Source of the DNA: an uncultured Gammaproteobacteria bacterium
GTDB taxonomy: Bacteria > Patescibacteriota > Patescibacteriia > JACQRZ01
NCBI GenBank assembly: GCA_964621085.1
Contig: CAZUKY010000001.1
Coordinates: forward strand, 22,951 to 86,950
DNA length: 64,000 bases
Reading direction: 5' to 3'
Numbering within the stretch: the first letter of the stretch is position 1; the number at the start of each line of letters is the position of its first letter. The notes under the pieces are model-generated. The model searched no databases. It worked only from the letters and a program-made list of their open reading frames with translations, and had not been told where the DNA came from. The position numbers and the translations under genes were made by a program. Shown piece by piece: positions 1 to 64,000 of this stretch.

Positions 1-88
1 ACTGCGATGCGATATCAACGCCCCACCCGTCAAGAACAATGAGAACAACCGGGCGGTGGGATTCATGTGTGTTCATAGTCTGGGGACT

Positions 89-1342
89 TTATGTCCCTAA
101 CTCTCGTTCAATCTCCATGAGGCGATTGTACTTCTCCACGCGTTCCGAGCGCGAGAGGCTGCCGGTTTTAATATATTCTGCGTTTGTCGCGACGGCCAAA
201 TCGGCAATCGTCGTATCGCTTGTTTCGCCTGAGCGATGCGAGATAATAACTGTGTAGCCAGCTTCCCGGGCGAGCCGTATGCAGTCGATCGTCTCAGTGA
301 TTGTGCCGATTTGATTGAGCTTTATGAGGATAGCATTCGCGGCTCCCGTGTCAATGCCTCGCTGCAGCCTTTGCGTGTTTGTCACGAAGAAGTCATCGCC
401 GACAAGCGCGATCTTTTTTCCGAGTTTTTTCGTCATTTCCCGCCAGCCATCCCAGTCGTCTTCCGCAAGGCCGTCCTCGATTGAGATGATCGGATATTTT
501 TTTATCCACGACTCCCAGAGCGCGATCATCTGAGCGCTCGTGAGAACCTTATTGTCTTTTTTAAGGTTGTAGCGGCGCTTCTTGGCATCGTACAATTCCG
601 ATGTCGCCGGATCCGTTGCGAGTGCGACATCAGTGCCAGCGCGATATCCGGCGTGCTCGATCGCCTTCATGATGACCTTGAAGGCGTCTTCGTTTTTTGG
701 AAGCGGCACGGCGTAACCACCTTCATCCCCGACAAGCGTTGAATACCCTTTCTTTTTCAGGACACTTCCCAATGCGTGAAAAATTTCCGCGCCGCAACGG
801 ACGCGGTCAGAGAATTTTTTCTGTCGCGGCACGATCATAAATTCCTGAAAGTCTAGTATCCAGCCGGCGTGCGCGCCGCCGTTTGCAATATTCATCATGG
901 GATACGGCATCCGAAAGCCATCTTCCGGAAGGCCGTACACGCGGCGGATATATCGGTACAGAGGAATGCCGACACCCGCAGCGCCCGCGTGCATGGCAGC
1001 AAGCGATACGGCCAATATCGCATTTGCGCCGAGCTTTGACTTGTTTTCCGTGCCGTCGAGCGCGATCATGCACTCGTCGATCTCGCGGTGCCATTTGCGG
1101 CCCTTAAGTGCCGGCGCGATTTTTTCATTGATATTCCTTACTGCTGTGCGTACGCCTTTGCCGCCGTATCGCTTCACGTCGCCGTCGCGCAACTCAAGCG
1201 CCTCGTGCGAACCCGTCGAGGCGCCGGACGGTACGGACGCGACCCCGACACTGCCATCGGAAAGCGTTACGCGAGCACGGACCGTCGGATTGCCGCGCGA
1301 GTCCAAAATTTCATAGCCAAACACGTCCTTGATTGATGCCAT
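89..1342 (-). CDS. eno: Enolase (phosphopyruvate hydratase)
   Basis: Translation has the enolase N-terminus ([21 protein letters not shown]) and conserved motifs along the full length. The ORF track starts at a GTG at 1363; the ATG at 1342 gives the typical N-terminus. Confidence 0.95.
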
Positions 1343-1359
1343 ACGAGAATACGTTCTTT

Positions 1360-2625
1360 TCACTTAGTTTTTGTGAGAAATTGAAGAACTGGCAAATTCT
1401 TGCCAGCAAGAAATTCCAGTGCAGCGCCTCCCCCGGTCGAGACGAAACTGAATTTTTTGTGCATGCGCAACTGCCTGACGGCAGCCTCGGTATCGCCGCC
1501 TCCGAGGATGGAGACTGCCTTGCTTTTTGCGATCGCGCGAGCGATATCTCTCGTTCCATCGCGGTACGGTGGCGCCTCGGTATAGCCAAGAGGCCCGTTC
1601 CAAAAGACCGTTCGCGCCTGCGCGACAATCCGTCCGTACAATTCACGGGTTCGCGGGCCGATATCCAGATACATCCAGGTTCCATGAATATGCTCAAGGG
1701 GATTTTCGAGCGATATGTCCTCGTATGTCGCCGTCGGTTCAAGCGATGAGGCTGCGCGAAGGTCGATCGGCAGGACGAGTTTTGGAATATTGAGGCCGGC
1801 ACCGAGATTTACGTACGTATCTTTTGTTTTTTGCATAATCGAATCAGCGATCTCGTAAATCCGCTGCCGCTGGCGCTTTTGCCCGCGCGCCGCATCTTCG
1901 ACAAGCGAACGTCCGATCTTAATCCCCTTTGCTTTCAAAAAATTATGCGCCATCGCTCCGCCGATAAGAATAACATCCGCGATGCCAAGCAGGTTTTGAA
2001 GCGTCTCGATCTTATCAGACATCTTTGCGCCGCCCATGATGACGACAAAAGGACATTTGGGCTTGTGGAGAAGCGCGTCAAGCGCGGCGATTTCTTTTTC
2101 CATGCTCAGGCCCGCAACGGACGGCAGGTGCGAGAGGATGCCGGTTGTCGACGGATAGTCGCGATGGCTTTGCGCAAAAGCGTCAAATACGACGCAGTCG
2201 GCAAAGGCCGATAGTTTTTTTGCAAACTCGGCTTTTCCCGCCTCCTCTTCCGGGAAAAATCTGACGTTCTCGAGCATGACGATGTCGCCGCCTTTCATCT
2301 TTGAGACGGCCAGCTCGACACCCGGACCCGCAACGGCATCGAGTTTTTTGACGGGTTTGGCTATCAGTTCCGAAAGGCGGCGCGCGACTGGTTCGATACG
2401 ATACTGTTCGGAATATTTTCCTCCCGGCCTGCCCAGCCACGTCAGGATGATCACTCTGCACTTATTTCGAAGAAGGATTTTCAACGATGGAAGACTCGCC
2501 TTTATTCGCGAGTCATCCGCTACTGTCCACTTCCCGTGCAACTGCACAAGCGGCACGTCGTAGGCAACCCGAAACAGCACGCGCTTTTCGCGCAGATCGA
2601 TGTCTTTGAGGTTCTTCAGTTTCAT
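1360..2625 (-). CDS. pgk: Phosphoglycerate kinase
   Basis: 421-aa translation is PGK-like along its length (N-terminal RVDFNVP-like region, hinge and C-terminal Gly-rich nucleotide-binding motifs). It ends with a TGA stop, showing TGA is a genuine stop in this genome. Confidence 0.95.
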
Positions 2626-2639
2626 GGAAAACGGCGGTC

Positions 2640-3650
2640 TTATTTCTTTGCGACATGCAACGCCATCTCAACGAGACGGTTCGAGTACCCCCACTCGTTG
2701 TCGTACCAGGCGACGATTTTGACCAGGTTGCCGCCGACAACTTTGGTGAGCGAGGCGTCAACAATTGCCGAGTACGGACTCCCAATGTAATCGCTTGAGA
2801 CGAGCGGCTTATCTGAGACCGCCATGATGCGCTTATAGCGCGCCGTCCGAACAGCTTTTTTAAGGACCGCATTGACTGCCTCGGCAGTCATATTTTTTTT
2901 CAGAAGAAAGACAAAATCAGTCAGCGAGACATCGGGCACGGGAACGCGCACTGCCATGCCGTCAAAGAGTCCTTTAAGCTTTGGAATGACTTCAGTGGTC
3001 GCGATAGCTGCTCCGGTGGATGTCGGGATGATATTTTGATACGCGTTGCGCGCACGGCGCAGGTCCCCTTTTTTGAGTCCCGGCGGTGGCGCGTCGACGA
3101 TGTTCTGCTCAGCCGTTACCGCATGAACCGTCGTCATAAGCGCCTTCTGGATGCCACAGGCCTCCTGAATAACCGCGGCAACGGGCGAGATGCAGTTCGT
3201 TGTGCACGAGGCGTTGTTGATAATCTTTTCGCCTTTGTACTTCTGCTCATTCACGCCCATCACGAATGTTGGTACGCCCTTTGCCGGCGCCGAAATCACC
3301 ACTTTTTTCGCTCCGGCGGTCAGATGCTGTTTTGCGGCATCCGCATTCGTGAATCTGCCGGTACACTCCAGGACAACGTCTACGCCAAGCTCTTTCCACG
3401 GAAGTTGCGTCGGATCCTTTTCGGCCAAAACTCGAATGACGCTGCCGTCCACATGAATATTTCCGCCTTTCACTGAGACCTTGTGCGCAAACTCGCGAAA
3501 AACCGTATCGTATTGAAGTAAGTGCGCAAGCGTTTCAGGATCCGTGAGATCGTTCACGGCAACAAACTCGATCTTTTTATTATCAAATCCGGCCTTGAAT
3601 GCGTTCCGGCCAATACGGCCGAAACCGTTGATCGCGATGCGAATTGGCAT
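2640..3650 (-). CDS. gap: Glyceraldehyde-3-phosphate dehydrogenase
   Basis: MPIRIAINGFGRIGR Rossmann N-terminus and the catalytic SCTTNC motif. Probable start is the ATG at 3650, inside the longer ORF-track frame. Confidence 0.95.
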   Translation of the reverse strand: MPIRIAINGFGRIGRNAFKAGFDNKKIEFVAVNDLTDPETLAHLLQYDTVFREFAHKVSVKGGNIHVDGSVIRVLAEKDPTQLPWKELGVDVVLECTGRFTNADAAKQHLTAGAKKVVISAPAKGVPTFVMGVNEQKYKGEKIINNASCTTNCISPVAAVIQEACGIQKALMTTVHAVTAEQNIVDAPPPGLKKGDLRRARNAYQNIIPTSTGAAIATTEVIPKLKGLFDGMAVRVPVPDVSLTDFVFLLKKNMTAEAVNAVLKKAVRTARYKRIMAVSDKPLVSSDYIGSPYSAIVDASLTKVVGGNLVKIVAWYDNEWGYSNRLVEMALHVAKK

Positions 3651-3818
3651 ACGATTAAAAAAATGAGTGCAGATTCTAAGCATCAGTATAGCGCATACAG
3701 AACAGATCGGTAAGTCGAGCGCCCTGCATAAATAGAAACGGCCGCCCTATACAGGGAGGCCGAGACGGCTGCGCTGAAATGCACGCAGCTAGGAAAGCGT
3801 TACTGTGAAAGCGACGGA

Positions 3819-5426
3819 TCAGGTCGAAAGGAACGTTTTCCTGCCGCCTCGGTGGTGCTCGAGCGCCAGGAGGAGGTTTGGGTTGCAATCCGACGAGGCG
3901 CACGAGTACACGCGGTACAGCCAGTCGAAACGGCCGAGCGATGTCAGGAAGGCCGCGCGGCCCGGGTAGGCATCCTCGAATGACGCGATCGCGGTTTTGC
4001 TTTTTTGAACCAAAAACCGCGTCGCAGGCTTGATGGGGCGAAATTCTTCGACAAAGGCGATCTCTCGTCCTGATGTAAGGAGTTCTCGTTCTGCGACCTT
4101 TGCCTCCTCAATGGTCGCAAAGCACAATACGCGCGCGTCATGAAAATCCTTTGGATCGGCAGTACGGAACCATGAACACCCCTCACCGAAAAGAAAGCGG
4201 CACAGCTCCGCTTCAAGCCGCTTATCTCCCCAGATGAGAAGCTGGTCAGCAGTGACGCGACCGGCGTCATAGAGGTATTGCAGCACACGCGCCATAAGCC
4301 GCTCAAAAAACTGTGACGCCTCATGTTGATAGAGGCCGCGGAACATAAGCATCCGCAGAAGCAGGAAGTCGAAGAGCCACTCCGGATCTTGGAACACCGG
4401 GCGCTGTTCCCCATCAACCGCCATAATACGGACGGTATCCCATAACAAAAAGATATCAGGCCGGCGAACCAAGATATCCCTCACGCGATGATAATAAGAA
4501 TCCTCGCTCAATGGGCCATACGGCCGATAACGGGAAAGATACTCGTTCGCATCCCGCGCGACATAGGAGAGCTTGTCCGCAATATCGTGGAGTTCGCCAA
4601 ATACGCCCACACCTTGCACGATTGAAGTAAGCGTCTCGGGCGAGAAACCGCGGCGTTCGCAGAACCGACGGCAGTCAGTGGCGCTGAAGAGCGTCCCAAA
4701 CATTGCGTCCTCATCGAATGCCGTCTCGTCGACTCGCTTTGTCCCGTCGCCGTGCGCGGGCGTGAGCGTATCGTGCAAGAAGGATGCGACGCGCGCCACG
4801 TTTGTCAGTGATCTTGGAACACGGTTGCGCTGACATAGCAGAAGCATCGCTTGAGATACATCCAGGACGTGCTCATAGCGCGTATGGCCGAACCCCCAGT
4901 AATCCGGCTCGATCACACCGTTGATCATCCGCGGCGCCTGCAGATTGGCGAGCTGCCGTATCTGCTGGAGTCTTCCCAGATTAAATGTCCGCCATGCGTC
5001 CTCAAGGACTCCGCCTTCAAAGAATACGTACGCAGAATCCGTCAGGGCAAAATATCCTACAATATGGAACTGCTCGCGATTGCCCCGAATCATCTCCTCA
5101 AAACGGATCATCCGCTGCACCGCGTCCGGGAGCATATTGACCCACTCCGGTTCGCCCCCTCGTTCTCCGTAGAACGGGAATGATCCGATATACGCACGGT
5201 TCAGCATGTCGGCCGCGAACTGCATGACCGTCGGCCAGGCGCAATCCTTCACGGCATCCTGCAAATGATCGACCATTTCTTCTGGCAAGATCCGCCGCAA
5301 GACACCCGAATTCCAAAGGTGCCCCATTGCCGCAATGACATCGGGGTGAGCGGGATGCCATTCCCGCGGCTGAAACTCGACATCTTCGTAGGAATACCCA
5401 TGCGTTCGGAATGCATGTGCGCGCAC
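3819..5426 (-). CDS. Large hypothetical protein with possible HD-domain-like motifs (TRYEHVLDVSQ ... FLHDT)
   Basis: 535-aa ORF. The spacing of H...HD resembles HD phosphohydrolase motifs I and II, but no further confirmation is possible by eye. Confidence 0.35.
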   Translation of the reverse strand: MRAHAFRTHGYSYEDVEFQPREWHPAHPDVIAAMGHLWNSGVLRRILPEEMVDHLQDAVKDCAWPTVMQFAADMLNRAYIGSFPFYGERGGEPEWVNMLPDAVQRMIRFEEMIRGNREQFHIVGYFALTDSAYVFFEGGVLEDAWRTFNLGRLQQIRQLANLQAPRMINGVIEPDYWGFGHTRYEHVLDVSQAMLLLCQRNRVPRSLTNVARVASFLHDTLTPAHGDGTKRVDETAFDEDAMFGTLFSATDCRRFCERRGFSPETLTSIVQGVGVFGELHDIADKLSYVARDANEYLSRYRPYGPLSEDSYYHRVRDILVRRPDIFLLWDTVRIMAVDGEQRPVFQDPEWLFDFLLLRMLMFRGLYQHEASQFFERLMARVLQYLYDAGRVTADQLLIWGDKRLEAELCRFLFGEGCSWFRTADPKDFHDARVLCFATIEEAKVAERELLTSGREIAFVEEFRPIKPATRFLVQKSKTAIASFEDAYPGRAAFLTSLGRFDWLYRVYSCASSDCNPNLLLALEHHRGGRKTFLST

Positions 5427-5527
5427 TATTTCACCTCCTTTCTGCGCGAATCTCTCGATTCAAAGGACCAAGGACGACTCTGCCAGAATCCTACGGTACT
5501 GTCAACCATCAAATAAGGAAATACAAA

Positions 5528-5558
5528 AAACAGGGCGTATCGCCCTGTTTTCAAAAAA
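5528..5558. terminator. Bidirectional rho-independent terminator downstream of tsf
   Basis: Hairpin CAGGGCG-TAT-CGCCCTG flanked by an A-run and a T-run, immediately 3' of the tsf stop at 5566. Confidence 0.6.
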
Positions 5559-5565
5559 ATCGCGT

Positions 5566-6150
5566 TTACAGCGCAAACCGGCAAAACCGACGAATCTGGA
5601 TATTCTCGCCGATTTTTCCGATCTGCTGGTTCAGAAGATCTTCCATCGTAAGCGAGTCGTCCTTGATGAATTTCTGCTTTAACAGACAGACTTCCTCGTA
5701 ATATTTCGCAAGCTTGCCCTGAATGATCTTTGTCTTGATCTCTTCCGGCTTGTTGTCGCCTGCCATCTGCTCTTTATAAATCTCGATCTCCTTTTCGACG
5801 ATCTCTGTGGCAATATCTTCGGGACGGAGGTAGAGCGGATTCGTCGCCGCGATCTGAAGGGCCACATCATGGGCGAATTCGCGAAATCCCTCGTTGCGCG
5901 CGACGAAATCAGTTTCGCACAACACCTCGACAAGAACACCGACCTTGCCGTTTCCATGGATATAGGACTGTACGACGCCTTCGTTGGTGACCCGCTCCTG
6001 TTTTGCCGCTGCTACTTTTTGGCCTCGCTTGCGAAGTAGGTCAAGAGCCGCGTCAAAGCTGCCGCCCGCCTCTTCGAGCGCGTTCCGGCAGTCAACGATC
6101 CCGGCTCCGGTCACCTCGCGAAGCTTCATGATATCTTTTGCGTCTGGCAT
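5566..6150 (-). CDS. tsf: Elongation factor Ts (short form)
   Basis: N-terminal UBA-like LREVTGAGIVDCRNAL and EF-Ts core motifs; 194 aa. Confidence 0.9.
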   Translation of the reverse strand: MPDAKDIMKLREVTGAGIVDCRNALEEAGGSFDAALDLLRKRGQKVAAAKQERVTNEGVVQSYIHGNGKVGVLVEVLCETDFVARNEGFREFAHDVALQIAATNPLYLRPEDIATEIVEKEIEIYKEQMAGDNKPEEIKTKIIQGKLAKYYEEVCLLKQKFIKDDSLTMEDLLNQQIGKIGENIQIRRFCRFAL

Positions 6151-6198
6151 AGGGTTTGATGATCTTACGTAAGAAATAGCGAATGGTACGAAGCGCCT

Positions 6199-6972
6199 TT
6201 ACTCGGCCTGCTGCGTCTCTGACGGGGTTTCTGATGCCGTTTCAGATGATGCGGCATGCGGAGCGGTGATTGCAGGCTCTGCTGCTTTTCTACTGCGTCC
6301 TTCGTTGATCGCCGCTGCCACAAGAGTCGTAATCATTTCGATCGACTTGACGGCATCGTCGTTTGCAGGGATTGGATAGTCTGCAGCATCGGGGTTGACA
6401 TTCGTATCAGTGAGCGCAATCACGGGAATGCCTCTTTTTCGCGCTTCCGAAAGCGGTGTCTTCTCTTTTTTCAGGTCGAGGATAAAAATGGCATCGGGGA
6501 GCTTTGCCATATCTTGAATACCGCCGATCGCCTCTTCAAGCTCTTCAATCTCCCGAGAAAGATCTAACTGCTCTTTTTTCGTATACTTGGAAGCCTCGCC
6601 TGTCTCGATCATCTCCTTGTTCTTCTTGTATTTCTTGATCATCTTTGAAATAACGGAAAAATTCGTCAGCGTCCCGCCGAGCCAGCGGCCGTTCACATAC
6701 GGCATTCCGCAGCTTTCCGCAGCTTTTTTGATATACTCCCGCGCCTGACGCTTCGTTCCGACAAAAAGAATGACACCGCCTTTTTGCGCAACGGCCGCGG
6801 CATACTCAAGAGCGGCCGGAAGACACTCAAGCGTCTTTTGGAGATCGATGATGCTGATCTCGTTTTTCGTCGTAAAAATAAACGGCGCCATTTTGGGATG
6901 GCGTTTGGATCGCTTGTGACCGAAATGCACGCCGCACTTCAGCATATCGACAAGCGTCGGTAAGCTTGGCAT
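6199..6972 (-). CDS. rpsB: 30S ribosomal protein S2
   Basis: GVHFGHKRSKRHPKM and the S2 core. Classic tsf-rpsB adjacency. Probable start at MPSLPTLVD (6972). Confidence 0.9.
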   Translation of the reverse strand: MPSLPTLVDMLKCGVHFGHKRSKRHPKMAPFIFTTKNEISIIDLQKTLECLPAALEYAAAVAQKGGVILFVGTKRQAREYIKKAAESCGMPYVNGRWLGGTLTNFSVISKMIKKYKKNKEMIETGEASKYTKKEQLDLSREIEELEEAIGGIQDMAKLPDAIFILDLKKEKTPLSEARKRGIPVIALTDTNVNPDAADYPIPANDDAVKSIEMITTLVAAAINEGRSRKAAEPAITAPHAASSETASETPSETQQAE

Positions 6973-7202
6973 ATTGCATGCTCCTTTCCTTCCCGCGCAT
7001 CTTTGAGATGCTTTAGGGAATGCCCTCCGCTTTCCGCCGCCAACCATGAGGGTGGCTAAGGAGTAGTGAAAGCGTGAGATTTTTAATGATAAATTGCGAA
7101 TAGGAACGATTATACCACCTTTGTAAAAAGGTGCAATACCTGGCTTATAAAAACAAAAGAAGCCCGGGTGCCTTCACGCACGCGGGCTATCTGCTTCATC
7201 GA

Positions 7203-8210
7203 CTAGAACGCCGAGTAGCTCCAATCCCGAATTACCTCAGAGGGTACATGGCGGCGATGGGTTACAAAAATCCGCTGACGCCGTTCCGTATTACCGTTCT
7301 GCATAATCTCACACAGGAGCTGGTCCGGATAGTGGTACCGCTTCGCGGTACTTAGGGAGTCGCTGGCGGATTGCGCCGCCTCTACGTCGCCAAGCGGGAC
7401 GCGACCCGTCCATTGCGGCGGCATGCGATGCATATCGCTCCTTCGCATGATCTTGTACTCATGAAACGCATTATCCGGAAAAATTCGCAGTGACGGCCCG
7501 GGCCGTTCCGGAAAGAGCGATTTGGTATGGGAGTCCTCGTCAAAGACCGCCACCCAGTCGGCATGCACGATCGTTGTCCCATCAGCGCTGACTGCGACAG
7601 CCCGACGATAGTCGTCCAGGGCCGACTGGCGGATGTGCTCGATCCGTTCCGCTAATGCCCAGCACAGGTAGCTCCGAGCCTCCCGCCATTGGCGCACGTT
7701 GCGCTCCCAGTGTGTCAAGAGCATATCGGCTGCAACCCGGTGGTCGGGGTACGCCAGTTGCGTGTCATCATCATCCCCTTCGCCGAAACACTCATCGTAA
7801 AAAGCGAGGAACGCGGATGACCGCACGCGAATGACATGTCCGTGTCGCTCGGTGAAAAAAACGTGCGGCCGCTGCTTCAGAGAAGTCACAAGCTGAAAGA
7901 GATCCGATCGGATTGGAATCCGATCATACTCATCCGAGAGCGACAAGAGCGGTCGGAACACCTCTTCCAGATTACAGGCGCGGAGGCACTCTGCCCAGTC
8001 AACCCCTTGTCTGTCCGGTTGTTTCGCCGTCTTTTGCTTCTCGAGGAATTCCTCGATATCAGGCCTGCCGAATGACGGCCGTTCACTAAAGCGCGTCCGA
8101 ACAAAGGCACCCGGGCGTGCGTCCAAGCACTTCAACTCACTCAGCTCCATAAACAACTCCTCTCGGATGTGTACGAGGGTGTCTAGTCCTCGCACAAGAG
8201 CTTTCCACAC
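7203..8210 (-). CDS. Hypothetical protein
   Basis: 335-aa ORF in a modestly GC-elevated block; an acidic DDDD run; no recognisable domain. Confidence 0.4.
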   Translation of the reverse strand: MWKALVRGLDTLVHIREELFMELSELKCLDARPGAFVRTRFSERPSFGRPDIEEFLEKQKTAKQPDRQGVDWAECLRACNLEEVFRPLLSLSDEYDRIPIRSDLFQLVTSLKQRPHVFFTERHGHVIRVRSSAFLAFYDECFGEGDDDDTQLAYPDHRVAADMLLTHWERNVRQWREARSYLCWALAERIEHIRQSALDDYRRAVAVSADGTTIVHADWVAVFDEDSHTKSLFPERPGPSLRIFPDNAFHEYKIMRRSDMHRMPPQWTGRVPLGDVEAAQSASDSLSTAKRYHYPDQLLCEIMQNGNTERRQRIFVTHRRHVPSEVIRDWSYSAF

Positions 8211-8273
8211 CTATCCTAGCACCGATCGGACGCATGACAAGGTCGCGCTCTCTGGAGACTCGGGCGTTCCCTG

Positions 8274-8849
8274 TTGACACAAGACAGACGCCATGGCAAC
8301 CTGGTCAGCGAAACGGATGAAGTGAGGGAGGTGCCAATCGTGCCGCGACGGAAGAGAAACGATAATCAACGCGGATTGCAGACCTGCAAGTTCTGCCTCG
8401 AGTGCGAGCAATGGCGGCCCATTCGGACGGACTACCACATGGATCGGGCGAAGAGTGATGGCATGCGGCCTTACTGCAAGATGTGCTCGAGTTCCAGGTC
8501 CCCGAAGGTAGGCGCGCCGAAACGAGCGCGGGCAGAGCATGAAAAAGGCCTTCAAACCTGCAAGTACTGCCTCGAGTGCGGTCAGTGGCGTCCGATCGAT
8601 ATGATCTACACCGATCGGAAGTCGGCCGACGGCCTCAGCGCCTACTGCACGCCATGCAAAAAGAAGCAGCCCCGCTACGTGTCTGCACCGCGAAAGAGCG
8701 AGCGGATCGTCGAGGCAAAATGGTGCCATGACTGCAAACTGTGGCATCCCACAAGCGAGTTCGGCCCGGCATCCAAGTACTCGCGCAAGCGTTACGCGGA
8801 CGCATGCAAGCGTTCGCAGAAAAAGCAACCAGCAAAGCGCACTGCGTAA
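8274..8849 (+). CDS. Cys-rich protein with three tandem CxxC...CxxC zinc-ribbon-like repeats
   Basis: Repeats GLQTCKFCLEC..QWRPI...YCKMC, then GLQTCKYCLECGQWRPI...YCTPC, then a degenerate third repeat CHDCKLW...ADACKRS. Probable true start is the GTG near 8348, preceded by a GGAGG SD. A terminator follows the gene. Confidence 0.5.
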   Translation: MTQDRRHGNLVSETDEVREVPIVPRRKRNDNQRGLQTCKFCLECEQWRPIRTDYHMDRAKSDGMRPYCKMCSSSRSPKVGAPKRARAEHEKGLQTCKYCLECGQWRPIDMIYTDRKSADGLSAYCTPCKKKQPRYVSAPRKSERIVEAKWCHDCKLWHPTSEFGPASKYSRKRYADACKRSQKKQPAKRTA

Positions 8850-8877
8850 CGCCCTCCATTGCCCTCCTTCAGCCGAT

Positions 8878-8915
8878 CAAGCCGCCTCCGCGTATGCGTT
8901 TGGCGGCGATCTTTT
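8878..8915 (+). terminator. Rho-independent terminator after the Cys-repeat gene
   Basis: GCCGCC ... GGCGGC stem followed by GATCTTTTTT. Confidence 0.5.
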
Positions 8916-8939
8916 TTAAAGATATGCGCACGCTTGATG

Positions 8940-9722
8940 TTAAAACCGCGGTTCGAAGCTGTGGATCTCAAAAACCCGCTCAATCTCGCGAAGCTGTTCC
9001 GGTGAATTGATGCCCAATCCTTCCCGCGGGTCATCGATCCGATATGAACCGACAGCTTTGTTGTCATAGGCCGCAAGGGCAACCAAGTCGGTCAGGTAAT
9101 ACTCGCCGTTGGCAGGATTGGGGGTAAGGTATGGAATCACTGACTCAAGCCAGGTGCGGGAAAAGCAGTAGTAGCCGGGATTGACCTCTGCAATCGCCCG
9201 CTGCTCGTGGGTAGCATGCCGCGCCTCGACAATCCCCTCGATCTGTCCATCCCCATCTCGGAGAACGCGTCCGAAGTCGCGAAAGGTCGAACGCCAGCCC
9301 AAAAAATCGGTCACCGTAACGGTCGCGAGCGTCATTGGATACCCCGTTGCCTGGTGCACCCGAAAAAGCGACGCGATGGTGCGTCCCGTAACGAGCGGAT
9401 GATCGCCGTTAAGAACTAAAATATCGTCACATGACGGTAGTTGCTGCAGAGCTTCGCGAACCGCGTGGCCGGTTCCGAGCTGCTCTTTTTGGTATATGTA
9501 GTCGAAATAGGGCCCCAGCTCATCGACAATCTGCTCTCCCATATGTCCGACCATAATGTGCGGATCCACGCCAAGGTCCGCCTGTACCACCGCATCGAGA
9601 ATCCACGTAATCAGCGGCCGTCCGCCGAACGAGATAAGAGGCTTTGGAAGAAAAAGACTGCGCATGCGCGTCCCCTTTCCCGCCGCAAGGATGACGACTG
9701 CAACTTTCCGCTCCGTATGCAT
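8940..9722 (-). CDS. Sugar-phosphate nucleotidyltransferase (GlmU N-terminal-domain-like; no acetyltransferase domain)
   Basis: VVILAAGKGTRM signature near the N-terminus and a GT-A nucleotidyltransferase fold pattern; 260 aa. Confidence 0.7.
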   Translation of the reverse strand: MHTERKVAVVILAAGKGTRMRSLFLPKPLISFGGRPLITWILDAVVQADLGVDPHIMVGHMGEQIVDELGPYFDYIYQKEQLGTGHAVREALQQLPSCDDILVLNGDHPLVTGRTIASLFRVHQATGYPMTLATVTVTDFLGWRSTFRDFGRVLRDGDGQIEGIVEARHATHEQRAIAEVNPGYYCFSRTWLESVIPYLTPNPANGEYYLTDLVALAAYDNKAVGSYRIDDPREGLGINSPEQLREIERVFEIHSFEPRF

Positions 9723-9844
9723 AGGCCACAGGTTAAAGAAGTTCTGCCATTATCGACGGATGAGGAACGGTTTGATTACAGTAGTGAAGCATTAAAAAAA
9801 ATAGGCCATCCCTATGATCAAGGACGGCCATCGCATCACCGCTC

Positions 9845-10714
9845 TCAACGCGCGAATAAGGCGATAGAGATAAGAACACTACCTATGATACACATGCCGT
9901 TTCCGGCAATCCGGAGAACTCCAAGCTGACTCTTGAAAATCACCTTATCAGCTGCAAGCGCACCAAGCGACGAAAACGTATCCTTGACGGCGAGAACGTA
10001 TCCGGGATTCGCCGCGAGAGCCATTGCCGCATATTGGCAGAGATACGATATTCCGCCGATGGTACCAATTGCGGTGTTTATACCGATGTGTTCTGCGGAT
10101 GTTCGCCGCGAAAAGCATTCCCGGACAAAGAAGGCAATCACTGCGGACAGGCCGACGTATCCCAGCGCGAATACACTGACATTACCAGCTGCAGCAACGC
10201 CTTCTTTTTGAAGAACCGAGGTGATACTCCACAAAGAAATCACAACTCCGATGAAAAGCGCGTCCCGTACGCGGAACGGTATTCCGGCGTGTTCGCGTTC
10301 ACTGCCAAGAAGGACAAGGCCAAGACAAACAGTAGTAATTCCGATGAAGGCCGATATGGGCAGCGGCCCCCCTTTTGCCATAACGTACAGCAAAAAAGTC
10401 GCAACTCCAGTCAGGCGAAGAAATGGCATAATGCGCGATAACGGGTGTGCTGCAATCAGAAGTCCGTAGACATACTGAGCGATCAGCTCCGCAACGACCA
10501 TTGCCGAAAGAATCACTGCAAGGCTCCCGATATTCGAGACTTCCCACGGATGACCCTGACTCAGCCAAAAGAGCATCAGCGCTGGCAGCGCCCAAAGATA
10601 GTTTGCGCAGAGCGTTGCCCATGAATCACCGTTCCGGTGCAGCGATATGCGGATTGCTGCAGACTTTGCTGCGTGCAGAGATCCGCACGCGGAAGCGAAA
10701 AGTTCCCACGGCAT
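9845..10714 (-). CDS. Integral membrane protein, DMT/EamA-like transporter candidate
   Basis: 289 aa with about 8-10 hydrophobic segments in two halves. Confidence 0.4.
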   Translation of the reverse strand: MPWELFASACGSLHAAKSAAIRISLHRNGDSWATLCANYLWALPALMLFWLSQGHPWEVSNIGSLAVILSAMVVAELIAQYVYGLLIAAHPLSRIMPFLRLTGVATFLLYVMAKGGPLPISAFIGITTVCLGLVLLGSEREHAGIPFRVRDALFIGVVISLWSITSVLQKEGVAAAGNVSVFALGYVGLSAVIAFFVRECFSRRTSAEHIGINTAIGTIGGISYLCQYAAMALAANPGYVLAVKDTFSSLGALAADKVIFKSQLGVLRIAGNGMCIIGSVLISIALFAR

Positions 10715-10847
10715 CGCGATCTCCCTTCACATCGTCTCGCCTTAAGGCCCGCTGAACAGTATCAATGGTCGTCGCGCGCGTCAAGTCTTGACAATACCGG
10801 AAGAGTATCCTTAAATCCTCATCGAACCCATTCCGGATGGGTTTATA

Positions 10848-11729
10848 TTGAAAGGAAGGTACTCAGTGTCCAATGCAATGAGGGCTGGCCTGTACGACAG
10901 GCCCCCGCAGGCGTCACCGGATGAGCTCGACGAGCTCCGCGCCAAGTATCCGGTTAAGGAGGGCGATTGGCCTCTCTTCATCCCCTGGATCGAAGCGCTG
11001 AAGCTTTTCCCAAACCTCGTCGGCGCCCACTTCCGCCACCCCAGCATCAAGATTCTCTTCGACCCAGAAGAGGTGCAACGGTGTCAGAAAGAGACGCGCA
11101 CCGGCGAGATCGGCCTTTCCATGCGCACCCAGTTCCACGGAATGCTGACTATGCCGACCTTCAAGGACGGCAAGTACGGCATCCAGGGGCTCGCGCTGAC
11201 GCGCACCCAGATCTACGGCGGCGGCTACGCGCTGATCATCGCGCCGTTTTTCCGCTTCCGCGGAGAGGTCTGCACGGTCGTCACGAAGGCCTTTCGTCCG
11301 ACGCTCAGCGCCGTCCCGCCGGAACAAGGCGGCGGCTGGGAAATCGAAATCCCGAGCTGCGGCCATCGGCCTGACATGTCGTTCGAGCAGAGCGTTCGCG
11401 AGGAGCTGCTCAAGGAGACAAACTTCAAGGCCATCGGAGAACCGATCCGCCTAATGGAAGTCCCTGGGCCATTCGTCCCCGGGACCATGTCGGAACGGTT
11501 CATCGCGTTCGCCGTGGAAGCGGAGCCACTTCCGGAGGATGTCGAGGCCTACGACAAAAAGGAAGGTATCGTCGGCAGGGTCATCTTGCCGGTGCACTCC
11601 TTCCGCTCATTCGTGCGCAAGGGACTTTACGAAGACGGTGATGGCGTCTTCCTTGCCAGCCTTGCGCACAATCAGATCGCCGCGTTCCTCATGACGTCGG
11701 CCGGCTACTGGCCCGCCAAGATCCTGTAG
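10848..11729 (+). CDS. Hypothetical protein (weak Nudix-like stretch, unconfirmed)
   Basis: 293-aa ORF. The stretch GGGWEIE...SFEQSVREELLKETNF loosely resembles a Nudix box, but its spacing is atypical. A strong terminator follows. Confidence 0.35.
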   Translation: MKGRYSVSNAMRAGLYDRPPQASPDELDELRAKYPVKEGDWPLFIPWIEALKLFPNLVGAHFRHPSIKILFDPEEVQRCQKETRTGEIGLSMRTQFHGMLTMPTFKDGKYGIQGLALTRTQIYGGGYALIIAPFFRFRGEVCTVVTKAFRPTLSAVPPEQGGGWEIEIPSCGHRPDMSFEQSVREELLKETNFKAIGEPIRLMEVPGPFVPGTMSERFIAFAVEAEPLPEDVEAYDKKEGIVGRVILPVHSFRSFVRKGLYEDGDGVFLASLAHNQIAAFLMTSAGYWPAKIL

Positions 11730-11742
11730 CGGATCTCTTAAG

Positions 11743-11787
11743 CGGCTCCGATGCGTTAACGCGCTTCGGAGCCGTTATCTTTTTTAA
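11743..11787 (+). terminator. Rho-independent terminator
   Basis: 9-bp stem CGGCTCCGA / TCGGAGCCG followed by TTATCTTTTTT. Confidence 0.55.
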
Positions 11788-11849
11788 GAAAAGCCTGCTT
11801 TTTTTAATGACCCTTTGACGAAAAGCCTCTATTTTAAGAAGAAAATGCC

Positions 11850-11878
11850 TTGACTTTTTTGCCCGTCTGTGCTAGAAT
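11850..11878 (+). promoter_or_regulatory. Sigma70-like promoter (TTGACT, 17-nt spacer, TAGAAT)
   Basis: Near-consensus -35 and -10 elements with a 17-nt spacer, upstream of the ATG at 11921 which has an AAAGGAAAAGGG SD. Confidence 0.5.
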
Positions 11879-11920
11879 TGCGTCCGAATGCATTCCGGAT
11901 GTATTCAGAAAGGAAAAGGG

Positions 11921-13180
11921 ATGAACTTTAAAAAAAATGGATTGCCGGGCATCTGTCTAGTGATCAATGCTAACACGACTCACGCAGAGGGTACGGAGAC
12001 ATCGCTCGACCAAGCAATGTCTGCGCTGGGCGCTCTGGTCGAGGCGAAGATTCCCTTCGCATTCGGCGCCTGCCAAATCGACTACCAGCTCCAGCCGACG
12101 CTGGAGGCGGTTGCCGAAGCACCCGGTGTCTATCGCCTCACCGCCCCCAAGACACACCTTCTTCTCCAGCACGCCGATAAGGAGCGTGCAGCGTACCAAC
12201 TTGAGGGATTGGATCCGGACACGCTCCTCTTCCCTCCGGAGTACAGCGGCCCGAGCGAGAACTCGCTTCCGGAGAAGGGACTATTCCTTGTCTCGGCATA
12301 TCGCGCAACAGGGTGGAGCTTTGATCCCGAGGGTGAGCAACCCAGGATTATCCAGCCTGTTGCCGGACCCCCTCTCGCAGAACATCCGGCCATCAAGGTC
12401 GGTGGACGCACGGGTATCGTTATGCGGGGCTACGAGGACCTTCTCTACGGCCCGGAAGGGTACTACGAAGCGCAGCGGCAGCCGCAGACGCATATCGATA
12501 TCTTCCTGGATCACGCCTTGCACCTCGTTGCCTCCCGGCCGTGGCCGATGATTATGAACATCGATTTCGAGGGCGCGTACCTCTGGCCGGACGGTGATCG
12601 CTTTTGGCAACTCTTCGCAGCAAAGCTCGCCAAGCACGAGCTGCGCAAGTGGATCCTTCCCATGGATCGCGTCATCGAGTGGGCTGCACCGAGGGCGATC
12701 GAGGCGCCGATGCCAAAGATCGTCACACACAAGTGGGTCGGCCTGCCAGATCAAGACGCGTTCCGTGCGGATAAGATCCGCCTGAAGCCAAGCTGGCGAA
12801 AGCTCGATGACTACGAACTGCGAGTCGCATCAATCGCTGATACATCGGACATCCCCGCTGCGATGCGCAACAGGGAACGGCTTACCAGCAAACGTGTGGT
12901 GCCGTTCCCTGCCTACGGTCTCGACGGTGTGGAGCGTCAAGTCATCATCGAGAAGCGCAATGACTGGCTTATCGACCTTGGTTTCGAATGCCTCAGACAC
13001 CTTCGTCGTCGCCAGGATTATCTCGCGCAACGGCGAAAGGGGCGCTCGGACCTTGCTGTGCCGATGCCCTTTTCGGAGATCTGCGAAGGTCTCGCCCACA
13101 AGCACAACTCAGAGGTTCTCCGGCGCCTCTCTGCAATAACTCGAGAGTGGTCAGTAATCGACGAGATCGACCCTCTCTAG
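11921..13180 (+). CDS. Hypothetical protein
   Basis: About 420-aa ORF with its own promoter, SD and terminator; no recognisable domain. Confidence 0.5.
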   Translation: MNFKKNGLPGICLVINANTTHAEGTETSLDQAMSALGALVEAKIPFAFGACQIDYQLQPTLEAVAEAPGVYRLTAPKTHLLLQHADKERAAYQLEGLDPDTLLFPPEYSGPSENSLPEKGLFLVSAYRATGWSFDPEGEQPRIIQPVAGPPLAEHPAIKVGGRTGIVMRGYEDLLYGPEGYYEAQRQPQTHIDIFLDHALHLVASRPWPMIMNIDFEGAYLWPDGDRFWQLFAAKLAKHELRKWILPMDRVIEWAAPRAIEAPMPKIVTHKWVGLPDQDAFRADKIRLKPSWRKLDDYELRVASIADTSDIPAAMRNRERLTSKRVVPFPAYGLDGVERQVIIEKRNDWLIDLGFECLRHLRRRQDYLAQRRKGRSDLAVPMPFSEICEGLAHKHNSEVLRRLSAITREWSVIDEIDPL

Positions 13181-13196
13181 ACCAATGTTCCTTTCT

Positions 13197-13225
13197 GGCC
13201 CAGCCCTAAAAGCTGGGCCATTGTA
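13197..13225 (+). terminator. Rho-independent terminator
   Basis: GGCCCAGC-CCTAAAA-GCTGGGCC hairpin followed by a U-rich tract. Confidence 0.5.
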
Positions 13226-13405
13226 TTTAAGTGAGGCTCTACTGCACCTGAGAGCCGCGGCCAAAGAAAAAATGGCGCATCCAAAGCCCGACTGCCCCTT
13301 CAGCGGCCGGGCTCAATTTTTGAGTAGGGCCAATCTCTTCTCTTGCAATTTTCATCAAACTATGCCAGTATATGGCTATAGGTACCTAACCACCCATTTT
13401 CGGTT

Positions 13406-13693
13406 ATGAAAAAGGATATTCATCCGGACTATTTCTCCGATGCCAAGATCGCGTGCGCGTGTGGCACTACCCTGACCATCGGTTCGACTGCGCAGAATAT
13501 TACAGTCGAGCTCTGCTCGGCATGTCACCCGTTTTACACCGGCAAGCAGAAGCTTGTGGACACTGCGGGACGTGTTGAGAAGTTCGCCCGCCGCGTCGCT
13601 GCAAAAACGGAAAAGTCGGCAACCCGTATCGGTAAGACTGCAAAAAAGGAACGCGAGGCGAAAAAGCGATCGGAAAAGTCCAAGGAAGCTTAA
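13406..13693 (+). CDS. rpmE: 50S ribosomal protein L31
   Basis: MKKDIHPDY... with CxxC...CHPFYTGKQ zinc motifs. Confidence 0.9.
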
Positions 13694-13711
13694 CGCACGT
13701 CCTCTTTGAAA

Positions 13712-13756
13712 ACATCATAACTGACTATAGGTTATGATGTTTTCTTTTACACGATA
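13712..13756 (+). terminator. Rho-independent terminator after rpmE
   Basis: Perfect 13-bp inverted repeat AAAACATCATAAC / GTTATGATGTTTT followed by CTTTT. Confidence 0.7.
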
Positions 13757-13758
13757 AT

Positions 13759-14814
13759 ATGTATCAGGATCAGTTGAAAAAATTGGAAACGCGCATTTGC
13801 GAACTCGAGCAGTTACTTGCCGATCCTGCTGGTATGCAGGACACGAAACGCTATAGCGATTTTTCTCGTGAGTTTAGCGAGGTAAGCGAGATGCGCGCAA
13901 AAATGATCGAGCACGACCGCGTATGTCGTGCGCTTTCTGATGCGCGTCAGGTTCTTGCCGATGGCGATCCGGAACTTTCGTCACTCGCCCAGGCGGAAAT
14001 TCAGGATCTTGAAAAAAAAGAGAAAACGCTCTTAGATGAGATAGAGGAATATCTGTCTCCCTCTGACCCGCTCGATAAAAAGAATATTATCGTCGAGATT
14101 CGTGCGGGGGTTGGCGGTGACGAGTCCGCGCTTTTTGCTGCCGAGCTCTTTCGCATGTACACGCTCGCTGCAGAAAAAAAGGGCTGGCGCGTCACATTGA
14201 TTGACGCAAATCGCATCGGCATCGGCGGACTGAAGGAGGTCATTTTCCAAATCAACGGTGCGAACGCCTACCGGTATTTCAAGTTCGAGAGCGGCGTCCA
14301 CCGGGTACAGCGCGTGCCGGAAACGGAAAAAAGCGGGCGCGTCCACACCTCCACTGTGACCGTCGCGGTACTGCCGGAGGCCGAAGAGATTGATGTGAAA
14401 GTCGATCCAAAAGACCTGCGCATCGATACCTTCTGTTCCGGAGGAGCCGGCGGACAGTCAGTCAACACGACCTACTCGGCCGTCCGCATCACGCATATAC
14501 CAACAGGAATCGTCGTCTCATGCCAAGACGAGCGTTCGCAGCAGCAGAATAAGGAGCGCGCCATGATCGTTCTTCGCTCGCGGCTTCTGGCGGCAGAACA
14601 GGAGAAGAAAGAAAAGGAGCTGACGGAAGCCCGGCGCAGCATGGTCGGAAGCGGCGACCGCTCCGAAAAAATCCGCACATACAACTTCCCGCAGGATCGC
14701 ATCACCGACCACCGCATCAAAGAAAATTGGCACAACATCGCCGAAATTCTGAACGGAAACCTCGATCCCGTAATCGCAAAACTCACTGAAGAAGAAAAGA
14801 AATTACACGTGTAA
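13759..14814 (+). CDS. prfA: Peptide chain release factor 1
   Basis: GGQ motif ([12 protein letters not shown]) and an RF1-type PxT tripeptide context ([14 protein letters not shown]). Confidence 0.92.
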
Positions 14815-14826
14815 TTTACCGATCCT

Positions 14827-15966
14827 ATGGAGACGTCGCCAGAATCACAAATCGCGCTCAGTGGAAGAGGCGTGTTGCCCTATCAACATATCAAGCGCAT
14901 GGTCGAGGCAGGCGAGCTCCAAAATATCGCGCCAGAAAACGTTCGGCCTGCATCCCTCGACCTGACACTTACGTCCGAGATTTACCGCTTGGACGAGATG
15001 TTTCTTCCGCGCAAGGGTGAGACAATTCGGGATATTCTTCGGTCGGTCAATGCGACTGATCACGATCCGCGAAGTCCAATGGAACGGAATGTTCTCTACC
15101 TCGCCCGTCTCCGCGAACAACTGCACCTGCCCCCGCACGTTTGGGGATCGTGCAATCCGAAATCATCAACCGGGCGCGTGGATATCCAAGTCCGCGTACT
15201 GGCAGACGGAGTGGCGCGGTATGACACGGTCAGTCATGGGTTTCATGGCGAACTTTGGCTTCTCATGAGCCCGAAATCCTTTCCTGTCAAAATAAAAATC
15301 GGCGACTCGCTTTCCCAGCTTCGCTTCTGCGACTCGGATACGGCACGCTTAACGCAAGAAGACCTCGAGCGCGTCTCTGCGCAATCCCCATTTCTCTGGG
15401 ACCGCGCCGGAAATCCATTACCGCTCATTGCCGACGATCGCTCGTCAGACAATGACGGCACGCTCATCATGAATATCGATGTCACGCGCGATCTTGTCGG
15501 TTGGGAATGCCTCGGACTGAACCGCGTTCTTGACCTTGGTATGCTGAGTCATTATCAGCCAAGCGATTTTTTTCGTCCGCTGCATCGCACAAACGGCGCA
15601 ATCCGTCTCCGCAACAACGCATTTTACATTTTGTATACGCGCGAGCGCCTCAAGATAGCGCCGCAGCTTGCTAGCGAGATGATTCCGATGGACGAACGGT
15701 CGGGCGAATTCCGTACGCACTACGCCGGCTTTTTCGATCCCGGCTGGGGCTGGGGAAAACATGGCGAAGCAGTTGGTCGCTCCATTGTTCTTGAGATACG
15801 ACCCTTTGAGGATATCGTCCTGCGCGACGACCAGCCGGTCGGAAAGGTTCGCTTCGAGTATATGGCCGCCTGCCCCGAGCTTTCGTATGATCAGATGGCG
15901 GACTCCAACTACAGCATCGAGGCGCAGACCCCGAAACTTTCAAAACACTTTGTCCCGCAGCAATAA
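14827..15966 (+). CDS. dCTP deaminase-family protein, long form (about 370 aa)
   Basis: N-terminus LPYQHIKRMVEAGELQNIAPENVRPASLDLTL resembles the dCTP deaminase/dUTPase-fold N-terminal region. Its length is consistent with the long DCD family. Inserted between prfA and prmC. Confidence 0.55.
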   Translation: METSPESQIALSGRGVLPYQHIKRMVEAGELQNIAPENVRPASLDLTLTSEIYRLDEMFLPRKGETIRDILRSVNATDHDPRSPMERNVLYLARLREQLHLPPHVWGSCNPKSSTGRVDIQVRVLADGVARYDTVSHGFHGELWLLMSPKSFPVKIKIGDSLSQLRFCDSDTARLTQEDLERVSAQSPFLWDRAGNPLPLIADDRSSDNDGTLIMNIDVTRDLVGWECLGLNRVLDLGMLSHYQPSDFFRPLHRTNGAIRLRNNAFYILYTRERLKIAPQLASEMIPMDERSGEFRTHYAGFFDPGWGWGKHGEAVGRSIVLEIRPFEDIVLRDDQPVGKVRFEYMAACPELSYDQMADSNYSIEAQTPKLSKHFVPQQ

Positions 15967-15984
15967 ATTTTCATCGCGCATGAC

Positions 15985-16833
15985 ATGAGACTGGATACCC
16001 TTCTTTTGTCTGCAGTGCGCATACTGAAAAAGGCGCGCATTTCAACGGCGGACCTTGATGCAGAGATCCTGTTGAGTGCTGCGCTGAAGCGCGATCGCTC
16101 GTTTCTTTTTGCACACCCAGAATACATCGCTTCGCACAAAGAGGTTACTGTCTTTGCAAAACACATTGCGTATCGCTCGCGGAGGATCCCTGTCGCGTAT
16201 ATTCTCGGTTACAAGGAATTCTACCGCCTTTCTTTTCATGTTTCGCAGGCTGTTCTGATCCCCCGCCCAGAAACCGAACTCTTGGTCGATGAGGCACTCC
16301 GTATCATCGCTGAAAATCCGGACATTCGGCACATTGTTGATATCGGTACAGGTTCGGGATGCATTCCGATCGCTATTGCGAAAAACGCCGGCAGACCGAT
16401 CGACATACGCGCATATGACACCTCGCAAATAGCGCTATCAATCGCACGCAAAAATGCGAAACGCAATTCCGTATCGGTCCGCTTCACTGTCGGAGATCTT
16501 TTGGTTCGCCACACAGGCACAATCGATCTTCTGTGCGCAAATCTTCCCTATCTATCACAAACTGAGTATCGGGCAGCCGTAAAAAAATATCCTGAACTGA
16601 AAACCGAGCCAAAAAGCGCGCTCGTTGCCCGAGAACATGGGCATGCGCTCAATACCACGCTTTTGAAACAGGCGGCTCGAAAGATGGATCACGGCTTCAT
16701 TCTTTTGGAAATCGGCGCATCTCAAGGGAACGAAATGAAGAAGCGTGCACAGACGCTTTTCCTGAAATCAAAGATTGAGATCGTCAAGGATCTTGCTGGT
16801 CGTTCGCGTGTTTTAAAAATTCAGGTCAGCTAG
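15985..16833 (+). CDS. prmC: Release factor glutamine methyltransferase PrmC/HemK
   Basis: SAM-binding VDIGTGSGCI and an NLPY variant of the NPPY motif. Directly downstream of prfA. Confidence 0.85.
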   Translation: MRLDTLLLSAVRILKKARISTADLDAEILLSAALKRDRSFLFAHPEYIASHKEVTVFAKHIAYRSRRIPVAYILGYKEFYRLSFHVSQAVLIPRPETELLVDEALRIIAENPDIRHIVDIGTGSGCIPIAIAKNAGRPIDIRAYDTSQIALSIARKNAKRNSVSVRFTVGDLLVRHTGTIDLLCANLPYLSQTEYRAAVKKYPELKTEPKSALVAREHGHALNTTLLKQAARKMDHGFILLEIGASQGNEMKKRAQTLFLKSKIEIVKDLAGRSRVLKIQVS

Positions 16834-17389
16834 TGCTCAAAAGAGGGTCAAGAATTGCATCAATTTTTTTGAAAAGCTCCTGCTCGGTGCCAGTGTTTTC
16901 AATAACGAAATCAGCTACAGTCTTTAGCGACTCAATCTCGCGCTCGGCTTCGTCCTGATCCTTAATAAGAAACGTATCATACGTCATCTCTGCGTCGCCG
17001 GCGTCGCGGAGCCTGGCACGCATCCACTCGTACCGTTGCTTCACCGGCGAATCGATATACACGAGATAAAAATCGAATAACTTCTTCAGGCGGTCAAAAT
17101 CGCTGGGTCGTCGCAGGCCACCGAGAAGAATGGCGTGCGAGTACGATTGTCTGATTTTTTTAAGTATTGCACGCTCGATCACATCCTGACCATACGTCTC
17201 GCGGAGAAACCTCGAGAGCTTCTGATACATTTCGCGCGACGCTTGTATATTAAAAAGCTCAAACGTTTCCTTCAGTGCGAGTTTGTACTCAATCTCGGGG
17301 AGCCCGTATCGCGAAATTATATGCTCAATCGCCCGACCCTTGCCTGATGCGATCTTGCCGGTGAAGGCAATGATTTTTTTCCGAACCAT
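16826..17389 (-). CDS. NMP-kinase-like P-loop protein (adenylate/cytidylate kinase family-like)
   Basis: GKIASGKG Walker A and an LGGLRR motif resembling the NMP-binding DGFPR motif. Paralog of the next gene. Confidence 0.55.
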   Translation of the reverse strand: MVRKKIIAFTGKIASGKGRAIEHIISRYGLPEIEYKLALKETFELFNIQASREMYQKLSRFLRETYGQDVIERAILKKIRQSYSHAILLGGLRRPSDFDRLKKLFDFYLVYIDSPVKQRYEWMRARLRDAGDAEMTYDTFLIKDQDEAEREIESLKTVADFVIENTGTEQELFKKIDAILDPLLSTS

Positions 17390-17415
17390 AAAGATAAAAA
17401 GCCCGTGCGGGCTTT

Positions 17416-17979
17416 TTAGTGATTGGTATTGAGAGTCTTTTCGAGTGCGGCTTGTATGGCGACCGCAAACTCCTCGGGTGTGCCGTTGTTGTTGATTAGA
17501 ATATCGGCGTAGGGTTTCAATTCGTCGATCTGCTGCTCGGGCTCTGCGGAATCGGCTTTCTGGAACTGCTCAAACGTCATCTCTGCATCTCCCGCATTCT
17601 CATTTCGCAGTACGCACCGTTTCCACCGGATGTGTTGGTCGACGTCCACAAAAATGAAAGTGAAATTCGGAAGCATTTTGAAGGTTTCGATATCAATGAG
17701 CCTGCGCATCCCGTCAAAAATAGCGATATCAGCCGTCGATTCCTGACACGCTTTCAGCACTGCATTGGCAATCGTGTTTTCACCGTATGTTTCGCGCAGA
17801 AAATGCGAAAGATCCCTGAGATTATCGCGCGATTGCGGAACATCAAAAATATCCAAAACCTGTCGCAGCGGCGCTGACGAGCCATGCCGCGTAGCACTGA
17901 AATGTTCGAGGATGTACTTTGCAACAGTCCCCTTGCCGGATGCCATCCGTCCGGCAACCCCGATAATCACTTTGGGCAT
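17416..17979 (-). CDS. NMP-kinase-like P-loop protein, tandem paralog
   Basis: GRMASGKGT Walker A, FDGMRR, and FLRETYG shared with the previous gene. Probable start at MPKVIIG (17979), just after the rplY stop. Confidence 0.55.
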   Translation of the reverse strand: MPKVIIGVAGRMASGKGTVAKYILEHFSATRHGSSAPLRQVLDIFDVPQSRDNLRDLSHFLRETYGENTIANAVLKACQESTADIAIFDGMRRLIDIETFKMLPNFTFIFVDVDQHIRWKRCVLRNENAGDAEMTFEQFQKADSAEPEQQIDELKPYADILINNNGTPEEFAVAIQAALEKTLNTNH

Positions 17980-17986
17980 AGGCGAA

Positions 17987-18643
17987 TTATTTTTCCTCCT
18001 CTTCTTTCTTGCCTTTTTCTGAAGCGACTTCGACATTTGCGACATCCTCAACCGGCTTCTCTTCAAGTGCCTTGAGCTGCTCTTCTGTCATCGGCGCAGA
18101 TACCGAGGCGACGATCACATCCGCCTCATCGAGAACCTCGAGCCCTTTCGGCAGCTTCAGATCGCTGACCGTAATATGATCTTCGAATGTAGCAAGCGGC
18201 GTAAGGTCCACCTCGATTTCATGCACAAGATCGCCCGGAAGACAGCGAACTTCAACCTCATCGAGACTCTTCACCAGAGTGCCGCCCAACTCTTTCACCG
18301 CCTTTGCCTCTCCGACAAAAATAAGCGGAACGTTTGTCGTCAGCTTTTCCGTCATTCGGACTTGGTAAAAATCAACGTGCAAAAAACGTCCCTTTACCGG
18401 GTCGTGCTGAACCTCGTGAATAAGTGTTTTTATGGGCTGGCCATTATCGATGACGAGATCGACAAGACTTGTCTCACCAGCTGAACGATAGGCTCGCTCG
18501 AACGTGTTATACGCAAGCGAAATATTTATCGGTTGGCAGTCGCGGCCATAGACGACAGCCGGAATGACGCCGGAGTCGCGGAGCGCTGCAACACCCTTGC
18601 CGGTTTCGTTTCGTGCTTGTGCGTGAAGAAGGATGGTTTCCAT
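17987..18643 (-). CDS. rplY: 50S ribosomal protein L25 / general stress protein Ctc
   Basis: L25 N-domain (ARNETGKGVAALRDSGVIPAVVYG) plus a C-terminal extension with an acidic tail. Confidence 0.85.
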   Translation of the reverse strand: METILLHAQARNETGKGVAALRDSGVIPAVVYGRDCQPINISLAYNTFERAYRSAGETSLVDLVIDNGQPIKTLIHEVQHDPVKGRFLHVDFYQVRMTEKLTTNVPLIFVGEAKAVKELGGTLVKSLDEVEVRCLPGDLVHEIEVDLTPLATFEDHITVSDLKLPKGLEVLDEADVIVASVSAPMTEEQLKALEEKPVEDVANVEVASEKGKKEEEEK

Positions 18644-18780
18644 ATGGACAATATATCATTATTGCTTACCGTTCTTGCATCCACTATCTATGCGAAGGGG
18701 AATTTCTCCATAGATATCAAGTGCAAGAACGGCCGCCCCACCTCAGAAGGCGAGGCGGCCGCGATGTCAGTACTTCGGCG

Positions 18781-19494
18781 CTAGGCAGGGATCCGGTCGC
18801 GGCGCGTCCGCAGGTACCCACGCTCGAGAAGCTCGGATGCGGTCCGGGCAGCTTCGCGCGGGAGCCATAGGCAGCCGGCTGACCGCTCGGTGCGGAGTTT
18901 CCCGATCTGGTCGAGGAGCCGATCGATGACGAAGATCTCGATCGTGTGTCCGGGATCGGTCGGCCGCATGAAGACGGCTGTCATGTTTCCATCTACCGGC
19001 ATGCGCTGATATACGGTGTAGCGCACCTGGAGGCGCGGCTGGGTATCCGGGAGCACGTTCAGAAGCGTGATGAGCTCCTGGTCCGTGACACCGAGCGCTT
19101 CGATGAAGTGGAGAAGCGGAACCCAGTACCGCTTCTCGTTGGCGTCCGGGAAGTAATCGAACGCCGTCTGCGTCGTGGGAAGCTGTGCCTTCACGTCGCC
19201 ATCCAAGAGGACGACTTTGCGCGAGGACCGTGCGCGGCGCGTGCGCTCGTGCGTGACGAGCGCGGTGAACGGCCGCTGGTGGAAGTAGGCGTCGAGTCGC
19301 TCCCCGGTCGGACTCTGCCACGCCGGAATCGGGATGCGGTGGGGTTCCGCATGTCGCTTCTGCGTCAGGAATACCGGTTCGTTCTGCGCCTCGTCTGCCG
19401 TAATGGCCGTGAGGAACATGCCGGGCCGGAAGAGGTCATCGGCCTCGGCCAAAAGAATTCGTGCGATTTCTGCTGTGTCTCGAGCTGTGATCAA
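18781..19494 (-). CDS. Hypothetical protein (GC-rich insert)
   Basis: 237-aa ORF in a GC-rich segment between rplY and the SEDS gene. A second long ORF in the same region on this strand is probably spurious. Confidence 0.35.
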   Translation of the reverse strand: MITARDTAEIARILLAEADDLFRPGMFLTAITADEAQNEPVFLTQKRHAEPHRIPIPAWQSPTGERLDAYFHQRPFTALVTHERTRRARSSRKVVLLDGDVKAQLPTTQTAFDYFPDANEKRYWVPLLHFIEALGVTDQELITLLNVLPDTQPRLQVRYTVYQRMPVDGNMTAVFMRPTDPGHTIEIFVIDRLLDQIGKLRTERSAGCLWLPREAARTASELLERGYLRTRRDRIPA

Positions 19495-19736
19495 GTTTCC
19501 CTCCCCTGAGAAACGCGAGGCATCCGCTTACCTACTCGTGCGGTTTCAACCGCGGGACATCCGCCAGTCGCCTCTTACCCGACGGCAGCGATGATGGAGA
19601 CGCTTGCCCATCTCCCGCACCAGTGCCGTCGGATAAGACTGAAATTATAGAGAACAATAAAATACATGCCCTATCCATGAGCATATATCTCATTAATATC
19701 AAACAAACCCATGAATGTCAAGGGATTGAGCCGCCC

Positions 19737-20834
19737 CTACGTATTATGAATCCGAACACTCTGGGCAATGCCAATCGCAAGAACGGACGCAAGGAGGGCG
19801 CTGCCGCCATAGCTCATGAACGGCAATGGCAGGCCCGTTACCGGCAGGACGCCGAGATTGCCGCCAATCGCAATGGTTGCCTGCACAAAAATCATGACCG
19901 CGATGCCAGTCAGGATATACAGCGCGAAGTCGTCCCGACACTGGCGCATAATTGCGGCAAATCGCTGAAAAAAAAGGATCCAAAACGCAAGGACGATCGC
20001 AACGCCAAATAGCCCCATCTCCTCGGCTATGACCGAAAAAATGAAGTCGGTCTGATTTTCCGGTACGAACTTGAGATGGCTTTGGGATCCCTTGCCAAAT
20101 CCCTGCCCGAAGAGCTGTCCGGAACCGACGGCGATAAGCGCCTGCCGAACGTTATATCCGCTCCCTTGCACATCCGCGGTCGGAGCGAAAAACGTCCGAA
20201 TACGCTCTTTTTGATAGTCCTGAAACAAGAATGTCCAAAAAAAAGCGCCAGCGATCACGAATCCTCCGGCCAGTATCGCGAGATAGCGTTTTGGAATACC
20301 GCTCATCAGGATCATGCCGAGCCAAATGGAAAACACGACGATGCCGGTACCAAAATCCGGCTGTGCCATGACAAGACCGATCGGGATAAGTGCAATCAGA
20401 CCACTCACGAGAATATGCCGAAATCTCCCGACCTGCTTCGTATGCGCGGAAAAATATCGCGCGAGCATAAGGATCAGACCGATTTTTGCAAACTCCGCCG
20501 GTTGAAACCCGAAATTAAAAACAGTGAACCATCCGCGCGTGCCGCGAATCGTCGAACCGAATACAAGAACACTGACAAGGAGAAGAACACTGATAATAAA
20601 GAACGGGACCGCATAGCTTCGAAATGCGCGGTAGTTGAAAAACGAGAGCACAAAAGCGCCGCCAAGCGCCGCCGCAAAAACAGACGCTTGCCGTTCGACA
20701 AAAAAGAAATCCTGCGACTCCTTTCCAAGACCGATGCTATACAGCGCCGCCAATCCAAACGCAGCGAGAAACACGACCGAGAGAAGGAGAAGGAGGTCGA
20801 AGCTGCGGAGATGCGAGAAAAAACGGGCAATCAT
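19737..20834 (-). CDS. SEDS-family peptidoglycan glycosyltransferase (FtsW/RodA)
   Basis: Ten predicted TM segments and conserved SEDS motifs (PxEFAK, GSQSHLKF...). FtsW versus RodA cannot be resolved here. Confidence 0.85.
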   Translation of the reverse strand: MIARFFSHLRSFDLLLLLSVVFLAAFGLAALYSIGLGKESQDFFFVERQASVFAAALGGAFVLSFFNYRAFRSYAVPFFIISVLLLVSVLVFGSTIRGTRGWFTVFNFGFQPAEFAKIGLILMLARYFSAHTKQVGRFRHILVSGLIALIPIGLVMAQPDFGTGIVVFSIWLGMILMSGIPKRYLAILAGGFVIAGAFFWTFLFQDYQKERIRTFFAPTADVQGSGYNVRQALIAVGSGQLFGQGFGKGSQSHLKFVPENQTDFIFSVIAEEMGLFGVAIVLAFWILFFQRFAAIMRQCRDDFALYILTGIAVMIFVQATIAIGGNLGVLPVTGLPLPFMSYGGSALLASVLAIGIAQSVRIHNT

Positions 20835-20853
20835 GCGAATACGACACGGTTCT

Positions 20854-21756
20854 TTAGCGCATATACACACTCTCCTTCAGCGCGTGAATGATGGGCATGA
20901 CCTCGAGCGTCATACCCGAAGACGGAAATGAGTGCTCCCACTGAACTTGAACAGATCGTGACTCGTACGCCCGAAGATCGGGCAACGGCACCTGATACGC
21001 GGCAATGGTTTGTGCCCCATTCGAGACAAGGATTGCGGCTGCGGCATCCCGGTAGGAAAACGGACTGTCATTTGTCACAACAAACTCCGCGCGAGGATAC
21101 GGAACACCATGCGCGGAAAGATCCAAGAGGGAGTCAGAATGCACGCGAACCTGAGCGAGTGCCTCGAGACGCTCCCGATCCGTACGCGTCACGCGCCGCC
21201 ACGAAACGTTCTCGATCCGCGGGGACACGCCCTCTGCTCGTGGCATGCCGCGACGGATGACGAGCTGCTCGCGATCCGGAAAGGCAGCAAATGGCACGCG
21301 GTACTCGCGGCCGCCTGCCGCGAAGATGACCTGCCCCTCGGCCCACCAGTCAGAATTTGCGTTTGCAACAAATGCATACGCGTCCGAAAAACCGTCCGTC
21401 GAAGCGAGCGCGCCAAATCGCTGGAGCGTAAGATCCGAAACGATCGGAGCCGGCGGAGCATGCACAAATGACGCGCGAATCGATTCGGCAAGCCCCTTGT
21501 TCGCATAAAAATCAAAAGCGAAAAACGCTGCGGCAACCAGAAGAATGAGACCGATCAGCGCATCAATGCCAAAACCGACACCAAAAACCGCGCGCCGAAG
21601 ATCATCGTAGTGAGCGAGTAGCCAACGGCTTTTTTTTAAATCCTCTTCCGAATACGAAGTGTCGTTCATATGGAGCGAGTTGAGCGTACCATGTTTAAAA
21701 CATACCACAAAACGACGCGTTCGACGAGGGCTCCCATCATTGACAAAGTACCTCAT
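20854..21756 (-). CDS. Hypothetical membrane-anchored protein
   Basis: Single N-terminal TM segment followed by a soluble domain; the start is uncertain (alternative at about 21669). Confidence 0.4.
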   Translation of the reverse strand: MRYFVNDGSPRRTRRFVVCFKHGTLNSLHMNDTSYSEEDLKKSRWLLAHYDDLRRAVFGVGFGIDALIGLILLVAAAFFAFDFYANKGLAESIRASFVHAPPAPIVSDLTLQRFGALASTDGFSDAYAFVANANSDWWAEGQVIFAAGGREYRVPFAAFPDREQLVIRRGMPRAEGVSPRIENVSWRRVTRTDRERLEALAQVRVHSDSLLDLSAHGVPYPRAEFVVTNDSPFSYRDAAAAILVSNGAQTIAAYQVPLPDLRAYESRSVQVQWEHSFPSSGMTLEVMPIIHALKESVYMR

Positions 21757-21777
21757 CTGTGCTATACTGGACCCGGT

Positions 21778-23823
21778 ATGAAAATCCTTGCAAAGCTTTT
21801 AATTATAGCATTTTTGGCGCTTTTTCTGCCGATCCGAGCCGCTGCGACACACTCGGAAGGGGAGGCGCTCAAAACGGCGAATTACTTCTTGCGCGCCGGC
21901 ACCGACCTCCGGCCAGAGATGTACGAACGTCTCGCCGCATTCGACCTCCTTATCCTTCCCATGGAAGCCGCGGCCTACAACCGCGATTTTTTTGAATACG
22001 CGCGTTCGCGCAATCCCGACATCATTATACTCCCCTACGTTCCCTCGCGAAGTATCAACGTTCTTCACATCGACGACGGCGCACAGATCCGCAAGCGGCT
22101 GAAGGAGGGCATTCGCGACGAGTGGTACCTGCGTGACAGCCGTGGATCAATTGTCTCGGCCTGGCCAGGAACCCTTCCGGTGAATGTGACAACAGAATGG
22201 AATCGGTATCTTCCTCGTTTCGTCAATGACGTCGTCCTCTCGACAGGACTCTGGGACGGGATCTTTTACGACGAGTGGCAGGATGACGTCTCTTATATGA
22301 ACGGCGGAAATGTCGATCTGGACCGCAATGGCGTGCCGGAGTCCCGCGCCGAAAGCCAGCGTCTCTGGCAAGCGGGCAATGTTGAACTTCTCAAAAATAC
22401 TCGTGCGATCATCGGCGAAAGGCCCATCATCGTGACAAACGGAAGCTCACTGCCGATCTATCAGAAGTACGCAAACGGCCGTCTTTTCGAAAACTTTCCG
22501 ACTCCCTGGGAAGGAAGCGGAGCCTGGCACGATACGATGCGCGGGTACTTGTGGCTCGCAGGGCTTGTCGCAGATCCACACATCCTTATCATCAACGGGA
22601 CGACAAAAAATACCGGCGAGCTATCGGACTACCGCGCTGTCCGCTATGGCCTCACCTCGACGCTGCTCGGCAACGGATACTTTGGCTTCGATTACGGCGA
22701 TCGCGATCACGGACAGATTTGGTGGTATGACGAGTATGATGTTCGGCTTGGCAAGGCGAAAACCCACCCGATCCGAGTGAACAGTGACTCATCTGAAATC
22801 GAGCCCGGGCTCTGGCGCCGCGACTTTGAGAAAGGAGTCGTCTTTGTCAATTCCACGAAAAAACACCAAGAGGTCCGCCTGACCGAGGATTTTGAAAAAA
22901 TTCGGGGGACGCAGGATGCAACCGTTAATGATGGGCGCATCTCGTCTGCAGTGACCCTGCAGCCTGAAGACGGCATTATCATGCTTCGTCCCCTGAGCGA
23001 GATCGCGGAAAAATTCTTTCCCAACGGATCCTTTGTCCGCATTTTCCAGCAGGATGGCGTCGCAAAGCGCAACGGCTTTTTCGCCTATGATCAAGGGGTG
23101 CGCGGCGCCACCCTTGTCGCGCGCATTGACGCTGACCGTGACGGCGCGCGTGATACGATCGTGATCGACAACGGCTCGGTGCGCACGTATTTCAATAGCG
23201 GAGGCTCCCGGTCGTTTGCACCCTTCCCGGAACGCGGCACCGGACATCTCTCCGCCACACTCTCGGACGTGAACGGAGATGGGACACCAGAACTGATACT
23301 CGCCCCGCAGCAAAGCGTGGCTCGCACCGCAAAGAAAACGCCAACAACAATTCGCATTTTTTCCCTCGATGGGAAAAAGATCAAGGAGATTCTCGCGTTC
23401 GGACTGCCATTTACCGACGGACTGACAGTTGCCGCTGGCGATACGGACGGTGACGGATCTCCAGAAATCGTTGCCGGCCGCGTAGCCGGATCCGAGCCAA
23501 TTGTGCGCGTTTTTTCCCTGGACGGCCGAGTGAAAAGCACCTTTCATGCCTATGACAAGCGGTTTCGCGGAGGAGTCAGTATTGCCGTCGGCGATCTGAA
23601 TGGCAACGGATCAGCATCTATCATTACAGCTCCGCTGAGCGCTGGAAGTCCGCATGTTCGGATCTTTGCGTCAAACGGACGGCCACTCAACCCAGGCTTC
23701 TTCGCATTTACAGGATCGTATCGCGGTGGGATGATGGTTGTAGCGCAGGATATCGATGAGGATGGTACGGATGAGATCCTGGCGTTGACGCGGAACGTTT
23801 TTACGACAAGCGGAACGAAATGA
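21778..23823 (+). CDS. Secreted protein with an N-terminal glycoside-hydrolase-like (GHL/TIM-barrel-like) domain and C-terminal FG-GAP/VCBS-type repeats
   Basis: Signal peptide MKILAKLLIIAFLALFLPIRAAA. Repeated DxDGDGxxE(I/L) calcium-binding-like motifs (DVNGDGTPELI, DTDGDGSPEIV, DLNGNGSASII, DIDEDGTDEIL). Confidence 0.5.
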   Translation: MKILAKLLIIAFLALFLPIRAAATHSEGEALKTANYFLRAGTDLRPEMYERLAAFDLLILPMEAAAYNRDFFEYARSRNPDIIILPYVPSRSINVLHIDDGAQIRKRLKEGIRDEWYLRDSRGSIVSAWPGTLPVNVTTEWNRYLPRFVNDVVLSTGLWDGIFYDEWQDDVSYMNGGNVDLDRNGVPESRAESQRLWQAGNVELLKNTRAIIGERPIIVTNGSSLPIYQKYANGRLFENFPTPWEGSGAWHDTMRGYLWLAGLVADPHILIINGTTKNTGELSDYRAVRYGLTSTLLGNGYFGFDYGDRDHGQIWWYDEYDVRLGKAKTHPIRVNSDSSEIEPGLWRRDFEKGVVFVNSTKKHQEVRLTEDFEKIRGTQDATVNDGRISSAVTLQPEDGIIMLRPLSEIAEKFFPNGSFVRIFQQDGVAKRNGFFAYDQGVRGATLVARIDADRDGARDTIVIDNGSVRTYFNSGGSRSFAPFPERGTGHLSATLSDVNGDGTPELILAPQQSVARTAKKTPTTIRIFSLDGKKIKEILAFGLPFTDGLTVAAGDTDGDGSPEIVAGRVAGSEPIVRVFSLDGRVKSTFHAYDKRFRGGVSIAVGDLNGNGSASIITAPLSAGSPHVRIFASNGRPLNPGFFAFTGSYRGGMMVVAQDIDEDGTDEILALTRNVFTTSGTK

Positions 23824-23824
23824 T

Positions 23825-25624
23825 ATGAAGCTGGAACACTTTATTTGCTCGCACGATCCCAAACATCCGGATCAACTCACCTGTCGGGAGGATCCGAGCG
23901 GTGCATCCCGCCCGCTTTTTACATTAAGCAAATTCCATAAATTTTTTGATGCGCGGTTTGCGCGCCACTATCACCCAAGCCGCAAACATGCGCGACTGCA
24001 TCTTCTCGTCGATGCGCTGCTCGGCGCAAGCGTGATCGCCCTTCTCTTCTTTGCGATCATCGGCCTTGGACGCGCACTCGATTTTTTTTCGCCCCTGAGC
24101 GTTGCCGCCGAAAAAGATATCCAGCTTTTTTCGGCCGTTCCAAATACAGTCTCTGTCACCGTCTCGTCGAGATCGCAGGGCATTGACGGCATGACGATTC
24201 ATATCGTTGCGCCGCGCGACGTCGATGTGATGCGCATTGACGGAAAACCATACGACTTCCACGCGCCCCTTGCTCTCGATGGCCTTGCGCCGGGCCAGCA
24301 GCGGGCGATTCCGCTGACGCTCCGTCCGCTCGGAAAAATGGGAAGCAGCGGTGAGTTGCGCGCGCTTGTGCGCGGCATCGACAAGGATGGCCGCACGGTC
24401 GCAAAAGACATTGCTATTCCCTTCTCGGTTTCCCGAACACCGGTCGAACTTTCGATAGAGATTCCAAACTCGGCCGTTGCGGGACAGGCGGTTGCCGCAG
24501 ATATTTTTGCGATAAATCAAACAATGGAGGTGATTCCCTCGATACGCCTTGAGGTTCAGGGATCGGATGGAAAAAAGATTGAAACAAGGGCGCTTTCCGA
24601 TATTCAGCCCGGTGAGCGAACGAAGATATCCGTCACTCTTCCGCCTGGCGACGCGCCAAAGAGCGGTATCCGCGTAGCCGCATTTCTTTCATACAAGGGG
24701 TTCGATTTTCCTCTTGGCACAAAGGAAAGAAACATCGCCGTTGCGGCACCTGAATTACAGGTACAGATTTCAACTGCAGTGAAAACAGCTACGCCGGGCG
24801 AGAGCGTGCCGCTGACACTCGCACTTTCAGCATCCCGTCCGCTTGCACACGTGCGTACGCACCTTCGCGTCGAGGGACCTTTCAAAACAAATGCGCCGCT
24901 GGTATCCGGAGACGGACGGCTGGTTTCCGAGCAGGAAATGATGTGGCAGTTCGATACGCTTTCGGACTCTCACCGCCGTACAGCGACTGTGCGCATTCCG
25001 CGAGATATCGAAAATCCTTCCGAATCTGATTCGAGTGACGTGTATGAGATTCGTATAACCCCACGCGGGTCATACGACGATGGCACCGGACAGCGAATAG
25101 AGGTAACTGGCCAGGTCATACGCATTCCGCTCTCTTCTCCGATTGAGCTGTCCGCATCGGCCCGTTATTTTTCCCCGGAGGGCGAGCAACTTGGTCGCGG
25201 CCCGCTGCCCCCGCGTATCGGAAGCGCGACACGCTATCTGGTTTTTATCTCTCCGCGTGGAAATTTTCACCCAGTAAATGAGGTTTCCGGCGCAGCGCAG
25301 CTCGGAGACAATGTCGCGTGGACCGGCAAAGTCCTGAGCGGAGCGGAGTACCTGTCCTATGACGAAAAAAAGAAAGTTGTCAGCTGGAACTTCGGCTCGC
25401 TTCCGCCATACAACACGCAAAACGGGACCGTCGGTGCAATTTTCGAGCTCTCGTTGACGCCAAACGCAGAGGATTTCGGTACCGAGCCGATTCTCCTGCG
25501 CACTCCCTCGCTGTCCGCAGTTGACGCAGTAACCGGCAAGAAAAACGAGTACGCCCACCAGACACTGACAACACGCCTCACCAACGACACTCAAGCAGCA
25601 GAAAAATCCCGCGTTGTGCGGTAG
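23825..25624 (+). CDS. Hypothetical membrane-anchored surface protein with beta-rich repeat domains
   Basis: 599 aa with an N-terminal TM helix. Repetitive Ig-like / CARDB-like sequence character; no catalytic motif. Confidence 0.45.
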   Translation: MKLEHFICSHDPKHPDQLTCREDPSGASRPLFTLSKFHKFFDARFARHYHPSRKHARLHLLVDALLGASVIALLFFAIIGLGRALDFFSPLSVAAEKDIQLFSAVPNTVSVTVSSRSQGIDGMTIHIVAPRDVDVMRIDGKPYDFHAPLALDGLAPGQQRAIPLTLRPLGKMGSSGELRALVRGIDKDGRTVAKDIAIPFSVSRTPVELSIEIPNSAVAGQAVAADIFAINQTMEVIPSIRLEVQGSDGKKIETRALSDIQPGERTKISVTLPPGDAPKSGIRVAAFLSYKGFDFPLGTKERNIAVAAPELQVQISTAVKTATPGESVPLTLALSASRPLAHVRTHLRVEGPFKTNAPLVSGDGRLVSEQEMMWQFDTLSDSHRRTATVRIPRDIENPSESDSSDVYEIRITPRGSYDDGTGQRIEVTGQVIRIPLSSPIELSASARYFSPEGEQLGRGPLPPRIGSATRYLVFISPRGNFHPVNEVSGAAQLGDNVAWTGKVLSGAEYLSYDEKKKVVSWNFGSLPPYNTQNGTVGAIFELSLTPNAEDFGTEPILLRTPSLSAVDAVTGKKNEYAHQTLTTRLTNDTQAAEKSRVVR

Positions 25625-25651
25625 GAATGTAATCCATTATTACAATCCCTC

Positions 25652-26047
25652 CTAACTCTTTATATTTTGGAGAATTTCCTTCAGTTGATTTGGATTTCTT
25701 TTAATATCCACTTGAATGAATTTATCCACACAGCCATAGTGAATCAATTCATTCATCTCTGCCGTAAGGAGGATATCATCTATCCAGCGAAAGTCCTTTG
25801 TGAAGTCGATCACTTCAGTCTTGAGAGATCGCCAATACGTGGGCCTTATTCTCTGGAGAAGGTTTTCAGTCTCAGGCGGCAGTATGCGTAGCAGGTATTC
25901 AGTAGCTCTATTCTCTCCACCTCGAGAGTGAGTCGTCAGCCAATAGCAGTCGTAATGAGCTGTGACTTCTTCCAAAAATTCGATTGCATGTGCAGTAGGT
26001 CGGCCATGAGTAACCAGTACGCCGTCAATGTCGAGATAGATGTTCAT
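25652..26047 (-). CDS. HAD-superfamily small phosphatase-like protein (5'(3')-deoxyribonucleotidase / PNK-phosphatase-like)
   Basis: Motif I YLDIDGVL, motif II WLTTHS, motif IV RWIDDIL. Confidence 0.5.
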   Translation of the reverse strand: MNIYLDIDGVLVTHGRPTAHAIEFLEEVTAHYDCYWLTTHSRGGENRATEYLLRILPPETENLLQRIRPTYWRSLKTEVIDFTKDFRWIDDILLTAEMNELIHYGCVDKFIQVDIKRNPNQLKEILQNIKS

Positions 26048-26101
26048 GTCTAAGATGCAAATCAAATCTTCTTCCTCAGAATTTCAGTAACACGAAATGC
26101 T

Positions 26102-26371
26102 TCATATCCGCTTGATAATACGCTGCCTTTTTAATTCATCAGTAAGACGCATTGCCCTCGCATACCCAATCTTGAATTTCCTTTGAATCCAATTAGAATC
26201 GACTTTTTTAACTTTTCCACCTACTACATCCTCCTTAATCCTGCGGATCAAGTATGGAAATTCATAACTGTCGCGAAGTGCTTCTATCTTCAAAGTTAGT
26301 TCCTTCATGTTACCCTCCGCACTCTTAAGAAGAGCAATAAGCTCCCTCGTAGTTTTATCGGAGTTATTCAT
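26102..26371 (-). CDS. Small protein with an FtsK-gamma-like winged-helix DNA-binding domain
   Basis: C-terminal IQRKFKIGYARAMRLTDELKRQRII closely parallels the FtsK gamma consensus LQRRLRIGYNRAARLIEQME. Start taken at MNNSD, 10 nt after the res C-terminal ORF stop. Confidence 0.5.
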   Translation of the reverse strand: MNNSDKTTRELIALLKSAEGNMKELTLKIEALRDSYEFPYLIRRIKEDVVGGKVKKVDSNWIQRKFKIGYARAMRLTDELKRQRIIKRI

Positions 26372-26381
26372 ATAAATACAT

Positions 26382-27023
26382 TTAACCAGAATAGACACTA
26401 GTAGCAATTTCGGTTTCGAAAACTCTTACAACTTCTGCAAAAGATTTTACCTTGTACTTCTCCCAATCTTCCTGTCGGATATAGAGCGCGTTATATGTCA
26501 TCCTGCCTTGCCTATTGTTCACGTCATCGCACCATTGCTTGAGCCGTTCAAATTTTAATCGATCATCCTCCTCCTCGCGCCCTTTTGTCTCGACAATATA
26601 AACCGTCTTGTCATCCGTTTTCACAAAAAAGTCGGGATAATATGTTGCGATAAATCCTTCAGAATTCTTATACTCAATTCTCAACGCGCTTGCCTCTTTG
26701 TTTTGGAAATTCTTTGAGAAGGAAACGACATCTTGCTCGTCACAACTCTCGAGGAAGCTTGCGAATTCAAGCTCGAAATCGCTATCTCCGACAATCTTAT
26801 TGAATACTGATTTTTTTGGGATAACGCATGCTTTATCATTGACTACAAATGGTCGAGCGTCACTGACTTTGATGAAATTCCTGATTTCGGTATCGCCTTT
26901 ATCCTGCACCGTAAGATCGTTAATAGCTTTCTTAAACGACTCCCTGATAAGCCGCACGTATTCGGGCTCTGAAAGATTCCGTAAAATGTTCAGGTCTGAA
27001 AGATCCACTTGCCCCTCAAACAT
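26382..27023 (-). CDS. res: Type III Res C-terminal PD-(D/E)xK endonuclease domain ORF, in frame with res and separated from it by a TGA
   Basis: YYPDFF...VYIVETKG matches the PD...ExK nuclease motif. The reading frame continues without interruption from the stop of the upstream helicase ORF (19 sense codons, then ATG). Confidence 0.6.
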   Translation of the reverse strand: MFEGQVDLSDLNILRNLSEPEYVRLIRESFKKAINDLTVQDKGDTEIRNFIKVSDARPFVVNDKACVIPKKSVFNKIVGDSDFELEFASFLESCDEQDVVSFSKNFQNKEASALRIEYKNSEGFIATYYPDFFVKTDDKTVYIVETKGREEEDDRLKFERLKQWCDDVNNRQGRMTYNALYIRQEDWEKYKVKSFAEVVRVFETEIATSVYSG

Positions 27024-27080
27024 ATAACTCTGTATAAACTCTTTTACCTTGCCAAAAAGAATGTCATAGCATCCGAATAA

Positions 27081-29102
27081 TCAAAGCTCGCGCATGATCG
27101 CCTGAACAAAAAAGCCAATTGCACTCTGATGATTTGGTTCTATATCGCCAGTTAAAATTGTCGTATGGTGAGTTTTCTCATCCACGACATCTTTGAAAAC
27201 AATTTCTCGCTTCTCTGTTGCGGTAAATGTTTTTATATTGACTCTCTTATTCCTAAATGATGCAACATCGAGCTCTGAGAGATTTTTATATTCTCTCTGA
27301 ATGCGGGGCGACATGACAGGCACCTCGATATCCAGCTTTTCAATATCTTTCTTAGGGTTATCTCTATCCACCTCAACCACGAGCGGGGCGATCGGCTTTG
27401 AGCCATGACCCATCGCCTTCTTCTCAAGAATAACGCCTTCGCCCTTGATCGATTCCACAAAATCCATGAATGCCTGCGTTCCCAAAACGCTGACATATTC
27501 TTGAACGTCTTCTCGCCCGAAGAACATTCTTCGCAAGCCCCGCCCAAGGGTCTGTTCGGGTAAAATCTTCGAGTCAGCGGCAAAGGGACGAAGACCAACA
27601 ATAGTGGTCACGTTTTTCACATCCCAGCCCTCTTTGAGCATAAGAACGGAGACAATCACCTTGTAGGGACTTTCCCAACTATCGATATCATTTGCTTGTT
27701 TTCTCAGTAGTGCGAGCTCTTCTTTATTCTTCCCCGTCACGCTTTCAGATATCTCACCGCTTCTATTGGTATGAATCGTCAAAACACTGCCTTTCAAATC
27801 AGCAAAAGTATTTTCAATATATTGGGCAACCTCATCACAGTTCTTCGTATCATCGGTCATGATGAAAAGAATCGACTTCTTGCCCATTGTCCTCAATGTC
27901 TCGAACGTTTTTCTCCACTCCTCTATACCAAGGTTAATGTAGTCCCTGTAGCGTTCACTAAAAAGCGCGCTCTGGTTTTCTTTGAGCTTTCCCTGACTCG
28001 CTGCATCGGGTACGACCGGATTTTTTACTATTCTCTGGTGGATCGCTTCGACAAGAGGATAATCCGAAATCGTCTGCACAAAAATTGAGCCGTCATTCTT
28101 CTTTGGCGTAGCAGTAACGTCCAACTGTAAGGCCAATCCAGAGCCTTTCTGCTTGAGCCGGTTGTCGATGTCTTGAATAGACTTAAACCATGCCATCTTT
28201 TCATCATGCAGATGATGGGCCTCATCATTGATTACTATCAATTCGTCTATATCTCGCACTATCGAGCCTAAATCTAGCGTTGAATCATTTGTCTTTGTGA
28301 CAGGCTTGTTGCCGAGAAAATATGCGGTCGTATCCTTGTCTTCATAACTTGCTTCTTTGACATCTCCCTCAAAAACTCGATGAATATTGGTCAAAAAAAT
28401 ATTTCCTGTTTCTGAGATATTGTGTAAGTCATCCTGCAGGTGCAGTGTTATTTGAAAATCGTCCTGCCAGTTTTGTCCTTGGTAACCGTTATCCGGTAAG
28501 ACGGGATCGTTGAAAAATATTTTCAATCCTTCAAAGTCATTTTTTATTCTGTCAAAAACAATCACGTTGGGCGCAATCAGGAGAAAGTTTTTTGCAAGTC
28601 CTGAATCCTCTTCGAATTTTTTATGGAAGTATGCCCATGCGACAAGAAGGCTCATGACCTTTGTTTTGCCTGCACCGGTTGCCATCTTAATGACAAAGCG
28701 TAGCCATTCTTCAGTGAACATCTGAGGACTCAACACGCCCGTTGAGTTGTAACGAATGAGGTCGTACTTATCCTTTACCTCTGCAACGTCATAGAGCCAG
28801 ACAACTGTTTCCAAAGCTTCTCTTTGGGCAAAGTAGTACCGAAAATTAAATGACGTGCCATCTTGGTTGTATTGGATATGATCTTCCTTGAACCACCAAT
28901 TTAGCAGTGCCTTTGATGTACCGCTTGCTCCCTCATAGTTTTTATCACGCCATTCTTTTACTCGTTTGCGCAGGTCGGCGACTAATGGAGGGAGTAACTT
29001 ATCGTAGCCCTTCTCACGCAGGTCCTCATCAGCAGGAAACCACCTGATACTTGGATCAAGAATTTCATAGGGATCTTTTGGGAAGTCTTTATGTAGAGCC
29101 AT
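27081..29102 (-). CDS. res: Type III restriction enzyme Res subunit, SF2 helicase/ATPase portion
   Basis: Walker A ATGAGKT, DEAHH box, and motif VI QTLGRGLR. Located downstream of a Type III mod gene. Ends in TGA at 27081-27083. Confidence 0.8.
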   Translation of the reverse strand: MALHKDFPKDPYEILDPSIRWFPADEDLREKGYDKLLPPLVADLRKRVKEWRDKNYEGASGTSKALLNWWFKEDHIQYNQDGTSFNFRYYFAQREALETVVWLYDVAEVKDKYDLIRYNSTGVLSPQMFTEEWLRFVIKMATGAGKTKVMSLLVAWAYFHKKFEEDSGLAKNFLLIAPNVIVFDRIKNDFEGLKIFFNDPVLPDNGYQGQNWQDDFQITLHLQDDLHNISETGNIFLTNIHRVFEGDVKEASYEDKDTTAYFLGNKPVTKTNDSTLDLGSIVRDIDELIVINDEAHHLHDEKMAWFKSIQDIDNRLKQKGSGLALQLDVTATPKKNDGSIFVQTISDYPLVEAIHQRIVKNPVVPDAASQGKLKENQSALFSERYRDYINLGIEEWRKTFETLRTMGKKSILFIMTDDTKNCDEVAQYIENTFADLKGSVLTIHTNRSGEISESVTGKNKEELALLRKQANDIDSWESPYKVIVSVLMLKEGWDVKNVTTIVGLRPFAADSKILPEQTLGRGLRRMFFGREDVQEYVSVLGTQAFMDFVESIKGEGVILEKKAMGHGSKPIAPLVVEVDRDNPKKDIEKLDIEVPVMSPRIQREYKNLSELDVASFRNKRVNIKTFTATEKREIVFKDVVDEKTHHTTILTGDIEPNHQSAIGFFVQAIMREL

Positions 29103-29835
29103 ATATCTTTTTATGAATGGAGTTTATAAAGCAAGATCCAATTTCTAGTATATTTCTAGTATATTTAACCATATCTTGCGCGGTTCTCTGTCGTCTTTTT
29201 TTCTGACCACCTAAACTTGCGTCCATCTCATGAATAATCTCGTTCCGAACATCGAACGCTTTTTTAGTAACCTCGGACTCTTTCAGGATCTCCGCCGGAG
29301 TAATAGCAAAATTTGTAGCAACTTTTAATAACTGATCGCGGGATTGCAGACTATCGTCTACTAAACTTTTTTTTAGGGCATCTATAAGATAATCTCTGGG
29401 ACTTGAGCTCGCTAAAATGGAGGCAACCCACGTTGTGTCAATTAGTAATTTTTCCTTTTCGTCAGAGCTTCCTTTTTTCATTCTTCGATCTATGAATTTT
29501 TGAAACTCTTGTTGTGCGCCGGCCTCTTTATCGATAACTGTCGAGAGAGAATCCTTAACAAGTTGTTTTACAACCGAGTCTAACCCGGAGCATGAAAAAA
29601 CCAACATAGCACGCAAAAGGTCCTGCTCCGCATGTGTTGTGCTCCCCTTACTACCCCTTCTATTTGCTTGGAATAATTTATAGAACTCATTTACTGAATT
29701 AATGGCATGCTCAAAAACTATTTTTGCATTTTTTATTTCACGGAAATCTCCAGAAATAAGTTCTGTTACCTTAATTTCTTTAAATTCTTTTTTTGACATA
29801 TCGGGATCACTAACTGTCTTGTTCAATATCAACAT
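29089..29835 (-). CDS. Hypothetical alpha-helical protein with an RNxxxH motif (candidate HEPN-like domain)
   Basis: VRNEIIHE near the C-terminal third matches the HEPN Rx4-6H (RNxxxH) signature. Overlaps the res start by 14 nt and the upstream small gene. Assignment is by motif only. Confidence 0.4.
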   Translation of the reverse strand: MLILNKTVSDPDMSKKEFKEIKVTELISGDFREIKNAKIVFEHAINSVNEFYKLFQANRRGSKGSTTHAEQDLLRAMLVFSCSGLDSVVKQLVKDSLSTVIDKEAGAQQEFQKFIDRRMKKGSSDEKEKLLIDTTWVASILASSSPRDYLIDALKKSLVDDSLQSRDQLLKVATNFAITPAEILKESEVTKKAFDVRNEIIHEMDASLGGQKKRRQRTAQDMVKYTRNILEIGSCFINSIHKKIYGST

Positions 29836-30127
29836 CAGTAAACCCTAGTGGTAGTGGTGAGTATCCGGCATGACCCGGATAGCCAGGATAACCCGGATAG
29901 CCAGGATAACCCGGATAGCCAGGATAACCCTTGTAGGGATTATAATGCTTCTTATACAGGCGATTGTTCGTGAAAATATGTCCTAAATAATTACCGTTAG
30001 TATCGACAACTTCAAAGGAATCCCAGGGTAGCCAACCAATCCAACTCCCATTTGTATTATAAACATATCTTCCTACTCGGAAGGCAATCCACTCGCCTGA
30101 AGAATTATAAAGATATTGAAAATTCAT
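29810..30127 (-). CDS. Small protein with an N-terminal aromatic/Trp-rich repeat (YxYNxxGxWIxx) and a C-terminal (GYP)n tail
   Basis: 105 aa. The GYPGYPGYPGYPGYPG tail is encoded by the 18-bp tandem repeat. The start ATG overlaps the mod stop (TAATG), implying translational coupling. Confidence 0.45.
   Translation of the reverse strand: MNFQYLYNSSGEWIAFRVGRYVYNTNGSWIGWLPWDSFEVVDTNGNYLGHIFTNNRLYKKHYNPYKGYPGYPGYPGYPGYPGYPGHAGYSPLPLGFTDVDIEQDS
29873..29930. repeat. Tandem repeat, 18-bp unit ACCCGGATAGCCAGGATA x3.2, in frame within the small GYP gene
   Basis: Three perfect copies plus a partial one, read directly in the sequence. Confidence 0.85.
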
Positions 30128-32211
30128 TATACAAGCACGTCTATTACCTTTGTTGTATCATTGCCGAAGATATCTACCACCTTCACGGCAACTTTATAGG
30201 CTCCTTTTGATACCTCTTTTGCTGCAGATACAAGCTCAAGGTTTCTATTTTTCTTTGTTCGGAAGCTTTGCCACTCGTTATCAAAGATATAATCACCCGT
30301 CCAAATCTCTTTCTCTTCATCACCGTCTATAATTTTGATGATCTCTTTTCTATCAGCAAAGTTAAAATCTACCGCCCAATAGTCAATCCAATCGCTCCAT
30401 TTCTTTGTAAGTATCTCCGGCTCGCCTATGGTGCCGTCCTTGTTCTTTGATATTTTTTTAACCTGTCCATTCTCAATAATAATTTTTGACCCACCAGACT
30501 TTAATGATTCTTGTATCTCTCCTGAGTCGTCTTGGCTGTAAAAAACCGAAAAATCTGTTAACTCGATGGCTAATTCTTTACTACCTGCCCGACCCTTGAT
30601 AATTGGCTTCGCCTCGATGAATGCCACGTCATAAAATTTGACTTGGCCTTTTTCTACGGCTTTTCTGTCAAACACTTCTCTTGGGATTACGCGGAAAGCA
30701 ATGTCGATTCCTCGCTTTTGGTAGCTTCCGAAATCTATACCCATTTCATAATCAAAACCGAGCACATCAACTTTTGTAATGCCTTTTTCTTTGCATTCGG
30801 TCGCAACTTCCTCGATAAATTTGGAGGATACTGGGAGATTGATTGGACCAACTACAACCAAGCGATCTCGTTTTTTACCGACAACATTTACAAACGAGTC
30901 GACACGCTCTGCTTTATACGCTGAAAGAATAAGATCTACATATTCTTTTTCTTTTCTCTCTGCCTGTTTTGCTCGTTCTTCTGCTCGCAGATCACTATTT
31001 AGCGTAAGAAAGTTTTCTCGCTCATAGCGACCAACATTCAATACCTCAAAAGCACGGAAATTTTGCCCAGACTTCTTTAGCTCGCGCTGAACACCAACCA
31101 TTCGTTTTCGCGTTGTATGTATAGAAAACTTTCCCAGATCGGACCCGATCCATTTTCTACCAAGCTTTTCGGCAACAGCAAGAGTTGTGCCAGAACCACA
31201 AAAAAAATCTGCAACTAAATCACCTTCATTTGAAGATGCCTTAATAACACGTTCAAGTAACGCCTCGGGCTTTTGAGTCGGATAATCAACTCTTTCCCTT
31301 GAATCGGATTCAGTGCCTAGTCCATACACATCATCCCAAACATCGCGACAAATTGAATTGTGGTACCACATTTTCTTTTCCTCATCCCAAATTTCAGGAT
31401 ATTTCTCATTGAAATTGTATTTCTTTGCCTGGTAGGACTTGTAGTATTGAGTATTGAATGAAAAATCTGAGGTTCTCGAATAAAAAAATATGGCGTCATG
31501 CTTTCTGGCAAAGAATCCTTTGCTTACTCCACCCGTTTTATAGCTCCAAATTATTTCATTTTTAAAATTATCTTTACCAAAAATTTCATCTAGCGCTAAT
31601 CTAAGGTAACCACTTACGCGATAATCGCAGTGAACATAGATACTGCCATCCTCTGCCAACAATCCATGCATTAGCTTTAGTCGTTCATAGATCATAGCGA
31701 TAAAGCTATCTGCCCCTTTTCCCCATGTATCTCTATAGGCTATTTCTTCAATCACTGACGGCTTCTTAGTAAAACTCTCCGCGTCATCGCCGTCGCCAAT
31801 TTTTATATCCATCGAAAAATCCGCTCCGACGTCAAAAGGAGGGTCGATATAAATCAATTTTAAACCGCCCTGCGCTTCGATTTCCTTTCGCAAAGGACCA
31901 TTTTTCAGTGATGAGAGTATTAGCTTATTGTCGCCCCAGATGAGCTTATTCGTCCACCCAGTTATTTGTCGGCCCGAGGTATCAAAAAGTGTATTTTGTC
32001 TGCCGATTTTTCCATCGCCTCGTGGCTCGTCTATTTGCTCAATCACCTGGAATGGCAAGACAACGTTTGTAACTTCATTTGTTTTTCCATTCCAGACAAG
32101 CTCTACCTCTCGATCGTCACCGAACAATAAAAAGCGATATTTATCTGGAAGTGGCTTACCCACCTCAAGATATCTAATAACATCTCGTTTTTCATTATCA
32201 GTTAGATACAT
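30127..32211 (-). CDS. mod: Type III R-M Mod subunit (beta-class N6-adenine DNA methyltransferase)
   Basis: Motif [13 protein letters not shown] precedes motif [10 protein letters not shown] (a beta-class permutation). A central variable region is present. 694 aa, with a res gene downstream. Confidence 0.85.
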
Positions 32212-32246
32212 AATTATCCTTATTTGAGCTTTGGTAATTTTCCTTT

Positions 32247-32275
32247 ATTTTAGAAGACTTTTTAACAGTAAGCAA
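32247..32275 (-). promoter_or_regulatory. Candidate promoter of the mod operon (TTGCTT, 17-nt spacer, TAAAAT on the minus strand)
   Basis: -35/-10-like elements with a 17-nt spacer, about 35 nt upstream of the mod ATG, which has an AAGGA SD. Confidence 0.35.
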
Positions 32276-32365
32276 GTGCTTGCAATGACTCAAACATACA
32301 ATACTGAAGGCGGCTAAAAGCCTTGCGGAATACCGCGCCGTGCGGTATACTTATGGTGTCTGTGA

Positions 32366-34414
<2,049 letters not shown>

Positions 34415-34500
34415 GAGTGTGATACCGGTTTCATTCACGCAAGCGCCATTTGATTTTGAACAAAAAAATAAATTGATCACGACATGCATGAGCATAGGAT

Positions 34501-35301
34501 ATGAATTTAAAAAAATACTTAACTATTATTAACGCATACTGGCAGCGGGCACTGACATACCGTTTTTCTGTGATTGCCTATCGGACGGGCGAGTTAGCTG
34601 AGATTGTTGTACTTATTATGATGTGGACAGCGATTTATGGTGCTCAGGAAATCATCCAAGGATTTACTCTTAATGAGATGATTACATATATTCTTGTTGG
34701 TAATTTTATTAATGCTGTCGTACGCAATTATCTTCCGTCGGTCATTGCGCGGGACATCAAGGATGGTCGACTTTCAACATTGCTTCTCAAGCCGATGAGC
34801 TATTTCCAATATATCCTTACCCAAGAGCTTGGCAGAATGTCCTATGCACTCATCGCGTCTGCCTTATCGGCAGTTATTGCAATACTCTTTTTCTCCTCGG
34901 CTATGCTGTGGAATTTCGATCCCCTTCGCTTGGTTATTATGATAGTAATTATTGCTCTTTCCTTTATCATCGAGCTTCTATTTTCGTATCTCATCGGATT
35001 GATAGCTTTCTGGACAGATGAAGTAGATGGAATATTTGTTACATTTGAGCGAGTTAAGAAGTTTTTCTCAGGGGGATATTTCCCCTTATCCCTCTTGCCC
35101 ACAGCTTTTGTGAGTATAAGTCTTGTCTTACCATTCGCGTATACCCTGTTCGTTCCCGCACAGGTTTATCTCGGGAAAATAGGAATTCACCAAGCCTTAG
35201 TTGGTATCGGTATCCAGGCGGTCTGGATCATTCTTCTCTATTTTATTATCGCCTTTGTATGGAATCGGGGGCTTCGGAGATATGAGGGCGTAGGCATTTG
35301 A
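34501..35301 (+). CDS. ABC-2 type transporter permease
   Basis: Six TM segments; an ABC-2 family-like hydrophobic profile. Overlaps the downstream ATPase gene by 4 nt. Confidence 0.7.
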   Translation: MNLKKYLTIINAYWQRALTYRFSVIAYRTGELAEIVVLIMMWTAIYGAQEIIQGFTLNEMITYILVGNFINAVVRNYLPSVIARDIKDGRLSTLLLKPMSYFQYILTQELGRMSYALIASALSAVIAILFFSSAMLWNFDPLRLVIMIVIIALSFIIELLFSYLIGLIAFWTDEVDGIFVTFERVKKFFSGGYFPLSLLPTAFVSISLVLPFAYTLFVPAQVYLGKIGIHQALVGIGIQAVWIILLYFIIAFVWNRGLRRYEGVGI

Positions 35302-36317
35302 GTATGAAAGCGATCGAAGTGAAAAATCTTTCCAAGCGCTATGCGTATTATCGCAAAGAGCGAGGCCTTCTCGGATCGTTCAAGAACTTTTTTTATCGGA
35401 AGACGCTCTATGCTGAAGCGGTCAGGGAAGCAAGTTTTTCAGTAGGACAAGGCGAGGTTGTTGGCTTCGTCGGTCCGAATGGCGCGGGAAAAACAACAAC
35501 GTTGAAAATGCTCTCGGGACTCCTGCAGCCATCGGGCGGCGAAGTTCGCGTCTTGGATTACGTGCCGTTCGAAAGGAAAAGCGCATACCAACAGCAATTT
35601 GCATTGGTAATGGGGCAGAAGAACCAGCTCATTACGGATCTCCCCGCTCAAGAAACATTTCTGATTAATAAGGAGATATACGGGGTCAGCGACGTGGATT
35701 ACAGATCGCATCTTGCCGAATTGACGAAACTTCTCGAGGTAACTAACATCCTCGACATTCCGGTTAGGAAACTTTCGCTCGGACAGCGCATGAAGTGCGA
35801 GTTAATCGCTGCACTGATTCATAAGCCGAAGGTGCTCTTTCTCGACGAGCCCACGATAGGCCTTGATGTGGTTGCGCAAAAGAATATCCGCGATTTTCTT
35901 AGAAAATATAATGAGGAAACAAAGACGACAATCCTTCTGACGTCGCATTATATGCAAGACATCCGCGAATTGTGCAGAAGGATCATTATCATCAATCTTG
36001 GGGAAATCATTTTTGACGGAGCACTCGACGAGCTTATCCAGAGATATGCAACACACAAGCTTTTAAAGGTGAGCTTTAAGCAGGATTCAGTCCGTAAATC
36101 AGATCTTGCCCAATTCGGGAAAGTCAAGGATTTCAATCATTATGAATGCGTGCTAGAGACGGAACGGCAAAATGCGAAACAAGCTGCGGCGGCACTGTTT
36201 TCATCCGGTATTCCTATCGACGACATTGCGATCGGCGAAGTTGATATTGATAGCATTATTCGTACGATTTTTAACTCGGGAGAAAAACAAAAAAGATCTA
36301 CTCACGAGTCTAAGTAA
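35298..36317 (+). CDS. ABC transporter ATP-binding protein
   Basis: Walker A GPNGAGKTT, signature LSLGQRMK, Walker B LFLDEPT. Confidence 0.9.
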   Translation: MSMKAIEVKNLSKRYAYYRKERGLLGSFKNFFYRKTLYAEAVREASFSVGQGEVVGFVGPNGAGKTTTLKMLSGLLQPSGGEVRVLDYVPFERKSAYQQQFALVMGQKNQLITDLPAQETFLINKEIYGVSDVDYRSHLAELTKLLEVTNILDIPVRKLSLGQRMKCELIAALIHKPKVLFLDEPTIGLDVVAQKNIRDFLRKYNEETKTTILLTSHYMQDIRELCRRIIIINLGEIIFDGALDELIQRYATHKLLKVSFKQDSVRKSDLAQFGKVKDFNHYECVLETERQNAKQAAAALFSSGIPIDDIAIGEVDIDSIIRTIFNSGEKQKRSTHESK

Positions 36318-36425
36318 CCCCCTTTCTCCTCGATCTGCATACCGGCGTCCCAAGGTTTTCCGGGTTTCAGGGATGAAAGGCAGGTTTTGGTTTTTCAATG
36401 AGTCGGTTTTGGAAGGAAGGCGCCA

Positions 36426-36454
36426 TTGACCTTTGGCGCTTGTTGTGGTATGCT
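36426..36454 (+). promoter_or_regulatory. Sigma70-like promoter (TTGACC, 17-nt spacer, TATGCT)
   Basis: Near-consensus elements with a 17-nt spacer. Followed by an AAGGAGG SD and the ATG at 36490. Confidence 0.6.
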
Positions 36455-36489
36455 CTCGCAATCGGATTCACACGCAAAGGAGGATATCA

Positions 36490-36975
36490 ATGGCGACTGT
36501 CGCCACGCAACTGTATACGTCCAAGCTTGACCTGCGGGAAGGCGTCGAGATCGGCGTCAAGAGCATCTCCGTCGTCCCGCGCGTCGATAGGGCGCCCCAA
36601 CACTACGGAGCGCTGTACCTGACCCGGCCGCCCGAATGCCATCTGTTCGTTGGCAGAGTGCCGCTCGTGAACCTTCACATCCGTGACGTACTACTCCTCC
36701 TCGATGACACGATCGAGCGCGAGTCGGACGTGGACGTGCGCGTCGACGAGTACATCCTCCTGCGCCAGACCGGCGTCAAGGATGGCGAGCCGCTCCTGGA
36801 GGCCTGGCGCAGGCGGCAGACCGTCCATGTCGGGAGCAATGCCGGAAATTACATGGACCTGCCGGGCCGCCACCTGCCCACCGACCAGTTCCTGACCCTC
36901 TTCATGCTCGCGAGCCAGACGCGCGACCTCCCGCCCGGCGATGGCGAGGTCCACCTGCCGCCGCACTGCGGGTAA
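36490..36975 (+). CDS. Hypothetical protein (GC-rich cassette, about 65-70% GC)
   Basis: 161-aa ORF with a perfect promoter, perfect SD and a strong terminator; no recognisable domain. Other overlapping ORFs in this GC-rich stretch are likely spurious. Confidence 0.45.
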   Translation: MATVATQLYTSKLDLREGVEIGVKSISVVPRVDRAPQHYGALYLTRPPECHLFVGRVPLVNLHIRDVLLLLDDTIERESDVDVRVDEYILLRQTGVKDGEPLLEAWRRRQTVHVGSNAGNYMDLPGRHLPTDQFLTLFMLASQTRDLPPGDGEVHLPPHCG

Positions 36976-36991
36976 CCCTTCGTGGCCTCAT

Positions 36992-37028
36992 GGCCCTGCC
37001 GTTCAACCGCGGCGGGGCCGATTTTTTT
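36992..37028 (+). terminator. Rho-independent terminator
   Basis: 10-bp GC stem GGCCCTGCCG / CGGCGGGGCC followed by GATTTTTTT. Confidence 0.65.
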
Positions 37029-37033
37029 ACACT

Positions 37034-37062
37034 TGACATTCACACAGCCCTGTTTTATACTG
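37034..37062 (+). promoter_or_regulatory. Sigma70-like promoter (TTGACA, 17-nt spacer, TATACT) for secE-nusG
   Basis: Consensus -35, 17-nt spacer, near-consensus -10. Confidence 0.6.
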
Positions 37063-37109
37063 AAATCGAGCCTCGACGGGCTTTTTTAATTAGAAAAACG
37101 AGTGATTGT

Positions 37110-37304
37110 ATGGCATTCCAGGCCAAAATCGCAGATTATTTCAAGGACTCCTACGCCGAGATGAAGAAGGTCGTCTGGCCCTCGCGACGGCAAACGCTTC
37201 AGCATACCGGCATTGTTATCCTGTTCAGCCTGGTAGTCGCCCTGTTTTTGGGTGCGCTGGATATCTTTTTCCAGTGGGGAATCGAGAATATTCTCTCGCG
37301 ATAA
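37110..37304 (+). CDS. secE: Preprotein translocase subunit SecE
   Basis: A 64-aa protein with a single C-terminal TM segment, immediately upstream of nusG. Motif KKVVWPSRRQ. Confidence 0.8.
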   Translation: MAFQAKIADYFKDSYAEMKKVVWPSRRQTLQHTGIVILFSLVVALFLGALDIFFQWGIENILSR

Positions 37305-37350
37305 CATCCTAAAAGCTCGAAGCGAACGCTATAAGCTAGCAGCTCTCACT

Positions 37351-37896
37351 ATGGCAAAACAAACAGCCCACGAAGGGCGCAGATGGTACGTCATCCATAC
37401 CTACTCCGGCTACGAAGAGAATGTCGTGCGCAACCTCAAGCAGCGCATCGAGTCGATGGATATGGAGGACCGCATTTTTAACGTCCTCATTCCGACCGAA
37501 AAGAAGATCAAGATCAAGAACGGCAAGCGAAAGGTTGTTGAGGAAAAAATTTATCCCGGCTACGTTCTTGTAGAAATGATCGTGACGGACGACTCATGGT
37601 ATGTGGTGCGCAACACGCCCAATGTGACCGGATTCATCGGCACCGGAACGACTCCGACGCCCGTATCGGACGAGGAGATGGCCGGACTGCAGAAGCGCAT
37701 GGGCATGGAAGAGCCGAAATACAAAATCGACTTTGCGCTGTCCGATACGATTCAGATTGTCGATGGCCCCTTCAAGACGTTCGAGGGAAAGATCTCCGAA
37801 ATCGACGAGGAGCGCGGCAAGGTCAAGGTGCTTGTCAGCATGTTCGGCCGTGAAACTCCCGTGGAACTCGACTTTCTCCAAGTGAAGAAGGTATAA
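37351..37896 (+). CDS. nusG: Transcription termination/antitermination factor NusG
   Basis: NGN domain (RWYVIHTYSGYE) and a C-terminal KOW domain. Confidence 0.92.
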   Translation: MAKQTAHEGRRWYVIHTYSGYEENVVRNLKQRIESMDMEDRIFNVLIPTEKKIKIKNGKRKVVEEKIYPGYVLVEMIVTDDSWYVVRNTPNVTGFIGTGTTPTPVSDEEMAGLQKRMGMEEPKYKIDFALSDTIQIVDGPFKTFEGKISEIDEERGKVKVLVSMFGRETPVELDFLQVKKV

Positions 37897-37949
37897 CGCA
37901 TTTCAATTAATCAGCTGTCTCTTTGCCTCTGGGACGCAAAAACATATCT

Positions 37950-38372
37950 ATGGCAAAAAAAGTAAAAGCGCTTATCAAGCTTCAGATTCCGGCCGGCAAA
38001 GCGAATCCCGCACCGCCGATCGGCCCGGCACTCGGCCAACACGGACTCAATATCGCCGAGTTCTGTCAAAAGTTCAATGCAGCAACGCAAGGCAAGGATG
38101 ATGTTACGCCGGTCGAGATTACCGTGTATGAAGACCGAACGTACGACTTCATTCTCAAGACGCCCCCCGCCTCCGAGCTGATTAAAAAAGCTGCCGGACT
38201 ACCAAAAGGATCCGGAAAGCCCCTGACAGAAAAAGTCGGGAAGATCACCACTGCACAGCTTCGCGATATTGCCGAGCGGAAGATGACAGACCTGAATGCC
38301 AAGAGCATTGAGGCTGCGATGAATACGATCGCCGGCACTGCAAAACAAATGGGGGTCGAGATCAAAGATTAG
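37950..38372 (+). CDS. rplK: 50S ribosomal protein L11
   Basis: [32 protein letters not shown]. Confidence 0.93.
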
Positions 38373-38396
38373 TCATTAATTTTTTAGTGGGAGGGC

Positions 38397-39113
38397 ATGA
38401 GCCCGCTTGTACCACACACGCATATGCAGCGAAAACGAACCAAGGAATTCAAAGAGAAAACCCAAACGATCGACAAATCGAAGACATATTCATTCGACGA
38501 GGCGCTCGAGCTTTTAAAGCAGGCGTCGTACGAGAAGTTCGACCCCTCGATCGAGGTTCATGTCCGCACCGGCATCGATCCGAAAAAGGGCGACCAGGTC
38601 ATCCGCGGGTCGGTCGTGTTGCCGAACAGCATCGGAAAGACAAAGCGCATCGCAGTCTTTGCTGAGGGCGACAAGGCCGATGAAGCGCAAAAAGCCGGAG
38701 CCGATATTGTTGGCGGCAAGGAGCTTATTCAGGAAATCAAGACGACCGGCAAAGCCGAATTCGATGTCGCAATCGCAACGCCGGATATGATGAAACACCT
38801 GGCAGTCGTTGCAAAAATTTTGGGTCCCAAGGGATTGATGCCTGCTCCGAAAAACGAGACGGTCACTCAAAATATCAAACATGCGGTTGAGGAGGTGAAA
38901 AAAGGAAAGGTCATGTTCAAAAACGACGACACGGCAAATGTTCACCAGGTGATCGGCAAACGGTCACTGGAGAACGGTAAGCTGAAGGAGAATTACGAGG
39001 CCTTTCTTGATGCCCTAAAGAAGGCAAAGCCCTCGGCGGCAAAAGGCACCTACATAAAAACCATCTCCCTCTCGACAACCATGGGACCCGGCGTTTGGGT
39101 CACCACGGCATAG
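38397..39113 (+). CDS. rplA: 50S ribosomal protein L1
   Basis: Full-length L1 similarity. The start may be the ATG at 38424 (MQRKRTKE...). Confidence 0.93.
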   Translation: MSPLVPHTHMQRKRTKEFKEKTQTIDKSKTYSFDEALELLKQASYEKFDPSIEVHVRTGIDPKKGDQVIRGSVVLPNSIGKTKRIAVFAEGDKADEAQKAGADIVGGKELIQEIKTTGKAEFDVAIATPDMMKHLAVVAKILGPKGLMPAPKNETVTQNIKHAVEEVKKGKVMFKNDDTANVHQVIGKRSLENGKLKENYEAFLDALKKAKPSAAKGTYIKTISLSTTMGPGVWVTTA

Positions 39114-39200
39114 CCAACGAGAAAAGCCCGCGTATGCGGGTTTTTTTCTAGACAAACCGCGCTCTATCGCGTACACTGGACTCGAAACAGTATAGAGAGT

Positions 39201-40724
39201 ATGTCCCCTTTTTCTTATGTGATCGGGCTGGAGGTTCATGTTCAGCTCAAGACCAAATCTAAGATGTTCTGCCGCTGCTCGAACGAGGGCGAGAACAAAG
39301 AACCCAATACGACCGTCTGTCCGGTATGCATGGGACATCCCGGAACATTGCCGGTTGCCAACAGTACAGCGATCCGCTGGTCGACAAAGATGGCACTTGC
39401 CCTGAACTGCACGATCGCGGAGTGGAGCAAGTTTGACCGGAAGAACTACTTTTATCCTGACCTTCCGAAGGGGTATCAGATATCGCAGTACGATCAGCCG
39501 ATCGGCCGCGAGGGCTACCTTGACATTCGCGGGGCGCACGATCCGGTGAGTAACCGGGCGGAGGCACGCATTCGTATCAATCGCCTCCATCTTGAGGAAG
39601 ACGCGGCAAAACTTCTGCACGCGCCGGTCGGGAACGCGAGTCTTGTCGACTTTAATCGCGCCGGCACGCCGCTGATGGAGATCGTCTCGGAGCCCGATCT
39701 GCGCTCTCCCGCAGAAGCAAAGGCATACCTCCAGGAGATCCGTCTTCTGGCACGGTATTTGGACGTCTCCAGCGCCGACATGGAGAAGGGGCATCTGCGT
39801 TGCGATGCCAATATTTCCATCAAGTTCGATTATGAGGGGACACCCGTCTGGACGCCAATTTCCGAGATAAAAAACCTGAACTCGTTCCGCGCAGTTGAAA
39901 AGGCACTGGAGTACGAGGGTCAGCGACTCTATGACGAATGGATATCCGGCGGAGAGGTGCGCAATCGCACGCACAAAATAACCGTGGGTTGGGATGACCA
40001 GCGCCAAGCGACCGTATTGCAGCGCACCAAAGAAGAGGCGCATGACTACCGCTACTTTCCGGAACCGGACATTCCCCCGCTTCGCTTCACAGCAGATACG
40101 ATCGAGGAGCTGCGCGCGGAAATTCCCGAGCGCCCCTCAGCGAAACGCGAGCGTCTCGGCGCTGAGTTCGGCATTGCGGCCGATGATGCCCGCATCCTTG
40201 TCGAAGATCGCATGCTCGCCAACTATTTCGAAAAATGCGCATCCGAGCTGGACGCGTGGCTCTGTTCCCTTGAGGCGTGCGATGAGGCATTCAAGGCAAA
40301 AACGTATCGGTCGCTCTCTACGTGGCTGATCAACAAATTTACCGCGTCTCTCGAAGCGGAAGGCACCGAGTTGCGCGAAACGAAGGTGACACCAGAGAAC
40401 TTTGCCGAGCTGATCGCGCTGATCGCGACGGATAAAATCAATAGCACCGCAGCGCAAACTGTCCTCTCTGAGATGATACGGACCGGCGCAGAACCGGATC
40501 ACATCATTGAGGAAAAAGGCTTGGCACAGGTTACCGATGCGAGCGCGCTTGATGCAGTTATTGCGACTGTTATCGCCGCGCATCCTGATGCGGTGGAAAA
40601 AATACAGGCTGGCAAAACATCGACGATCATGTTTTTGGTCGGACAGGTTATGCGAGAAATGAAAGGAACAGCACAGCCTGAGCTTGTAAAAAAAATGTTG
40701 GAGGAACGCTTAGGCACGAAATAA
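39201..40724 (+). CDS. gatB: Asp-tRNA(Asn)/Glu-tRNA(Gln) amidotransferase subunit B
   Basis: N-terminal IGLEVHVQL, a CxxC zinc motif, and a GatB/YqeY C-terminal domain. Confidence 0.93.
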   Translation: MSPFSYVIGLEVHVQLKTKSKMFCRCSNEGENKEPNTTVCPVCMGHPGTLPVANSTAIRWSTKMALALNCTIAEWSKFDRKNYFYPDLPKGYQISQYDQPIGREGYLDIRGAHDPVSNRAEARIRINRLHLEEDAAKLLHAPVGNASLVDFNRAGTPLMEIVSEPDLRSPAEAKAYLQEIRLLARYLDVSSADMEKGHLRCDANISIKFDYEGTPVWTPISEIKNLNSFRAVEKALEYEGQRLYDEWISGGEVRNRTHKITVGWDDQRQATVLQRTKEEAHDYRYFPEPDIPPLRFTADTIEELRAEIPERPSAKRERLGAEFGIAADDARILVEDRMLANYFEKCASELDAWLCSLEACDEAFKAKTYRSLSTWLINKFTASLEAEGTELRETKVTPENFAELIALIATDKINSTAAQTVLSEMIRTGAEPDHIIEEKGLAQVTDASALDAVIATVIAAHPDAVEKIQAGKTSTIMFLVGQVMREMKGTAQPELVKKMLEERLGTK

Positions 40725-40746
40725 AAAAACTTTCGCTTCCTTTCCA

Positions 40747-41706
40747 TCATCCGTTCCCTTTCCGTAAAAAATGCCGCACGTGAGAGAGCGCATCTTTTTC
40801 GTTCCGGATCCAACAGATATCGGGATTTCGGCGCCACCAGGTAAGCTGCCGGCGGGCAAAGTCATGGGTCGCGAATGCAAGTCGCGCAAGTGTTTCCTCA
40901 AGCGCCGCGCAACGCTCACGCGCCGTCAATGACGCCTCTTTTTCGAGATATTCAGAGAGAAAACGGTACTCAAGGCCCAGTGAAGAGAGCCATTTTTTTG
41001 ACACACCCATCGCGTGAAGCCTGCGCACCTCTCCTATTAGGCCTTTTCGCGTACGAGTTTTGATGCGCTCGTCGATGCGAGCGTAGAGCGTTTGGCGCGG
41101 CAGATCGATGCCGAGAATCAAAGATTGATACCGATCTCTTCCCTGCTGTTTCTGCGCTACGAATGAGCGGCCTGTCGCGCGCACGACCTCAAGGGCTCGG
41201 ATGAGACGGCGACGATTGCATACATCGATTGCGGCATACGACTGGGGATCCGACTCGGCAAGCAGCGCAGCAAGGCGATCCGTTGATTTCTTTTCGAGCT
41301 GCTCACGGTATGCCGGGTCAAAGACGGCCGGCGGCAAATCGAAATTTCGGACCACAGCATCAATATAGAGAGCTGTTCCTCCGACGAGGAACGGAACCTT
41401 TCCTCGTTTCGAAATGCCAAAAATCGCCTCATCCGCCTTTATTTTATAATCAGCGAGCGTGAACGGCTGCTGCCCGCCGCGCCAGCGCTTCGGCGGCAAT
41501 GCGACATCCAGGAGGTGATGTGGAACTTCTCGCCGCTCGCGTTTTGTCACCTTTCCGGTTCCCAGATCAAGACCGGTATAGACCTGTCGCGAGTCAGCCG
41601 ATACGATCTCACCGTTGAACTGCTTCGCAAGCCGGATTGCGAGATCCGACTTGCCGGATGCTGTCGGGCCAAGGAGAACGACAAGTTTAATCTGCGAGCG
41701 ATCCAT
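40747..41706 (-). CDS. miaA: tRNA dimethylallyltransferase
   Basis: P-loop GPTASGKS and the MiaA core. Overlaps the miaB stop by about 20 nt. Confidence 0.9.
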   Translation of the reverse strand: MDRSQIKLVVLLGPTASGKSDLAIRLAKQFNGEIVSADSRQVYTGLDLGTGKVTKRERREVPHHLLDVALPPKRWRGGQQPFTLADYKIKADEAIFGISKRGKVPFLVGGTALYIDAVVRNFDLPPAVFDPAYREQLEKKSTDRLAALLAESDPQSYAAIDVCNRRRLIRALEVVRATGRSFVAQKQQGRDRYQSLILGIDLPRQTLYARIDERIKTRTRKGLIGEVRRLHAMGVSKKWLSSLGLEYRFLSEYLEKEASLTARERCAALEETLARLAFATHDFARRQLTWWRRNPDICWIRNEKDALSHVRHFLRKGNG

Positions 41707-43033
41707 ACAAGACCCACTCAACTGCCCGATCGATATGAACAGAGACGATCTGCCCAATGAGTGATGGTTCACCTCGAAAATTGACGCGCTTCATTTCTCG
41801 GGAGTTGCCGCTCGCAACGCCCTTCTCGCACGAGTCGACAAGCACCGATACGGTTGTGCCGACGAATGCCTGATTTTTTCGCAAAACTGTCTCCTCCATC
41901 AGTCGCTGCAGTGCGTGCCACCGTCGCTTCTTTTCGTGTCGCCCCACATCATCCTTGTACATCCTGACCGCCGCAGTTCCTGACCGGACCGAGTACATCG
42001 CAGTGTAGGCGATATCAAAATCGCACACGCGGTACAGATCCAGGGTTTCTTCAAACTGCTCTTCGGTTTCGCCGCAAAATCCTACGATAATATCGGTACC
42101 CAGGGCGATAGTTGGTGCCAGTTCTCGGAGCTTTGCGATGCGTTCGATATAGTACTCGCGCGTATAGGGCCGGTTCATCCGCTTTAATACCTCATTGCTG
42201 CCGCTTTGCAGAGGCAGATGCAAGTAATTGACGTGCTTTGGCAATGTGAGAGCCGCAAGAGTCTGGTCATCCATGTACTGGGGATGCGCGGCGGTGAAAT
42301 GGATTCTCTGAATGCCGTCGATCTGATTAAGCTCCCACATGAGTGCAGCAAAGGCGTTTTTCGAATGATCGTATGGATTTTTCGGACTCAAATGCTCCTT
42401 ATCTGGCGGATTGTACAGATTGACGGTCTGTCCCAAGATCGTGATTTCAACCGTACCGGCAGCAGCGCGATCTCGCGCCTCGGCCAACACATCGGCAAGC
42501 GGTCGGTCTTTCTGACGGCCCCGCGAGTACGGAACAACACAGTAGGTGCAAAACTTATTGCAGCCGTTGCTTATGGGAATAAATGCCTGGAATGCCGTCT
42601 GGTACGCCGGCCTGATTTTGAGATAGTGGTCGTATTCGGACTCGGCCCGTAAAGTGGCCTGATCGACAAGATCCGACCGGATCTCGCTGAGGCGCTGCGG
42701 AAGGTAAATTAACTCGTCAGTCGGGAAAAAGAGGTCAACAGAGGGCAGCCGCTCGCGGATCTTGCCATCCGTATCGCGACCGGCCATGCAGCCAGTTACG
42801 GCAACAATCAGATCCTTTTTTTTCGCCTTTAGCGTTTCCAAGTTGTGTGCGATGCCATACATCCGGTCTTCCGCCATCTGGCGAACCGAACAGGTGTTGT
42901 AGACAAGAATATCGGCAGACTCATCCGAGTCCGTTTCCTCCGCGCCAAGTCGGCGCAAAAGGGCTGCAATGCGCTCGGAGTCAGACTTGTTCATCTGGCA
43001 GCCGAATGTCGTGATCTTAAAAAATGATGACAT
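41687..43033 (-). CDS. miaB: tRNA-2-methylthio-N6-dimethylallyladenosine synthase (radical SAM methylthiotransferase)
   Basis: MTTase N-domain, radical SAM CNKFCTYC motif, and a TRAM C-terminal domain. Confidence 0.9.
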   Translation of the reverse strand: MSSFFKITTFGCQMNKSDSERIAALLRRLGAEETDSDESADILVYNTCSVRQMAEDRMYGIAHNLETLKAKKKDLIVAVTGCMAGRDTDGKIRERLPSVDLFFPTDELIYLPQRLSEIRSDLVDQATLRAESEYDHYLKIRPAYQTAFQAFIPISNGCNKFCTYCVVPYSRGRQKDRPLADVLAEARDRAAAGTVEITILGQTVNLYNPPDKEHLSPKNPYDHSKNAFAALMWELNQIDGIQRIHFTAAHPQYMDDQTLAALTLPKHVNYLHLPLQSGSNEVLKRMNRPYTREYYIERIAKLRELAPTIALGTDIIVGFCGETEEQFEETLDLYRVCDFDIAYTAMYSVRSGTAAVRMYKDDVGRHEKKRRWHALQRLMEETVLRKNQAFVGTTVSVLVDSCEKGVASGNSREMKRVNFRGEPSLIGQIVSVHIDRAVEWVLYGSLAD

Positions 43034-43720
43034 ATTTGCTTATACTAACAAATGCAGGAAGTATTGTAAATGAAGAAGAGGCCAACCGCAGAAACTGCAG
43101 CTGGCCTCAGGGGAAGCCCTGGTTGGGCGTCCCCGGCGGCGCGCATCGGAAACGTGCGAGTGCTATCAGCAATGGTTGATCAGTCGAGAGAATCCTTGGA
43201 GGGCTCACGACGATGATCGACCGTGCCGAGGCACTGCAGCTCCGGTCCTTCCAGCCCGCCCGAAAGGTGTTTGAATCCGTTCGGGGAATGGGGACTGTCA
43301 ATTGAAAGCGCCGACTCTGCGCATTTTTCATCCGTTCGGATGTGTTCGCGTCCAGAGGAACGCGTTTTGTCCGAAGAGACTCGCTGCTCGATCCCGTGCA
43401 AGCAGCAGGCAGTAAAAGGCAAACTGCCTTCGAAACGCAGGTGCTCTGCCCGACCGCAGTTGCGATCGATTCAGAACTACAGGAGTTAACCTGTATTTGC
43501 GGGCTCCACCATGGGTAGATGGCAAGAACCTGCGACGCTCCGTGAGGGAGACCTTCTCCACACCGCAGAGCGGAGTGTCGATTGTCCGAACCTTGAAGGA
43601 AGACGTGAAATAATAATAACGCCAAAGCGAATTTCAGTCAATAAAACGACAATGGCAAATTTCACTTTTATTTATAACAAAAATTGAGAGTCTGGATTTA
43701 CCTGATAAAAGTTATCCACA

Positions 43721-45529
43721 CTACCTCTTTAAAGTCTGGTGCAATTCATCGAGAAAATGTGCGATGCACTCCTCCAATTTCACGTCCTTGATCTCCTTGC
43801 TGCCGCGTGCGCGGAGCGCGATGGTCTGCAGATCCGACTCTTTATCGCCGATCACGATCATATACGGCACTTTTGACTTCTCAGCTTTGCGGATCTTGTA
43901 CCCGACCGTCTCATTGGACTCGTCAACTTCGACGCGGATACCGTTTTCCTGCAAACGCAAGGCAAGCTTTCTGCTCGACTCCAGATGCGAAAGCCCAACG
44001 GGCACGATCGCAGCCTGTACGGGCGAGAGCCAGAACGGAAAAGCGCCGGCAAAGTGCTCGATGATGATTCCCAAGAATCGCTCCGTGGATCCGAGAATGG
44101 CGCGATGAATGACGATAGGCCGCTGCTTGGTGCCGTCGGCAGCCGCATACTCGCACGAGAACCGCTGCGGAAGATTATAGTCAAGCTGAATGGTGGAGAG
44201 CTGCCACTCCCGTCCGATCGCGTCCTTGAACATAAAATCAAGTTTCGGGCCATAGAACGCCGCCTCACCAACTGCAACCTCAACCGGCATTCCCTTCTCC
44301 GCAACGACCCGCTTCAGAGCGGCTTCGGCGGTTTCCCAATACTCGTCAGTACCGATATACTTTTCGCGGTTCTGGGGGTCATGCACAGAAACCGTCACGC
44401 GAAAGTCCGTCAGTCCGAATACAGCGTATACGTCTTTGATCATATCGAGCATGAGAGCAATTTCTCCCTCGATCTGATCCGGCGCGCAAAACACGTGGCA
44501 GTCGTCCTGCGTCAGCGCACGCACGCGCGTCAATCCGGAGAGCTCGCCCGACTTTTCATACCGATAGTTTGTTGTTGTACAGGTATACCGGACCGGCAGA
44601 TCCCGATAACTGTGCGGCAGCGTGTTGTACAGCATCATGAAGTGCGGGCAGTTCATCGGCTTGAGGTAGTAGCGATCCTCGTCAAGAACCATTGGCGGAT
44701 ACATCGCATCGTACTTGTCCAGGTGTCCCGAAATCCGATACAGGGGCTCTTTTGTGATATGCGGAATCCAGATCGGAACGTATCCACGCTTCTCCTGCAT
44801 CTCGATGACAAGATTCTCGACGAGCCTGCGCAAGAGCGCACCCTTTGGATAAAAAAGTGGCAGTCCCGGTCCGATCTCATCGATGATAGTAAAGAGTTCG
44901 AGCTCGCGGCCCAGCTTTCGATGATCGCGTTTCTCTGCCTCCTCGAGTAAGGTGAGATGGGCTGCAAGCTCATCTTTTGTCTGAAACGCGTATCCGTAGA
45001 TGCGCGTGAGCATTGGATTTTTCTCATCGCCGCGCCAATAGGCGCCCGCAACCGATTTCAGTTTGAAAACACCAATGTCTCTCGTACTCGAAACATGCGG
45101 TCCGCGGCACAAGTCAACAAAGTCGCCAGTGCGATAGAGGGACACGATAGCGTTCTCCCCCATGCCAGAAACGGCAGACTCTTCTTCTCCGATACGTGTC
45201 GTTCCGTGTTTTTCAATATCTTCAAGCAGTTGTACCTTAAAACCCTGCCCCAGGGACGCCATGATCTCCTTCGCCCTGCCAAGCGGGAGCTCCTCGCGCT
45301 CAAAAGAAAGGTTTTCCTTTTTAATCCGCTCCATCTCTTTCTCGATCTTTCCAAAATCATCAGTCGAGATGGGTGTCGAAGTTAAAACATCGTAGTAAAA
45401 ACCGTTCTCCACAACCGGCCCCACGCCAAACTGAGTACCAGGATACAGTCTCTGAAGGGCAGCGGCGAGCAAATGCGCAGCCGAATGGCGCATGGTTTCG
45501 ATTGGGGAGGCTTCTTTTTCACTTGACAT
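43721..45529 (-). CDS. thrS: Threonyl-tRNA synthetase (lacks the N-terminal TGS domain)
   Basis: Editing-domain HxxxH (HSAAHLL), class II catalytic motifs, and an anticodon-binding domain; 602 aa. Confidence 0.93.
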   Translation of the reverse strand: MSSEKEASPIETMRHSAAHLLAAALQRLYPGTQFGVGPVVENGFYYDVLTSTPISTDDFGKIEKEMERIKKENLSFEREELPLGRAKEIMASLGQGFKVQLLEDIEKHGTTRIGEEESAVSGMGENAIVSLYRTGDFVDLCRGPHVSSTRDIGVFKLKSVAGAYWRGDEKNPMLTRIYGYAFQTKDELAAHLTLLEEAEKRDHRKLGRELELFTIIDEIGPGLPLFYPKGALLRRLVENLVIEMQEKRGYVPIWIPHITKEPLYRISGHLDKYDAMYPPMVLDEDRYYLKPMNCPHFMMLYNTLPHSYRDLPVRYTCTTTNYRYEKSGELSGLTRVRALTQDDCHVFCAPDQIEGEIALMLDMIKDVYAVFGLTDFRVTVSVHDPQNREKYIGTDEYWETAEAALKRVVAEKGMPVEVAVGEAAFYGPKLDFMFKDAIGREWQLSTIQLDYNLPQRFSCEYAAADGTKQRPIVIHRAILGSTERFLGIIIEHFAGAFPFWLSPVQAAIVPVGLSHLESSRKLALRLQENGIRVEVDESNETVGYKIRKAEKSKVPYMIVIGDKESDLQTIALRARGSKEIKDVKLEECIAHFLDELHQTLKR

Positions 45530-45536
45530 AAGATCC

Positions 45537-45565
45537 TTGACAGGTTTTTATGGATGTGTTATGCT
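45537..45565 (+). promoter_or_regulatory. Sigma70-like promoter (TTGACA, 17-nt spacer, TATGCT), divergent from thrS; a second -10 (TATAAT) lies at 45577-45582
   Basis: Consensus -35 and near-consensus -10 with a 17-nt spacer. There is no plus-strand CDS downstream before the strong terminators. Confidence 0.5.
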
Positions 45566-45721
45566 TTTGACTGCACTATAATGCATAAATGGCATGGTAT
45601 GGATTGGCGGGGCACCGCTCAGGTCCATGGACTTGTCTCCATGCGCATGCCGTGCAAACAAGTGTACACTATGAGTCGGGTCAATCCTGCTTCCCTGATT
45701 CATCTGCGGCTGTACGCCGCA

Positions 45722-45776
45722 CCGCCCCCATCCCCACCGGGATGACAGACAGGACTGCGAAGGGGCGGTTTTTTTA
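45722..45776 (+). terminator. Terminator-like structure: CCGCCCC / GGGGCGG outer stem enclosing an inner hairpin, followed by T8
   Basis: Outer stem at 45722-45728 and 45762-45768; inner hairpin CATCCC-CACC-GGGATG; then TTTTTTTT. Confidence 0.5.
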
Positions 45777-45781
45777 AATCA

Positions 45782-45810
45782 AAATAAGGGGTTATTTCCC
45801 CTTATTTTAT
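45782..45810. terminator. Bidirectional rho-independent terminator
   Basis: 8-bp stem ATAAGGGG / CCCCTTAT flanked by A-runs and T-runs. Serves the minus-strand gene ending at 45843. Confidence 0.55.
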
Positions 45811-45842
45811 GCTATTTTTTACAAATTGCAACCCATGACTCT

Positions 45843-47009
45843 TTACGGTTTCTTCATGATAATGTGGATATGATCCACAAATAATGGGGCTCGGGTGACC
45901 CAGAATGGGTAGAATTTGACCTCGGTATCGGTAATACCCTCGAATGATGCGAAATAATCATCGATCTCGCGCGCATTTTTGCCGACAAGCCGCTTCTTTT
46001 GCACGCCAAGGCTTTCGGCCGATACGACTTGCGTCGCATCGACTGTGACGGCGAGATTCGCACGAACGGCTGGTGCTCCGGCCTGAATCTCTTCAAGCGT
46101 TATGCGCATGTCGGCATCAGTGAAGTCAAGAAAGCGCATGCCAGGATCCGAACGCTCGGCGAGCTGCTCTTTGATGTGCTCTTTCAGATCCCCCACATCA
46201 TAGACAACACCCTCGAGCCGAACCTTGGCACGAGCAGAAAAACGTTCCTTTGTATCACCGACCTTCGCATCAGCCGTGACGCTTTCCAGGGAGTGGCGCA
46301 CGACAGTCTGAGCCTGCAGAGGCGTCCATCGCGCGTCGCGGCTCCGCGTTATAAGCTCATCGGCAAACGTGCGGCGCGACGCCTCAGCAATCGACTCGCC
46401 CGCCTTTGCGATATCATCCTGAGTGACACTCGCAACTCGGGAGGCATCCTCAACATGGCGCTCGAATGTTGTTCCATAAATAAGGGACTGAAGTTCGCTC
46501 CAAAGGCCCGGCAACGTAAAGCGGTCGGTGGGAAGCGTGCCGATATCTCCTTCTTTGTCAGCTATGACTGCCACCTCGACCTTGCCTCCGGCAGGAACCG
46601 TGACGAAGTCCTGTGTTCTGAAAAGACGACCATCGCTTGAAAGAAGTCGCGTCGTCGCGCGCAGCGGCTGGTCCTTCGAGTAGTTGTTTACGATGGTTAT
46701 GGTTCCCCGCGCTTTTACGGGTCCGCGATCCACAACTCCGCTGGCAGAAAAGTCCCCGTCGCCTTCGCGCGTCTCGCTGAAAATGCGTCCCTGTATACCG
46801 TCTCCGTCAGGCAATTGATCTGATGATGCGCTATCATGAACGGCGACTGAAAAGACGTACGTCGATGAAAACGGCTGTGGCGCAATAGTAATTGTTGCCC
46901 AGCTGAATGTTATGTAAAAAACGAACAGCGCTATGAGCGCGGAAGCGAAAAGAAATGGCATGGCAATCCGCCGAGTCAGCGACAGTTCGTTGCGTTTGCG
47001 AAGAACCAT
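45843..47009 (-). CDS. Hypothetical membrane-anchored protein
   Basis: N-terminal TM helix (FLFASALIALFVFYITF) followed by a large soluble domain. Start uncertain (47009 or 46961). Confidence 0.45.
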   Translation of the reverse strand: MVLRKRNELSLTRRIAMPFLFASALIALFVFYITFSWATITIAPQPFSSTYVFSVAVHDSASSDQLPDGDGIQGRIFSETREGDGDFSASGVVDRGPVKARGTITIVNNYSKDQPLRATTRLLSSDGRLFRTQDFVTVPAGGKVEVAVIADKEGDIGTLPTDRFTLPGLWSELQSLIYGTTFERHVEDASRVASVTQDDIAKAGESIAEASRRTFADELITRSRDARWTPLQAQTVVRHSLESVTADAKVGDTKERFSARAKVRLEGVVYDVGDLKEHIKEQLAERSDPGMRFLDFTDADMRITLEEIQAGAPAVRANLAVTVDATQVVSAESLGVQKKRLVGKNAREIDDYFASFEGITDTEVKFYPFWVTRAPLFVDHIHIIMKKP

Positions 47010-47019
47010 AAAAAACCGA

Positions 47020-50000
47020 TTAAAAAGTTTCTTGGTATTGGTGTGATGAGAACTCGTCCTCTGACAATGAAGGCTGAATACTCTCGTCAGGAGCAGGTTC
47101 ATGGGCGCTGGATCCGGCAGCAGGCGGCGCGGCCACGTTTTGGAGATAGACGAGCCCTTCTGATGTTATCTCTTTCACGCGCGAACAAAGGAGTTTTGCC
47201 TCGGCATCTTTGTGGGAAATTTTACCCTCTACTGCAAGGATCTTATCGCTTTCCCAGAGTGCCGCACTATCTTTCAGCACCGAGGGAAACACAATCACCT
47301 CAAGCGCGTCATGCAGGTCTTCGACTTTTACAAACAGCATCGCCTCATTCTTTTTCGTATAGATTTTCTTTACGCTCGAGACGATGCCGCAAATTTTTGC
47401 GTTCCGGCCTTCCGGCAGACGCTTCGCATCCACGCACGGAAGAACGAATCGGGCGACAAGCGGGTACACTTCCTTGAGCGGGTGGTCTGAAATATACAGG
47501 CCCAACAGCTCCTTTTCCCATACCAGGCGCTCTCGCGGATCGCCTCCTGGCGCCGGTTCGAGCGTGAGCACAGCAGGCGCAAGCAGGTTGCTGCCAAACA
47601 GCGATCCCTGGAGCGATTGCGCATCCGCGTTCCGCTTTTTGCTGTAAGACAGCATCTTATCGATATTATACAGCATCTGATGCCGATCGCCAAAACGGTC
47701 CATCGCTCCCGATCGGATCAGGCTTTCCAGGGATTTTTTGTTCAGGTCCTTCGTCTGGATCCGCTCAAGGAAATTCTCAAGCGACGTATAGGCTCCGCCC
47801 CTCTTGCGCTCCTGGACGATATACTCAACGATATGTTCTCCGATATTTTTTATCGCAAGCAGTCCGAAGCGGATCGTTCCTGCGCGGCCGGCGTCTGATT
47901 GGGGAACGACAGCAAAGGAGGTGAAGCTCTCATTGACATCAGGAGCCAAGACCTCAATCCCCATGCCGCGACACTCTTCGATCTCGATAGCGATACGATC
48001 CGTATTCTGCTGGTCGGCCGTCAGAAGCGCTGCCATGAATTCGGCAGGATAGTTCGCCTTCATGTATGCCGTCTGATACGCAATAAGCGCATAGCAGGCT
48101 GCGTGTGCGCGATTGAAGCCGTATCCCGCAAACGGCTCGATGAACTCGAAGACCTTTTCCGCCACTTTTTGCGATACGCCGTTTTTGCGGCAGCCGGCGA
48201 TAAACTTCTCCTTTTGTTCGATTAGAAGTTTTTGGATTTTTTTTCCGACTGCCTTGCGCAAAACATCCGCTTCTCCGAGCGTAAAACCGGCAAGCTCCTG
48301 GGCGATTTTCATGAGCTGCTCCTGATACACGGCAATGCCGTACGTCTTTTCCAGAATTGGCTCGAGCGTCGGGTGGAGATATTCCTGCTTCTTTTTTCCT
48401 TTTTTGCCGGCAATATAATCAGGGATCCACTCCATCGGCCCCGGACGGTAGAGCGCAACCATCGCAATGATATCCTCGATATTCGAGGGCTTCAGCTCCT
48501 TGAGATAGCGCTTCATGCCAGCGCTCTCAAGCTGGAAGACGCCGGTTGTCTTGCCTTCCTGCAACAGCCGATAGGTTGCGCGGTCATCCAGCGGTAACGC
48601 GTCGTAATCGATCTCGATGCCGTGGATTTTTTCCGCAATTTTTTTTGCCGTCTCGAGAATGGTAAGGTTAGACAGTCCGAGAAAGTCGAATTTCAGCAAT
48701 CCCAAATCCTCGACAGGATGCAGGGAGTACTGCGTCACGATCGTCTTGTCATCCGGCGCCACATGCTGCAGCGGGACATAGTTGACGAGGGGTTCAGCAG
48801 TGATGACGACCCCGCACGCGTGCATTGAGGTATGACGGGACACGCCCTCGAGGCGTCGCGCAATATCAAATATCTGACGCGCATCGTCGCTCGTTTCCAA
48901 GAGCTGCTTGAGCTCCGGCACGGTTGTGGCAGCCTCATCAAGCGTCGCATGCATGGGTATCATTTTTGCCATGGTATCGCAGAATGCGTAGGGCATGGAC
49001 AAGACGCGTCCGACATCCCGAATCGAGACGCGCGCTGCCATCGTTCCAAAGGTGATGATATTGGTCACGCGATCATGGCCGTACTTTTCTCTGACATAAT
49101 TCAATACGTCGTCGCGACGCGAGTCGGCAAAGTCAAGGTCAATATCCGGCATTGATATGCGTTCCGGATTCAGAAAACGTTCGAAGACCAGATCATAGCG
49201 GATCGGATCGACGTTCGTGATCTTGAGGAGATAGGCGACAATGCTGCCGGCAGCAGAGCCGCGACCCGGCCCGACGACAACACCGTGGTCTTTTGCCCAA
49301 TTGACAAAGTCAGAAACGATCAGGAAGTACGACGGATAACCGGCTGTGTTGATGACTCCCAACTCATAGGAAAGCCGATCTCGGATCTCCTGCGTTATAT
49401 CCGCGCCGTATCGGTCGGCAAGCCCTTCCTCACAGAGCCTGCGGAGCTCCGCTTCTGCTGTCGTGTCACCCGGCAGCTCGTAGTGCGGCAAAATCGTCTT
49501 GCCGAACGAGATTTCAACATCGCACTGCTCCGCAATGAGACCGGTGTTCTCTATCGCCTGCGGCACATTGGAAAACGCCTCGCGCAAGCGCTGTCCATCC
49601 TGCAGAGAAAAGTCCTCGCCCAGCATGCAGAGCCGGTTGGGATCCTTTTTTTCTTTTTTTGTTTGGAGACAGAGCATCACGTCATGGGCCTGGTCGTCGT
49701 CAGGCACCAAGTAGTGAGAATCGCCGGTGGCAATAAGGGGAATATTGTATGCTGATGCCAGCTTGATCAAGCCCTCGTTGGCGATCTGCTGGTCTGGCAA
49801 GTTCGGGTGATCCTGAAGCTCGATATAAAAATCATCGCCGAAGATGTCGAGATACCGCTGCACGATCGGACGCGGATCGCGTTTTTCCAAAATCGCCTGG
49901 GAGAGCTGCCCATTCAGGCATGATGAGGTCGCGATAATGCCCTCATGCAACTCTTCAAGAAGCTCAAAATCAACCCGCGGCTTATAATAAAAACCCTCCA

Positions 50001-50328
50001 GGTGTGATGCGGTCACCAGCTTGAGGAGGTTTTTGTACCCGGTCGTGGTTTTTGCAAGGAGAATGAGATGAAAACGCTCGTCGTCCTCCTTGCTGCCCTT
50101 TTTATGCCGCCCGCGGGATGTCAGATACGTCTCGACCCCGATGATCGGCTTTATGCCGACTTTTTTCGCTTCCTGATAAAACTCGATTGCGCCATACAGT
50201 GCGCCGTGGTCGGTCAGCGCGAGTGCGGGCATGTCAAACTCCTTTGCGCGACGCACCAAACCCTCGATCCGCGCAAGGCCGTCGAGAAGGCTATAATGGC
50301 TATGGACATGAAGATTGACAAAGCTCAT
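47020..50328 (-). CDS. dnaE: DNA polymerase III alpha subunit
   Basis: PHP domain (MSFVNLHVHSHYSLLDG), polymerase core, and an OB domain; about 1100 aa. Confidence 0.95.
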   Translation of the reverse strand: MSFVNLHVHSHYSLLDGLARIEGLVRRAKEFDMPALALTDHGALYGAIEFYQEAKKVGIKPIIGVETYLTSRGRHKKGSKEDDERFHLILLAKTTTGYKNLLKLVTASHLEGFYYKPRVDFELLEELHEGIIATSSCLNGQLSQAILEKRDPRPIVQRYLDIFGDDFYIELQDHPNLPDQQIANEGLIKLASAYNIPLIATGDSHYLVPDDDQAHDVMLCLQTKKEKKDPNRLCMLGEDFSLQDGQRLREAFSNVPQAIENTGLIAEQCDVEISFGKTILPHYELPGDTTAEAELRRLCEEGLADRYGADITQEIRDRLSYELGVINTAGYPSYFLIVSDFVNWAKDHGVVVGPGRGSAAGSIVAYLLKITNVDPIRYDLVFERFLNPERISMPDIDLDFADSRRDDVLNYVREKYGHDRVTNIITFGTMAARVSIRDVGRVLSMPYAFCDTMAKMIPMHATLDEAATTVPELKQLLETSDDARQIFDIARRLEGVSRHTSMHACGVVITAEPLVNYVPLQHVAPDDKTIVTQYSLHPVEDLGLLKFDFLGLSNLTILETAKKIAEKIHGIEIDYDALPLDDRATYRLLQEGKTTGVFQLESAGMKRYLKELKPSNIEDIIAMVALYRPGPMEWIPDYIAGKKGKKKQEYLHPTLEPILEKTYGIAVYQEQLMKIAQELAGFTLGEADVLRKAVGKKIQKLLIEQKEKFIAGCRKNGVSQKVAEKVFEFIEPFAGYGFNRAHAACYALIAYQTAYMKANYPAEFMAALLTADQQNTDRIAIEIEECRGMGIEVLAPDVNESFTSFAVVPQSDAGRAGTIRFGLLAIKNIGEHIVEYIVQERKRGGAYTSLENFLERIQTKDLNKKSLESLIRSGAMDRFGDRHQMLYNIDKMLSYSKKRNADAQSLQGSLFGSNLLAPAVLTLEPAPGGDPRERLVWEKELLGLYISDHPLKEVYPLVARFVLPCVDAKRLPEGRNAKICGIVSSVKKIYTKKNEAMLFVKVEDLHDALEVIVFPSVLKDSAALWESDKILAVEGKISHKDAEAKLLCSRVKEITSEGLVYLQNVAAPPAAGSSAHEPAPDESIQPSLSEDEFSSHQYQETF

Positions 50329-50332
50329 TTTT

Positions 50333-50602
50333 TTATTTTCGTGAGGCCCTTTTCTGATATACGGCAATAATGGCCTTAACGCCCTCGGATAAAATCTCTA
50401 CGGTGTTTTTGAAAACCTCGGCCTTGCGGCAGACTTCGCTCATGCCGCTTGTCAGATTCTTCAAGGAGTCTTCAATGGTATCCATCATGGCATGCAGCCG
50501 CCGCAAGATGCTAATTCCGTAGTAGAGCGCCACAACTGCGAATCCGCTCAAAATCACCATGACTACCATGCTGATGATAAGCCAAAGATCGTATGTTGTC
50601 AT
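50333..50602 (-). CDS. Small membrane protein (DUF948-like)
   Basis: 89 aa with one N-terminal TM helix and a coiled-coil-like remainder. Confidence 0.4.
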   Translation of the reverse strand: MTTYDLWLIISMVVMVILSGFAVVALYYGISILRRLHAMMDTIEDSLKNLTSGMSEVCRKAEVFKNTVEILSEGVKAIIAVYQKRASRK

Positions 50603-50639
50603 ATCGTTGAAAAAATAAGGATCAATGGTGATATCGCTA

Positions 50640-51710
50640 TCACTCGAGTATCCGCATCTTCACTGAGAAATCCGCGCCCTTTCTTCGAATGGTCATGCTA
50701 ATCGTTTCTCCGGGCCGATATTGCGCGAGCGCTTCAGAAAGGCTTCTGTTCGCGTCGATAATCTCGTTTTCAACCGTTAAAACGGTATCGCCGGCCTGAA
50801 GGTTTCCGACTGCAGCCTCTGCGGCAAGCAGCGGCAGTGCCGGCTTTGTCTGAATAATCGTCGCGCCGAGCGTTTCGCGCGTTCCGCCCGGAAGCGCTGC
50901 CGTATGCGCATTATCAGTATAGCGTATTTCATACGCCGAGGCACGGATGTCTCCGGATTTGAAGAGTCCGGCGATCGCATCCTTCATATACTTTGCCGGC
51001 ACAATGCCTCGTGCGGTCGTTAAACCGACAAGCTCTCGCTGTGCCGTAACTGCCGGGATACCGCTGAGAGGAAACTCCTGAGACGGATTAAAGACTTTTG
51101 CAAATTTTCTCGTTGACTGGTCGCGGCTCTCAGCAGTGCCGGATGGGTAAAACGCTGCCGTAAGAATAACGGGTTCGAGGTCTCGTGCACTGCGAACCAG
51201 CGTCGCGGACTGCAGGCGCGAGAGATCCTGAGAACTGGCCAGAGAGATCGGCTTCCACCCTGCTGCAGCAACCTTTGCATAGATGACCGGCACTCGCGAA
51301 TCGCGCACCATTTTTTCGATGCGGTAGCTTTGGTTCTGCTCATCGACAACGATCGTGCCCGTGTCAATCGCGGCTGTTGTCGCAAGCCAGCCATCCGCCG
51401 TCAGTGCTACGCCGTATCCCTCAAGCGTATCAAGATATCGATTGCGCTCAGCCGGATTTCGCTCCTCTTTCTGGCTGCCATCATACAGGCGGATAACACT
51501 CGGTCCAAACGCAGCTCCAAGGCGTTCCAAGTCTGCGCGCGCATCGGGTGCGGTACTGTCGATATACACGGTCGGCTCGCTTTGAAGCTCAAATTGGGCG
51601 ATATCCATGCTGCTCGTCAAAACAGTGGTCGCAACTCCTCCGGCAAAACCGCCGACGATGCTCATGCACGCGATTGAGAGGTATCCAAGTAATCGAAGGG
51701 GTCGGATCAT
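50640..51710 (-). CDS. Membrane-anchored PDZ-domain protein (HtrA-like architecture; protease catalytic motifs not evident)
   Basis: C-terminal PDZ-like region GNLQAGDTVLTVENEIID...GETISMTI. No GNSGG serine motif was seen. Confidence 0.45.
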   Translation of the reverse strand: MIRPLRLLGYLSIACMSIVGGFAGGVATTVLTSSMDIAQFELQSEPTVYIDSTAPDARADLERLGAAFGPSVIRLYDGSQKEERNPAERNRYLDTLEGYGVALTADGWLATTAAIDTGTIVVDEQNQSYRIEKMVRDSRVPVIYAKVAAAGWKPISLASSQDLSRLQSATLVRSARDLEPVILTAAFYPSGTAESRDQSTRKFAKVFNPSQEFPLSGIPAVTAQRELVGLTTARGIVPAKYMKDAIAGLFKSGDIRASAYEIRYTDNAHTAALPGGTRETLGATIIQTKPALPLLAAEAAVGNLQAGDTVLTVENEIIDANRSLSEALAQYRPGETISMTIRRKGADFSVKMRILE

Positions 51711-51717
51711 AAAAAAA

Positions 51718-52497
51718 TCACAGTGAATTCCAGAGTGCGGTGCAAAGTGCGACACCGCCCATGCCACCGCACAAAACCATGTACGTGACGATTTGGCGCC
51801 GCGAAATCTCGTTGACGACGGCAGAAATGCTTAAATTCGAAAATGCATAATAGGCGGCGGTCAGGACAAACGCATTCACATAATAAATAGTCGGCAGATA
51901 TTGCAAAACAAAAACCGATTCGACAAGAATAAGCGCCCATGCGGTCAAAAGAAGGAAGAGCTGCCTCTTCCCCATTGCGTGCAGCAATGCGTATTGCGCA
52001 AAGAATATGAGGCTTGCGGCGAGAAACGGAGGAAGCAGATACCACAGCGGGATATCGAGAAAATAATGAAGGCCGAACAGAATTCCTGCAAGGTAGAAAA
52101 ACACAACTGTCTGGAACACGCCATTAATATGCAGCAGTGACCGTTCCTGGTAATAGTGGCTGCGATAAAAGTGGTAGTACATATTCAGAAGATAAATCAT
52201 CTGCAGAATGGCATTGAAGCCGATAACGGTATTTTTGAGCAATGCATTCTCAACGATAAACAGCATTCCGAACGAACCGGCGATGAGTCCGACCGGCGGC
52301 AGGGAAACAAAGAAGATCTGCGCACGGCCCGTCCCTTTCGGCGTCATAAGCGTAAGGCACGCGTCGGTCAGCACAAAGGCGGCAAGAAGAAGCCAGCCGA
52401 ACCAAGATTCGAAATGCAGCGCAAGCGCCAAAAGAGCGGTTTGCGCTGCGGGAAGCAATAGAATGATACTGCGTCGTATACGGGTCATAGCGTGCAT
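51718..52497 (-). CDS. Integral membrane protein, hypothetical
   Basis: About 7 predicted TM segments. Confidence 0.45.
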   Translation of the reverse strand: MHAMTRIRRSIILLLPAAQTALLALALHFESWFGWLLLAAFVLTDACLTLMTPKGTGRAQIFFVSLPPVGLIAGSFGMLFIVENALLKNTVIGFNAILQMIYLLNMYYHFYRSHYYQERSLLHINGVFQTVVFFYLAGILFGLHYFLDIPLWYLLPPFLAASLIFFAQYALLHAMGKRQLFLLLTAWALILVESVFVLQYLPTIYYVNAFVLTAAYYAFSNLSISAVVNEISRRQIVTYMVLCGGMGGVALCTALWNSL

Positions 52498-52513
52498 CTC
52501 ATCGGCTGTCGGA

Positions 52514-53620
52514 TCAGATTGCGTGATAGATCGCCTGCGTTCGTTGTGCCATTGCATTCCACGAATACAGGGAAATTCGGGATTCGCCTGCGCGTATCAG
52601 CTGCTCGCGCAGGCCTTGATCGGTACGGATACGATCAAGCGTCTCCAGTATAGCATTCGGATCTCTGGGATCAAAATAAAGCGCGGCAGGACCATATATT
52701 TCGCGAAAAACGGGAATATCGGATGCGACGAGCGGCGCGCCGTGCCGCATCGCCTCCAAACCGGGCAGGCCAAAGCCCTCTTCCAGCGAGGGACATGCGA
52801 CGCAGAGCGCGTTCCGGTACAGCCATGCCAACTGACCGTCAGACACGCGCCCGAGATGAATGACATTCGCAAGCCCGCTCGCCGCGATGGCTGCGGCAAA
52901 GCGGCGCTGAAAAAAATCTTCCTGACCGCAAAAAACAAGCGCCACGTCCTTCTCTCCGCGCGAACGCATACGCTCGAATGCCGCAAGCAGGGCTTCCAGA
53001 TTCTTGTGAGGATATGCGTTTCCGACCGCAAGCACATAGGGAGACGGCACGGACACGGGGGTCTCCGCGCCGGAGGGGGCCAATGCATCGGCACCTTCAT
53101 GGATAGCGACGATCTTTTCCGAAGAAACGTTCAGTGTGCGGACGATATCATCGGCAACCGTTTGCGACACCGCGATAACCCGATGCGCTCTACGCACAGC
53201 TGAGGCAAGCACGGCCCGGTAGGCCCGGTATTTCACCCAGTGGATAAGAGGGGTGCGCGTTGATGCGGCCGTCGTTGCCGAGAGCGGATGCTTCAGAAGA
53301 ATAATGTCATGAATCGTAACAAGAAAACGCACTGGCGCAAAAAGCGGAACATTGAAGTGCGTAAAATGCATGCAGTCGAGCCGGTACCGTGCGATACGCA
53401 ACGGGAACATGATCTGCTCTGCCAGCGAGTACCACCGATAGGGTGCGCGAATTTTGTGGAATCGAGGCGAGACGGGCTCGTATGCATCCCACGAACGCGA
53501 ATGCATAAATATAAAAAATTCGTCGTCACCGGCTGATTTTTCAAGCTCGCAAATCAGACGCTGAATATAGCGCCCAATGCCGGACTCGCCGAGCATCCGA
53601 GCGTCGATTCCTATGCGCAT
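52514..53620 (-). CDS. Glycosyltransferase family 4 (GT-B)
   Basis: C-terminal E-x7-E GT4 signature region (PSLEEGFGLPGLEAM). Confidence 0.8.
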   Translation of the reverse strand: MRIGIDARMLGESGIGRYIQRLICELEKSAGDDEFFIFMHSRSWDAYEPVSPRFHKIRAPYRWYSLAEQIMFPLRIARYRLDCMHFTHFNVPLFAPVRFLVTIHDIILLKHPLSATTAASTRTPLIHWVKYRAYRAVLASAVRRAHRVIAVSQTVADDIVRTLNVSSEKIVAIHEGADALAPSGAETPVSVPSPYVLAVGNAYPHKNLEALLAAFERMRSRGEKDVALVFCGQEDFFQRRFAAAIAASGLANVIHLGRVSDGQLAWLYRNALCVACPSLEEGFGLPGLEAMRHGAPLVASDIPVFREIYGPAALYFDPRDPNAILETLDRIRTDQGLREQLIRAGESRISLYSWNAMAQRTQAIYHAI

Positions 53621-54726
53621 ACCGCGTCATTAAAAATTTGGCGCGTCATTCGCGCAGCATCATCCCATGAAAAACCAAGAGCCGCGCTCGGACGAGCGGG
53701 TGTGCGCGTCGCGTCCGGATCCCCTGACATGGCTTCTTCAATCGCATGAGCAAGCGACTCCACGTCATAGGGATCGATGAGAAGTGCCGAGTCGCCGACA
53801 ACCTCTCCGATACTCGAGTCAAGCGCCGCGATCACGGGAGTGCCAGCGCTGAGCGCCTCGAGCGGCGGAATGCCGAATCCCTCGTAGACGCTCGGATAGA
53901 CGCACAGAGACGCCCGCGCGTACAGCCGCGCTAACGCATCGCGCGAACAAAAGGGCGCCACGACGCAGCGCTCGGATTTCCGAGCAATCGCACGCGCTCT
54001 GCGCAGGTGCTCGCGAGGAACGCCCGCGATCACAAGAAAGGTATCCCGAAGGGCTGGCATGCGCGAGAGAGCCAAGCCGAACGCCTCGATAAGAAATGGA
54101 ATATTTTTCCGCGTATCATGAATACCGAATGCGAGGATATAGCGCTCCTCTGCACTTCGGCGATGCATGCGAACAGGAGAGATCGCAGGCGCTCCCAGCG
54201 GTATCGTTGCAATACGATCCTCGCGAATGCCGAATGATGAAATCACATCATTTTTGGTGCTTTCCGATACTGCGATGATCCGAGATGCGTCGTGCGCCTT
54301 CTGGCAAAAATTGACCAGCGCATGCCACGCTCTCGATTTCGGCCGCAAAAAATGCGAGTAATACGCAAAACTCAAGTCATGAAGCGTGAGAACGTTTTTG
54401 GTGCCGCGATCCAACGCAAAAAAATCGGCATTGGGGGCAAAAAAAAGATCGATGGCAACGCCGGTAGTCCGCCTGATGAGAAAATTAACGGTCGGAAAAC
54501 GAAAGAGAAAAAAACAGGCATTGAGCACTTTATTCGGCACAGGGATATGAACAGCGCGAACATGCGGGGCGGAGAAATCAGCCGCGGGCCGGCACCGTCC
54601 CGCCGAAAAAAGGATGTAGTGATTCCCGTCATTCTCGCGAAGAAGCGCATTGATGATGGAACGCGTATACTCTGCAATACCTCCCCGATTTTCAATAAGA
54701 GAACGGATGTCTATGGCAATAGTCAT
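53611..54726 (-). CDS. Glycosyltransferase family 4 (GT-B), tandem paralog
   Basis: PSVYEGFGIPPLEAL motif. Overlaps the previous GT gene by 10 nt. Confidence 0.8.
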   Translation of the reverse strand: MTIAIDIRSLIENRGGIAEYTRSIINALLRENDGNHYILFSAGRCRPAADFSAPHVRAVHIPVPNKVLNACFFLFRFPTVNFLIRRTTGVAIDLFFAPNADFFALDRGTKNVLTLHDLSFAYYSHFLRPKSRAWHALVNFCQKAHDASRIIAVSESTKNDVISSFGIREDRIATIPLGAPAISPVRMHRRSAEERYILAFGIHDTRKNIPFLIEAFGLALSRMPALRDTFLVIAGVPREHLRRARAIARKSERCVVAPFCSRDALARLYARASLCVYPSVYEGFGIPPLEALSAGTPVIAALDSSIGEVVGDSALLIDPYDVESLAHAIEEAMSGDPDATRTPARPSAALGFSWDDAARMTRQIFNDAVCA

Positions 54727-54749
54727 AACGCGTGAGGCTGGCCTTCTAT

Positions 54750-55649
54750 TTATCGAAAGGTGTAGTACAGGTGGTTGGAAAAACGGACATCAATTTTTGC
54801 GAGCCGCGCACGATCGCTTCCGATTTTTTGGTCGAGAAGCGTCTTTAGGTAGAAAATTTGTTCGGCGCGATCATCCAGCGGCGTCATTGCAAGCACCCAT
54901 CCCTCACTCGTCCGAACGGTGATGTCGGACGCAAGGGGCGCCATTTCAAGGTGCGTCGCCGTAACCCCGATTGCTGCCAGTTCCGGCATGAGCGGCACGA
55001 TAAAATCAACGGCGCTTTGAGTCAAAACGGGCTTGCCAAGTTCAATGGGCTGGTTTGACGGATCAATAACAAGTGGCAGCGCGTCTCGCGCAGAACTCTG
55101 CGCTTGTGCCCCTTCCGATTCGGATCCATCTGCATCCAAGCCAATCGCGCTGCCTCCGCTCAGGCCCTGATCGGACGGGTCCCCTGAACGATGGATCTTT
55201 ATGACAACACCGCGACCGTCGACGTCATACCGAACGTCCCCCGTCTTCCAGATGATGCGCTGAGGAAATCCGGATAACTGAATGTCGAGTGTATTCGGGA
55301 ACTTTCGTGAGATCCGAAGGTTTTCCAGCGCATAGGACTCGCGAATCCGCTTCGCCGCCGCTGAAGGGTCAAAAAAGAGAATATTTTTTTGCGGCATAAG
55401 CCCGAATCTGCGCTCATCCATTTGCGCATAGATGAGTGCGCGGATCTCGCCCTCATCAATATGCTCTCCCGTATCCAACATGACCCGATCGATCGCGAAA
55501 TGCGGGGACTCGACAAAATACGCGAGCAAGCCCCCGACGCAAAGAATCGGAAGTATGGCAGCGGCCCGGCGAATGGCGCGCGAGCGAAAAGCTGCCCGCT
55601 GCCGCTGCTGCCGACGCGACGGCAACGGGTTGGAACGAAATGCCGCCAT
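54750..55649 (-). CDS. Cell division protein FtsQ/DivIB-like (POTRA domain)
   Basis: N-terminal TM helix followed by a POTRA-like region (IDRVMLDTGEHIDEGEIRALI...). Confidence 0.5.
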   Translation of the reverse strand: MAAFRSNPLPSRRQQRQRAAFRSRAIRRAAAILPILCVGGLLAYFVESPHFAIDRVMLDTGEHIDEGEIRALIYAQMDERRFGLMPQKNILFFDPSAAAKRIRESYALENLRISRKFPNTLDIQLSGFPQRIIWKTGDVRYDVDGRGVVIKIHRSGDPSDQGLSGGSAIGLDADGSESEGAQAQSSARDALPLVIDPSNQPIELGKPVLTQSAVDFIVPLMPELAAIGVTATHLEMAPLASDITVRTSEGWVLAMTPLDDRAEQIFYLKTLLDQKIGSDRARLAKIDVRFSNHLYYTFR

Positions 55650-55658
55650 ATGCGTCTT

Positions 55659-56930
55659 CTATCGCCTTTTGCGGATTCGATCGAACCCGCAGTACTTCAC
55701 AAGCGCATCAGGAATATGGACTGTTCCGTCCTCTTCCTGATTATTCTCTAAAATCGCAATGAGCGCACGACTGATAGCAACTGCCGTTCCGTTGAGGGTA
55801 TGAAGGAACTCTTTCGTGCCGTCTGCCCGTTTCATCTTAATATTCAGGCCGCGCGACTGGAAATCCGTGCAGTTCGATGTCGAGGTTACCTCGGCGAAGT
55901 CTCCCATGCCGCCCGCCGCATTCGGCTTGCCCGGCATCCACGCCTCCAGGTCAAATGTCCGGTAGGATGGCGTTCCGAGATCGGCGGTGCAATGGTCGAT
56001 GACGCGGAACGGTATGCGCAATCCCTCAAAGATCTCCCGCTCGATCGCGAGGAGTTCGGCATGCGCCGACTCGCTCTGCTCCGGCGTCGCGTATACGAAC
56101 ATCTCGACCTTGGTGAACTGATGAACGCGAAACGTTCCCTTTGTGAACTTCGAGTATGCACCCGCCTCAGTTCGAAAGCAGTGCGAGACGGCGACATACT
56201 TCAGCGGCAGATCTGCCTCATCGAGCACCTCGTTCATGTGATAACCGCCCATGGTGATTTCCGCGGTTCCAATGAGACTTAAGTCGCTATTCTCGATATT
56301 GTACACCTGTGTCGACTCGCCGCGCGGATTGAATCCGAGCCCTTCCAAAACCTCGCGCTTGGCAAGATCCGGCGTCGTACACGGAATAAACCCATGTTGC
56401 CCTACGATGTCCAGTGCATAGCGGATAAGGGCGAACTCCAGGAGTGCAAGCTCGTTTTTGAGATAGTAAAACTTCGCGCCGCTCACTTTTGCCGCCCGGT
56501 CAAAATCGATCAGGTCGTGCTTTTGGGCAAGCTCCACATGATCCAGGGGCGTAAAGTCAAATGATGTCGGCTCAAGGAAGCTATCGAGGACAGGATTGTC
56601 GTCCTCATTCTCGCTCACGCGCACGTCGGGATGCGTCACGTTGGGAACAGCAAGCCAAAGCCCGCGCAGTTCTTCCTCGACTGACTGTGCCTCTACCTCA
56701 AGAGACTGGATCTGGGACCCGACCTCCTTCATCTCCTCAATCGTTTCAGGAGTCGGCTTCGTCTTGGATGCGGCATTTCGCTTGGCGCGCAGCTCATCAA
56801 TGGCCGTCTCCAACTCCCGGCGGCGCGCATCAAGCGTCAAGAGCCTGTCGACGTCGACATTGGCGAGCCGATGCGCAGCATTGGCCTTTACGAGATCAGC
56901 GTGTTCTCTGATAAATTTGAGATCGAGCAT
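55659..56930 (-). CDS. serS: Seryl-tRNA synthetase
   Basis: N-terminal coiled-coil arm and class II motifs 1-3. Confidence 0.93.
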   Translation of the reverse strand: MLDLKFIREHADLVKANAAHRLANVDVDRLLTLDARRRELETAIDELRAKRNAASKTKPTPETIEEMKEVGSQIQSLEVEAQSVEEELRGLWLAVPNVTHPDVRVSENEDDNPVLDSFLEPTSFDFTPLDHVELAQKHDLIDFDRAAKVSGAKFYYLKNELALLEFALIRYALDIVGQHGFIPCTTPDLAKREVLEGLGFNPRGESTQVYNIENSDLSLIGTAEITMGGYHMNEVLDEADLPLKYVAVSHCFRTEAGAYSKFTKGTFRVHQFTKVEMFVYATPEQSESAHAELLAIEREIFEGLRIPFRVIDHCTADLGTPSYRTFDLEAWMPGKPNAAGGMGDFAEVTSTSNCTDFQSRGLNIKMKRADGTKEFLHTLNGTAVAISRALIAILENNQEEDGTVHIPDALVKYCGFDRIRKRR

Positions 56931-56955
56931 ACCTATTCTGTGATCTTTATGTTGA

Positions 56956-58476
56956 TCAGTTCTCTGTCTTTGGTCGCAGCGTCGGAAACAAGATGACCTC
57001 TTTGATATTGGCGTTGTCGGTCAGCAGGCATACCAACCTATCGATTCCGATACCCAAACCCGCTGTCGGGGGCATGCCGTACTCAAGCGCGTGCACATAA
57101 TCCATATCAATGCGATGCGCCTCTTCATCCCCTGCCTCGGCCGCTTTTTGCTGGTCGCAAAATCGTGCAAGTTGATCTTGCGGATCGTTAAGCTCAGAAA
57201 ACGCGTTGACAACCTCGACTCCGCCGAAGACGAGCTGAAAGCGCTCGACAAATCGAGGATCATCTGCCTTCTTCTTCGAGAGCGGAGAAAGCTCGATCGG
57301 GTGGTCGATGAGAAACGTGGGCTGCATTGTTTTTGAGACGACATACTTCTTCAACAGATCGTCAAAGATCTGTCCGCGTGTGACGTTTTTTTCAACATCA
57401 ACCCCGAGCTTGCCGGCCTGCTTTTTCAGCTCCGCATCCGAGACATCGGCAATATCAATGCCTGTTGCATCCGCAATCGCGTCGCGGAATGAGACGCGCG
57501 GAAAAGGATTGGCGAATGAGAGCGTCTGACCGCGCGCGGCAAACTCGAGCCCTCCGTGAACCGCAAGCACGACATGGCGGAAGAGATTTTCCATCATGTT
57601 CATGAGTAGGTGGTAGTCCGCATACGCTATATATGCCTCCAGCATGGTGAACTCCGGATTGTGCGTATGGTCGATCCCCTCGTTCCGGAAGCAGCGCGCA
57701 AACTCGAAGACGCGCTCATATCCGCCGACGATAAGTCGCTTCAAATAAAGTTCCGGCGCAATCCGCAGATACATGTCGATATCCAGCGCGTTGTGATGGG
57801 TCAAAAACGGCCGCGCCGTCGCTCCGCCTGGAATAGACTGCAACACCGGCGTCTCAACCTCCAAAAAACCTTCATCTTCGAAAAAGCTGCGAATCGTCTT
57901 GATGACAGTCGCACGATGCTGAAAAACCTTTCGCACTTCCTCATTGGCGATGAGATCCAGATACCGCTGTCGGAAGCGTGTCTCGATATCTGAAAGCCCA
58001 TGCCACTGCTCCGGGAGCGGCAAAAGCGCTTTGGAGAGGATCCGAAAGCCCGGGTCCGATCCGACCTCGAGCGTTTGCTCGCCCGTCTTGGTGAGAAATA
58101 GTGTTCCGGTTGCCTCAATAAAGTCTCCCAAATCAAGGAGATTTTTAATGACGGAGAACTGCTCGTCGCCTACCGCATCCCGACGGAAAAAAAGCTGAAA
58201 CTTACCAGTCCCGTCTTCGATTACGACAAACGCCGACCCGCCGTGCTGCCGAATACTTCGTACGCGGCCCGCAAGGGTTACGACGGTGCCCTCCGCACTC
58301 CAGGTCTCGAACCACTCGTGCGCGCGCTCGCACGCCGCCGTCCGCCCCGACCGCGCCGGATAGGGGTCCATTCCCAACTTCTTCAGCTCTTCCAATTTTT
58401 GAAGTCTCACTCCCCGCTCCTCTGGTACCATAGGATACAGAATCGTATTAGAAACAAGGACAGAAATTTCCTTCAT
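56956..58476 (-). CDS. lysS: Lysyl-tRNA synthetase (class II)
   Basis: OB-fold anticodon-binding domain and class IIb catalytic motifs (FRNEGID..., GGVE...). The start may be at 58431. Confidence 0.93.
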   Translation of the reverse strand: MKEISVLVSNTILYPMVPEERGVRLQKLEELKKLGMDPYPARSGRTAACERAHEWFETWSAEGTVVTLAGRVRSIRQHGGSAFVVIEDGTGKFQLFFRRDAVGDEQFSVIKNLLDLGDFIEATGTLFLTKTGEQTLEVGSDPGFRILSKALLPLPEQWHGLSDIETRFRQRYLDLIANEEVRKVFQHRATVIKTIRSFFEDEGFLEVETPVLQSIPGGATARPFLTHHNALDIDMYLRIAPELYLKRLIVGGYERVFEFARCFRNEGIDHTHNPEFTMLEAYIAYADYHLLMNMMENLFRHVVLAVHGGLEFAARGQTLSFANPFPRVSFRDAIADATGIDIADVSDAELKKQAGKLGVDVEKNVTRGQIFDDLLKKYVVSKTMQPTFLIDHPIELSPLSKKKADDPRFVERFQLVFGGVEVVNAFSELNDPQDQLARFCDQQKAAEAGDEEAHRIDMDYVHALEYGMPPTAGLGIGIDRLVCLLTDNANIKEVILFPTLRPKTEN

Positions 58477-58581
58477 CTGTCATAGATTGAGTCTATAAAA
58501 AAAACCTTTTTGCGTCAAAAGAGAGCGACTGAGTCTCTTTTGGGAAGCCATGCTGGTGTCGTGCCCAGGCAAATGATTTTC

Positions 58582-58617
58582 AAAAAAACCGCCGATGGGC
58601 GGTTCTTTCTTTTTTTA
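58582..58617. terminator. Bidirectional rho-independent terminator downstream of greA
   Basis: ACCGCC-GATG-GGCGGT hairpin flanked by A7 and a T-rich run. Confidence 0.6.
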
Positions 58618-58629
58618 AGGTTAGCACTC

Positions 58630-59088
58630 CTACTCGATCTTGACGATTTCGTACTCGAATTCTCCGCGGGGAGCGGCAACAGTCACCTTCTCGCCAACTT
58701 TCTTGCCGAGAAACGCTCTTCCGAGCGGCGACTCGTGCGAAATCTTGCTCGAAAGCGGGTCTGCCTCTTCCGAGCCCACGATCATGTATGTGGCACTCGT
58801 ACCGTTCGTCTTTATCGTAACGGTTGAGCCAATCGCAACGACTGAGTGTTGGGATGGCGTCTCGTCAATAACAACCGCTTGCTTGAGCGTTGTCTCGTAC
58901 TCAAGAATTTTTGACTCAAGCATTGCCTGCTCATCCTTGGCCTCGGCGTATTCAGCATTTTCGCGAAGATCGCCCAATTCTTTCGCTGCTGCGATACGGT
59001 CGATGATCTCCTTTCGGAGGACCGTTTTCATGTGATCAAGTTCAGTCTTCAACTTTTCAAGCCCGTCTTTTGTCAGATAGTGTGTCAT
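58630..59088 (-). CDS. greA: Transcription elongation factor GreA
   Basis: Coiled-coil N-domain with the acidic tip region and an FKBP-like C-domain. Confidence 0.9.
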   Translation of the reverse strand: MTHYLTKDGLEKLKTELDHMKTVLRKEIIDRIAAAKELGDLRENAEYAEAKDEQAMLESKILEYETTLKQAVVIDETPSQHSVVAIGSTVTIKTNGTSATYMIVGSEEADPLSSKISHESPLGRAFLGKKVGEKVTVAAPRGEFEYEIVKIE

Positions 59089-59139
59089 ATGTGTTTGATA
59101 CGAAAGACCCCTCTCACGGTACGTTTAATAATACAGGAC

Positions 59140-59168
59140 AGTCTAGAGCCTTTCCCCTTTGCTGTCAA
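59140..59168 (-). promoter_or_regulatory. Sigma70-like promoter for greA (TTGACA, 17-nt spacer, TAGACT on the minus strand)
   Basis: Consensus -35 and a 17-nt spacer. Confidence 0.5.
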
Positions 59169-61112
59169 TCATGGGGCTGTGGATTCTTTCGAACCTTGCG
59201 CGCGCCCCTCAAAGTACCACTTGAGAATATCAAAAGCGACAGGTGATGCGATTGTGCTTCCCTCCTCCCCCTCCTCCACAAGGACCGTGATCGCAACTTC
59301 CGGATTCTCATACGGCGCCCAGCCGGTAAACCACGCATGCGGATCTTTCTTCGTGCCCCATTGGGCGGTGCCCGTCTTGCCCGCTGCTGATACCGGGAGT
59401 GCGCGCAGTCTCGCTGCGCTTCCTGCCTGCACGGTCTGCCGCATGCCTTCGCGCACTGTTGAAACGGCCTCAGGGCCGACGACATTTTTCCGGTCCGCCG
59501 TTGGCGTTGTGGGAGTTCGCAATCCATTCGGTTCGATCACTGCCTGTACGAGACGCGGCGTATAGCTGATCCCGCTATTCGCGAAATATTCGGTGAAGTG
59601 ATTGATTTGCAACGGGGTTGCCAGCAGATCACCCTGTCCGATCGATACGTGGTATGTGTCTCCAATGTACCACGGCTCTCCCTTTTTTTCTTTTTTCCAT
59701 CCGGGCGTGGGGACGAAACCGCTGCGCTCTCCCGGATAATCTATGCCTGTTTTTGCACCGAGACCAAAGGAACGCAATCCGTCGACAAGCCGGTCAATAC
59801 CTAATCCTCGGATATCGCCATACCCCCCGCCGATCGCGTAAAAAAAAGTATTAACGGACTCGGCGATCGCCTTGACGGCGTTCGTGCGCCCATGCCCTCC
59901 TGCCTTCCAGTCGGGAAACCGCCATTGCCCGATGGCGATTCCGCCGACAGAGAGAATTGTCGTTCGCGGAGTGATCACGCCCTCATCCAACGCCTTTGCG
60001 GCGACAATCGGCTTGACCGTCGAACCGGTGGGATATTCTCCATAGATTGCGCGATTGAAGAGCGGGAAATCCGGGTTATCGATGAGTTCTCGATATTCGA
60101 AAATCGATATTCCGCGCGAAAAAACATTGTTGTCGTACGATGGAAGGCTCACCATTGCAAGGATTTCGCCGGTTCGGGGACGCGAAATAATGACGACGCC
60201 GCGCTTTTTCCCCGCCTTTTGCATCCACTCGGCAAGGACTTCTTCGGCCTTTATCTGGAGCTGCCGATCGAGTGTTAAAATAAGATTTTTCCCGTCGACC
60301 GGTGCGCCTTCCGAAAGCACGCTTTTTTCCGCGCCGAGCGCGTCAACTTCAACGGTGCGATACCCGGGCACGCCCCGCAGTTCGGATTCGTACATCAGTT
60401 CCAGCCCTTCTTTCCCAATGGTGTCGTTGAGATGGTACTCGCGCTCGCGCCCTACGCGTTCCTTTTCGCTAATGCGTCCGGTATATCCGATGATATGCGA
60501 CAGGGAGGATGCGGCGCGATCATAACTTCTCCGCTGGGATTCATGCATGGTAACTCCGGGCATCCCGACACTCGCAACCTCAAAACGCAAGGCGTCATCA
60601 TAGTCAAGCGCATCAACGATCTGCTGCGGCTGATAGCGGCTTCCCTCCTCCAGCCGCTGTTCGATCTCTTCTGCAGACACGCCAAACAGCCGGGCCATAG
60701 CATCAAGCTGCGCACGTCGCACGGACGCGTCCGACGGCAGCTCTGAGGGGACCACACGCACGACGAAGTTCGGAATGTTGTGCGTCAGAACGACGCCGTT
60801 CCGATCGTACATAATGCCGCGCTTTGCCGGAAGGATTTCTGTTTTTTCCTTATTCCGCTCGGCAAGCAAGGCAAGTCCCTGGCCCTCGATAATCTGAAGA
60901 TACGCGACACGGGCGAAAAAAAGCCCGAAGACTGCAGTTATGCACCAAAAAAATACCGTAATATGACGTGCGTCGATCGTTACGCCCAAAAATTCATGAC
61001 GATCAGCAGTGCGGTCGGGATCGAATGAAGACTCGACCCACTCGGATCGGCGATGATTCTTGTAGCCAAGCGCGAGCTCAAATCGCGGCGCGAACGGTGC
61101 AAAGCGACGCAT
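59169..61112 (-). CDS. mrdA: Penicillin-binding protein 2 (class B transpeptidase)
   Basis: SxxK (STVK), SxN (SVN) and KTGT (GKTGTAQ) motifs, with an N-terminal TM anchor. Adjacent to an MreD-like gene. Confidence 0.85.
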   Translation of the reverse strand: MRRFAPFAPRFELALGYKNHRRSEWVESSFDPDRTADRHEFLGVTIDARHITVFFWCITAVFGLFFARVAYLQIIEGQGLALLAERNKEKTEILPAKRGIMYDRNGVVLTHNIPNFVVRVVPSELPSDASVRRAQLDAMARLFGVSAEEIEQRLEEGSRYQPQQIVDALDYDDALRFEVASVGMPGVTMHESQRRSYDRAASSLSHIIGYTGRISEKERVGREREYHLNDTIGKEGLELMYESELRGVPGYRTVEVDALGAEKSVLSEGAPVDGKNLILTLDRQLQIKAEEVLAEWMQKAGKKRGVVIISRPRTGEILAMVSLPSYDNNVFSRGISIFEYRELIDNPDFPLFNRAIYGEYPTGSTVKPIVAAKALDEGVITPRTTILSVGGIAIGQWRFPDWKAGGHGRTNAVKAIAESVNTFFYAIGGGYGDIRGLGIDRLVDGLRSFGLGAKTGIDYPGERSGFVPTPGWKKEKKGEPWYIGDTYHVSIGQGDLLATPLQINHFTEYFANSGISYTPRLVQAVIEPNGLRTPTTPTADRKNVVGPEAVSTVREGMRQTVQAGSAARLRALPVSAAGKTGTAQWGTKKDPHAWFTGWAPYENPEVAITVLVEEGEEGSTIASPVAFDILKWYFEGRAQGSKESTAP

Positions 61113-61121
61113 AGAGAGTCT

Positions 61122-61634
61122 CTATGTTAGCGCAAAGGAATCCGATGCCCTGCGGCGGGATATTCCTAGATACGCCGCGGCAAAAACGGCAGCCTGAAAT
61201 GCTACTGCGCCCGCAAATGGAATGAGTGCCGCAAAAATGGATCCAAGAGAGATTGCATATCCTCCTCCAATGCCTGCTTTCGCTAATGCAAAAAAAATGC
61301 CGCTCTTCACGAACGATACGGCAACAAGGATGATGGCGCCGAGAAGCTCAAGCGCAAGCAGGGAGCGATCGGTAAAGGTGGATCCGGAAATGCGTCCTGC
61401 AGCCGCCGCGCACAAGGGATACACAAGCAGATGAACCCCAAAGACCGGCGAAAAAACATCCAGAACTACACCGTATGCCAGACCAAACCACGCGGCCGTT
61501 CGAGCGGAACGGAAAAACGAAAGAAGGATAACGGCACAGAGTCCGACATCTGCAAACGGCACGACGCTTAACTGGAGTATCGCAAGCGCACTTACGCCCG
61601 CGAGAAAAGCAAGGGCGATGCGCATATCAGGCAT
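61122..61634 (-). CDS. Rod shape-determining protein MreD-like membrane protein
   Basis: 170 aa with about 5 TM segments, immediately upstream of the PBP2 gene in the conventional mreD-mrdA order. Confidence 0.4.
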   Translation of the reverse strand: MPDMRIALAFLAGVSALAILQLSVVPFADVGLCAVILLSFFRSARTAAWFGLAYGVVLDVFSPVFGVHLLVYPLCAAAAGRISGSTFTDRSLLALELLGAIILVAVSFVKSGIFFALAKAGIGGGYAISLGSIFAALIPFAGAVAFQAAVFAAAYLGISRRRASDSFALT

Positions 61635-61913
61635 TTACTTCAGGTAGCTTGAGAACTTTGAGACCATGAGTTTTTTGAGCTCGTCATGGGCGCGCGAAAA
61701 CGCCTCCTTTGCACAGCGCTCCAAGCGCTCCTTGTCGCCGACGATCTCATCAGAAATCTCGACACTGACAACGCTCTGGTTGCCGTCCATCGTAACCCGA
61801 AAAAACCCGCCTGACGCGCTCCCGACAACCACTTCTTTCGAAAGCTGGTCGGACAGCTGCTTTGCCTGCTTGCGCATCTCGCTCATGTCCTTGATTTTGT
61901 CGAGAAATGACAT
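61635..61913 (-). CDS. ybaB: Nucleoid-associated protein YbaB/EbfC
   Basis: MSFLDKIKDMSEMRKQAKQL... and the GSASGGFFRVTMDGNQSVVSVEIS core. Confidence 0.8.
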   Translation of the reverse strand: MSFLDKIKDMSEMRKQAKQLSDQLSKEVVVGSASGGFFRVTMDGNQSVVSVEISDEIVGDKERLERCAKEAFSRAHDELKKLMVSKFSSYLK

Positions 61914-61924
61914 TTTCGTGTGCG

Positions 61925-62557
61925 TTAAGAATGAAATTCTGATAACGGACAATTGGCATGATCGTGCGGCCGGGCCGGACAGTACTTCCGGCCGTATTCA
62001 ATCAGCAAGTAGGTAACGTTCAACCACTCGCGCCGCGGCACAATCATCATCAGATCACGCTCAATTTTATTCGGATCAGCGCTCTCTGTCAATCCGAGCT
62101 TATGCGAAAGCCGCATGACATGCGTATCAACCGCAATGCCTTCAATAACGCCATACGCATTTCCAAGAACGACGTTTGCGGTCTTTCGGGCGACGCCAGA
62201 CAAGAGAAGCATCTCATCCATGGTTCGCGGCACGTTGCCGCCGAATCGATCGCGAACCATGCGCGCTGCGGCAAGGATATGTTTTGCCTTATTTTTGTAA
62301 TACCCGCAAGAAAAGATATCCTGTTCAAATTCATGAGGGTTTGCATTGACGTAATCCTCAAGCGTGCGGTATTTCTCAAAAAGTTTTGCCGTGACCTTGT
62401 TTACCTGAACGTCAGTGCATTGCGCCGAGAGCTGCACTGCGACCACAAGCTCCCACGGGTTTGAGTAGTTCAGGACGATTTTTGCGTCAGGAAACAACTG
62501 CCGAAGGATCGCAATAATTTTTTGCACCCGTTGTTTTCTTTCTGAGACACTCCTCAT
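61925..62557 (-). CDS. nth: Endonuclease III
   Basis: HhH-GPD fold with a C-terminal 4Fe-4S cluster motif Cx6Cx2Cx5C (CPARPHDHANC...). Confidence 0.9.
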   Translation of the reverse strand: MRSVSERKQRVQKIIAILRQLFPDAKIVLNYSNPWELVVAVQLSAQCTDVQVNKVTAKLFEKYRTLEDYVNANPHEFEQDIFSCGYYKNKAKHILAAARMVRDRFGGNVPRTMDEMLLLSGVARKTANVVLGNAYGVIEGIAVDTHVMRLSHKLGLTESADPNKIERDLMMIVPRREWLNVTYLLIEYGRKYCPARPHDHANCPLSEFHS

Positions 62558-62568
62558 TGCGAAGTGAT

Positions 62569-62886
62569 TTACCGTATCGCGCTCCCGTCGCTCACACCTT
62601 TTTCCGGGGTTAAAAAGACCGGCGAACCGTCTCCGGCTGCGAGGAGCATTCCCTGACTCTCGATACCCATAAGCCTCCGCGGTTCGAGATTTGCTATGAT
62701 GACAATTTGGCGTCCGATAAGCGCTTCGGGCTCATACGCCGTACCGATGCCAGCGACAATCGTGCGCTGCTCCGTGCCCAAACTGACGGAAAGCTTTAAA
62801 AGCTTATCAGACCCATCAACGCGCTCGGCGGCTGTTACGCCGGCGACTTTCAACTCGATTTTGGCAAAATCATCGTAAGTGATCAT
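62569..62886 (-). CDS. tRNA-binding protein (CsaA / Myf-domain-like)
   Basis: FAKIELKVAGV...GRQIVIIANLEPRRLMGIESQGMLLAA, an OB-fold tRNA-binding domain pattern. Confidence 0.7.
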   Translation of the reverse strand: MITYDDFAKIELKVAGVTAAERVDGSDKLLKLSVSLGTEQRTIVAGIGTAYEPEALIGRQIVIIANLEPRRLMGIESQGMLLAAGDGSPVFLTPEKGVSDGSAIR

Positions 62887-62887
62887 A

Positions 62888-63364
62888 TTATCTGATTCGT
62901 ACCGGCGGCGGCACGCGACTGCCGTCTTTGAAATAATCAGGATCGATTGTCCGCTCAAAACACGCCCGGCCCGGCCCGTGCTGCCAAGTTAGGGAATCCG
63001 ACCCATACGGGCGGCTCTTCACAGATGGCGAAGTGTGGCGAGTCTCATCATCAGCGAGATTAAAATGCGCGCAGAGCGTAAAGCGCAGCGGAGACTCTGC
63101 CGTATATTCATATGGCTGCCCCGTTTCCGGGTCACGCGGAGGAGTGAAGTTGTTAAAATCATTTTTCAGATCGTCCAAGCTTTGCGGCAACTCGTTTTTC
63201 CGCTGCCAATAGGAAACAATCTCACTCTGCAGGATCCCGAGATCATTGACGCGCTGCCGGTCGAATTGCCGGGCACGCTCCTGTGATGGAGATCCGATAA
63301 TAATGAATCCGACAATAATGGCGATCGCCACGAGCGCGCAGACGGCGATAACGAAGTATTTCAT
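62888..63364 (-). CDS. Hypothetical membrane-anchored protein
   Basis: N-terminal TM helix followed by a soluble domain. Confidence 0.4.
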   Translation of the reverse strand: MKYFVIAVCALVAIAIIVGFIIIGSPSQERARQFDRQRVNDLGILQSEIVSYWQRKNELPQSLDDLKNDFNNFTPPRDPETGQPYEYTAESPLRFTLCAHFNLADDETRHTSPSVKSRPYGSDSLTWQHGPGRACFERTIDPDYFKDGSRVPPPVRIR

Positions 63365-63894
63365 ACGGCTGTATCCTCGCGAGGCGCCGTTTCAGCCGGC
63401 TCTGGCGTCCGAAGCTCCTGAAAGTAGTAAAAGAAGAGAGCCGTAAGTACTGCAAGAATCGAGGTCGACTTGAGGACGAAACGAAGCTTCAATTCGCCGG
63501 ACAGGAGACTGTTCACTAACGCGATCGCATCGCCGATCATAATAAGCGCGGCGACAAAGAGCGTGAAGGAGATCAGCCACCGCCGCACCGCAACGCGCCG
63601 CCGGTCAATATCCTGGCGATAGCGCCGCGCAAGGACGACCATTGTTCCCATGTACACGGGAAATGCGATAAGCAAAGACGAGATGCCGAATCGCAGTTTT
63701 TCCAGCCGCGATTCAGCCGCATAATACGAATCAAGCTGATCAGGCACATAAGTGTTGATGATCTGAAAAACAACTGTCAAAAAACTCGCCACAACGATAT
63801 AGAGCGCAATCATGGAAAGAAGGTGCAGAAAAAAATCCTGCGCGGTCGTTTTTGGCTTACTGTGTTGAGCTAGCAGAGATTGGTTTTGCGTCAT
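63361..63894 (-). CDS. Hypothetical integral membrane protein
   Basis: About 4 TM segments; start taken at MTQNQSLL. Confidence 0.4.
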   Translation of the reverse strand: MTQNQSLLAQHSKPKTTAQDFFLHLLSMIALYIVVASFLTVVFQIINTYVPDQLDSYYAAESRLEKLRFGISSLLIAFPVYMGTMVVLARRYRQDIDRRRVAVRRWLISFTLFVAALIMIGDAIALVNSLLSGELKLRFVLKSTSILAVLTALFFYYFQELRTPEPAETAPREDTAV

Positions 63895-64000
63895 ACGAGG
63901 TTTGGGCCACGCGCGTCGTCCATGGAAATTCCGCGTGGAAATCAAGAATAAACCCGGCAGCGCCCTTATGGCCGCCGCCGCCATATTTTTGCGCGATCGC

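Follow-up and report, generated by a model that had tools for sequence, protein, structure and literature searches.

The res gene of a cassette for type III restriction and modification (R-M) in an uncultured member of the Patescibacteria is divided by a single in-frame TGA codon, which raises the question of whether this codon is a lesion, a recoded position, the boundary between two functional polypeptides or a sequence error. The explanation considered probable here is that one nonsense substitution has affected the res gene of a horizontally acquired cassette, which would have lost DNA cleavage, kept its methyltransferase Mod and entered decay.

The cassette and the interrupted res frame

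Within the window (the whole 64,000-nucleotide stretch of DNA that was analysed), the cassette forms an operon on the minus strand in the order mod, Bflower gene, HEPN gene and res, with overlapping stop and start codons. The first gene, mod (30127..32211, minus strand), encodes an apparently intact type III DNA methyltransferase of 694 aa that matches the Pfam family N6_N4_Mtase (PF01555; E = 7e-45) and the PADLOC model MTase_III (E = 2.7e-112). For most relatives, the alignment of their Mod with it covers residues 1-694. Its DPPF motif (residue 123) precedes FCGSG (residue 337), the beta-class order in which motif IV comes before motif I and the region for target recognition lies in between. 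Two cargo genes follow on the same strand: a 105-aa Bflower-family protein (29810..30127; PF21784, E = 1.3e-8), whose gene start overlaps the mod stop, and a 248-aa HEPN (RiboL-PSP) protein (29089..29835; PF18735, E = 4.4e-7), whose gene end overlaps the res start. The mod-res order recurs in 121 relatives, and both cargo genes are absent at 80 related genome loci.

The whole cassette, together with two small ORFs (25652..26065 and 26102..26407), lies in an island of low GC content (25650..32300, approximately 41% GC) bordered by gyrB (32375..34414) and a 599-aa ORF (23825..25624). GC content is 50-59% in the island flanks, 52.4% across the window and 52-56% in the chromosome. Judged by the neighbours of its GyrB, the host chromosome appears to be that of an Uhrbacteria-like member of the Patescibacteria, which probably acquired the cassette by horizontal transfer.

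The 5' ORF of res (27081..29102, minus strand) opens at ATG 29102 and comprises 673 codons followed by the TGA (27081..27083). The frame is kept through 19 sense codons, LFGCYDILFGKVKEFIQSY (27024..27080, minus strand), none of which is ATG, GTG or TTG, and enters the 3' ORF (26382..27023, minus strand), which begins at ATG 27023, spans 213 codons and closes with TAA at 26384..26382. The coordinates and frame given by the first-pass annotation, including the placement of the PD...ExK motif in the second ORF, are thus reproduced. The upstream ORF corresponds to the SF2 helicase/ATPase part of Res (Pfam ResIII, E = 4e-17; PADLOC REase_III, E = 2e-19) and carries the Walker A motif ATGAGKT (residues 141-147; 28662-28682), the DEAH motif NDEAHH (residues 292-297; 28212-28229) and motif VI QTLGRGLR (residues 517-524; 27531-27554). 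The downstream ORF carries the PD-(D/E)xK nuclease module, with the PD motif YYPDFF at residues 821-826 of the fused Res (26625-26642) and the ExK motif VETKG at residues 837-841 (26580-26594), both invariant among Res homologues.

For the nuclease piece, Pfam RE_endonuc scores 22.5 bits, just short of its cut-off (23.4 bits), and TnsA-like N also falls below its cut-off. An AF2 model of the 232-residue C-terminal piece has a pLDDT of 61 overall and is confident only in the nuclease core (approximately 80); the leading Foldseek matches of this model in the PDB are all PD-(D/E)xK nucleases, albeit weak ones (best E 0.007, none <= 0.001). PDB sequence and profile searches returned no match, and a whole-protein AF2 model of the Res homologue P0001, built from a 44-sequence alignment, has a mean pLDDT of 41, which makes it unusable for locating residue 674. 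The quality of both models is too low to reveal the packing of the missing part.

The two pieces belong together at the family level. NCBIfam NF046055, a single-protein model of 970 positions named BPTD_3080 family restriction endonuclease, is the best curated match and is hit by both pieces in consecutive parts and in the right order, by the N-terminal piece at model positions 69-398 (E = 6e-63, 213.2 bits) and by the C-terminal piece at 764-947 (E = 6e-17, 60.8 bits), scores that lie far below the 800-bit equivalog cut-off and mark a related family of which this Res is no member. Over its entire length, the fused translation matches Res proteins of approximately 895 aa, thousands in number, at 81-85% identity. 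Since both halves match one family model and these full-length proteins, the downstream continuation is no chance ORF. The first-pass annotation had placed the TGA between the helicase and nuclease domains; the domain coordinates bear this out, but the site is no loose linker, as the stop breaks an invariant motif of 20 residues, MRELRLFGCYDILFGKVKEF (27036..27095, minus strand), defined by column counts in homologues.

The stop position in relatives and in a second assembly

Frame and homologue alignment place the premature TGA where Res homologues carry an invariant arginine, Arg674. The comparison with orthologous genes that the first-pass annotation had proposed yields a sense codon throughout, with Arg in 120/120 close Res homologues and likewise in 75/75 species genomes. 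All six Arg codons are represented in the latter (AGA 16, AGG 15, CGT 15, CGA 12, CGG 11 and CGC 6), and 28 of the 75 genomes use CGA or AGA, each one substitution away from TGA. It is from CGA or AGA that the stop would have arisen, by a C-to-T or an A-to-T change of the invariant codon at 27083, where the plus strand has A and the gene's sense strand T. The 19 residues after the stop are also invariant or nearly so among homologues. The res gene is uninterrupted in 128 of 129 full-gene loci, the sole internal stop being that of this strain's own contig, and metagenome contigs scanned with a degenerate DNA query contained 97 res family members with CGA or AGA at the position and none with TGA. 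A natural two-protein architecture, which had been raised as a possible account of the locus, finds no counterpart, given that 0 of the 128 other full-length loci are split.

Whether the TGA exists in the organism at all is a separate matter. It has been considered that the codon is an artefact of sequencing or assembly, or that the consensus has captured a minority variant, and that the true population has an Arg codon and an intact res. The contig is metagenome-assembled and was examined as a consensus sequence, a single sample is on record for the strain, and the two available assemblies disagree in at least one further base, with a one-residue difference in a PBP gene in another part of the window. 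Against this, the identical TGA occurs in the separately built Logan assembly of SRR5011273, in which a 34.6-kb contig runs through the site and is 100% identical to the NCBI record over 12.8 kb, an agreement between two consensus sequences that were possibly built from one read set. The change is, moreover, no homopolymer indel but a substitution outside repetitive sequence, and among 5.8 billion protein clusters there is no near-identical intact allele, the closest Res homologue having 85% identity. The sequencing error suggested at the outset is thus weakened by the second assembly and by the nature of the change, and an artefact is regarded as improbable.

No trace of relaxed constraint was detected in the post-stop segment, either as substitutions or in the divergence ratio. 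Near-invariant columns deviate at 3/363 positions in the N-terminal half and 1/97 in the C-terminal half, values that fall inside the spread seen for intact homologues, and the C/N divergence ratio of 1.41 compares with 1.31 +/- 0.14 in homologues. The lack of extra damage in either half points to a young lesion, and the mutation is accordingly taken to be recent. Together with the invariant Arg, the single polypeptide at 128/128 other loci and an intact Mod, this supports the recent nonsense mutation with lost cleavage and retained methylation that had been listed among the initial explanations.

Decoding of the TGA and translation of the 3' ORF

Some lineages of Patescibacteria (Gracilibacteria and Absconditabacteria) reassign UGA, and the reading frame of res is kept across the TGA. 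It could accordingly be proposed that the codon is read through or decoded as part of a programme that yields small, regulated amounts of full-length Res. Within the window, TGA ends 16 of 53 long non-overlapping ORFs, and profile matches extend to the ends of the proteins concerned: the PGK profile is covered at positions 1-379 of 379 by residues 6-409 of the 421-residue pgk product, and the match to an ABC-2 permease reaches residue 265 of 266. The LysRS gene also ends in TGA. The earlier statement that TGA acts as a bona fide stop elsewhere, made from pgk, is thereby extended to a larger set of genes. An Rfam search found no RNA family and no SECIS element, and the RNA fold around the res stop is no better than that of shuffled sequence (z = 0.05). 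No tRNA genes occur within the window. The base 3' of the TGA is U, and UGA followed by U is an efficient termination context in E. coli. Relatives carry Arg at the site and never Gly, Trp, Cys or Sec, so that the position resembles neither a Sec codon nor a sense UGA of genetic codes 4 or 25. With no recoding signal, Arg in all relatives and a TGA that does not recur, the suggestion of programmed read-through is set aside, and recoding is rated as extremely unlikely.

Separate translation of the nuclease piece offers another way of rescuing function. Initiation or reinitiation at ATG 27023 would produce a 213-aa nuclease subunit able to rejoin the 673-aa helicase piece and Mod as a functional split Res. 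The downstream ORF is intact, retains the catalytic PD...ExK and shows no excess of substitutions, although the absence of decay is equally expected if the mutation is young. Neither a promoter nor a Shine-Dalgarno motif suggestive of an evolved restart was found at ATG 27023, a search of low power for the latter because such motifs are rare throughout the window. Since most genes in the window are without a Shine-Dalgarno motif, in keeping with its rare use in the genome, its absence is no bar to separate translation, and the sequence before ATG 27023 is A/T-rich. On the other hand, this ATG encodes a conserved internal Met, present at that column in 101/120 homologues, and the product would be without Arg674 and the 19 invariant or near-invariant residues beginning LFGCYDILFGKVKEF. 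No relative is split. Taken together, these observations make a functional split Res very unlikely.

Homologues of 202-370 aa were evaluated as natural stand-alone nucleases starting at the stop site (MGGHD...) and were rejected. Their starts concentrate where the full protein has an internal Met, the pattern that contig-edge fragments would produce. At L179 and L182/L183, the frame runs upstream to approximately residue 599, and a GTG, encoding the Val in ...ELRLVGGHD..., had been called as the start; what remains at these loci is the 3' part of deleted res genes, with the Arg still present. A further candidate, L187, contains two frameshifts. The short homologues, being contig-edge fragments or remnants of this kind, add nothing in favour of a separately made nuclease subunit.

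Loss of restriction and comparison with known systems

If the TGA is a simple nonsense mutation, translation of Res would end after residue 673, keeping the SF2 ATPase/helicase part and omitting the last approximately 220 residues, the PD-(D/E)xK catalytic core included. A Res product without this core would be unable to cleave DNA, and restriction is thus predicted to be lost at the locus. Type III Mod methylates without Res, and methylation by the intact Mod presumably continues. As Mod is independent of Res, the locus would now be methyltransferase-only and heading to decay, and methylation without cleavage is the likely state of the cassette as judged from its sequence. It has also been contemplated that the stop serves a purpose, either by attenuating restriction while a new cassette settles in an unmethylated genome, with low-level cleavage from reinitiation at ATG 27023 or rare near-cognate read-through, or by leaving a helicase-only Res that, with Mod, has the HEPN and Bflower cargo as partners in place of its own nuclease; such a role is rated as very unlikely.

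For annotation, res would be appropriately described as a pseudogene, or as one disrupted gene present in two parts, beside an intact mod, rather than two genes, a recoded gene or a split architecture. The methylation motif of Mod in the organism would then be expected to occur with no restriction alongside, and because methylation without restriction is predicted, the HEPN and Bflower genes should not be presumed to be partners of an active nuclease.

Among R-M systems, type III is the classic case of phase variation (PMC1976455), and the locus had initially been described as phase-off or decaying. In H. influenzae and Neisseria, frameshifts truncate Res so that the endonuclease domain is gone while mod is kept (PMC1976455, Fox et al. 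2007). The Patescibacteria cassette resembles these in a premature res stop that takes away the C-terminal endonuclease and in the retained helicase and Mod, and the interpretation reached there, restriction lost and methylation kept, is the same as that adopted here. Loss of res with retention of mod is thus an ordinary, already documented route of decay. The two cases differ in that the Haemophilus and Neisseria lesions are frameshifts or deletions, common to many strains and linked to a mod that is phase-variable through a repeat tract, whereas res is affected here by a single nonsense substitution in one genome, next to a mod that has no repeat tract.

This difference bears on whether restriction at the locus might be reversibly switched OFF, as in a phasevarion. 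An apparently inactivated res and a retained mod are features that it shares with phasevarions, but a repeat tract in mod is missing: between 26382 and 32300, no tandem repeats of 2-6 nt units in at least five copies were found, the only simple runs being T8 in mod and A8 in the HEPN gene. Known switching operates through mod repeat tracts and not through a res Arg codon (PMC1976455), and the lesion is a point substitution. In the absence of a simple-sequence repeat, reversible switching is not suggested; decaying is a better word than phase-off, and a phase-variable state is hardly credible. The decaying cassette, carried by an ultrasmall bacterium that is uncultivated, would represent a further case in which restriction is the first activity that an R-M system loses, an order attributed to the loss of Res being harmless while that of Mod would be harmful.

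In its general organisation, the cassette conforms to the type III R-M systems EcoP15I and EcoP1I (Mod2Res), with a beta-class PF01555 Mod, a Res that combines SF2 helicase motifs with a C-terminal PD-(D/E)xK nuclease, and mod placed upstream of res on one strand. It departs from type III architecture in that helicase and nuclease are not on one Res polypeptide, since the TGA separates the two. Similarity to EcoP15I and EcoP1I is weak (PRK15483, E = 7e-5 over 67 residues), and the Patescibacteria cassette differs from them in having two cargo genes between mod and res and an interrupted Res. The closest affiliation is with a Patescibacteria-wide family of Res proteins of approximately 895 aa, represented by P0001 from Candidatus Moranbacteria (annotated as type III restriction endonuclease subunit R); alignments with this family span 99% of the length with 81-85% identity, and the adjoining mod is the same. 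All other full-length members of this family that were examined are encoded by one ORF with Arg at position 674.

Reading frame of the interrupted res gene and its form in relatives

The res gene of the type III R-M (restriction-modification) cassette lies on the minus strand and contains one in-frame TGA. Its 5' open reading frame (ORF) runs from ATG 29102 to the TGA at 27083..27081 (673 codons), the same frame continues through 19 sense codons (27080..27024), and a 3' ORF of 213 codons extends from ATG 27023 to TAA 26384..26382, as the first-pass annotation had described. The SF2 helicase motifs ATGAGKT, NDEAHH and QTLGRGLR lie in the upstream ORF, for which Pfam ResIII (E = 4e-17) and PADLOC REase_III both give matches. 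The downstream ORF carries the nuclease motif YYPDFF...VETKG, with only sub-threshold matches to the RE_endonuc and TnsA-like nuclease models. NF046055, a single-protein NCBIfam model of 970 positions, is covered in order by the upstream (69-398) and downstream (764-947) ORFs. Judged by sequence comparison, the stretch past the TGA is homologous coding sequence and not a chance ORF.

The fused translation aligns over 99% of its own length with thousands of Res proteins, which are 892-914 aa long and 81-85% identical to it, the named ones all from Patescibacteria. In an alignment of the best 120 homologues, the stop column is Arg in 120/120, and the surrounding motif, MRELRLFGCYDILFGKVKEF, is invariant or nearly so. 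Helicase and nuclease parts lie exactly one codon apart, in one frame, in all 80 loci taken from genomes of different GTDB species. At the 75 loci with a readable motif, the stop-site codon is AGA (16), AGG (15), CGT (15), CGA (12), CGG (11) or CGC (6); a fixed amino acid with free synonymous variation indicates strong selection for Arg, and a single substitution would turn 28 of these 75 codons into TGA. Of 178 loci, the 129 that span the full gene include 128 without interruption, the sole internal stop being on the own contig of the window's strain. Five apparent stops at residue 898 were rejected as lesions, being natural gene ends. A degenerate DNA pattern of the motif in which TGA replaces the Arg codon has no match in the metagenome collection, compared with 97 stretches for CGA/AGA. 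Given these counts, the split is neither the architecture of the family nor a recurrent event. A young nonsense mutation is the most likely cause of the interruption in this res gene, which belongs to an acquired type III R-M cassette; artefactual assembly, a two-piece Res that still works, read-through and phase variation share the remaining confidence.

Read-through, two polypeptides or assembly error

Recoding of the UGA, including the programmed read-through raised in the first-pass annotation, is not supported, as relatives have Arg at the site rather than Gly, Trp, Cys or Sec, and TGA is a normal stop in this genome. It ends 16 of 53 long non-overlapping ORFs in the window, and Pfam matches reach to within a few residues of it in pgk and the ABC-2 permease, LysRS and PBP genes, which bears out the earlier remark, made for pgk, that TGA is a bona fide stop elsewhere. 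No Rfam match lies near the res TGA, the surrounding 121 nt have no stronger fold than shuffled sequence (z = 0.05), and the window holds no tRNA gene.

Constraint was compared on both sides of the stop at columns at least 99% conserved. The N-terminal part deviates at 3 of 363 (Y163F, E184D and P405T) and the C-terminal part at 1 of 97 (Y743F); 14 and 34 of the 120 intact homologues, respectively, deviate as often or more. Dividing C-part by N-part divergence gives 1.41, against 1.31 +/- 0.14 in the homologues, and 27 of the 120 lie higher. Neither measure gives any sign of relaxed constraint past the stop. A recent mutation would fit this lack of decay, and so would a C-terminal piece still in use, namely a functional two-piece Res whose nuclease piece starts at ATG 27023. 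The latter takes a share of the remaining confidence; however, that ATG is a conserved internal Met (101/120 homologues), with no in-frame ATG, GTG or TTG between it and the TGA, and a product begun there would be missing Arg674 together with 19 highly conserved residues. No Shine-Dalgarno (SD) motif or promoter-like site precedes this ATG, a weak argument as most window genes also lack an SD. An SD-like match (4-6 nt, within 25 nt upstream) occurs at only about a quarter of 39 window gene starts, and the organism seems to start translation largely without SD motifs.

At no locus does a stand-alone helicase gene precede a stand-alone nuclease gene. The 213-aa ORF as a query retrieves many proteins of 142-371 aa, rejected as stand-alone nucleases: their lengths cluster at internal Met positions and they lie mostly on 1-3 kb contigs, which marks them as edge fragments. 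Homologues on long contigs whose apparent start (MGGHD...) falls immediately past the stop site proved to be 3' remnants of res; upstream of the called start, a GTG for Val, their frame stays open to about residue 599 and includes the Arg (...ELRLVGGHD...). With the other full-gene loci uninterrupted and the short homologues so explained, the suggestion of a natural two-polypeptide Res is not supported.

A base-call or assembly error is less likely. The sequence at the site is non-repetitive and the change a substitution, and the Logan contig, an independent assembly of run SRR5011273, matches the window at 100% identity across 12.8 kb, TGA included. The exact 673-aa and 213-aa products are recorded in both that assembly and the NCBI contig (239.6 kb). 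A one-residue difference between the two in a PBP gene, at another place in the window, shows that they are not copies of one file. No intact near-identical res allele was found in the protein collection, where the best match is 85% identical. Sequencing error, as proposed earlier, is weakened by this agreement but keeps some probability, since both assemblies may derive from one library.

Predicted consequence for restriction and methylation

In type III enzymes Mod methylates alone, and Res cuts only with its C-terminal PD-(D/E)xK domain. With the ATPase but not the nuclease, the 673-aa product should be unable to cleave. Mod (30127..32211) aligns end to end with the Mod of relatives, has DPPF preceding FCGSG, and matches PADLOC MTase_III (2.7e-112); as it is full length with its motifs, methylation should continue. 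The earlier proposal of a recent nonsense mutation that abolishes cleavage and spares Mod methylation is supported by the invariant Arg site, the lack of decay and the intact Mod. Loss of Res is harmless to a methylated genome, and decay of R-M systems usually begins there.

Truncation of Res ahead of the endonuclease domain, with mod kept, has been described in H. influenzae strains and Neisseria (PMC1976455). These cases resemble the window in losing the endonuclease domain and retaining mod, but their lesions are frameshifts tied to a phase-variable mod, whereas that of the window is a substitution. No repeat tract was found at the window R-M locus, so "phase-off", as the system had been called, is the wrong term, and phase variation of restriction holds only part of the remaining confidence. 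The res lesion is ordinary, one more instance of an already known kind of event.

Other res copies and the genomic setting

Damaged res copies occur elsewhere at low frequency. They include locus L063, frameshifted near residue 350 on a contig of low coverage; L073:61-66, with an in-frame stop (fused residue 701) roughly 60 nt from the end of its contig; L170, with many stops in all frames; L187:1-300, where two frameshifts fall within about 150 nt around the conserved motif that holds the window's stop; and protein P0337, with an apparent internal deletion joining residue ~32 to ~560. Remnants of the res 3' end, covering only residues about 599-895 (L179:5815-6663, L182:5770-6654, L183 and L180:2691-3344), stand alone among housekeeping genes, near ribosomal protein operons, recA or rplS; L182/L183 and L180/L181 each come from two independent samples. 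Such remnants may be long-lived relics or a co-opted nuclease module. In three assemblies (L184:5923-9852, L185 and L186), a separate gene for a 283-aa protein homologous to Res residues ~585-892 lies immediately upstream of genes for an N6_N4 methyltransferase (308-328 aa) and a DUF87 (HerA-like) ATPase (659 aa), by its gene content a different architecture reusing the Res nuclease module.

The window also encodes DnaE, GatB, ThrRS, LysRS and PBP2, which identifies it as chromosomal DNA. A sharply bounded island of about 41% GC (~25650..32300; flanks 50-59%, window 52.4%) points to a fairly recent horizontal acquisition of the R-M cassette. It contains the cassette and two small ORFs, one a 101-aa ORF with an FtsK-gamma winged-helix match (26102..26407) overlapping the res end by 26 nt, and abuts the gyrB start at 32375.

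The mod-res gap is a variable cargo slot, 4-13 nt long in 41 of 121 loci and holding a 425-2390 nt insert in the other 80, with none intermediate. Inserted genes (L002-L178) are highly diverse and all on the same strand: OLD-like AAA_15+TOPRIM (11 loci), NYN (11), Schlafen AlbA_2+HATPase_c_4 (9), KTSC (6), DUF4145 (4), Fic (3), DUF3800 (3), small membrane or coiled-coil proteins, and 34 singletons. The window's pair, Bflower and HEPN RiboL-PSP (29089..30127), occurs in none of the 80 loci from GTDB species genomes.

Across distant Patescibacteria classes (Saccharibacteria, Paceibacteria, Moranbacteria, Andersenbacteria and others), Res keeps 81-85% identity. For GyrB (32375..34414), which adjoins mod, the best named relatives come from Candidatus Uhrbacteria and other Patescibacteria (71-80% identity), and no non-self relative exceeds 80%; conservation of the restriction enzyme thus surpasses that of a core housekeeping protein, which implies wide horizontal spread, very strong constraint, or both. 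Several close GyrB homologues (P0145, P0147, P0150, P0156 and others) are about 1100 aa long with an extra PF14890 domain, presumably intein-splicing, and the window GyrB is 679 aa without it.

Follow-up and report, generated by a model that had tools for sequence, protein, structure and literature searches.

A small gene that overlaps a following HEPN gene has the layout classically seen in antitoxin-toxin pairs such as MntA-HepT. HEPN RNases act as the toxins of toxin-antitoxin (TA), abortive infection (Abi) and restriction-modification (R-M) linked systems, and at least 16 HEPN clades are linked to R-M systems and have been read by analogy with PrrC-EcoprrI, although the Ribo L-PSP-HEPN family is entered there as 'fused to L-PSP; operon with ParB', without an R-M link (Anantharaman et al. 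2013, PMC3710099). The beta-flower fold, reported without a PDB analogue (PMC10584680), is represented by Cernunnos, a single-gene 4-fold beta-flower (PF21784) integron cassette that defends Vibrio/E. coli against phage (Darracq et al. 2024, bioRxiv 10.1101/2024.07.02.601686) and was recovered again in 10.64898/2026.03.17.712381. In the locus described here a beta-flower gene (bfl) and a RiboL-PSP-type HEPN gene (hepn) lie side by side between the mod and res genes of a Type III-like R-M operon. The operon is contained in a low-GC island of the window, i.e. the whole 64,000-nucleotide stretch that was analysed, and the features of the island are as follows.

25650..32300, no strand: low-GC island, about 40% GC compared to about 54% in the flanks, containing the whole operon
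25652..26065, minus: HAD-like protein, 137 aa, the last gene of the island (weak Pfam matches below threshold)
26102..26407, minus: FtsK-gamma-like winged-helix protein, 101 aa (PF09397, 5.5e-9)
26382..27023, minus: C-terminal part of res, PD-(D/E)xK endonuclease domain (RE_endonuc and TnsA-like matches)
27081..29102, minus: N-terminal part of res, 673 codons, SF2 helicase/ATPase (PF04851, 4e-17; PADLOC REase_III, 2.3e-19)
29089..29835, minus: hepn, 248 aa, RiboL-PSP-HEPN family, predicted endoRNase (PF18735, above threshold)
29230..29247, minus: Rx4H motif codons of hepn (R197-N-E-I-I-H202, within VRNEIIHE)
29810..30127, minus: bfl, 4-fold beta-flower protein, 105 aa, (GYP)n tail at the C terminus (PF21784, 35.6 bits)
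29862..29933, minus: 9-nt periodic DNA repeat encoding the GYP repeats (repeat search, family D1)
30127..32211, minus: mod, Type III-like beta-class N6/N4 DNA methyltransferase, 694 aa (PF01555, 7e-45; PADLOC MTase_III, 2.7e-112)

The composition profile sets the 6.6 kb island apart from the 54% GC genome around it, and the low GC content suggests a foreign origin. It is bordered in the ORF list by a host 599-aa gene on one side and gyrB on the other; a repeat search found no convincing flanking repeats, and no tRNA genes are present in the 64-kb window. The earlier note had described mod, a 105-aa gene, a 248-aa gene and res as one co-transcribed, translationally coupled operon. All of its coordinates were verified, and by their arrangement the four genes do form one tightly coupled operon, with the mod-X-Y-res order recurring in L002, L081-83 and L159. 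The unit extends beyond these four genes, since the island also includes the FtsK-gamma-like and HAD-like genes; the former overlaps the end of res by 26 nt and is probably the operon tail. The junctions are overlapping or near-overlapping: the mod stop codon and the bfl start codon share a nucleotide (TAATG), and the 3′ end of hepn overlaps the res ATG (29102) by 14 nt. The claim that all junctions overlap holds for these two, whereas the bfl/hepn junction depends on the hepn start, which is uncertain. With ATG 29835 the product has 248 aa and the gene overlaps bfl by 26 nt, and with ATG 29799, corresponding to the database gene call P0001, it has 236 aa and starts 10 nt past the bfl stop; the coupling is tight whichever start is used.

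The mod product has the N6/N4 methyltransferase domain of a Type III Mod subunit with both its DPPF and FxGxG motifs, and is 61–69% identical to the Mod proteins of L081, L159, L002 and L186. The res gene departs from the Type III pattern of a single polypeptide joining an SF2 helicase to a C-terminal PD-(D/E)xK domain, as an in-frame TGA at 27081-27083 parts the two domains into 673 aa (helicase) and 213 aa (endonuclease, if re-initiated at ATG 27023), in an identical frame with continuous translation. The N-terminal part matches the NCBIfam BPTD_3080-like model under its cutoff, and the C-terminal part corresponds to positions 842-947 of the BPTD_3080 model. The TGA aligns with an Arg in L081 and L002, the Res proteins of the relatives are intact (about 890 aa), and a single point change separates the window gene from an intact one. 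The split is also present in an independent Logan assembly (L187), and TGA is a stop in this host, because it terminates about 15 of the 47 host ORFs of at least 150 aa in the window. The restriction subunit is broken by a nonsense codon, and because Res is truncated the DNA-cutting layer is probably impaired in the window; mod, bfl and hepn nonetheless stay intact and full length, and no family-invariant residue is missing.

The smaller of the two inserted genes had been described as encoding a GYP-repeat protein. The repeats are there, and differ in number between bfl homologues, but the label is incomplete, as the family already has a name, 4-fold beta-flower; the PF21784 match compares to a gathering cutoff of 25 bits. 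The sequence feature of the bfl ORF is GYPGYPGYPGYPGYPGHAGY. The AlphaFold2 model (pLDDT 88.5) has eight strands, in keeping with the eight-stranded beta-hairpin repeat of the fold, and no PDB analogue of the model was found. A Pfam search of Bfl returned neither a DNA-binding domain for autoregulation nor a nucleotidyltransferase (NTase) match. The proposal that the 248-aa protein is a HEPN domain, originally drawn from the short RNxxxH motif, is borne out by profile and structure alike. It scores 30.4 bits with PF18735 (HEPN_RiboL-PSP), whose cutoff is 28.4, over profile positions 7-189 of 191, and many of its homologues carry the same precomputed match. The AlphaFold2 model (pLDDT 91) is all helical, an up-down bundle like those of solved HEPN domains, and its fold matches HEPN toxins and Abi proteins. 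R197 (codon 29245-29247) and H202 (29230-29232) of the Rx4H motif are invariant in 42 homologues, as are D72, R75, D86, K90, S162, Q164, D205 and R217. We infer from these sequence features that hepn encodes a metal-independent endoRNase.

The two genes travel together well beyond this locus. Of 80 HEPN loci, distributed over many phyla, 66 have a co-oriented bfl gene directly upstream of the HEPN gene; the bfl stop is within about 17 nt of the hepn start in nearly all loci in which both genes are called, and the overlap is 4 nt in about 19 of 44. Searching from the beta-flower side gives a HEPN gene directly downstream in 47 of the 70 metagenome loci with downstream room, and further off in a 48th, leaving 22 loci without one. 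Divergence in the two proteins is correlated (r about 0.5, 100 pairs), with a mean pairwise identity of 61% for Bfl compared to 45% for HEPN and the Bfl value higher in 97% of comparisons; typical antitoxins are fast-evolving, and Bfl is unlike them in this respect. The 125 immediate neighbours of the pair represent 114 Pfam families, often with housekeeping functions, and most are not defence genes. Thus bfl and hepn are one autonomous, tightly coupled, mobile two-gene cassette found across many phyla, with the small gene first as in generic type II-like TA and Abi modules. Neither protein is matched by the PADLOC v2 models, and neither was found among 50,697 phage records. In CPR genomes, members of this HEPN family also have another kind of small protein as their upstream partner, suggesting that partners are swapped as modules. 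Solo beta-flower copies occur as integron cassettes in Vibrio, and one of these, from Vibrio metschnikovii, is 56% identical to the window Bfl with the GYP tail included. Separately, the pair adjoins a serine recombinase gene in L084 and is accompanied by a tandem degenerate copy in L055. Apparent bfl-HEPN fusion proteins were rejected as over-extended gene calls.

R-M genes adjoin the pair in the same operon in at least 8 of the 80 genome loci, and additionally in the window, L081-83 and L159; most copies have no R-M gene adjacent. The contexts include two unrelated Type III families, Type II, Type IIG and Dcm/Vsr. The Type III family of the window carries the cassette in L002, L081-83 and L159, and an unrelated classical Type III system in a Nomurabacteria MAG (L008) has the order mod-bfl-hepn-X-res. 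Type II M+R operons are followed by a variant partner and HEPN in L061 (MvaI/BcnI), L065, L069 (MjaI) and L047 (HinP1I plus Vsr), and the pair also occurs as Dcm-Vsr-bfl-hepn (L041) and behind an MTase-S fusion (L038). The pair is not specific to Type III systems, and R-M operons captured the cassette repeatedly. Its presence is patchy even within one R-M family: Aminobacter plasmid pANY103c has an orthologous mod-res operon (Res 63% and Mod 61% identical to the window proteins) without the cassette, in which mod and res overlap directly. What remains of res beside the pair in L089 is a scar of its initial 28 codons, and the neighbours are now a Vsr-like ORF (recognised in the sequence by the motif FVHGCFWHGC) and an ORF that clusters with a Pfam-confirmed C5 methylase. 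Conservation of the neighbourhood, which the earlier note suggested checking, is partial; the mod-X-Y-res order recurs in relatives, but the pair is mostly found without nearby R-M genes.

The explanation we favour, with a probability of roughly 55%, is that a mobile bfl-hepn cassette in an acquired Type III-like operon provides phage defence at the level of RNA. The translationally coupled cassette would have entered an operon acquired horizontally, at the mod-res junction, while remaining independent of the R-M proteins. The effector would be HEPN, a metal-independent RNase with an intact Rx4H site, and Bfl its obligate partner, holding it silent in uninfected cells; a phage cue would cause Bfl to release or activate HEPN, which would then cut RNA and bring about growth arrest or aborted infection. 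A physical link between Bfl and HEPN is predicted, and so are the cleavage of RNA by HEPN, the role of Bfl as regulator or sensor, the phage trigger and the defence phenotype. Placement in an R-M operon would mean that the genes of a DNA-targeting layer (Mod/Res) and an RNA-targeting one (Bfl/HEPN) are co-expressed and co-transferred, and the cassette probably is such a second layer of phage defence. A more far-reaching version is doubtful, namely that Bfl is a phage-sensing switch directly gating the HEPN RNase, and the pair an unrecognised, phylum-spanning abortive-infection system that plugs into several R-M types for two-tier DNA-plus-RNA immunity.

Other accounts of the pair assign the leading part differently. 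Bfl may itself act as an effector or sensor and not as a HEPN inhibitor, because 22 of 70 beta-flower loci have no HEPN, solo copies occur in integrons and Cernunnos acts as a single gene. On this account, which we consider unlikely, Bfl is the primary defence effector or sensor, as it is in Cernunnos, HEPN provides a further or alternative effector, and there is no toxin-antitoxin pair. The solitary defence by a PF21784 protein, the GYP-tailed V. metschnikovii homologue, the stronger conservation of Bfl and the exchange of its place for another small protein in CPR genomes all speak for it; however, the relatedness of the V. cholerae Cernunnos protein to the window subfamily is at the level of the Pfam family, and the strict small-gene-then-HEPN order with 4-nt overlaps is that of an antitoxin and toxin. 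A PrrC-like guard, in which the Mod/Res complex physically holds HEPN inactive until a phage anti-restriction factor disables R-M, would make the insert functionally dependent on the R-M system. The model has been proposed for R-M-linked HEPN genes (PMC3710099), and it accords with the position of hepn between mod and res with overlapping junctions and with the equal layout in two unrelated Type III families. We regard it as rather improbable, as most copies of the pair have no adjoining R-M gene, the pair persists where res is broken (the window) or reduced to the 28-codon scar (L089), and Pfam and PADLOC reveal no ABC-ATPase or other R-M-binding module like that of PrrC.

A role without phage defence, as a selfish, hitch-hiking TA cassette that stabilises its host island, is quite improbable. 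Insertion beside unrelated housekeeping genes in many genomes, the patchy distribution within one R-M family, the recombinase adjoining the pair in L084 and the degenerate tandem copy in L055 would be expected of such a module, but it leaves unexplained the recurrent same-operon adjacency to many R-M types, and sits poorly with the demonstrated anti-phage phenotype of a beta-flower family member and with a small partner that has no DNA-binding domain for autoregulation. Least credible of all is that the island is a pseudogenised R-M remnant whose inserted genes no longer function; the res nonsense codon confirmed in two assemblies and the foreign origin suggested by low GC would fit, but mod, bfl and hepn have kept their full length and all family-invariant residues, and res is one point change away from an intact gene.

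If the favoured reading of a mobile defence cassette holds, the beta-flower fold gains a concrete, conserved functional partner in a HEPN RNase, which is a testable lead to the mechanism of Cernunnos; a Bfl switch gating HEPN, if true, would also explain how Cernunnos acts as a single gene. The RiboL-PSP-type HEPN family joins the RNases repeatedly recruited into R-M operons, and a natural experiment is provided by one R-M family with and without a cassette that outlives R-M decay. The cassette is a compact (about 1.05 kb) candidate defence or toxin module present in many bacterial phyla, including CPR, and absent from PADLOC v2.

Comparison with described systems tempers the view in the earlier note that this is an unusual hybrid architecture, since an RNase within an R-M operon is known in principle (PMC3710099; PrrC); it is the pairing with a beta-flower protein and the location in a Type III operon that appear undescribed. 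As in PrrC-EcoprrI and other R-M-linked HEPN systems, a HEPN RNase gene is embedded among R-M subunit genes, and can be read as adding a second defence layer that targets RNA and may be suicidal. PrrC, however, has an N-terminal ABC-ATPase and belongs to a Type Ic system, whereas in the window HEPN stands alone, its beta-flower partner is encoded separately and the operon is Type III-like; Pfam, PADLOC and NCBIfam give no ATPase domain in the 248-aa protein of the kind that marks PrrC and RloC. Dependence on an associated R-M complex, another mark of the PrrC/RloC type, appears unlikely from the genomic contexts, since most bfl-hepn copies have no R-M neighbours, and in this independence of any R-M system they differ likewise from the R-M-linked HEPN genes at large. 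The partner in the type VII TA system HepT-MntA is a minimal nucleotidyltransferase rather than a beta-flower protein, and its HEPN is about 130 aa with an Rx4HxY motif, whereas that of the window is about 240 aa with extra helices and reads RNEIIHEM; control by AMPylation is unlikely here because no Tyr follows the catalytic His. The window HEPN differs from AbiD/AbiF (Abi_2) and from the C-terminal HEPN of AbiA in having no Abi_2 Pfam match and no reverse-transcriptase or other fused domain, with a two-gene architecture instead. Bfl resembles Cernunnos in its Pfam family, PF21784, and through the Vibrio integron homologue, a comparison by family and not by sequence; Cernunnos is an autonomous single gene, whereas the beta-flower gene is HEPN-coupled here and in about two-thirds of loci, and in the window sits within an R-M operon. 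Finally, the locus resembles canonical Type III systems (EcoP15I-like; here with a BPTD_3080-like Res) in its co-oriented N6/N4 Mod and SF2 helicase/PD-(D/E)xK Res, and differs from the arrangement of res directly after mod, which the orthologous Aminobacter operon keeps, by two unrelated genes between mod and res and a stop-interrupted res.

The Type III-like restriction-modification (R-M) operon of the window is read from the minus strand in the order mod, bfl, hepn, res, where bfl encodes a 4-fold beta-flower protein (PF21784) with a C-terminal (GYP)n tail and hepn a HEPN protein (PF18735, HEPN_RiboL-PSP). The features, by window position, are as follows.

30127–32211, minus strand: mod, 694 aa (PF01555, 7e-45; PADLOC Type III methyltransferase model, 2.7e-112)
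29810–30127, minus strand: bfl, 105 aa, its ATG overlapping the mod stop as TAATG
29862–29933: 9-nt periodic DNA repeat coding for GYP, within bfl
29089–29835, minus strand: hepn, 248 aa, containing VRNEIIHE and overlapping res by 14 nt
29102, minus strand: start of res, whose first ORF matches ResIII
Up to the in-frame TGA at 27081–27083, minus strand: helicase part of res, 673 aa
26382–27023, minus strand: endonuclease part of res, 213 aa, with a RE_endonuc match, in the same frame as the helicase part
26102–26407: FtsK-gamma-like winged-helix gene at the island tail, overlapping the res end by 26 nt
25652–26065: HAD-like gene at the island tail

On re-reading the window, the coordinates and junctions that an earlier note gave for mod, the 105-aa and 248-aa ORFs and res are correct. 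The start that it chose for the 248-aa product (ATG 29835, giving a 26-nt overlap with the 105-aa ORF) may be right, although ATG 29799 is also possible; this lies 10 nt past the bfl stop and yields a 236-aa product that is present in a public database (P0001). The presence of two inserted genes is real, and the proposal that the larger encodes a HEPN protein holds, as seen from its fold and invariant Rx4H motif (R197 to H202, within VRNEIIHE). The GYP repeat DNA uses alternating synonymous codons, and because the repeat number varies between homologues, the length of the tail may change by slippage. The four genes, together with the winged-helix and HAD-like genes, form an island of 6.6 kb (25650–32300) with about 40% GC, compared to 54% for the genome, flanked by gyrB on one side and a host gene of 599 aa on the other; no clear flanking direct repeats, integrase or tRNA were found at its borders. 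A scan for promoters and terminators was uninformative, with promoter-like sites fewer than in shuffled sequences. We note that the winged-helix and HAD-like genes are missing from the related operons examined (L081 and L002).

The in-frame TGA splits res such that the helicase part is separated from the nuclease part, and the two ORFs jointly match the two ends of the NCBIfam BPTD_3080-family restriction endonuclease model, below its cutoff. The identical split is found in an independent Logan assembly. Relatives carry arginine at this codon in the alignment, so CGA to TGA is the simplest change, and TGA is a stop in the host organism, since it closes about 15 of the 47 host ORFs of at least 150 aa in the window. 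Recoding of TGA (code 4 or 25) was considered and rejected, both because the codon ends about a third of these ORFs and because the relatives' arginine is neither tryptophan nor glycine. Restriction is probably disabled or impaired by the nonsense codon, with mod, bfl and hepn remaining intact, and a Res that is probably inactive beside an intact mod would leave an orphan-like methylase.

The relationship between the inserted pair and its operon is seen most clearly from homologous loci. The order mod-bfl-hepn-res is shared with the close relatives L002, L081–83 and L159, whose Res, about 890 aa long, is uninterrupted. On the Aminobacter plasmid pANY103c, an orthologous operon that is just as close (Res 63% and Mod 61% identical to those of the window) has mod and res overlapping directly, without the insert. 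Because the insert-bearing L002 operon is nearer to this insert-free operon than to that of the window, the cassette is patchily distributed even within this single R-M family. At L089, a Paceibacterota contig, all that remains of res is its opening 28 codons (MALHKNFPRDPYKILD...), joined to the hepn stop (L089:4367–4453; also L001:1223–1300), beyond which the sequence is unrelated. The L089 cassette is derived from a mod-res operon and has outlived it, with the 28-codon remnant as a scar; its neighbours are now an ORF called Vsr-like from the motif FVHGCFWHGC, seen in its sequence, and another that shares a cluster with a C5 methylase confirmed by Pfam.

The pair also occurs with other R-M systems. 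A classical Type III operon in a Nomurabacteria MAG (L008), unrelated to that of the window, has the order mod-bfl-hepn-233-aa gene-res; this third insert (L008:10695–11396) encodes a protein with a hydrophobic N-terminus and similarity (4e-10) to two PHROG families that have no assigned function. Elsewhere the cassette is in an operon with a Dcm-Vsr pair (L041) or with a fused N6-methylase and specificity-domain protein (L038). In the CPR loci L061, L069, L047 and L065, a Type II methylase and endonuclease operon (kinds represented are MvaI/BcnI, MjaI, HinP1I with Vsr, and a PD-(D/E)xK protein) is followed by a variant 110-aa partner and then by HEPN. This conserved variant protein of about 110 aa, which has no match in Pfam, PHROG or PADLOC, replaces the beta-flower gene upstream of HEPN in seven CPR loci (these four, e.g. 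L069:2628–2960, and L052, L075 and L076), and four of these seven pairs come immediately after a Type II R-M operon. By plain count, R-M genes are operonic with the cassette in at least 8 of 80 genome loci.

These 80 loci were obtained by scanning one genome per species for HEPN relatives, and span Patescibacteria, Alpha- and Gammaproteobacteria, Acidobacteriota, Latescibacterota, Gemmatimonadota, Chloroflexota, Planctomycetota, Cyanobacteria, Bacteroidota and others. The beta-flower gene is directly upstream on the same strand in 66 of them; the bfl stop and hepn start are no more than about 17 nt apart in almost every locus with both genes called, with a 4-nt overlap in about 19 of 44. Viewed from the beta-flower side in metagenomes, HEPN is directly downstream in 47 of the 70 loci with downstream room and further off in a 48th, and the other 22 lack it. 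The immediate neighbours of the pair are highly varied (125 genes in 114 Pfam families, none seen more than four times) and many are housekeeping genes, including those for aminoacyl-tRNA synthetases, RecA, gyrase and ribonucleotide reductase. Divergence of the two proteins is correlated (r about 0.5 over 100 non-redundant pairs), and the beta-flower protein is the better conserved, with a mean identity of 61% compared to 45% for HEPN and the higher value in 97% of comparisons. Of 1.84 billion cluster representatives, 947 belong to the HEPN family at E ≤ 1e-3, which makes it small, yet it is widespread; nearly all of its members are standalone proteins of 220–260 aa.

Two longer family members, P0287 and P0251, were checked as possible interaction evidence, and their apparent Bfl-HEPN fusions were rejected, since both are gene calls extended too far, with the GYP repeat read in the wrong frame. 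Beta-flower matches are also seen at the C-terminal end of ORFs of 230–639 aa (L105, L115, L116, L128, L137, L162 and L171), which could be real domain fusions or over-extension in high-GC DNA. One locus carries tandem bfl-hepn copies (L055:8004–8563 and 9634–10621), with the HEPN gene of the upstream copy degraded. At L039 (9142–9861) a Hypoth_Ymh protein, from another HEPN family, replaces the beta-flower gene 7 nt upstream of HEPN, and a HATPase_c_3/Ymh gene is near the cassette in L084. Aminoacyl-tRNA synthetase genes (SerRS, CysRS, HisRS, ValRS) are the commonest single kind of neighbour (L020, L026, L049, L032, L047, L069, L084), which could reflect chance, shared locus ancestry, or a hint of tRNA as the RNase target.

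Gene order between mod and res is kept among close relatives, but most pairs have no R-M partner and the inserts are not tied to Type III systems. Because most copies stand without such a partner, and because the pair is still there when res has been interrupted or has disappeared, embedding in an R-M operon probably does not reflect functional dependence. A strict PrrC-like guard model is less likely. The evidence best supports bfl-hepn as an autonomous module, either a toxin with its regulator or one that acts in the manner of abortive infection. The HEPN protein would be the RNase effector, judging from its fold, invariant Rx4H motif and what is known of the family, and the small-gene-first order, translational coupling and co-divergence suggest that the beta-flower protein acts as its obligate regulator or sensor. 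A place within an R-M operon would then give co-expression and co-transfer of DNA-level and RNA-level defence.

A different assignment of roles, with HEPN as an add-on and the beta-flower protein as sensor or effector in its own right, is kept alive by three points: the small protein is unusually well conserved, it also exists in solo copies, and Cernunnos, an anti-phage system of Vibrio cholerae, is active as a single gene. Two further readings, an addiction module that is purely selfish and a locus that is already dead, are less likely, the second notwithstanding the nonsense codon in res.

Neither inserted protein has a match among PADLOC v2 models or anything meaningful in NCBIfam, and PHROGs gave a marginal match only. 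Searched with tblastn, 50,697 phage genomes gave no match to either, and a plasmid collection gave a single weak HEPN match. In IMG/VR the pair is on one viral contig and a full-length solo beta-flower gene on two, with the remaining 14 matches weak and partial or repeat-only. In a full-text literature search (both Pfam names and accessions; HEPN with Type III R-M), neither the beta-flower–HEPN pair nor mod-HEPN-res operons turned up, and a beta-flower and RiboL-PSP-type HEPN module moving among several types of R-M operon appears to be undescribed.

An RNase within an R-M operon is nonetheless an established theme, since at least 16 HEPN clades have been linked to R-M systems (Anantharaman et al. 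2013, PMC3710099), and the architecture is thus of a known kind rather than the unusual hybrid first supposed. By analogy with PrrC-EcoprrI, such RNases were proposed as a second, suicidal defence released when restriction fails (PMC3710099). That survey, which antedates the beta-flower fold, describes the Ribo L-PSP-HEPN family solely as 'fused to endoRNase L-PSP; operon with ParB' and mentions no R-M connection for it (PMC3710099). The beta-flower side has its own counterpart in Cernunnos, a single-gene V. cholerae integron cassette with a PF21784 domain that confers anti-phage protection (Darracq et al. 2024, bioRxiv 10.1101/2024.07.02.601686) and was recovered again in a later screen (10.64898/2026.03.17.712381). 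A solo homologue in the Vibrio metschnikovii chromosomal integron is 56% identical to the window beta-flower protein, GYP tail included, and is a single-gene cassette among ParE/Phd-type and other cassettes (L087:6001–6321, L088:5597–5917). Cernunnos is likened to bfl through the shared PF21784 family and this Vibrio integron homologue.

Follow-up and report, generated by a model that had tools for sequence, protein, structure and literature searches.

An orphan structured insertion between thrS and miaB as a candidate minus-strand leader or non-coding RNA

The locus and its composition

Within the 64-kb stretch of DNA analysed here (hereafter the window), the gene of threonine-tRNA ligase, thrS (602 aa; ORF at 43721-45529, minus strand, with the stop codon at 43721-43723), forms the upstream flank of an extended gene-free region, and the downstream flank is formed by miaB, encoding a tRNA methylthiotransferase of 448 aa (41687-43033, minus strand; PF00919 and PF04055). 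Homologues of thrS carry PF07973, PF00587, and PF03129, and the gene following miaB is miaA, carrying IPPT. A distance of 687 bp (43034-43720) separates these two minus-strand genes, counted from the thrS stop to the miaB start, and according to a crude ORF map this interval is the longest gene-free stretch of the window. The first-pass annotation had marked a non-coding region of about 560 bp at this place; the gap between the miaB start and the thrS stop is real, and it is its length that has to be corrected to 687 bp. Since an independently assembled Logan contig (L161, from SRR5011273) is 100% identical to the window over 8974 bp, the gap is not an artefact of one assembler. The best matches of the MiaB and ThrS proteins belong to MAGs labelled Uhrbacteria or Patescibacteria (49-70% identity), and by protein similarity the source organism is a Candidatus Uhrbacteria-like member of Patescibacteria (CPR). 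Genomes of this group are small and tightly packed, and to our knowledge almost nothing is known about RNA-based regulation in them.

Base composition of the gap differs from what had been ascribed to it. Instead of 65-70% GC, the interval in question contains 52.2%, as does the window on average (52.3%); in the structured core (43068-43606) the value is 57.7%, in the richest 200 nt 63%, and in the thrS-proximal 114 nt only 29%. This last segment (43607-43720) includes an AT-rich spacer lying right after the thrS stop (43642-43720, minus strand), in which no strong terminator for thrS was found. The portrayal of the region as full of perfect hairpins does not withstand counting either, as there are 3 of them (stems of at least 6 bp, Watson-Crick pairs) vs 1.2 expected, and 47 of 300 shuffled sequences equal that number. 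Among the hairpins quoted as examples, CATCCG-AAC-GGATG and GGCAGT...ACTGCC are both present, GGGGAAGCCC/GGGCGTCCCC contains one mismatch, and GTCCATGGAC is located at 45623, i.e., outside the interval. Excess stability of the gap comes from longer imperfect helices containing G.U pairs.

Relatives, coding traces, and known elements

For comparison with the surroundings of the gap, loci containing MiaB relatives were taken from genomes (80) and metagenomes (80), and 17 more were retrieved via ThrS/MiaB homologues. In relatives with ThrS 64-69% identical to that of the window, the order dnaE-hyp-thrS-miaB-miaA-gatB-L1-L11-nusG-secE is kept, with gatB on the other strand, and the thrS-miaB junction itself varies. 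It measures 6 bp in L162, 63 bp in L176, and 78 bp in L173, where a promoter-like TTGATG-17-TATACT lies inside; in L163 and L164, the two genes overlap by 8 bp. Elsewhere the junction accommodates other genes: one of 498 aa without a Pfam match in L167-169, one exceeding 2100 aa in L165 and L166, one of 275 aa on the opposite strand in L174 and L175, and a pair of genes in the more distant L006, L008, and L010-L012. None of these junction genes resembles the gap of the window (tBLASTn, nothing better than E = 0.3). Since thrS and miaB of the relatives either abut or hold unrelated genes between them, the 687 bp are a lineage-specific insertion at a junction where DNA has come and gone repeatedly. 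These genomes are otherwise almost devoid of gaps exceeding 280 bp, and gaps as long as this one are very rare in the loci of relatives; for the latter reason, simple tolerance of junk DNA is unlikely.

Homologues of the gap itself were searched for by nhmmer, blastn, and six-frame tBLASTn in 178 fetched loci, and only the identical Logan contig was retrieved. Comparison with phage and plasmid collections (blastn) gave noise only, and two exact-pattern scans of viral contigs returned 0 matches and one chance match (L170, a GGCAGT-repeat hairpin), respectively. The nucleotide collections were reached via flanking proteins or exact patterns, an approach by which homologues located elsewhere in genomes would be missed. 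Homologues with compensatory changes, which define a conserved ncRNA family, were thus encountered in none of the collections reached, a result that does not prove their absence.

The first-pass annotation considered ORFs of the gap implausible as proteins, and this opinion is confirmed by a codon-usage score of about -0.08, typical of spurious ORFs, and by the lack of any Pfam match. For real genes, the same score is 0.18 +/- 0.04 with a minimum of 0.10. The 172-aa ORF on the minus strand (43107-43625) scores -0.08, and its GC2 is 0.56 vs 0.41 in real genes; its sole start codon is TTG, which is situated upstream of the promoter-like site P1 described below and lacks a Shine-Dalgarno sequence ahead of it. 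A phmmer search with this ORF gave 0 matches in a set of 1.84 billion representative proteins, the six-frame translation of the gap used as a concatenated query gave 0 matches in a protein collection of 5.8 billion clusters, and no gene was called at the gap in the Logan contig. An earlier suggestion of a decayed gene is at variance with the empty phmmer and six-frame searches and with the lack of similarity to the junction genes of relatives. Some relatives do carry genes at this position, as would be required if the gap were a remnant of one of them, but these genes are unrelated both to each other and to the gap.

Known RNA classes were searched for with Rfam 15 (cmscan, 4227 families), and 0 matches at the gathering score were obtained for the 64-kb window. 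At E ≤ 10, scanning of both strands over 42900-43850, a check proposed at the first reading of the sequence, yielded nothing above noise in the gap, namely two matches, one to a fragment of human lncRNA and the other to Fibro-purF (16 bits vs the threshold of 60). ARAGORN detected no tRNA or tmRNA in 64 kb. With these outcomes, the initial proposals of RNase P RNA, tmRNA, or a remnant of group I/II intron find no support. RNase P RNA is recognized by P4 pseudoknot strands GGAAAGUCC...ACAGAA together with CR-I to CR-V; neither RF00010 nor RF00011 matched, and the P4 strands and conserved-region motifs were not seen on reading. In tmRNA, one expects a tRNA-like domain with CCA-proximal acceptor and T-arm as well as a tag-peptide frame, and this candidate was rejected on the 0 genes found by ARAGORN in 64 kb and the silence of Rfam. 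Group I introns have a core of P3-P9, and group II introns a domain V with the AGC triad, a 2-nt bulge, and a GNRA loop; no Rfam intron model responded at E ≤ 10, no GNRA hairpins exist on the minus strand, and the 14-bp hairpin of the gap, in contrast to domain V, is devoid of a bulge and has a UUU loop. For T-box and known riboswitches, only sub-threshold Rfam noise was registered in the window and in the closest relative L171 (see below), and no recognizable aptamer or T-box motif is present in the minus-strand fold of the gap.

Elements acting at the DNA level were considered as well. A consensus DnaA-box 9-mer, TTATCCACA, occupies positions 43712-43720 of the plus strand, and one box with a single mismatch is also present in the gap; the window as a whole contains 13 boxes vs 8.7 expected, i.e., they are not enriched. 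Together with the absence of a GC-skew switch and the co-orientation of genes on both sides, this led us to reject a replication origin. A miniature transposon or IS remnant was discarded given that neither terminal inverted repeats nor target duplications of a convincing kind were found, the best inverted-repeat arms being weak (11 nt, 82% complementary, about 30 nt inside each end of the gap), and that no second copy of the gap sequence exists in the 64-kb window. The idea of tandem repeats was rejected after repeat analysis, and repeated loop motifs are likewise missing from the gap, in which a single 15-nt repeat pair is by our estimate near the chance level.

Strand-biased folding and predicted anatomy of the transcript

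The first-pass annotation was right in calling the region highly structured, as its folding stability exceeds chance when expressed in shuffle z-scores. The entire gap yields -266.9 kcal/mol with z = -10.5 on the minus strand and -245.9 kcal/mol with z = -5.6 on the plus strand (20 shuffles each), and the core (43068-43606) has z = -6.8 vs -3.3, respectively (100 shuffles). In 150-nt windows of the minus strand, z ranges in the gap from -3.7 to -8.7, against a background of -0.3 +/- 1.2 across the window with the first percentile at -3.4. If G.U pairs are forbidden in the core, the minus-strand score weakens from -6.8 to -4.8, whereas that of the plus strand strengthens from -3.3 to -4.2, and therefore it is only on the minus strand that G.U pairs fall where helices can accommodate them. 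Such placement is expected of RNA structure formed by the minus strand and not of DNA palindromes. Counts of G.U pairs beside the helices shared by both strands are only mildly asymmetric (11 vs 7), and the assignment to the minus strand rests on several moderate indications, none of them decisive alone. Other gaps of the window also are strongly structured (z = -5.7 for 19495-19736, -5.1 for 18644-18780, and -4.8 for 45530-45842), and an abundance of hairpins may be common to the spacers of this genome in general. Hairpins capped with GNRA or UNCG loops are absent from the minus-strand fold of the gap.

Signals compatible with an individual transcription unit were found on the same strand. 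A sigma-70-type promoter-like site, P1 (TTGACT-17-TATTAT; 43613-43641, minus strand), matches consensus in 10 of 12 positions, and on standard spacing between the -10 element and +1 its start would be near 43606. According to MFE and centroid folds of this single sequence, the RNA starting there is predicted to form a 5′ domain (43443-43606, minus strand) with four hairpin elements, including TACAGG/CCTGTA and TCGATCGC/GCGGTCGG. It would be followed by a central domain (43316-43441, minus strand) with the closing helix CUGCGU/GCGCAG and three hairpins, these being AGGCAGU...ACUGCCU, GCUGCUUG...CGAGCAGC, and a long arm with CGCGUUC-CUCU-GGACGCG. The predicted 3′ domain (43136-43314, minus strand), closed by CGGCGC/GCGCCG, combines a short arm (43295-43245) with a long irregular one (43244-43147). 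The next hairpin, GGGGACGCCC-AACCA-GGGCUUCCCC (43110-43134, minus strand; 9 of 10 positions paired), adjoins an element resembling an intrinsic terminator (43068-43108, minus strand), in which the 14-bp stem GAGGCCAGCUGCAG-UUU-CUGCGGUUGGCCUC precedes the U-rich tail UUCUUCAUUU. This 14-bp hairpin (43108-43078) is the strongest in the gap; the U-rich tail UUCUUCAUUU exists on the minus strand only, and as read from the sequence, two G.U pairs of the stem correspond to A.C mismatches on the plus strand. A 9-nt repeat, AGCUGCAGU, present at 43241-43233 and again at 43102-43094, might act as a competitor in pairing with the 3′ arm of the terminator, although this is not distinguishable from chance.

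Downstream of the putative terminator lies P2, a second promoter-like site (TTTACA-17-TAGTAT with TG before the -10 hexamer; 43042-43070, minus strand; 9 of 12 matches), located 8 nt upstream of the miaB ATG. Like P1 and the terminator, it was called by consensus matches only. No Shine-Dalgarno sequence precedes miaB, and many genes of the window lack it too and have -10-like hexamers a few bases before the start codon, which makes leaderless miaB mRNA synthesized from P2 plausible. All three signals, i.e., P1, the terminator-like hairpin, and P2, belong to the minus strand and succeed each other in the order expected of a transcription unit followed by miaB. No convincing leader peptide or small toxin ORF was revealed in the gap of the window.

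Parallel arrangement was observed in L171, a contig which surfaced with a query composed of the ThrS C-terminus and the MiaB N-terminus and aimed at partial proteins on short contigs. It is the closest relative found (78% identity for the ThrS C-terminus and 71% for MiaB), and its thrS-miaB gap is 435 bp long. A perfect TTGACA-17-TATAAT is situated there 41 nt past the thrS stop, a stem followed by U7 is placed 13 nt upstream of the miaB ATG, and the fold is strongly biased to the sense strand (z = -4.6 vs -0.07 for antisense). Since no second promoter-like site was detected in this gap, the structured RNA of L171, if synthesized, would have to be the leader of miaB. L171 also contains an SD-preceded mini-ORF, MDVCPVCFRNEGCVCELC, of 18 codons, rich in Cys and Phe, in which 7 of 17 post-start codons begin with U and which ends about 70 nt before the terminator-like stem. 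Thus, the two gaps have the same layout on the same strand, and the succession typical of an attenuating leader (promoter, structured leader, terminator, and gene of the same strand) is found in both of them at the level of predictions only. Their sequences share no homology detectable by blastn or nhmmer; in Smith-Waterman scoring and k-mer sharing they do not stand out from shuffled sequences. Covariance models built from one sequence for the central (R1) and 3′ (R2) domains gave noise-level scores in L171 (8.3 and 5.6 bits, respectively); unfiltered searches covered L171 and the window for R1 and L171 only for R2, and with default filters neither model matched any of 40 loci of relatives. 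The common layout could also have arisen by convergence or coincidence at a variable junction.

Possible origin and role of the insertion

Taken together, folding and signal predictions suggest that the gap probably gives rise to a tightly folded minus-strand RNA of about 540 nt belonging to no known family. The initial proposal of an unclassified structured RNA survives in this form, now with an assigned strand and candidate start and end signals. As to explanations that dispense with a novel RNA, a pseudogenised remnant of a protein gene, be it the 172-aa ORF (43107-43625) or another frame, is very improbable. The run of 172 open codons in 687 bp is somewhat beyond chance (a few percent by our estimate), it follows the strand of the neighbours, and relatives do possess genes at the junction; it is opposed by the complete lack of phmmer, six-frame, Pfam, and tBLASTn similarity, by the codon score and GC2 unlike those of real genes, by the solitary TTG start upstream of P1 with no SD, and by the absence of a gene call in the Logan contig. 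A divergent representative of a known class (RNase P, tmRNA, intron, T-box, riboswitch, or OLE/GOLLD/ROOL-type RNA) missed by the models would suit the size of the element, which fits several of them, as well as its tRNA-related neighbours thrS, miaB, miaA, and gatB. The negative outcome of Rfam and ARAGORN, the lack of anything like RNase P conserved regions or a T-box on reading, and the absence of the element from this site in relatives make it barely conceivable. Nearly negligible too is the chance of dealing with an element functioning as DNA and not RNA (an origin, a recombination site, or a miniature transposon). The perfect DnaA box TTATCCACA does adjoin the stretch of 29% GC, and both strands do fold above chance, but neither DnaA boxes nor perfect palindromes are enriched, there is no turn of GC skew, no convincing terminal repeats, and no second copy in the window, and the stability depends on G.U pairs on one strand.

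More weight has to be given to a functionless spacer left over from an insertion or rearrangement, with its hairpins being terminators or incidental and its transcription being noise. We consider it a serious rival, albeit somewhat unlikely. High variability of the junction among relatives, the orphan sequence of the gap, and the abundance of hairpins in other gaps of the window speak in its favour, whereas strand-specific, G.U-dependent stability in two species is not expected of neutral DNA, gaps of more than 280 bp are otherwise almost absent, and no frame bears a trace of protein. Rather unlikely, in our estimation, is a stand-alone trans-acting RNA of about 540 nt, whose role would be unrelated to miaB (e.g., a protein-binding scaffold or a sponge) and which would merely exploit a permissive junction, with miaB expressed from P2. 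The structured core is indeed bracketed by a well-defined P1 and a strong terminator-like hairpin, P2 is placed 8 nt before the miaB ATG, folding is strand-specific, and large orphan RNAs typically reside in long, relatively GC-rich gaps (PMC8632094, PMC11109978). Such an RNA is nevertheless difficult to reconcile with the fact that L171 has another sequence and another predicted fold in this position, with the absence of a second copy in 64 kb and of repeated loop motifs, and with the lack of GNRA/UNCG loops and of an Rfam relative.

The reading which we tentatively prefer, at something short of an even chance, is that of an orphan structured transcript acting in cis as a long leader or insulator of miaB-miaA. 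A cis role is favoured because of the position and strand of the element, the parallel with L171, and the fact that it is not conserved as a trans-acting RNA with a defined fold would be expected to be. The following scenario may be envisaged. DNA would have been inserted into a thrS-miaB junction that was tight in the ancestor, and transcription would proceed from P1 (43641-43613) on the minus strand, i.e., in the direction of both flanking genes. The resulting RNA of about 540 nt would fold into three helical domains and end at the terminator-like hairpin (43108-43068), 35-45 nt before the miaB start. Transcripts initiated at P1 as well as thrS read-through would mostly stop at this terminator (attenuation), and a miaB mRNA with no leader or almost none would originate from P2, directly before the ATG. 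The analysis shows the insertion as such, its lack of coding capacity, the strand bias of its excess folding, the promoter- and terminator-like signals, and a layout repeated in L171; transcription, transcript ends, termination, and the regulatory input of the gap RNA are in this scheme what we infer from the signals and the folds. Several observations go against a cis-acting leader: no homologue was found, hence covariation support is lacking; bacterial leaders are seldom as long as about 540 nt; and owing to P2, miaB of this genome would not need the upstream RNA for its expression.

An extension of the cis-acting leader, in which the elements of the window and L171 represent one fast-evolving class of long (0.4-0.55 kb) structured leaders attenuating miaB-miaA in Uhrbacteria-like CPR, we regard as quite unlikely. 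The ms2i6A37 modification affects only tRNAs reading UNN codons. Leaders of this kind might sense decoding of UNN codons by ms2i6A37-dependent tRNAs, an idea prompted by the SD-preceded mini-ORF of L171 with its U-initial codons; the feedback loop it implies is speculation.

In the context of known systems, the gap is best described as an orphan candidate for a leader or ncRNA: the insertion is real and unusual, it is non-coding and structured, and it fits no known family. On present evidence it deserves to be flagged for transcriptomics, without amounting to a newly discovered class of RNA. RNase P RNA and tmRNA are similar to the gap RNA in length, and its neighbours are tRNA-related, but the gap lacks their Rfam or ARAGORN match and conserved-region motifs, and the element is missing at this site in relatives. 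Like attenuating leaders (T-box, riboswitch, and leader peptide), the gap precedes an operon of the same strand and proceeds from a promoter-like site through structure to a GC-rich hairpin with a U tract shortly ahead of the start codon. Unlike them, it has no recognizable aptamer, specifier, T-box sequence, or Rfam match, its predicted RNA (about 540 nt) exceeds the usual length by a factor of two to five, the element is not conserved between the two species, and the promoter-like P2 lies downstream of the terminator. As for leader-peptide attenuators, the window has no convincing leader peptide, and a mini-ORF preceded by SD is offered by L171 only.

Insulators composed of a terminator and a promoter between genes once transcribed together provide another parallel, as the gap likewise places a terminator-like element after thrS and a promoter-like one in front of miaB, two genes whose junction shows translational coupling in relatives; however, about 100 bp suffices for this purpose vs 687 bp observed, and insulation would not account for the additional strand-specific structure of about 470 nt. 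If the RNA is transcribed and terminated as predicted, it would exemplify an operon split and rewired by an inserted RNA module bringing a terminator and a new leaderless promoter. If the gap is only a spacer, it would demonstrate that single-sequence folding scores and the logic of a "long GC-rich gap" alone do not identify functional RNA. Large orphan structured RNAs, including GC-IGR candidates, OLE, GOLLD, ROOL, and raiA, come from long GC-rich intergenic regions (PMC8632094, PMC6429828, PMC11109978). OLE, GOLLD, ROOL, and raiA are defined by many homologues, covariation, and conserved motifs, in contrast to the gap, for which no homologue was found and which has neither GNRA/UNCG loops nor a match to the Rfam models of these classes. 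Similarly to this group, the gap is long for a compact genome, combines strong thermodynamic structure with promoter- and terminator-like signals of its own, and has a core about 5 points GC-richer than its surroundings. With about 0.5 kb of strand-specific structure inserted into an otherwise fused thrS-miaB junction, and with the same layout in the closest relative, it is for CPR a tangible candidate for an RNA, regulatory or otherwise non-coding, that is restricted to one lineage.

Variable gene content at the thrS–miaB junction

The thrS–miaB junction is a hot spot of gene gain and loss, as seen from what occupies it in three relatives: a 498-aa protein without Pfam match at locus L167 (L167:2619-4115), a protein exceeding 2100 aa that looks secreted at L165 (L165:11932-18465) and a 275-aa protein encoded on the opposite strand at L174 (L174:3091-3918), all three genes being mutually unrelated and lineage-specific. 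On the other side of thrS, the 313-bp gap at 45530-45842 is also lineage-specific, since the upstream gene directly adjoins thrS in two relatives (L162 and L163). Strong structure is predicted for this gap on both strands (z, folding stability relative to shuffled sequence, from -4.8 to -6.4), and it contains a terminator-like hairpin AAAAUAAGGGG...CCCCUUAUUUU along with the palindrome GTCCATGGAC, which the first-pass annotation had misplaced into the miaB–thrS interval.

Structured spacers and global features of the window

Long and very stable hairpins are formed by two further short gaps, 19495-19736 (242 nt, -102 kcal/mol, z = -5.7) and 18644-18780 (137 nt, -57.7 kcal/mol, z = -5.1), neither of which has an Rfam match; hairpin-rich spacers may thus be a general trait of this genome. 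No Rfam family at gathering score and no tRNA or tmRNA gene were detected anywhere in window positions 1-64000. Two perfect DnaA-box 9-mers TTATCCACA are located at 25722-25730 and 43712-43720, the latter immediately after the thrS stop codon; the window as a whole has no DnaA-box enrichment (allowing up to one mismatch, 13 matches vs 8.7 expected) and no GC-skew switch. A low-GC island at 26001-32000 (40-42% GC vs about 53% elsewhere), spanning several minus-strand genes (673, 248, 105 and 694 aa), may have been acquired horizontally.

Most of the genes inspected (with starts at 39201 for gatB, 43033 for miaB and, e.g., 11888, 13759 and 56956-58476 for others) are devoid of a Shine-Dalgarno sequence, and in several of the inspected genes -10-like hexamers (TATAGA, TAGAAT, GATAAT, TAGTAT) lie a few bases 5′ of the start codon. 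Taken together, these sequence features suggest that leaderless or near-leaderless mRNAs are widespread.

The gap of the closest relative

In the closest relative (L171; JGI 3300076145, Ga0620836_013012), the 435-bp thrS–miaB gap (L171:804-1238) carries a predicted promoter at 845-873 perfectly matching the consensus, folds in a strongly strand-specific manner (z = -4.6 on one strand vs -0.07 on the other) and has a stem with U7 tract 13 nt upstream of miaB. A mini-ORF of 18 codons with a Shine-Dalgarno sequence in front of it (1066-1122, MDVCPVCFRNEGCVCELC) could encode a leader peptide; 7 of its 17 codons, start codon left out, begin with U, and such codons are those decoded by i6A37/ms2i6A37-modified tRNAs.
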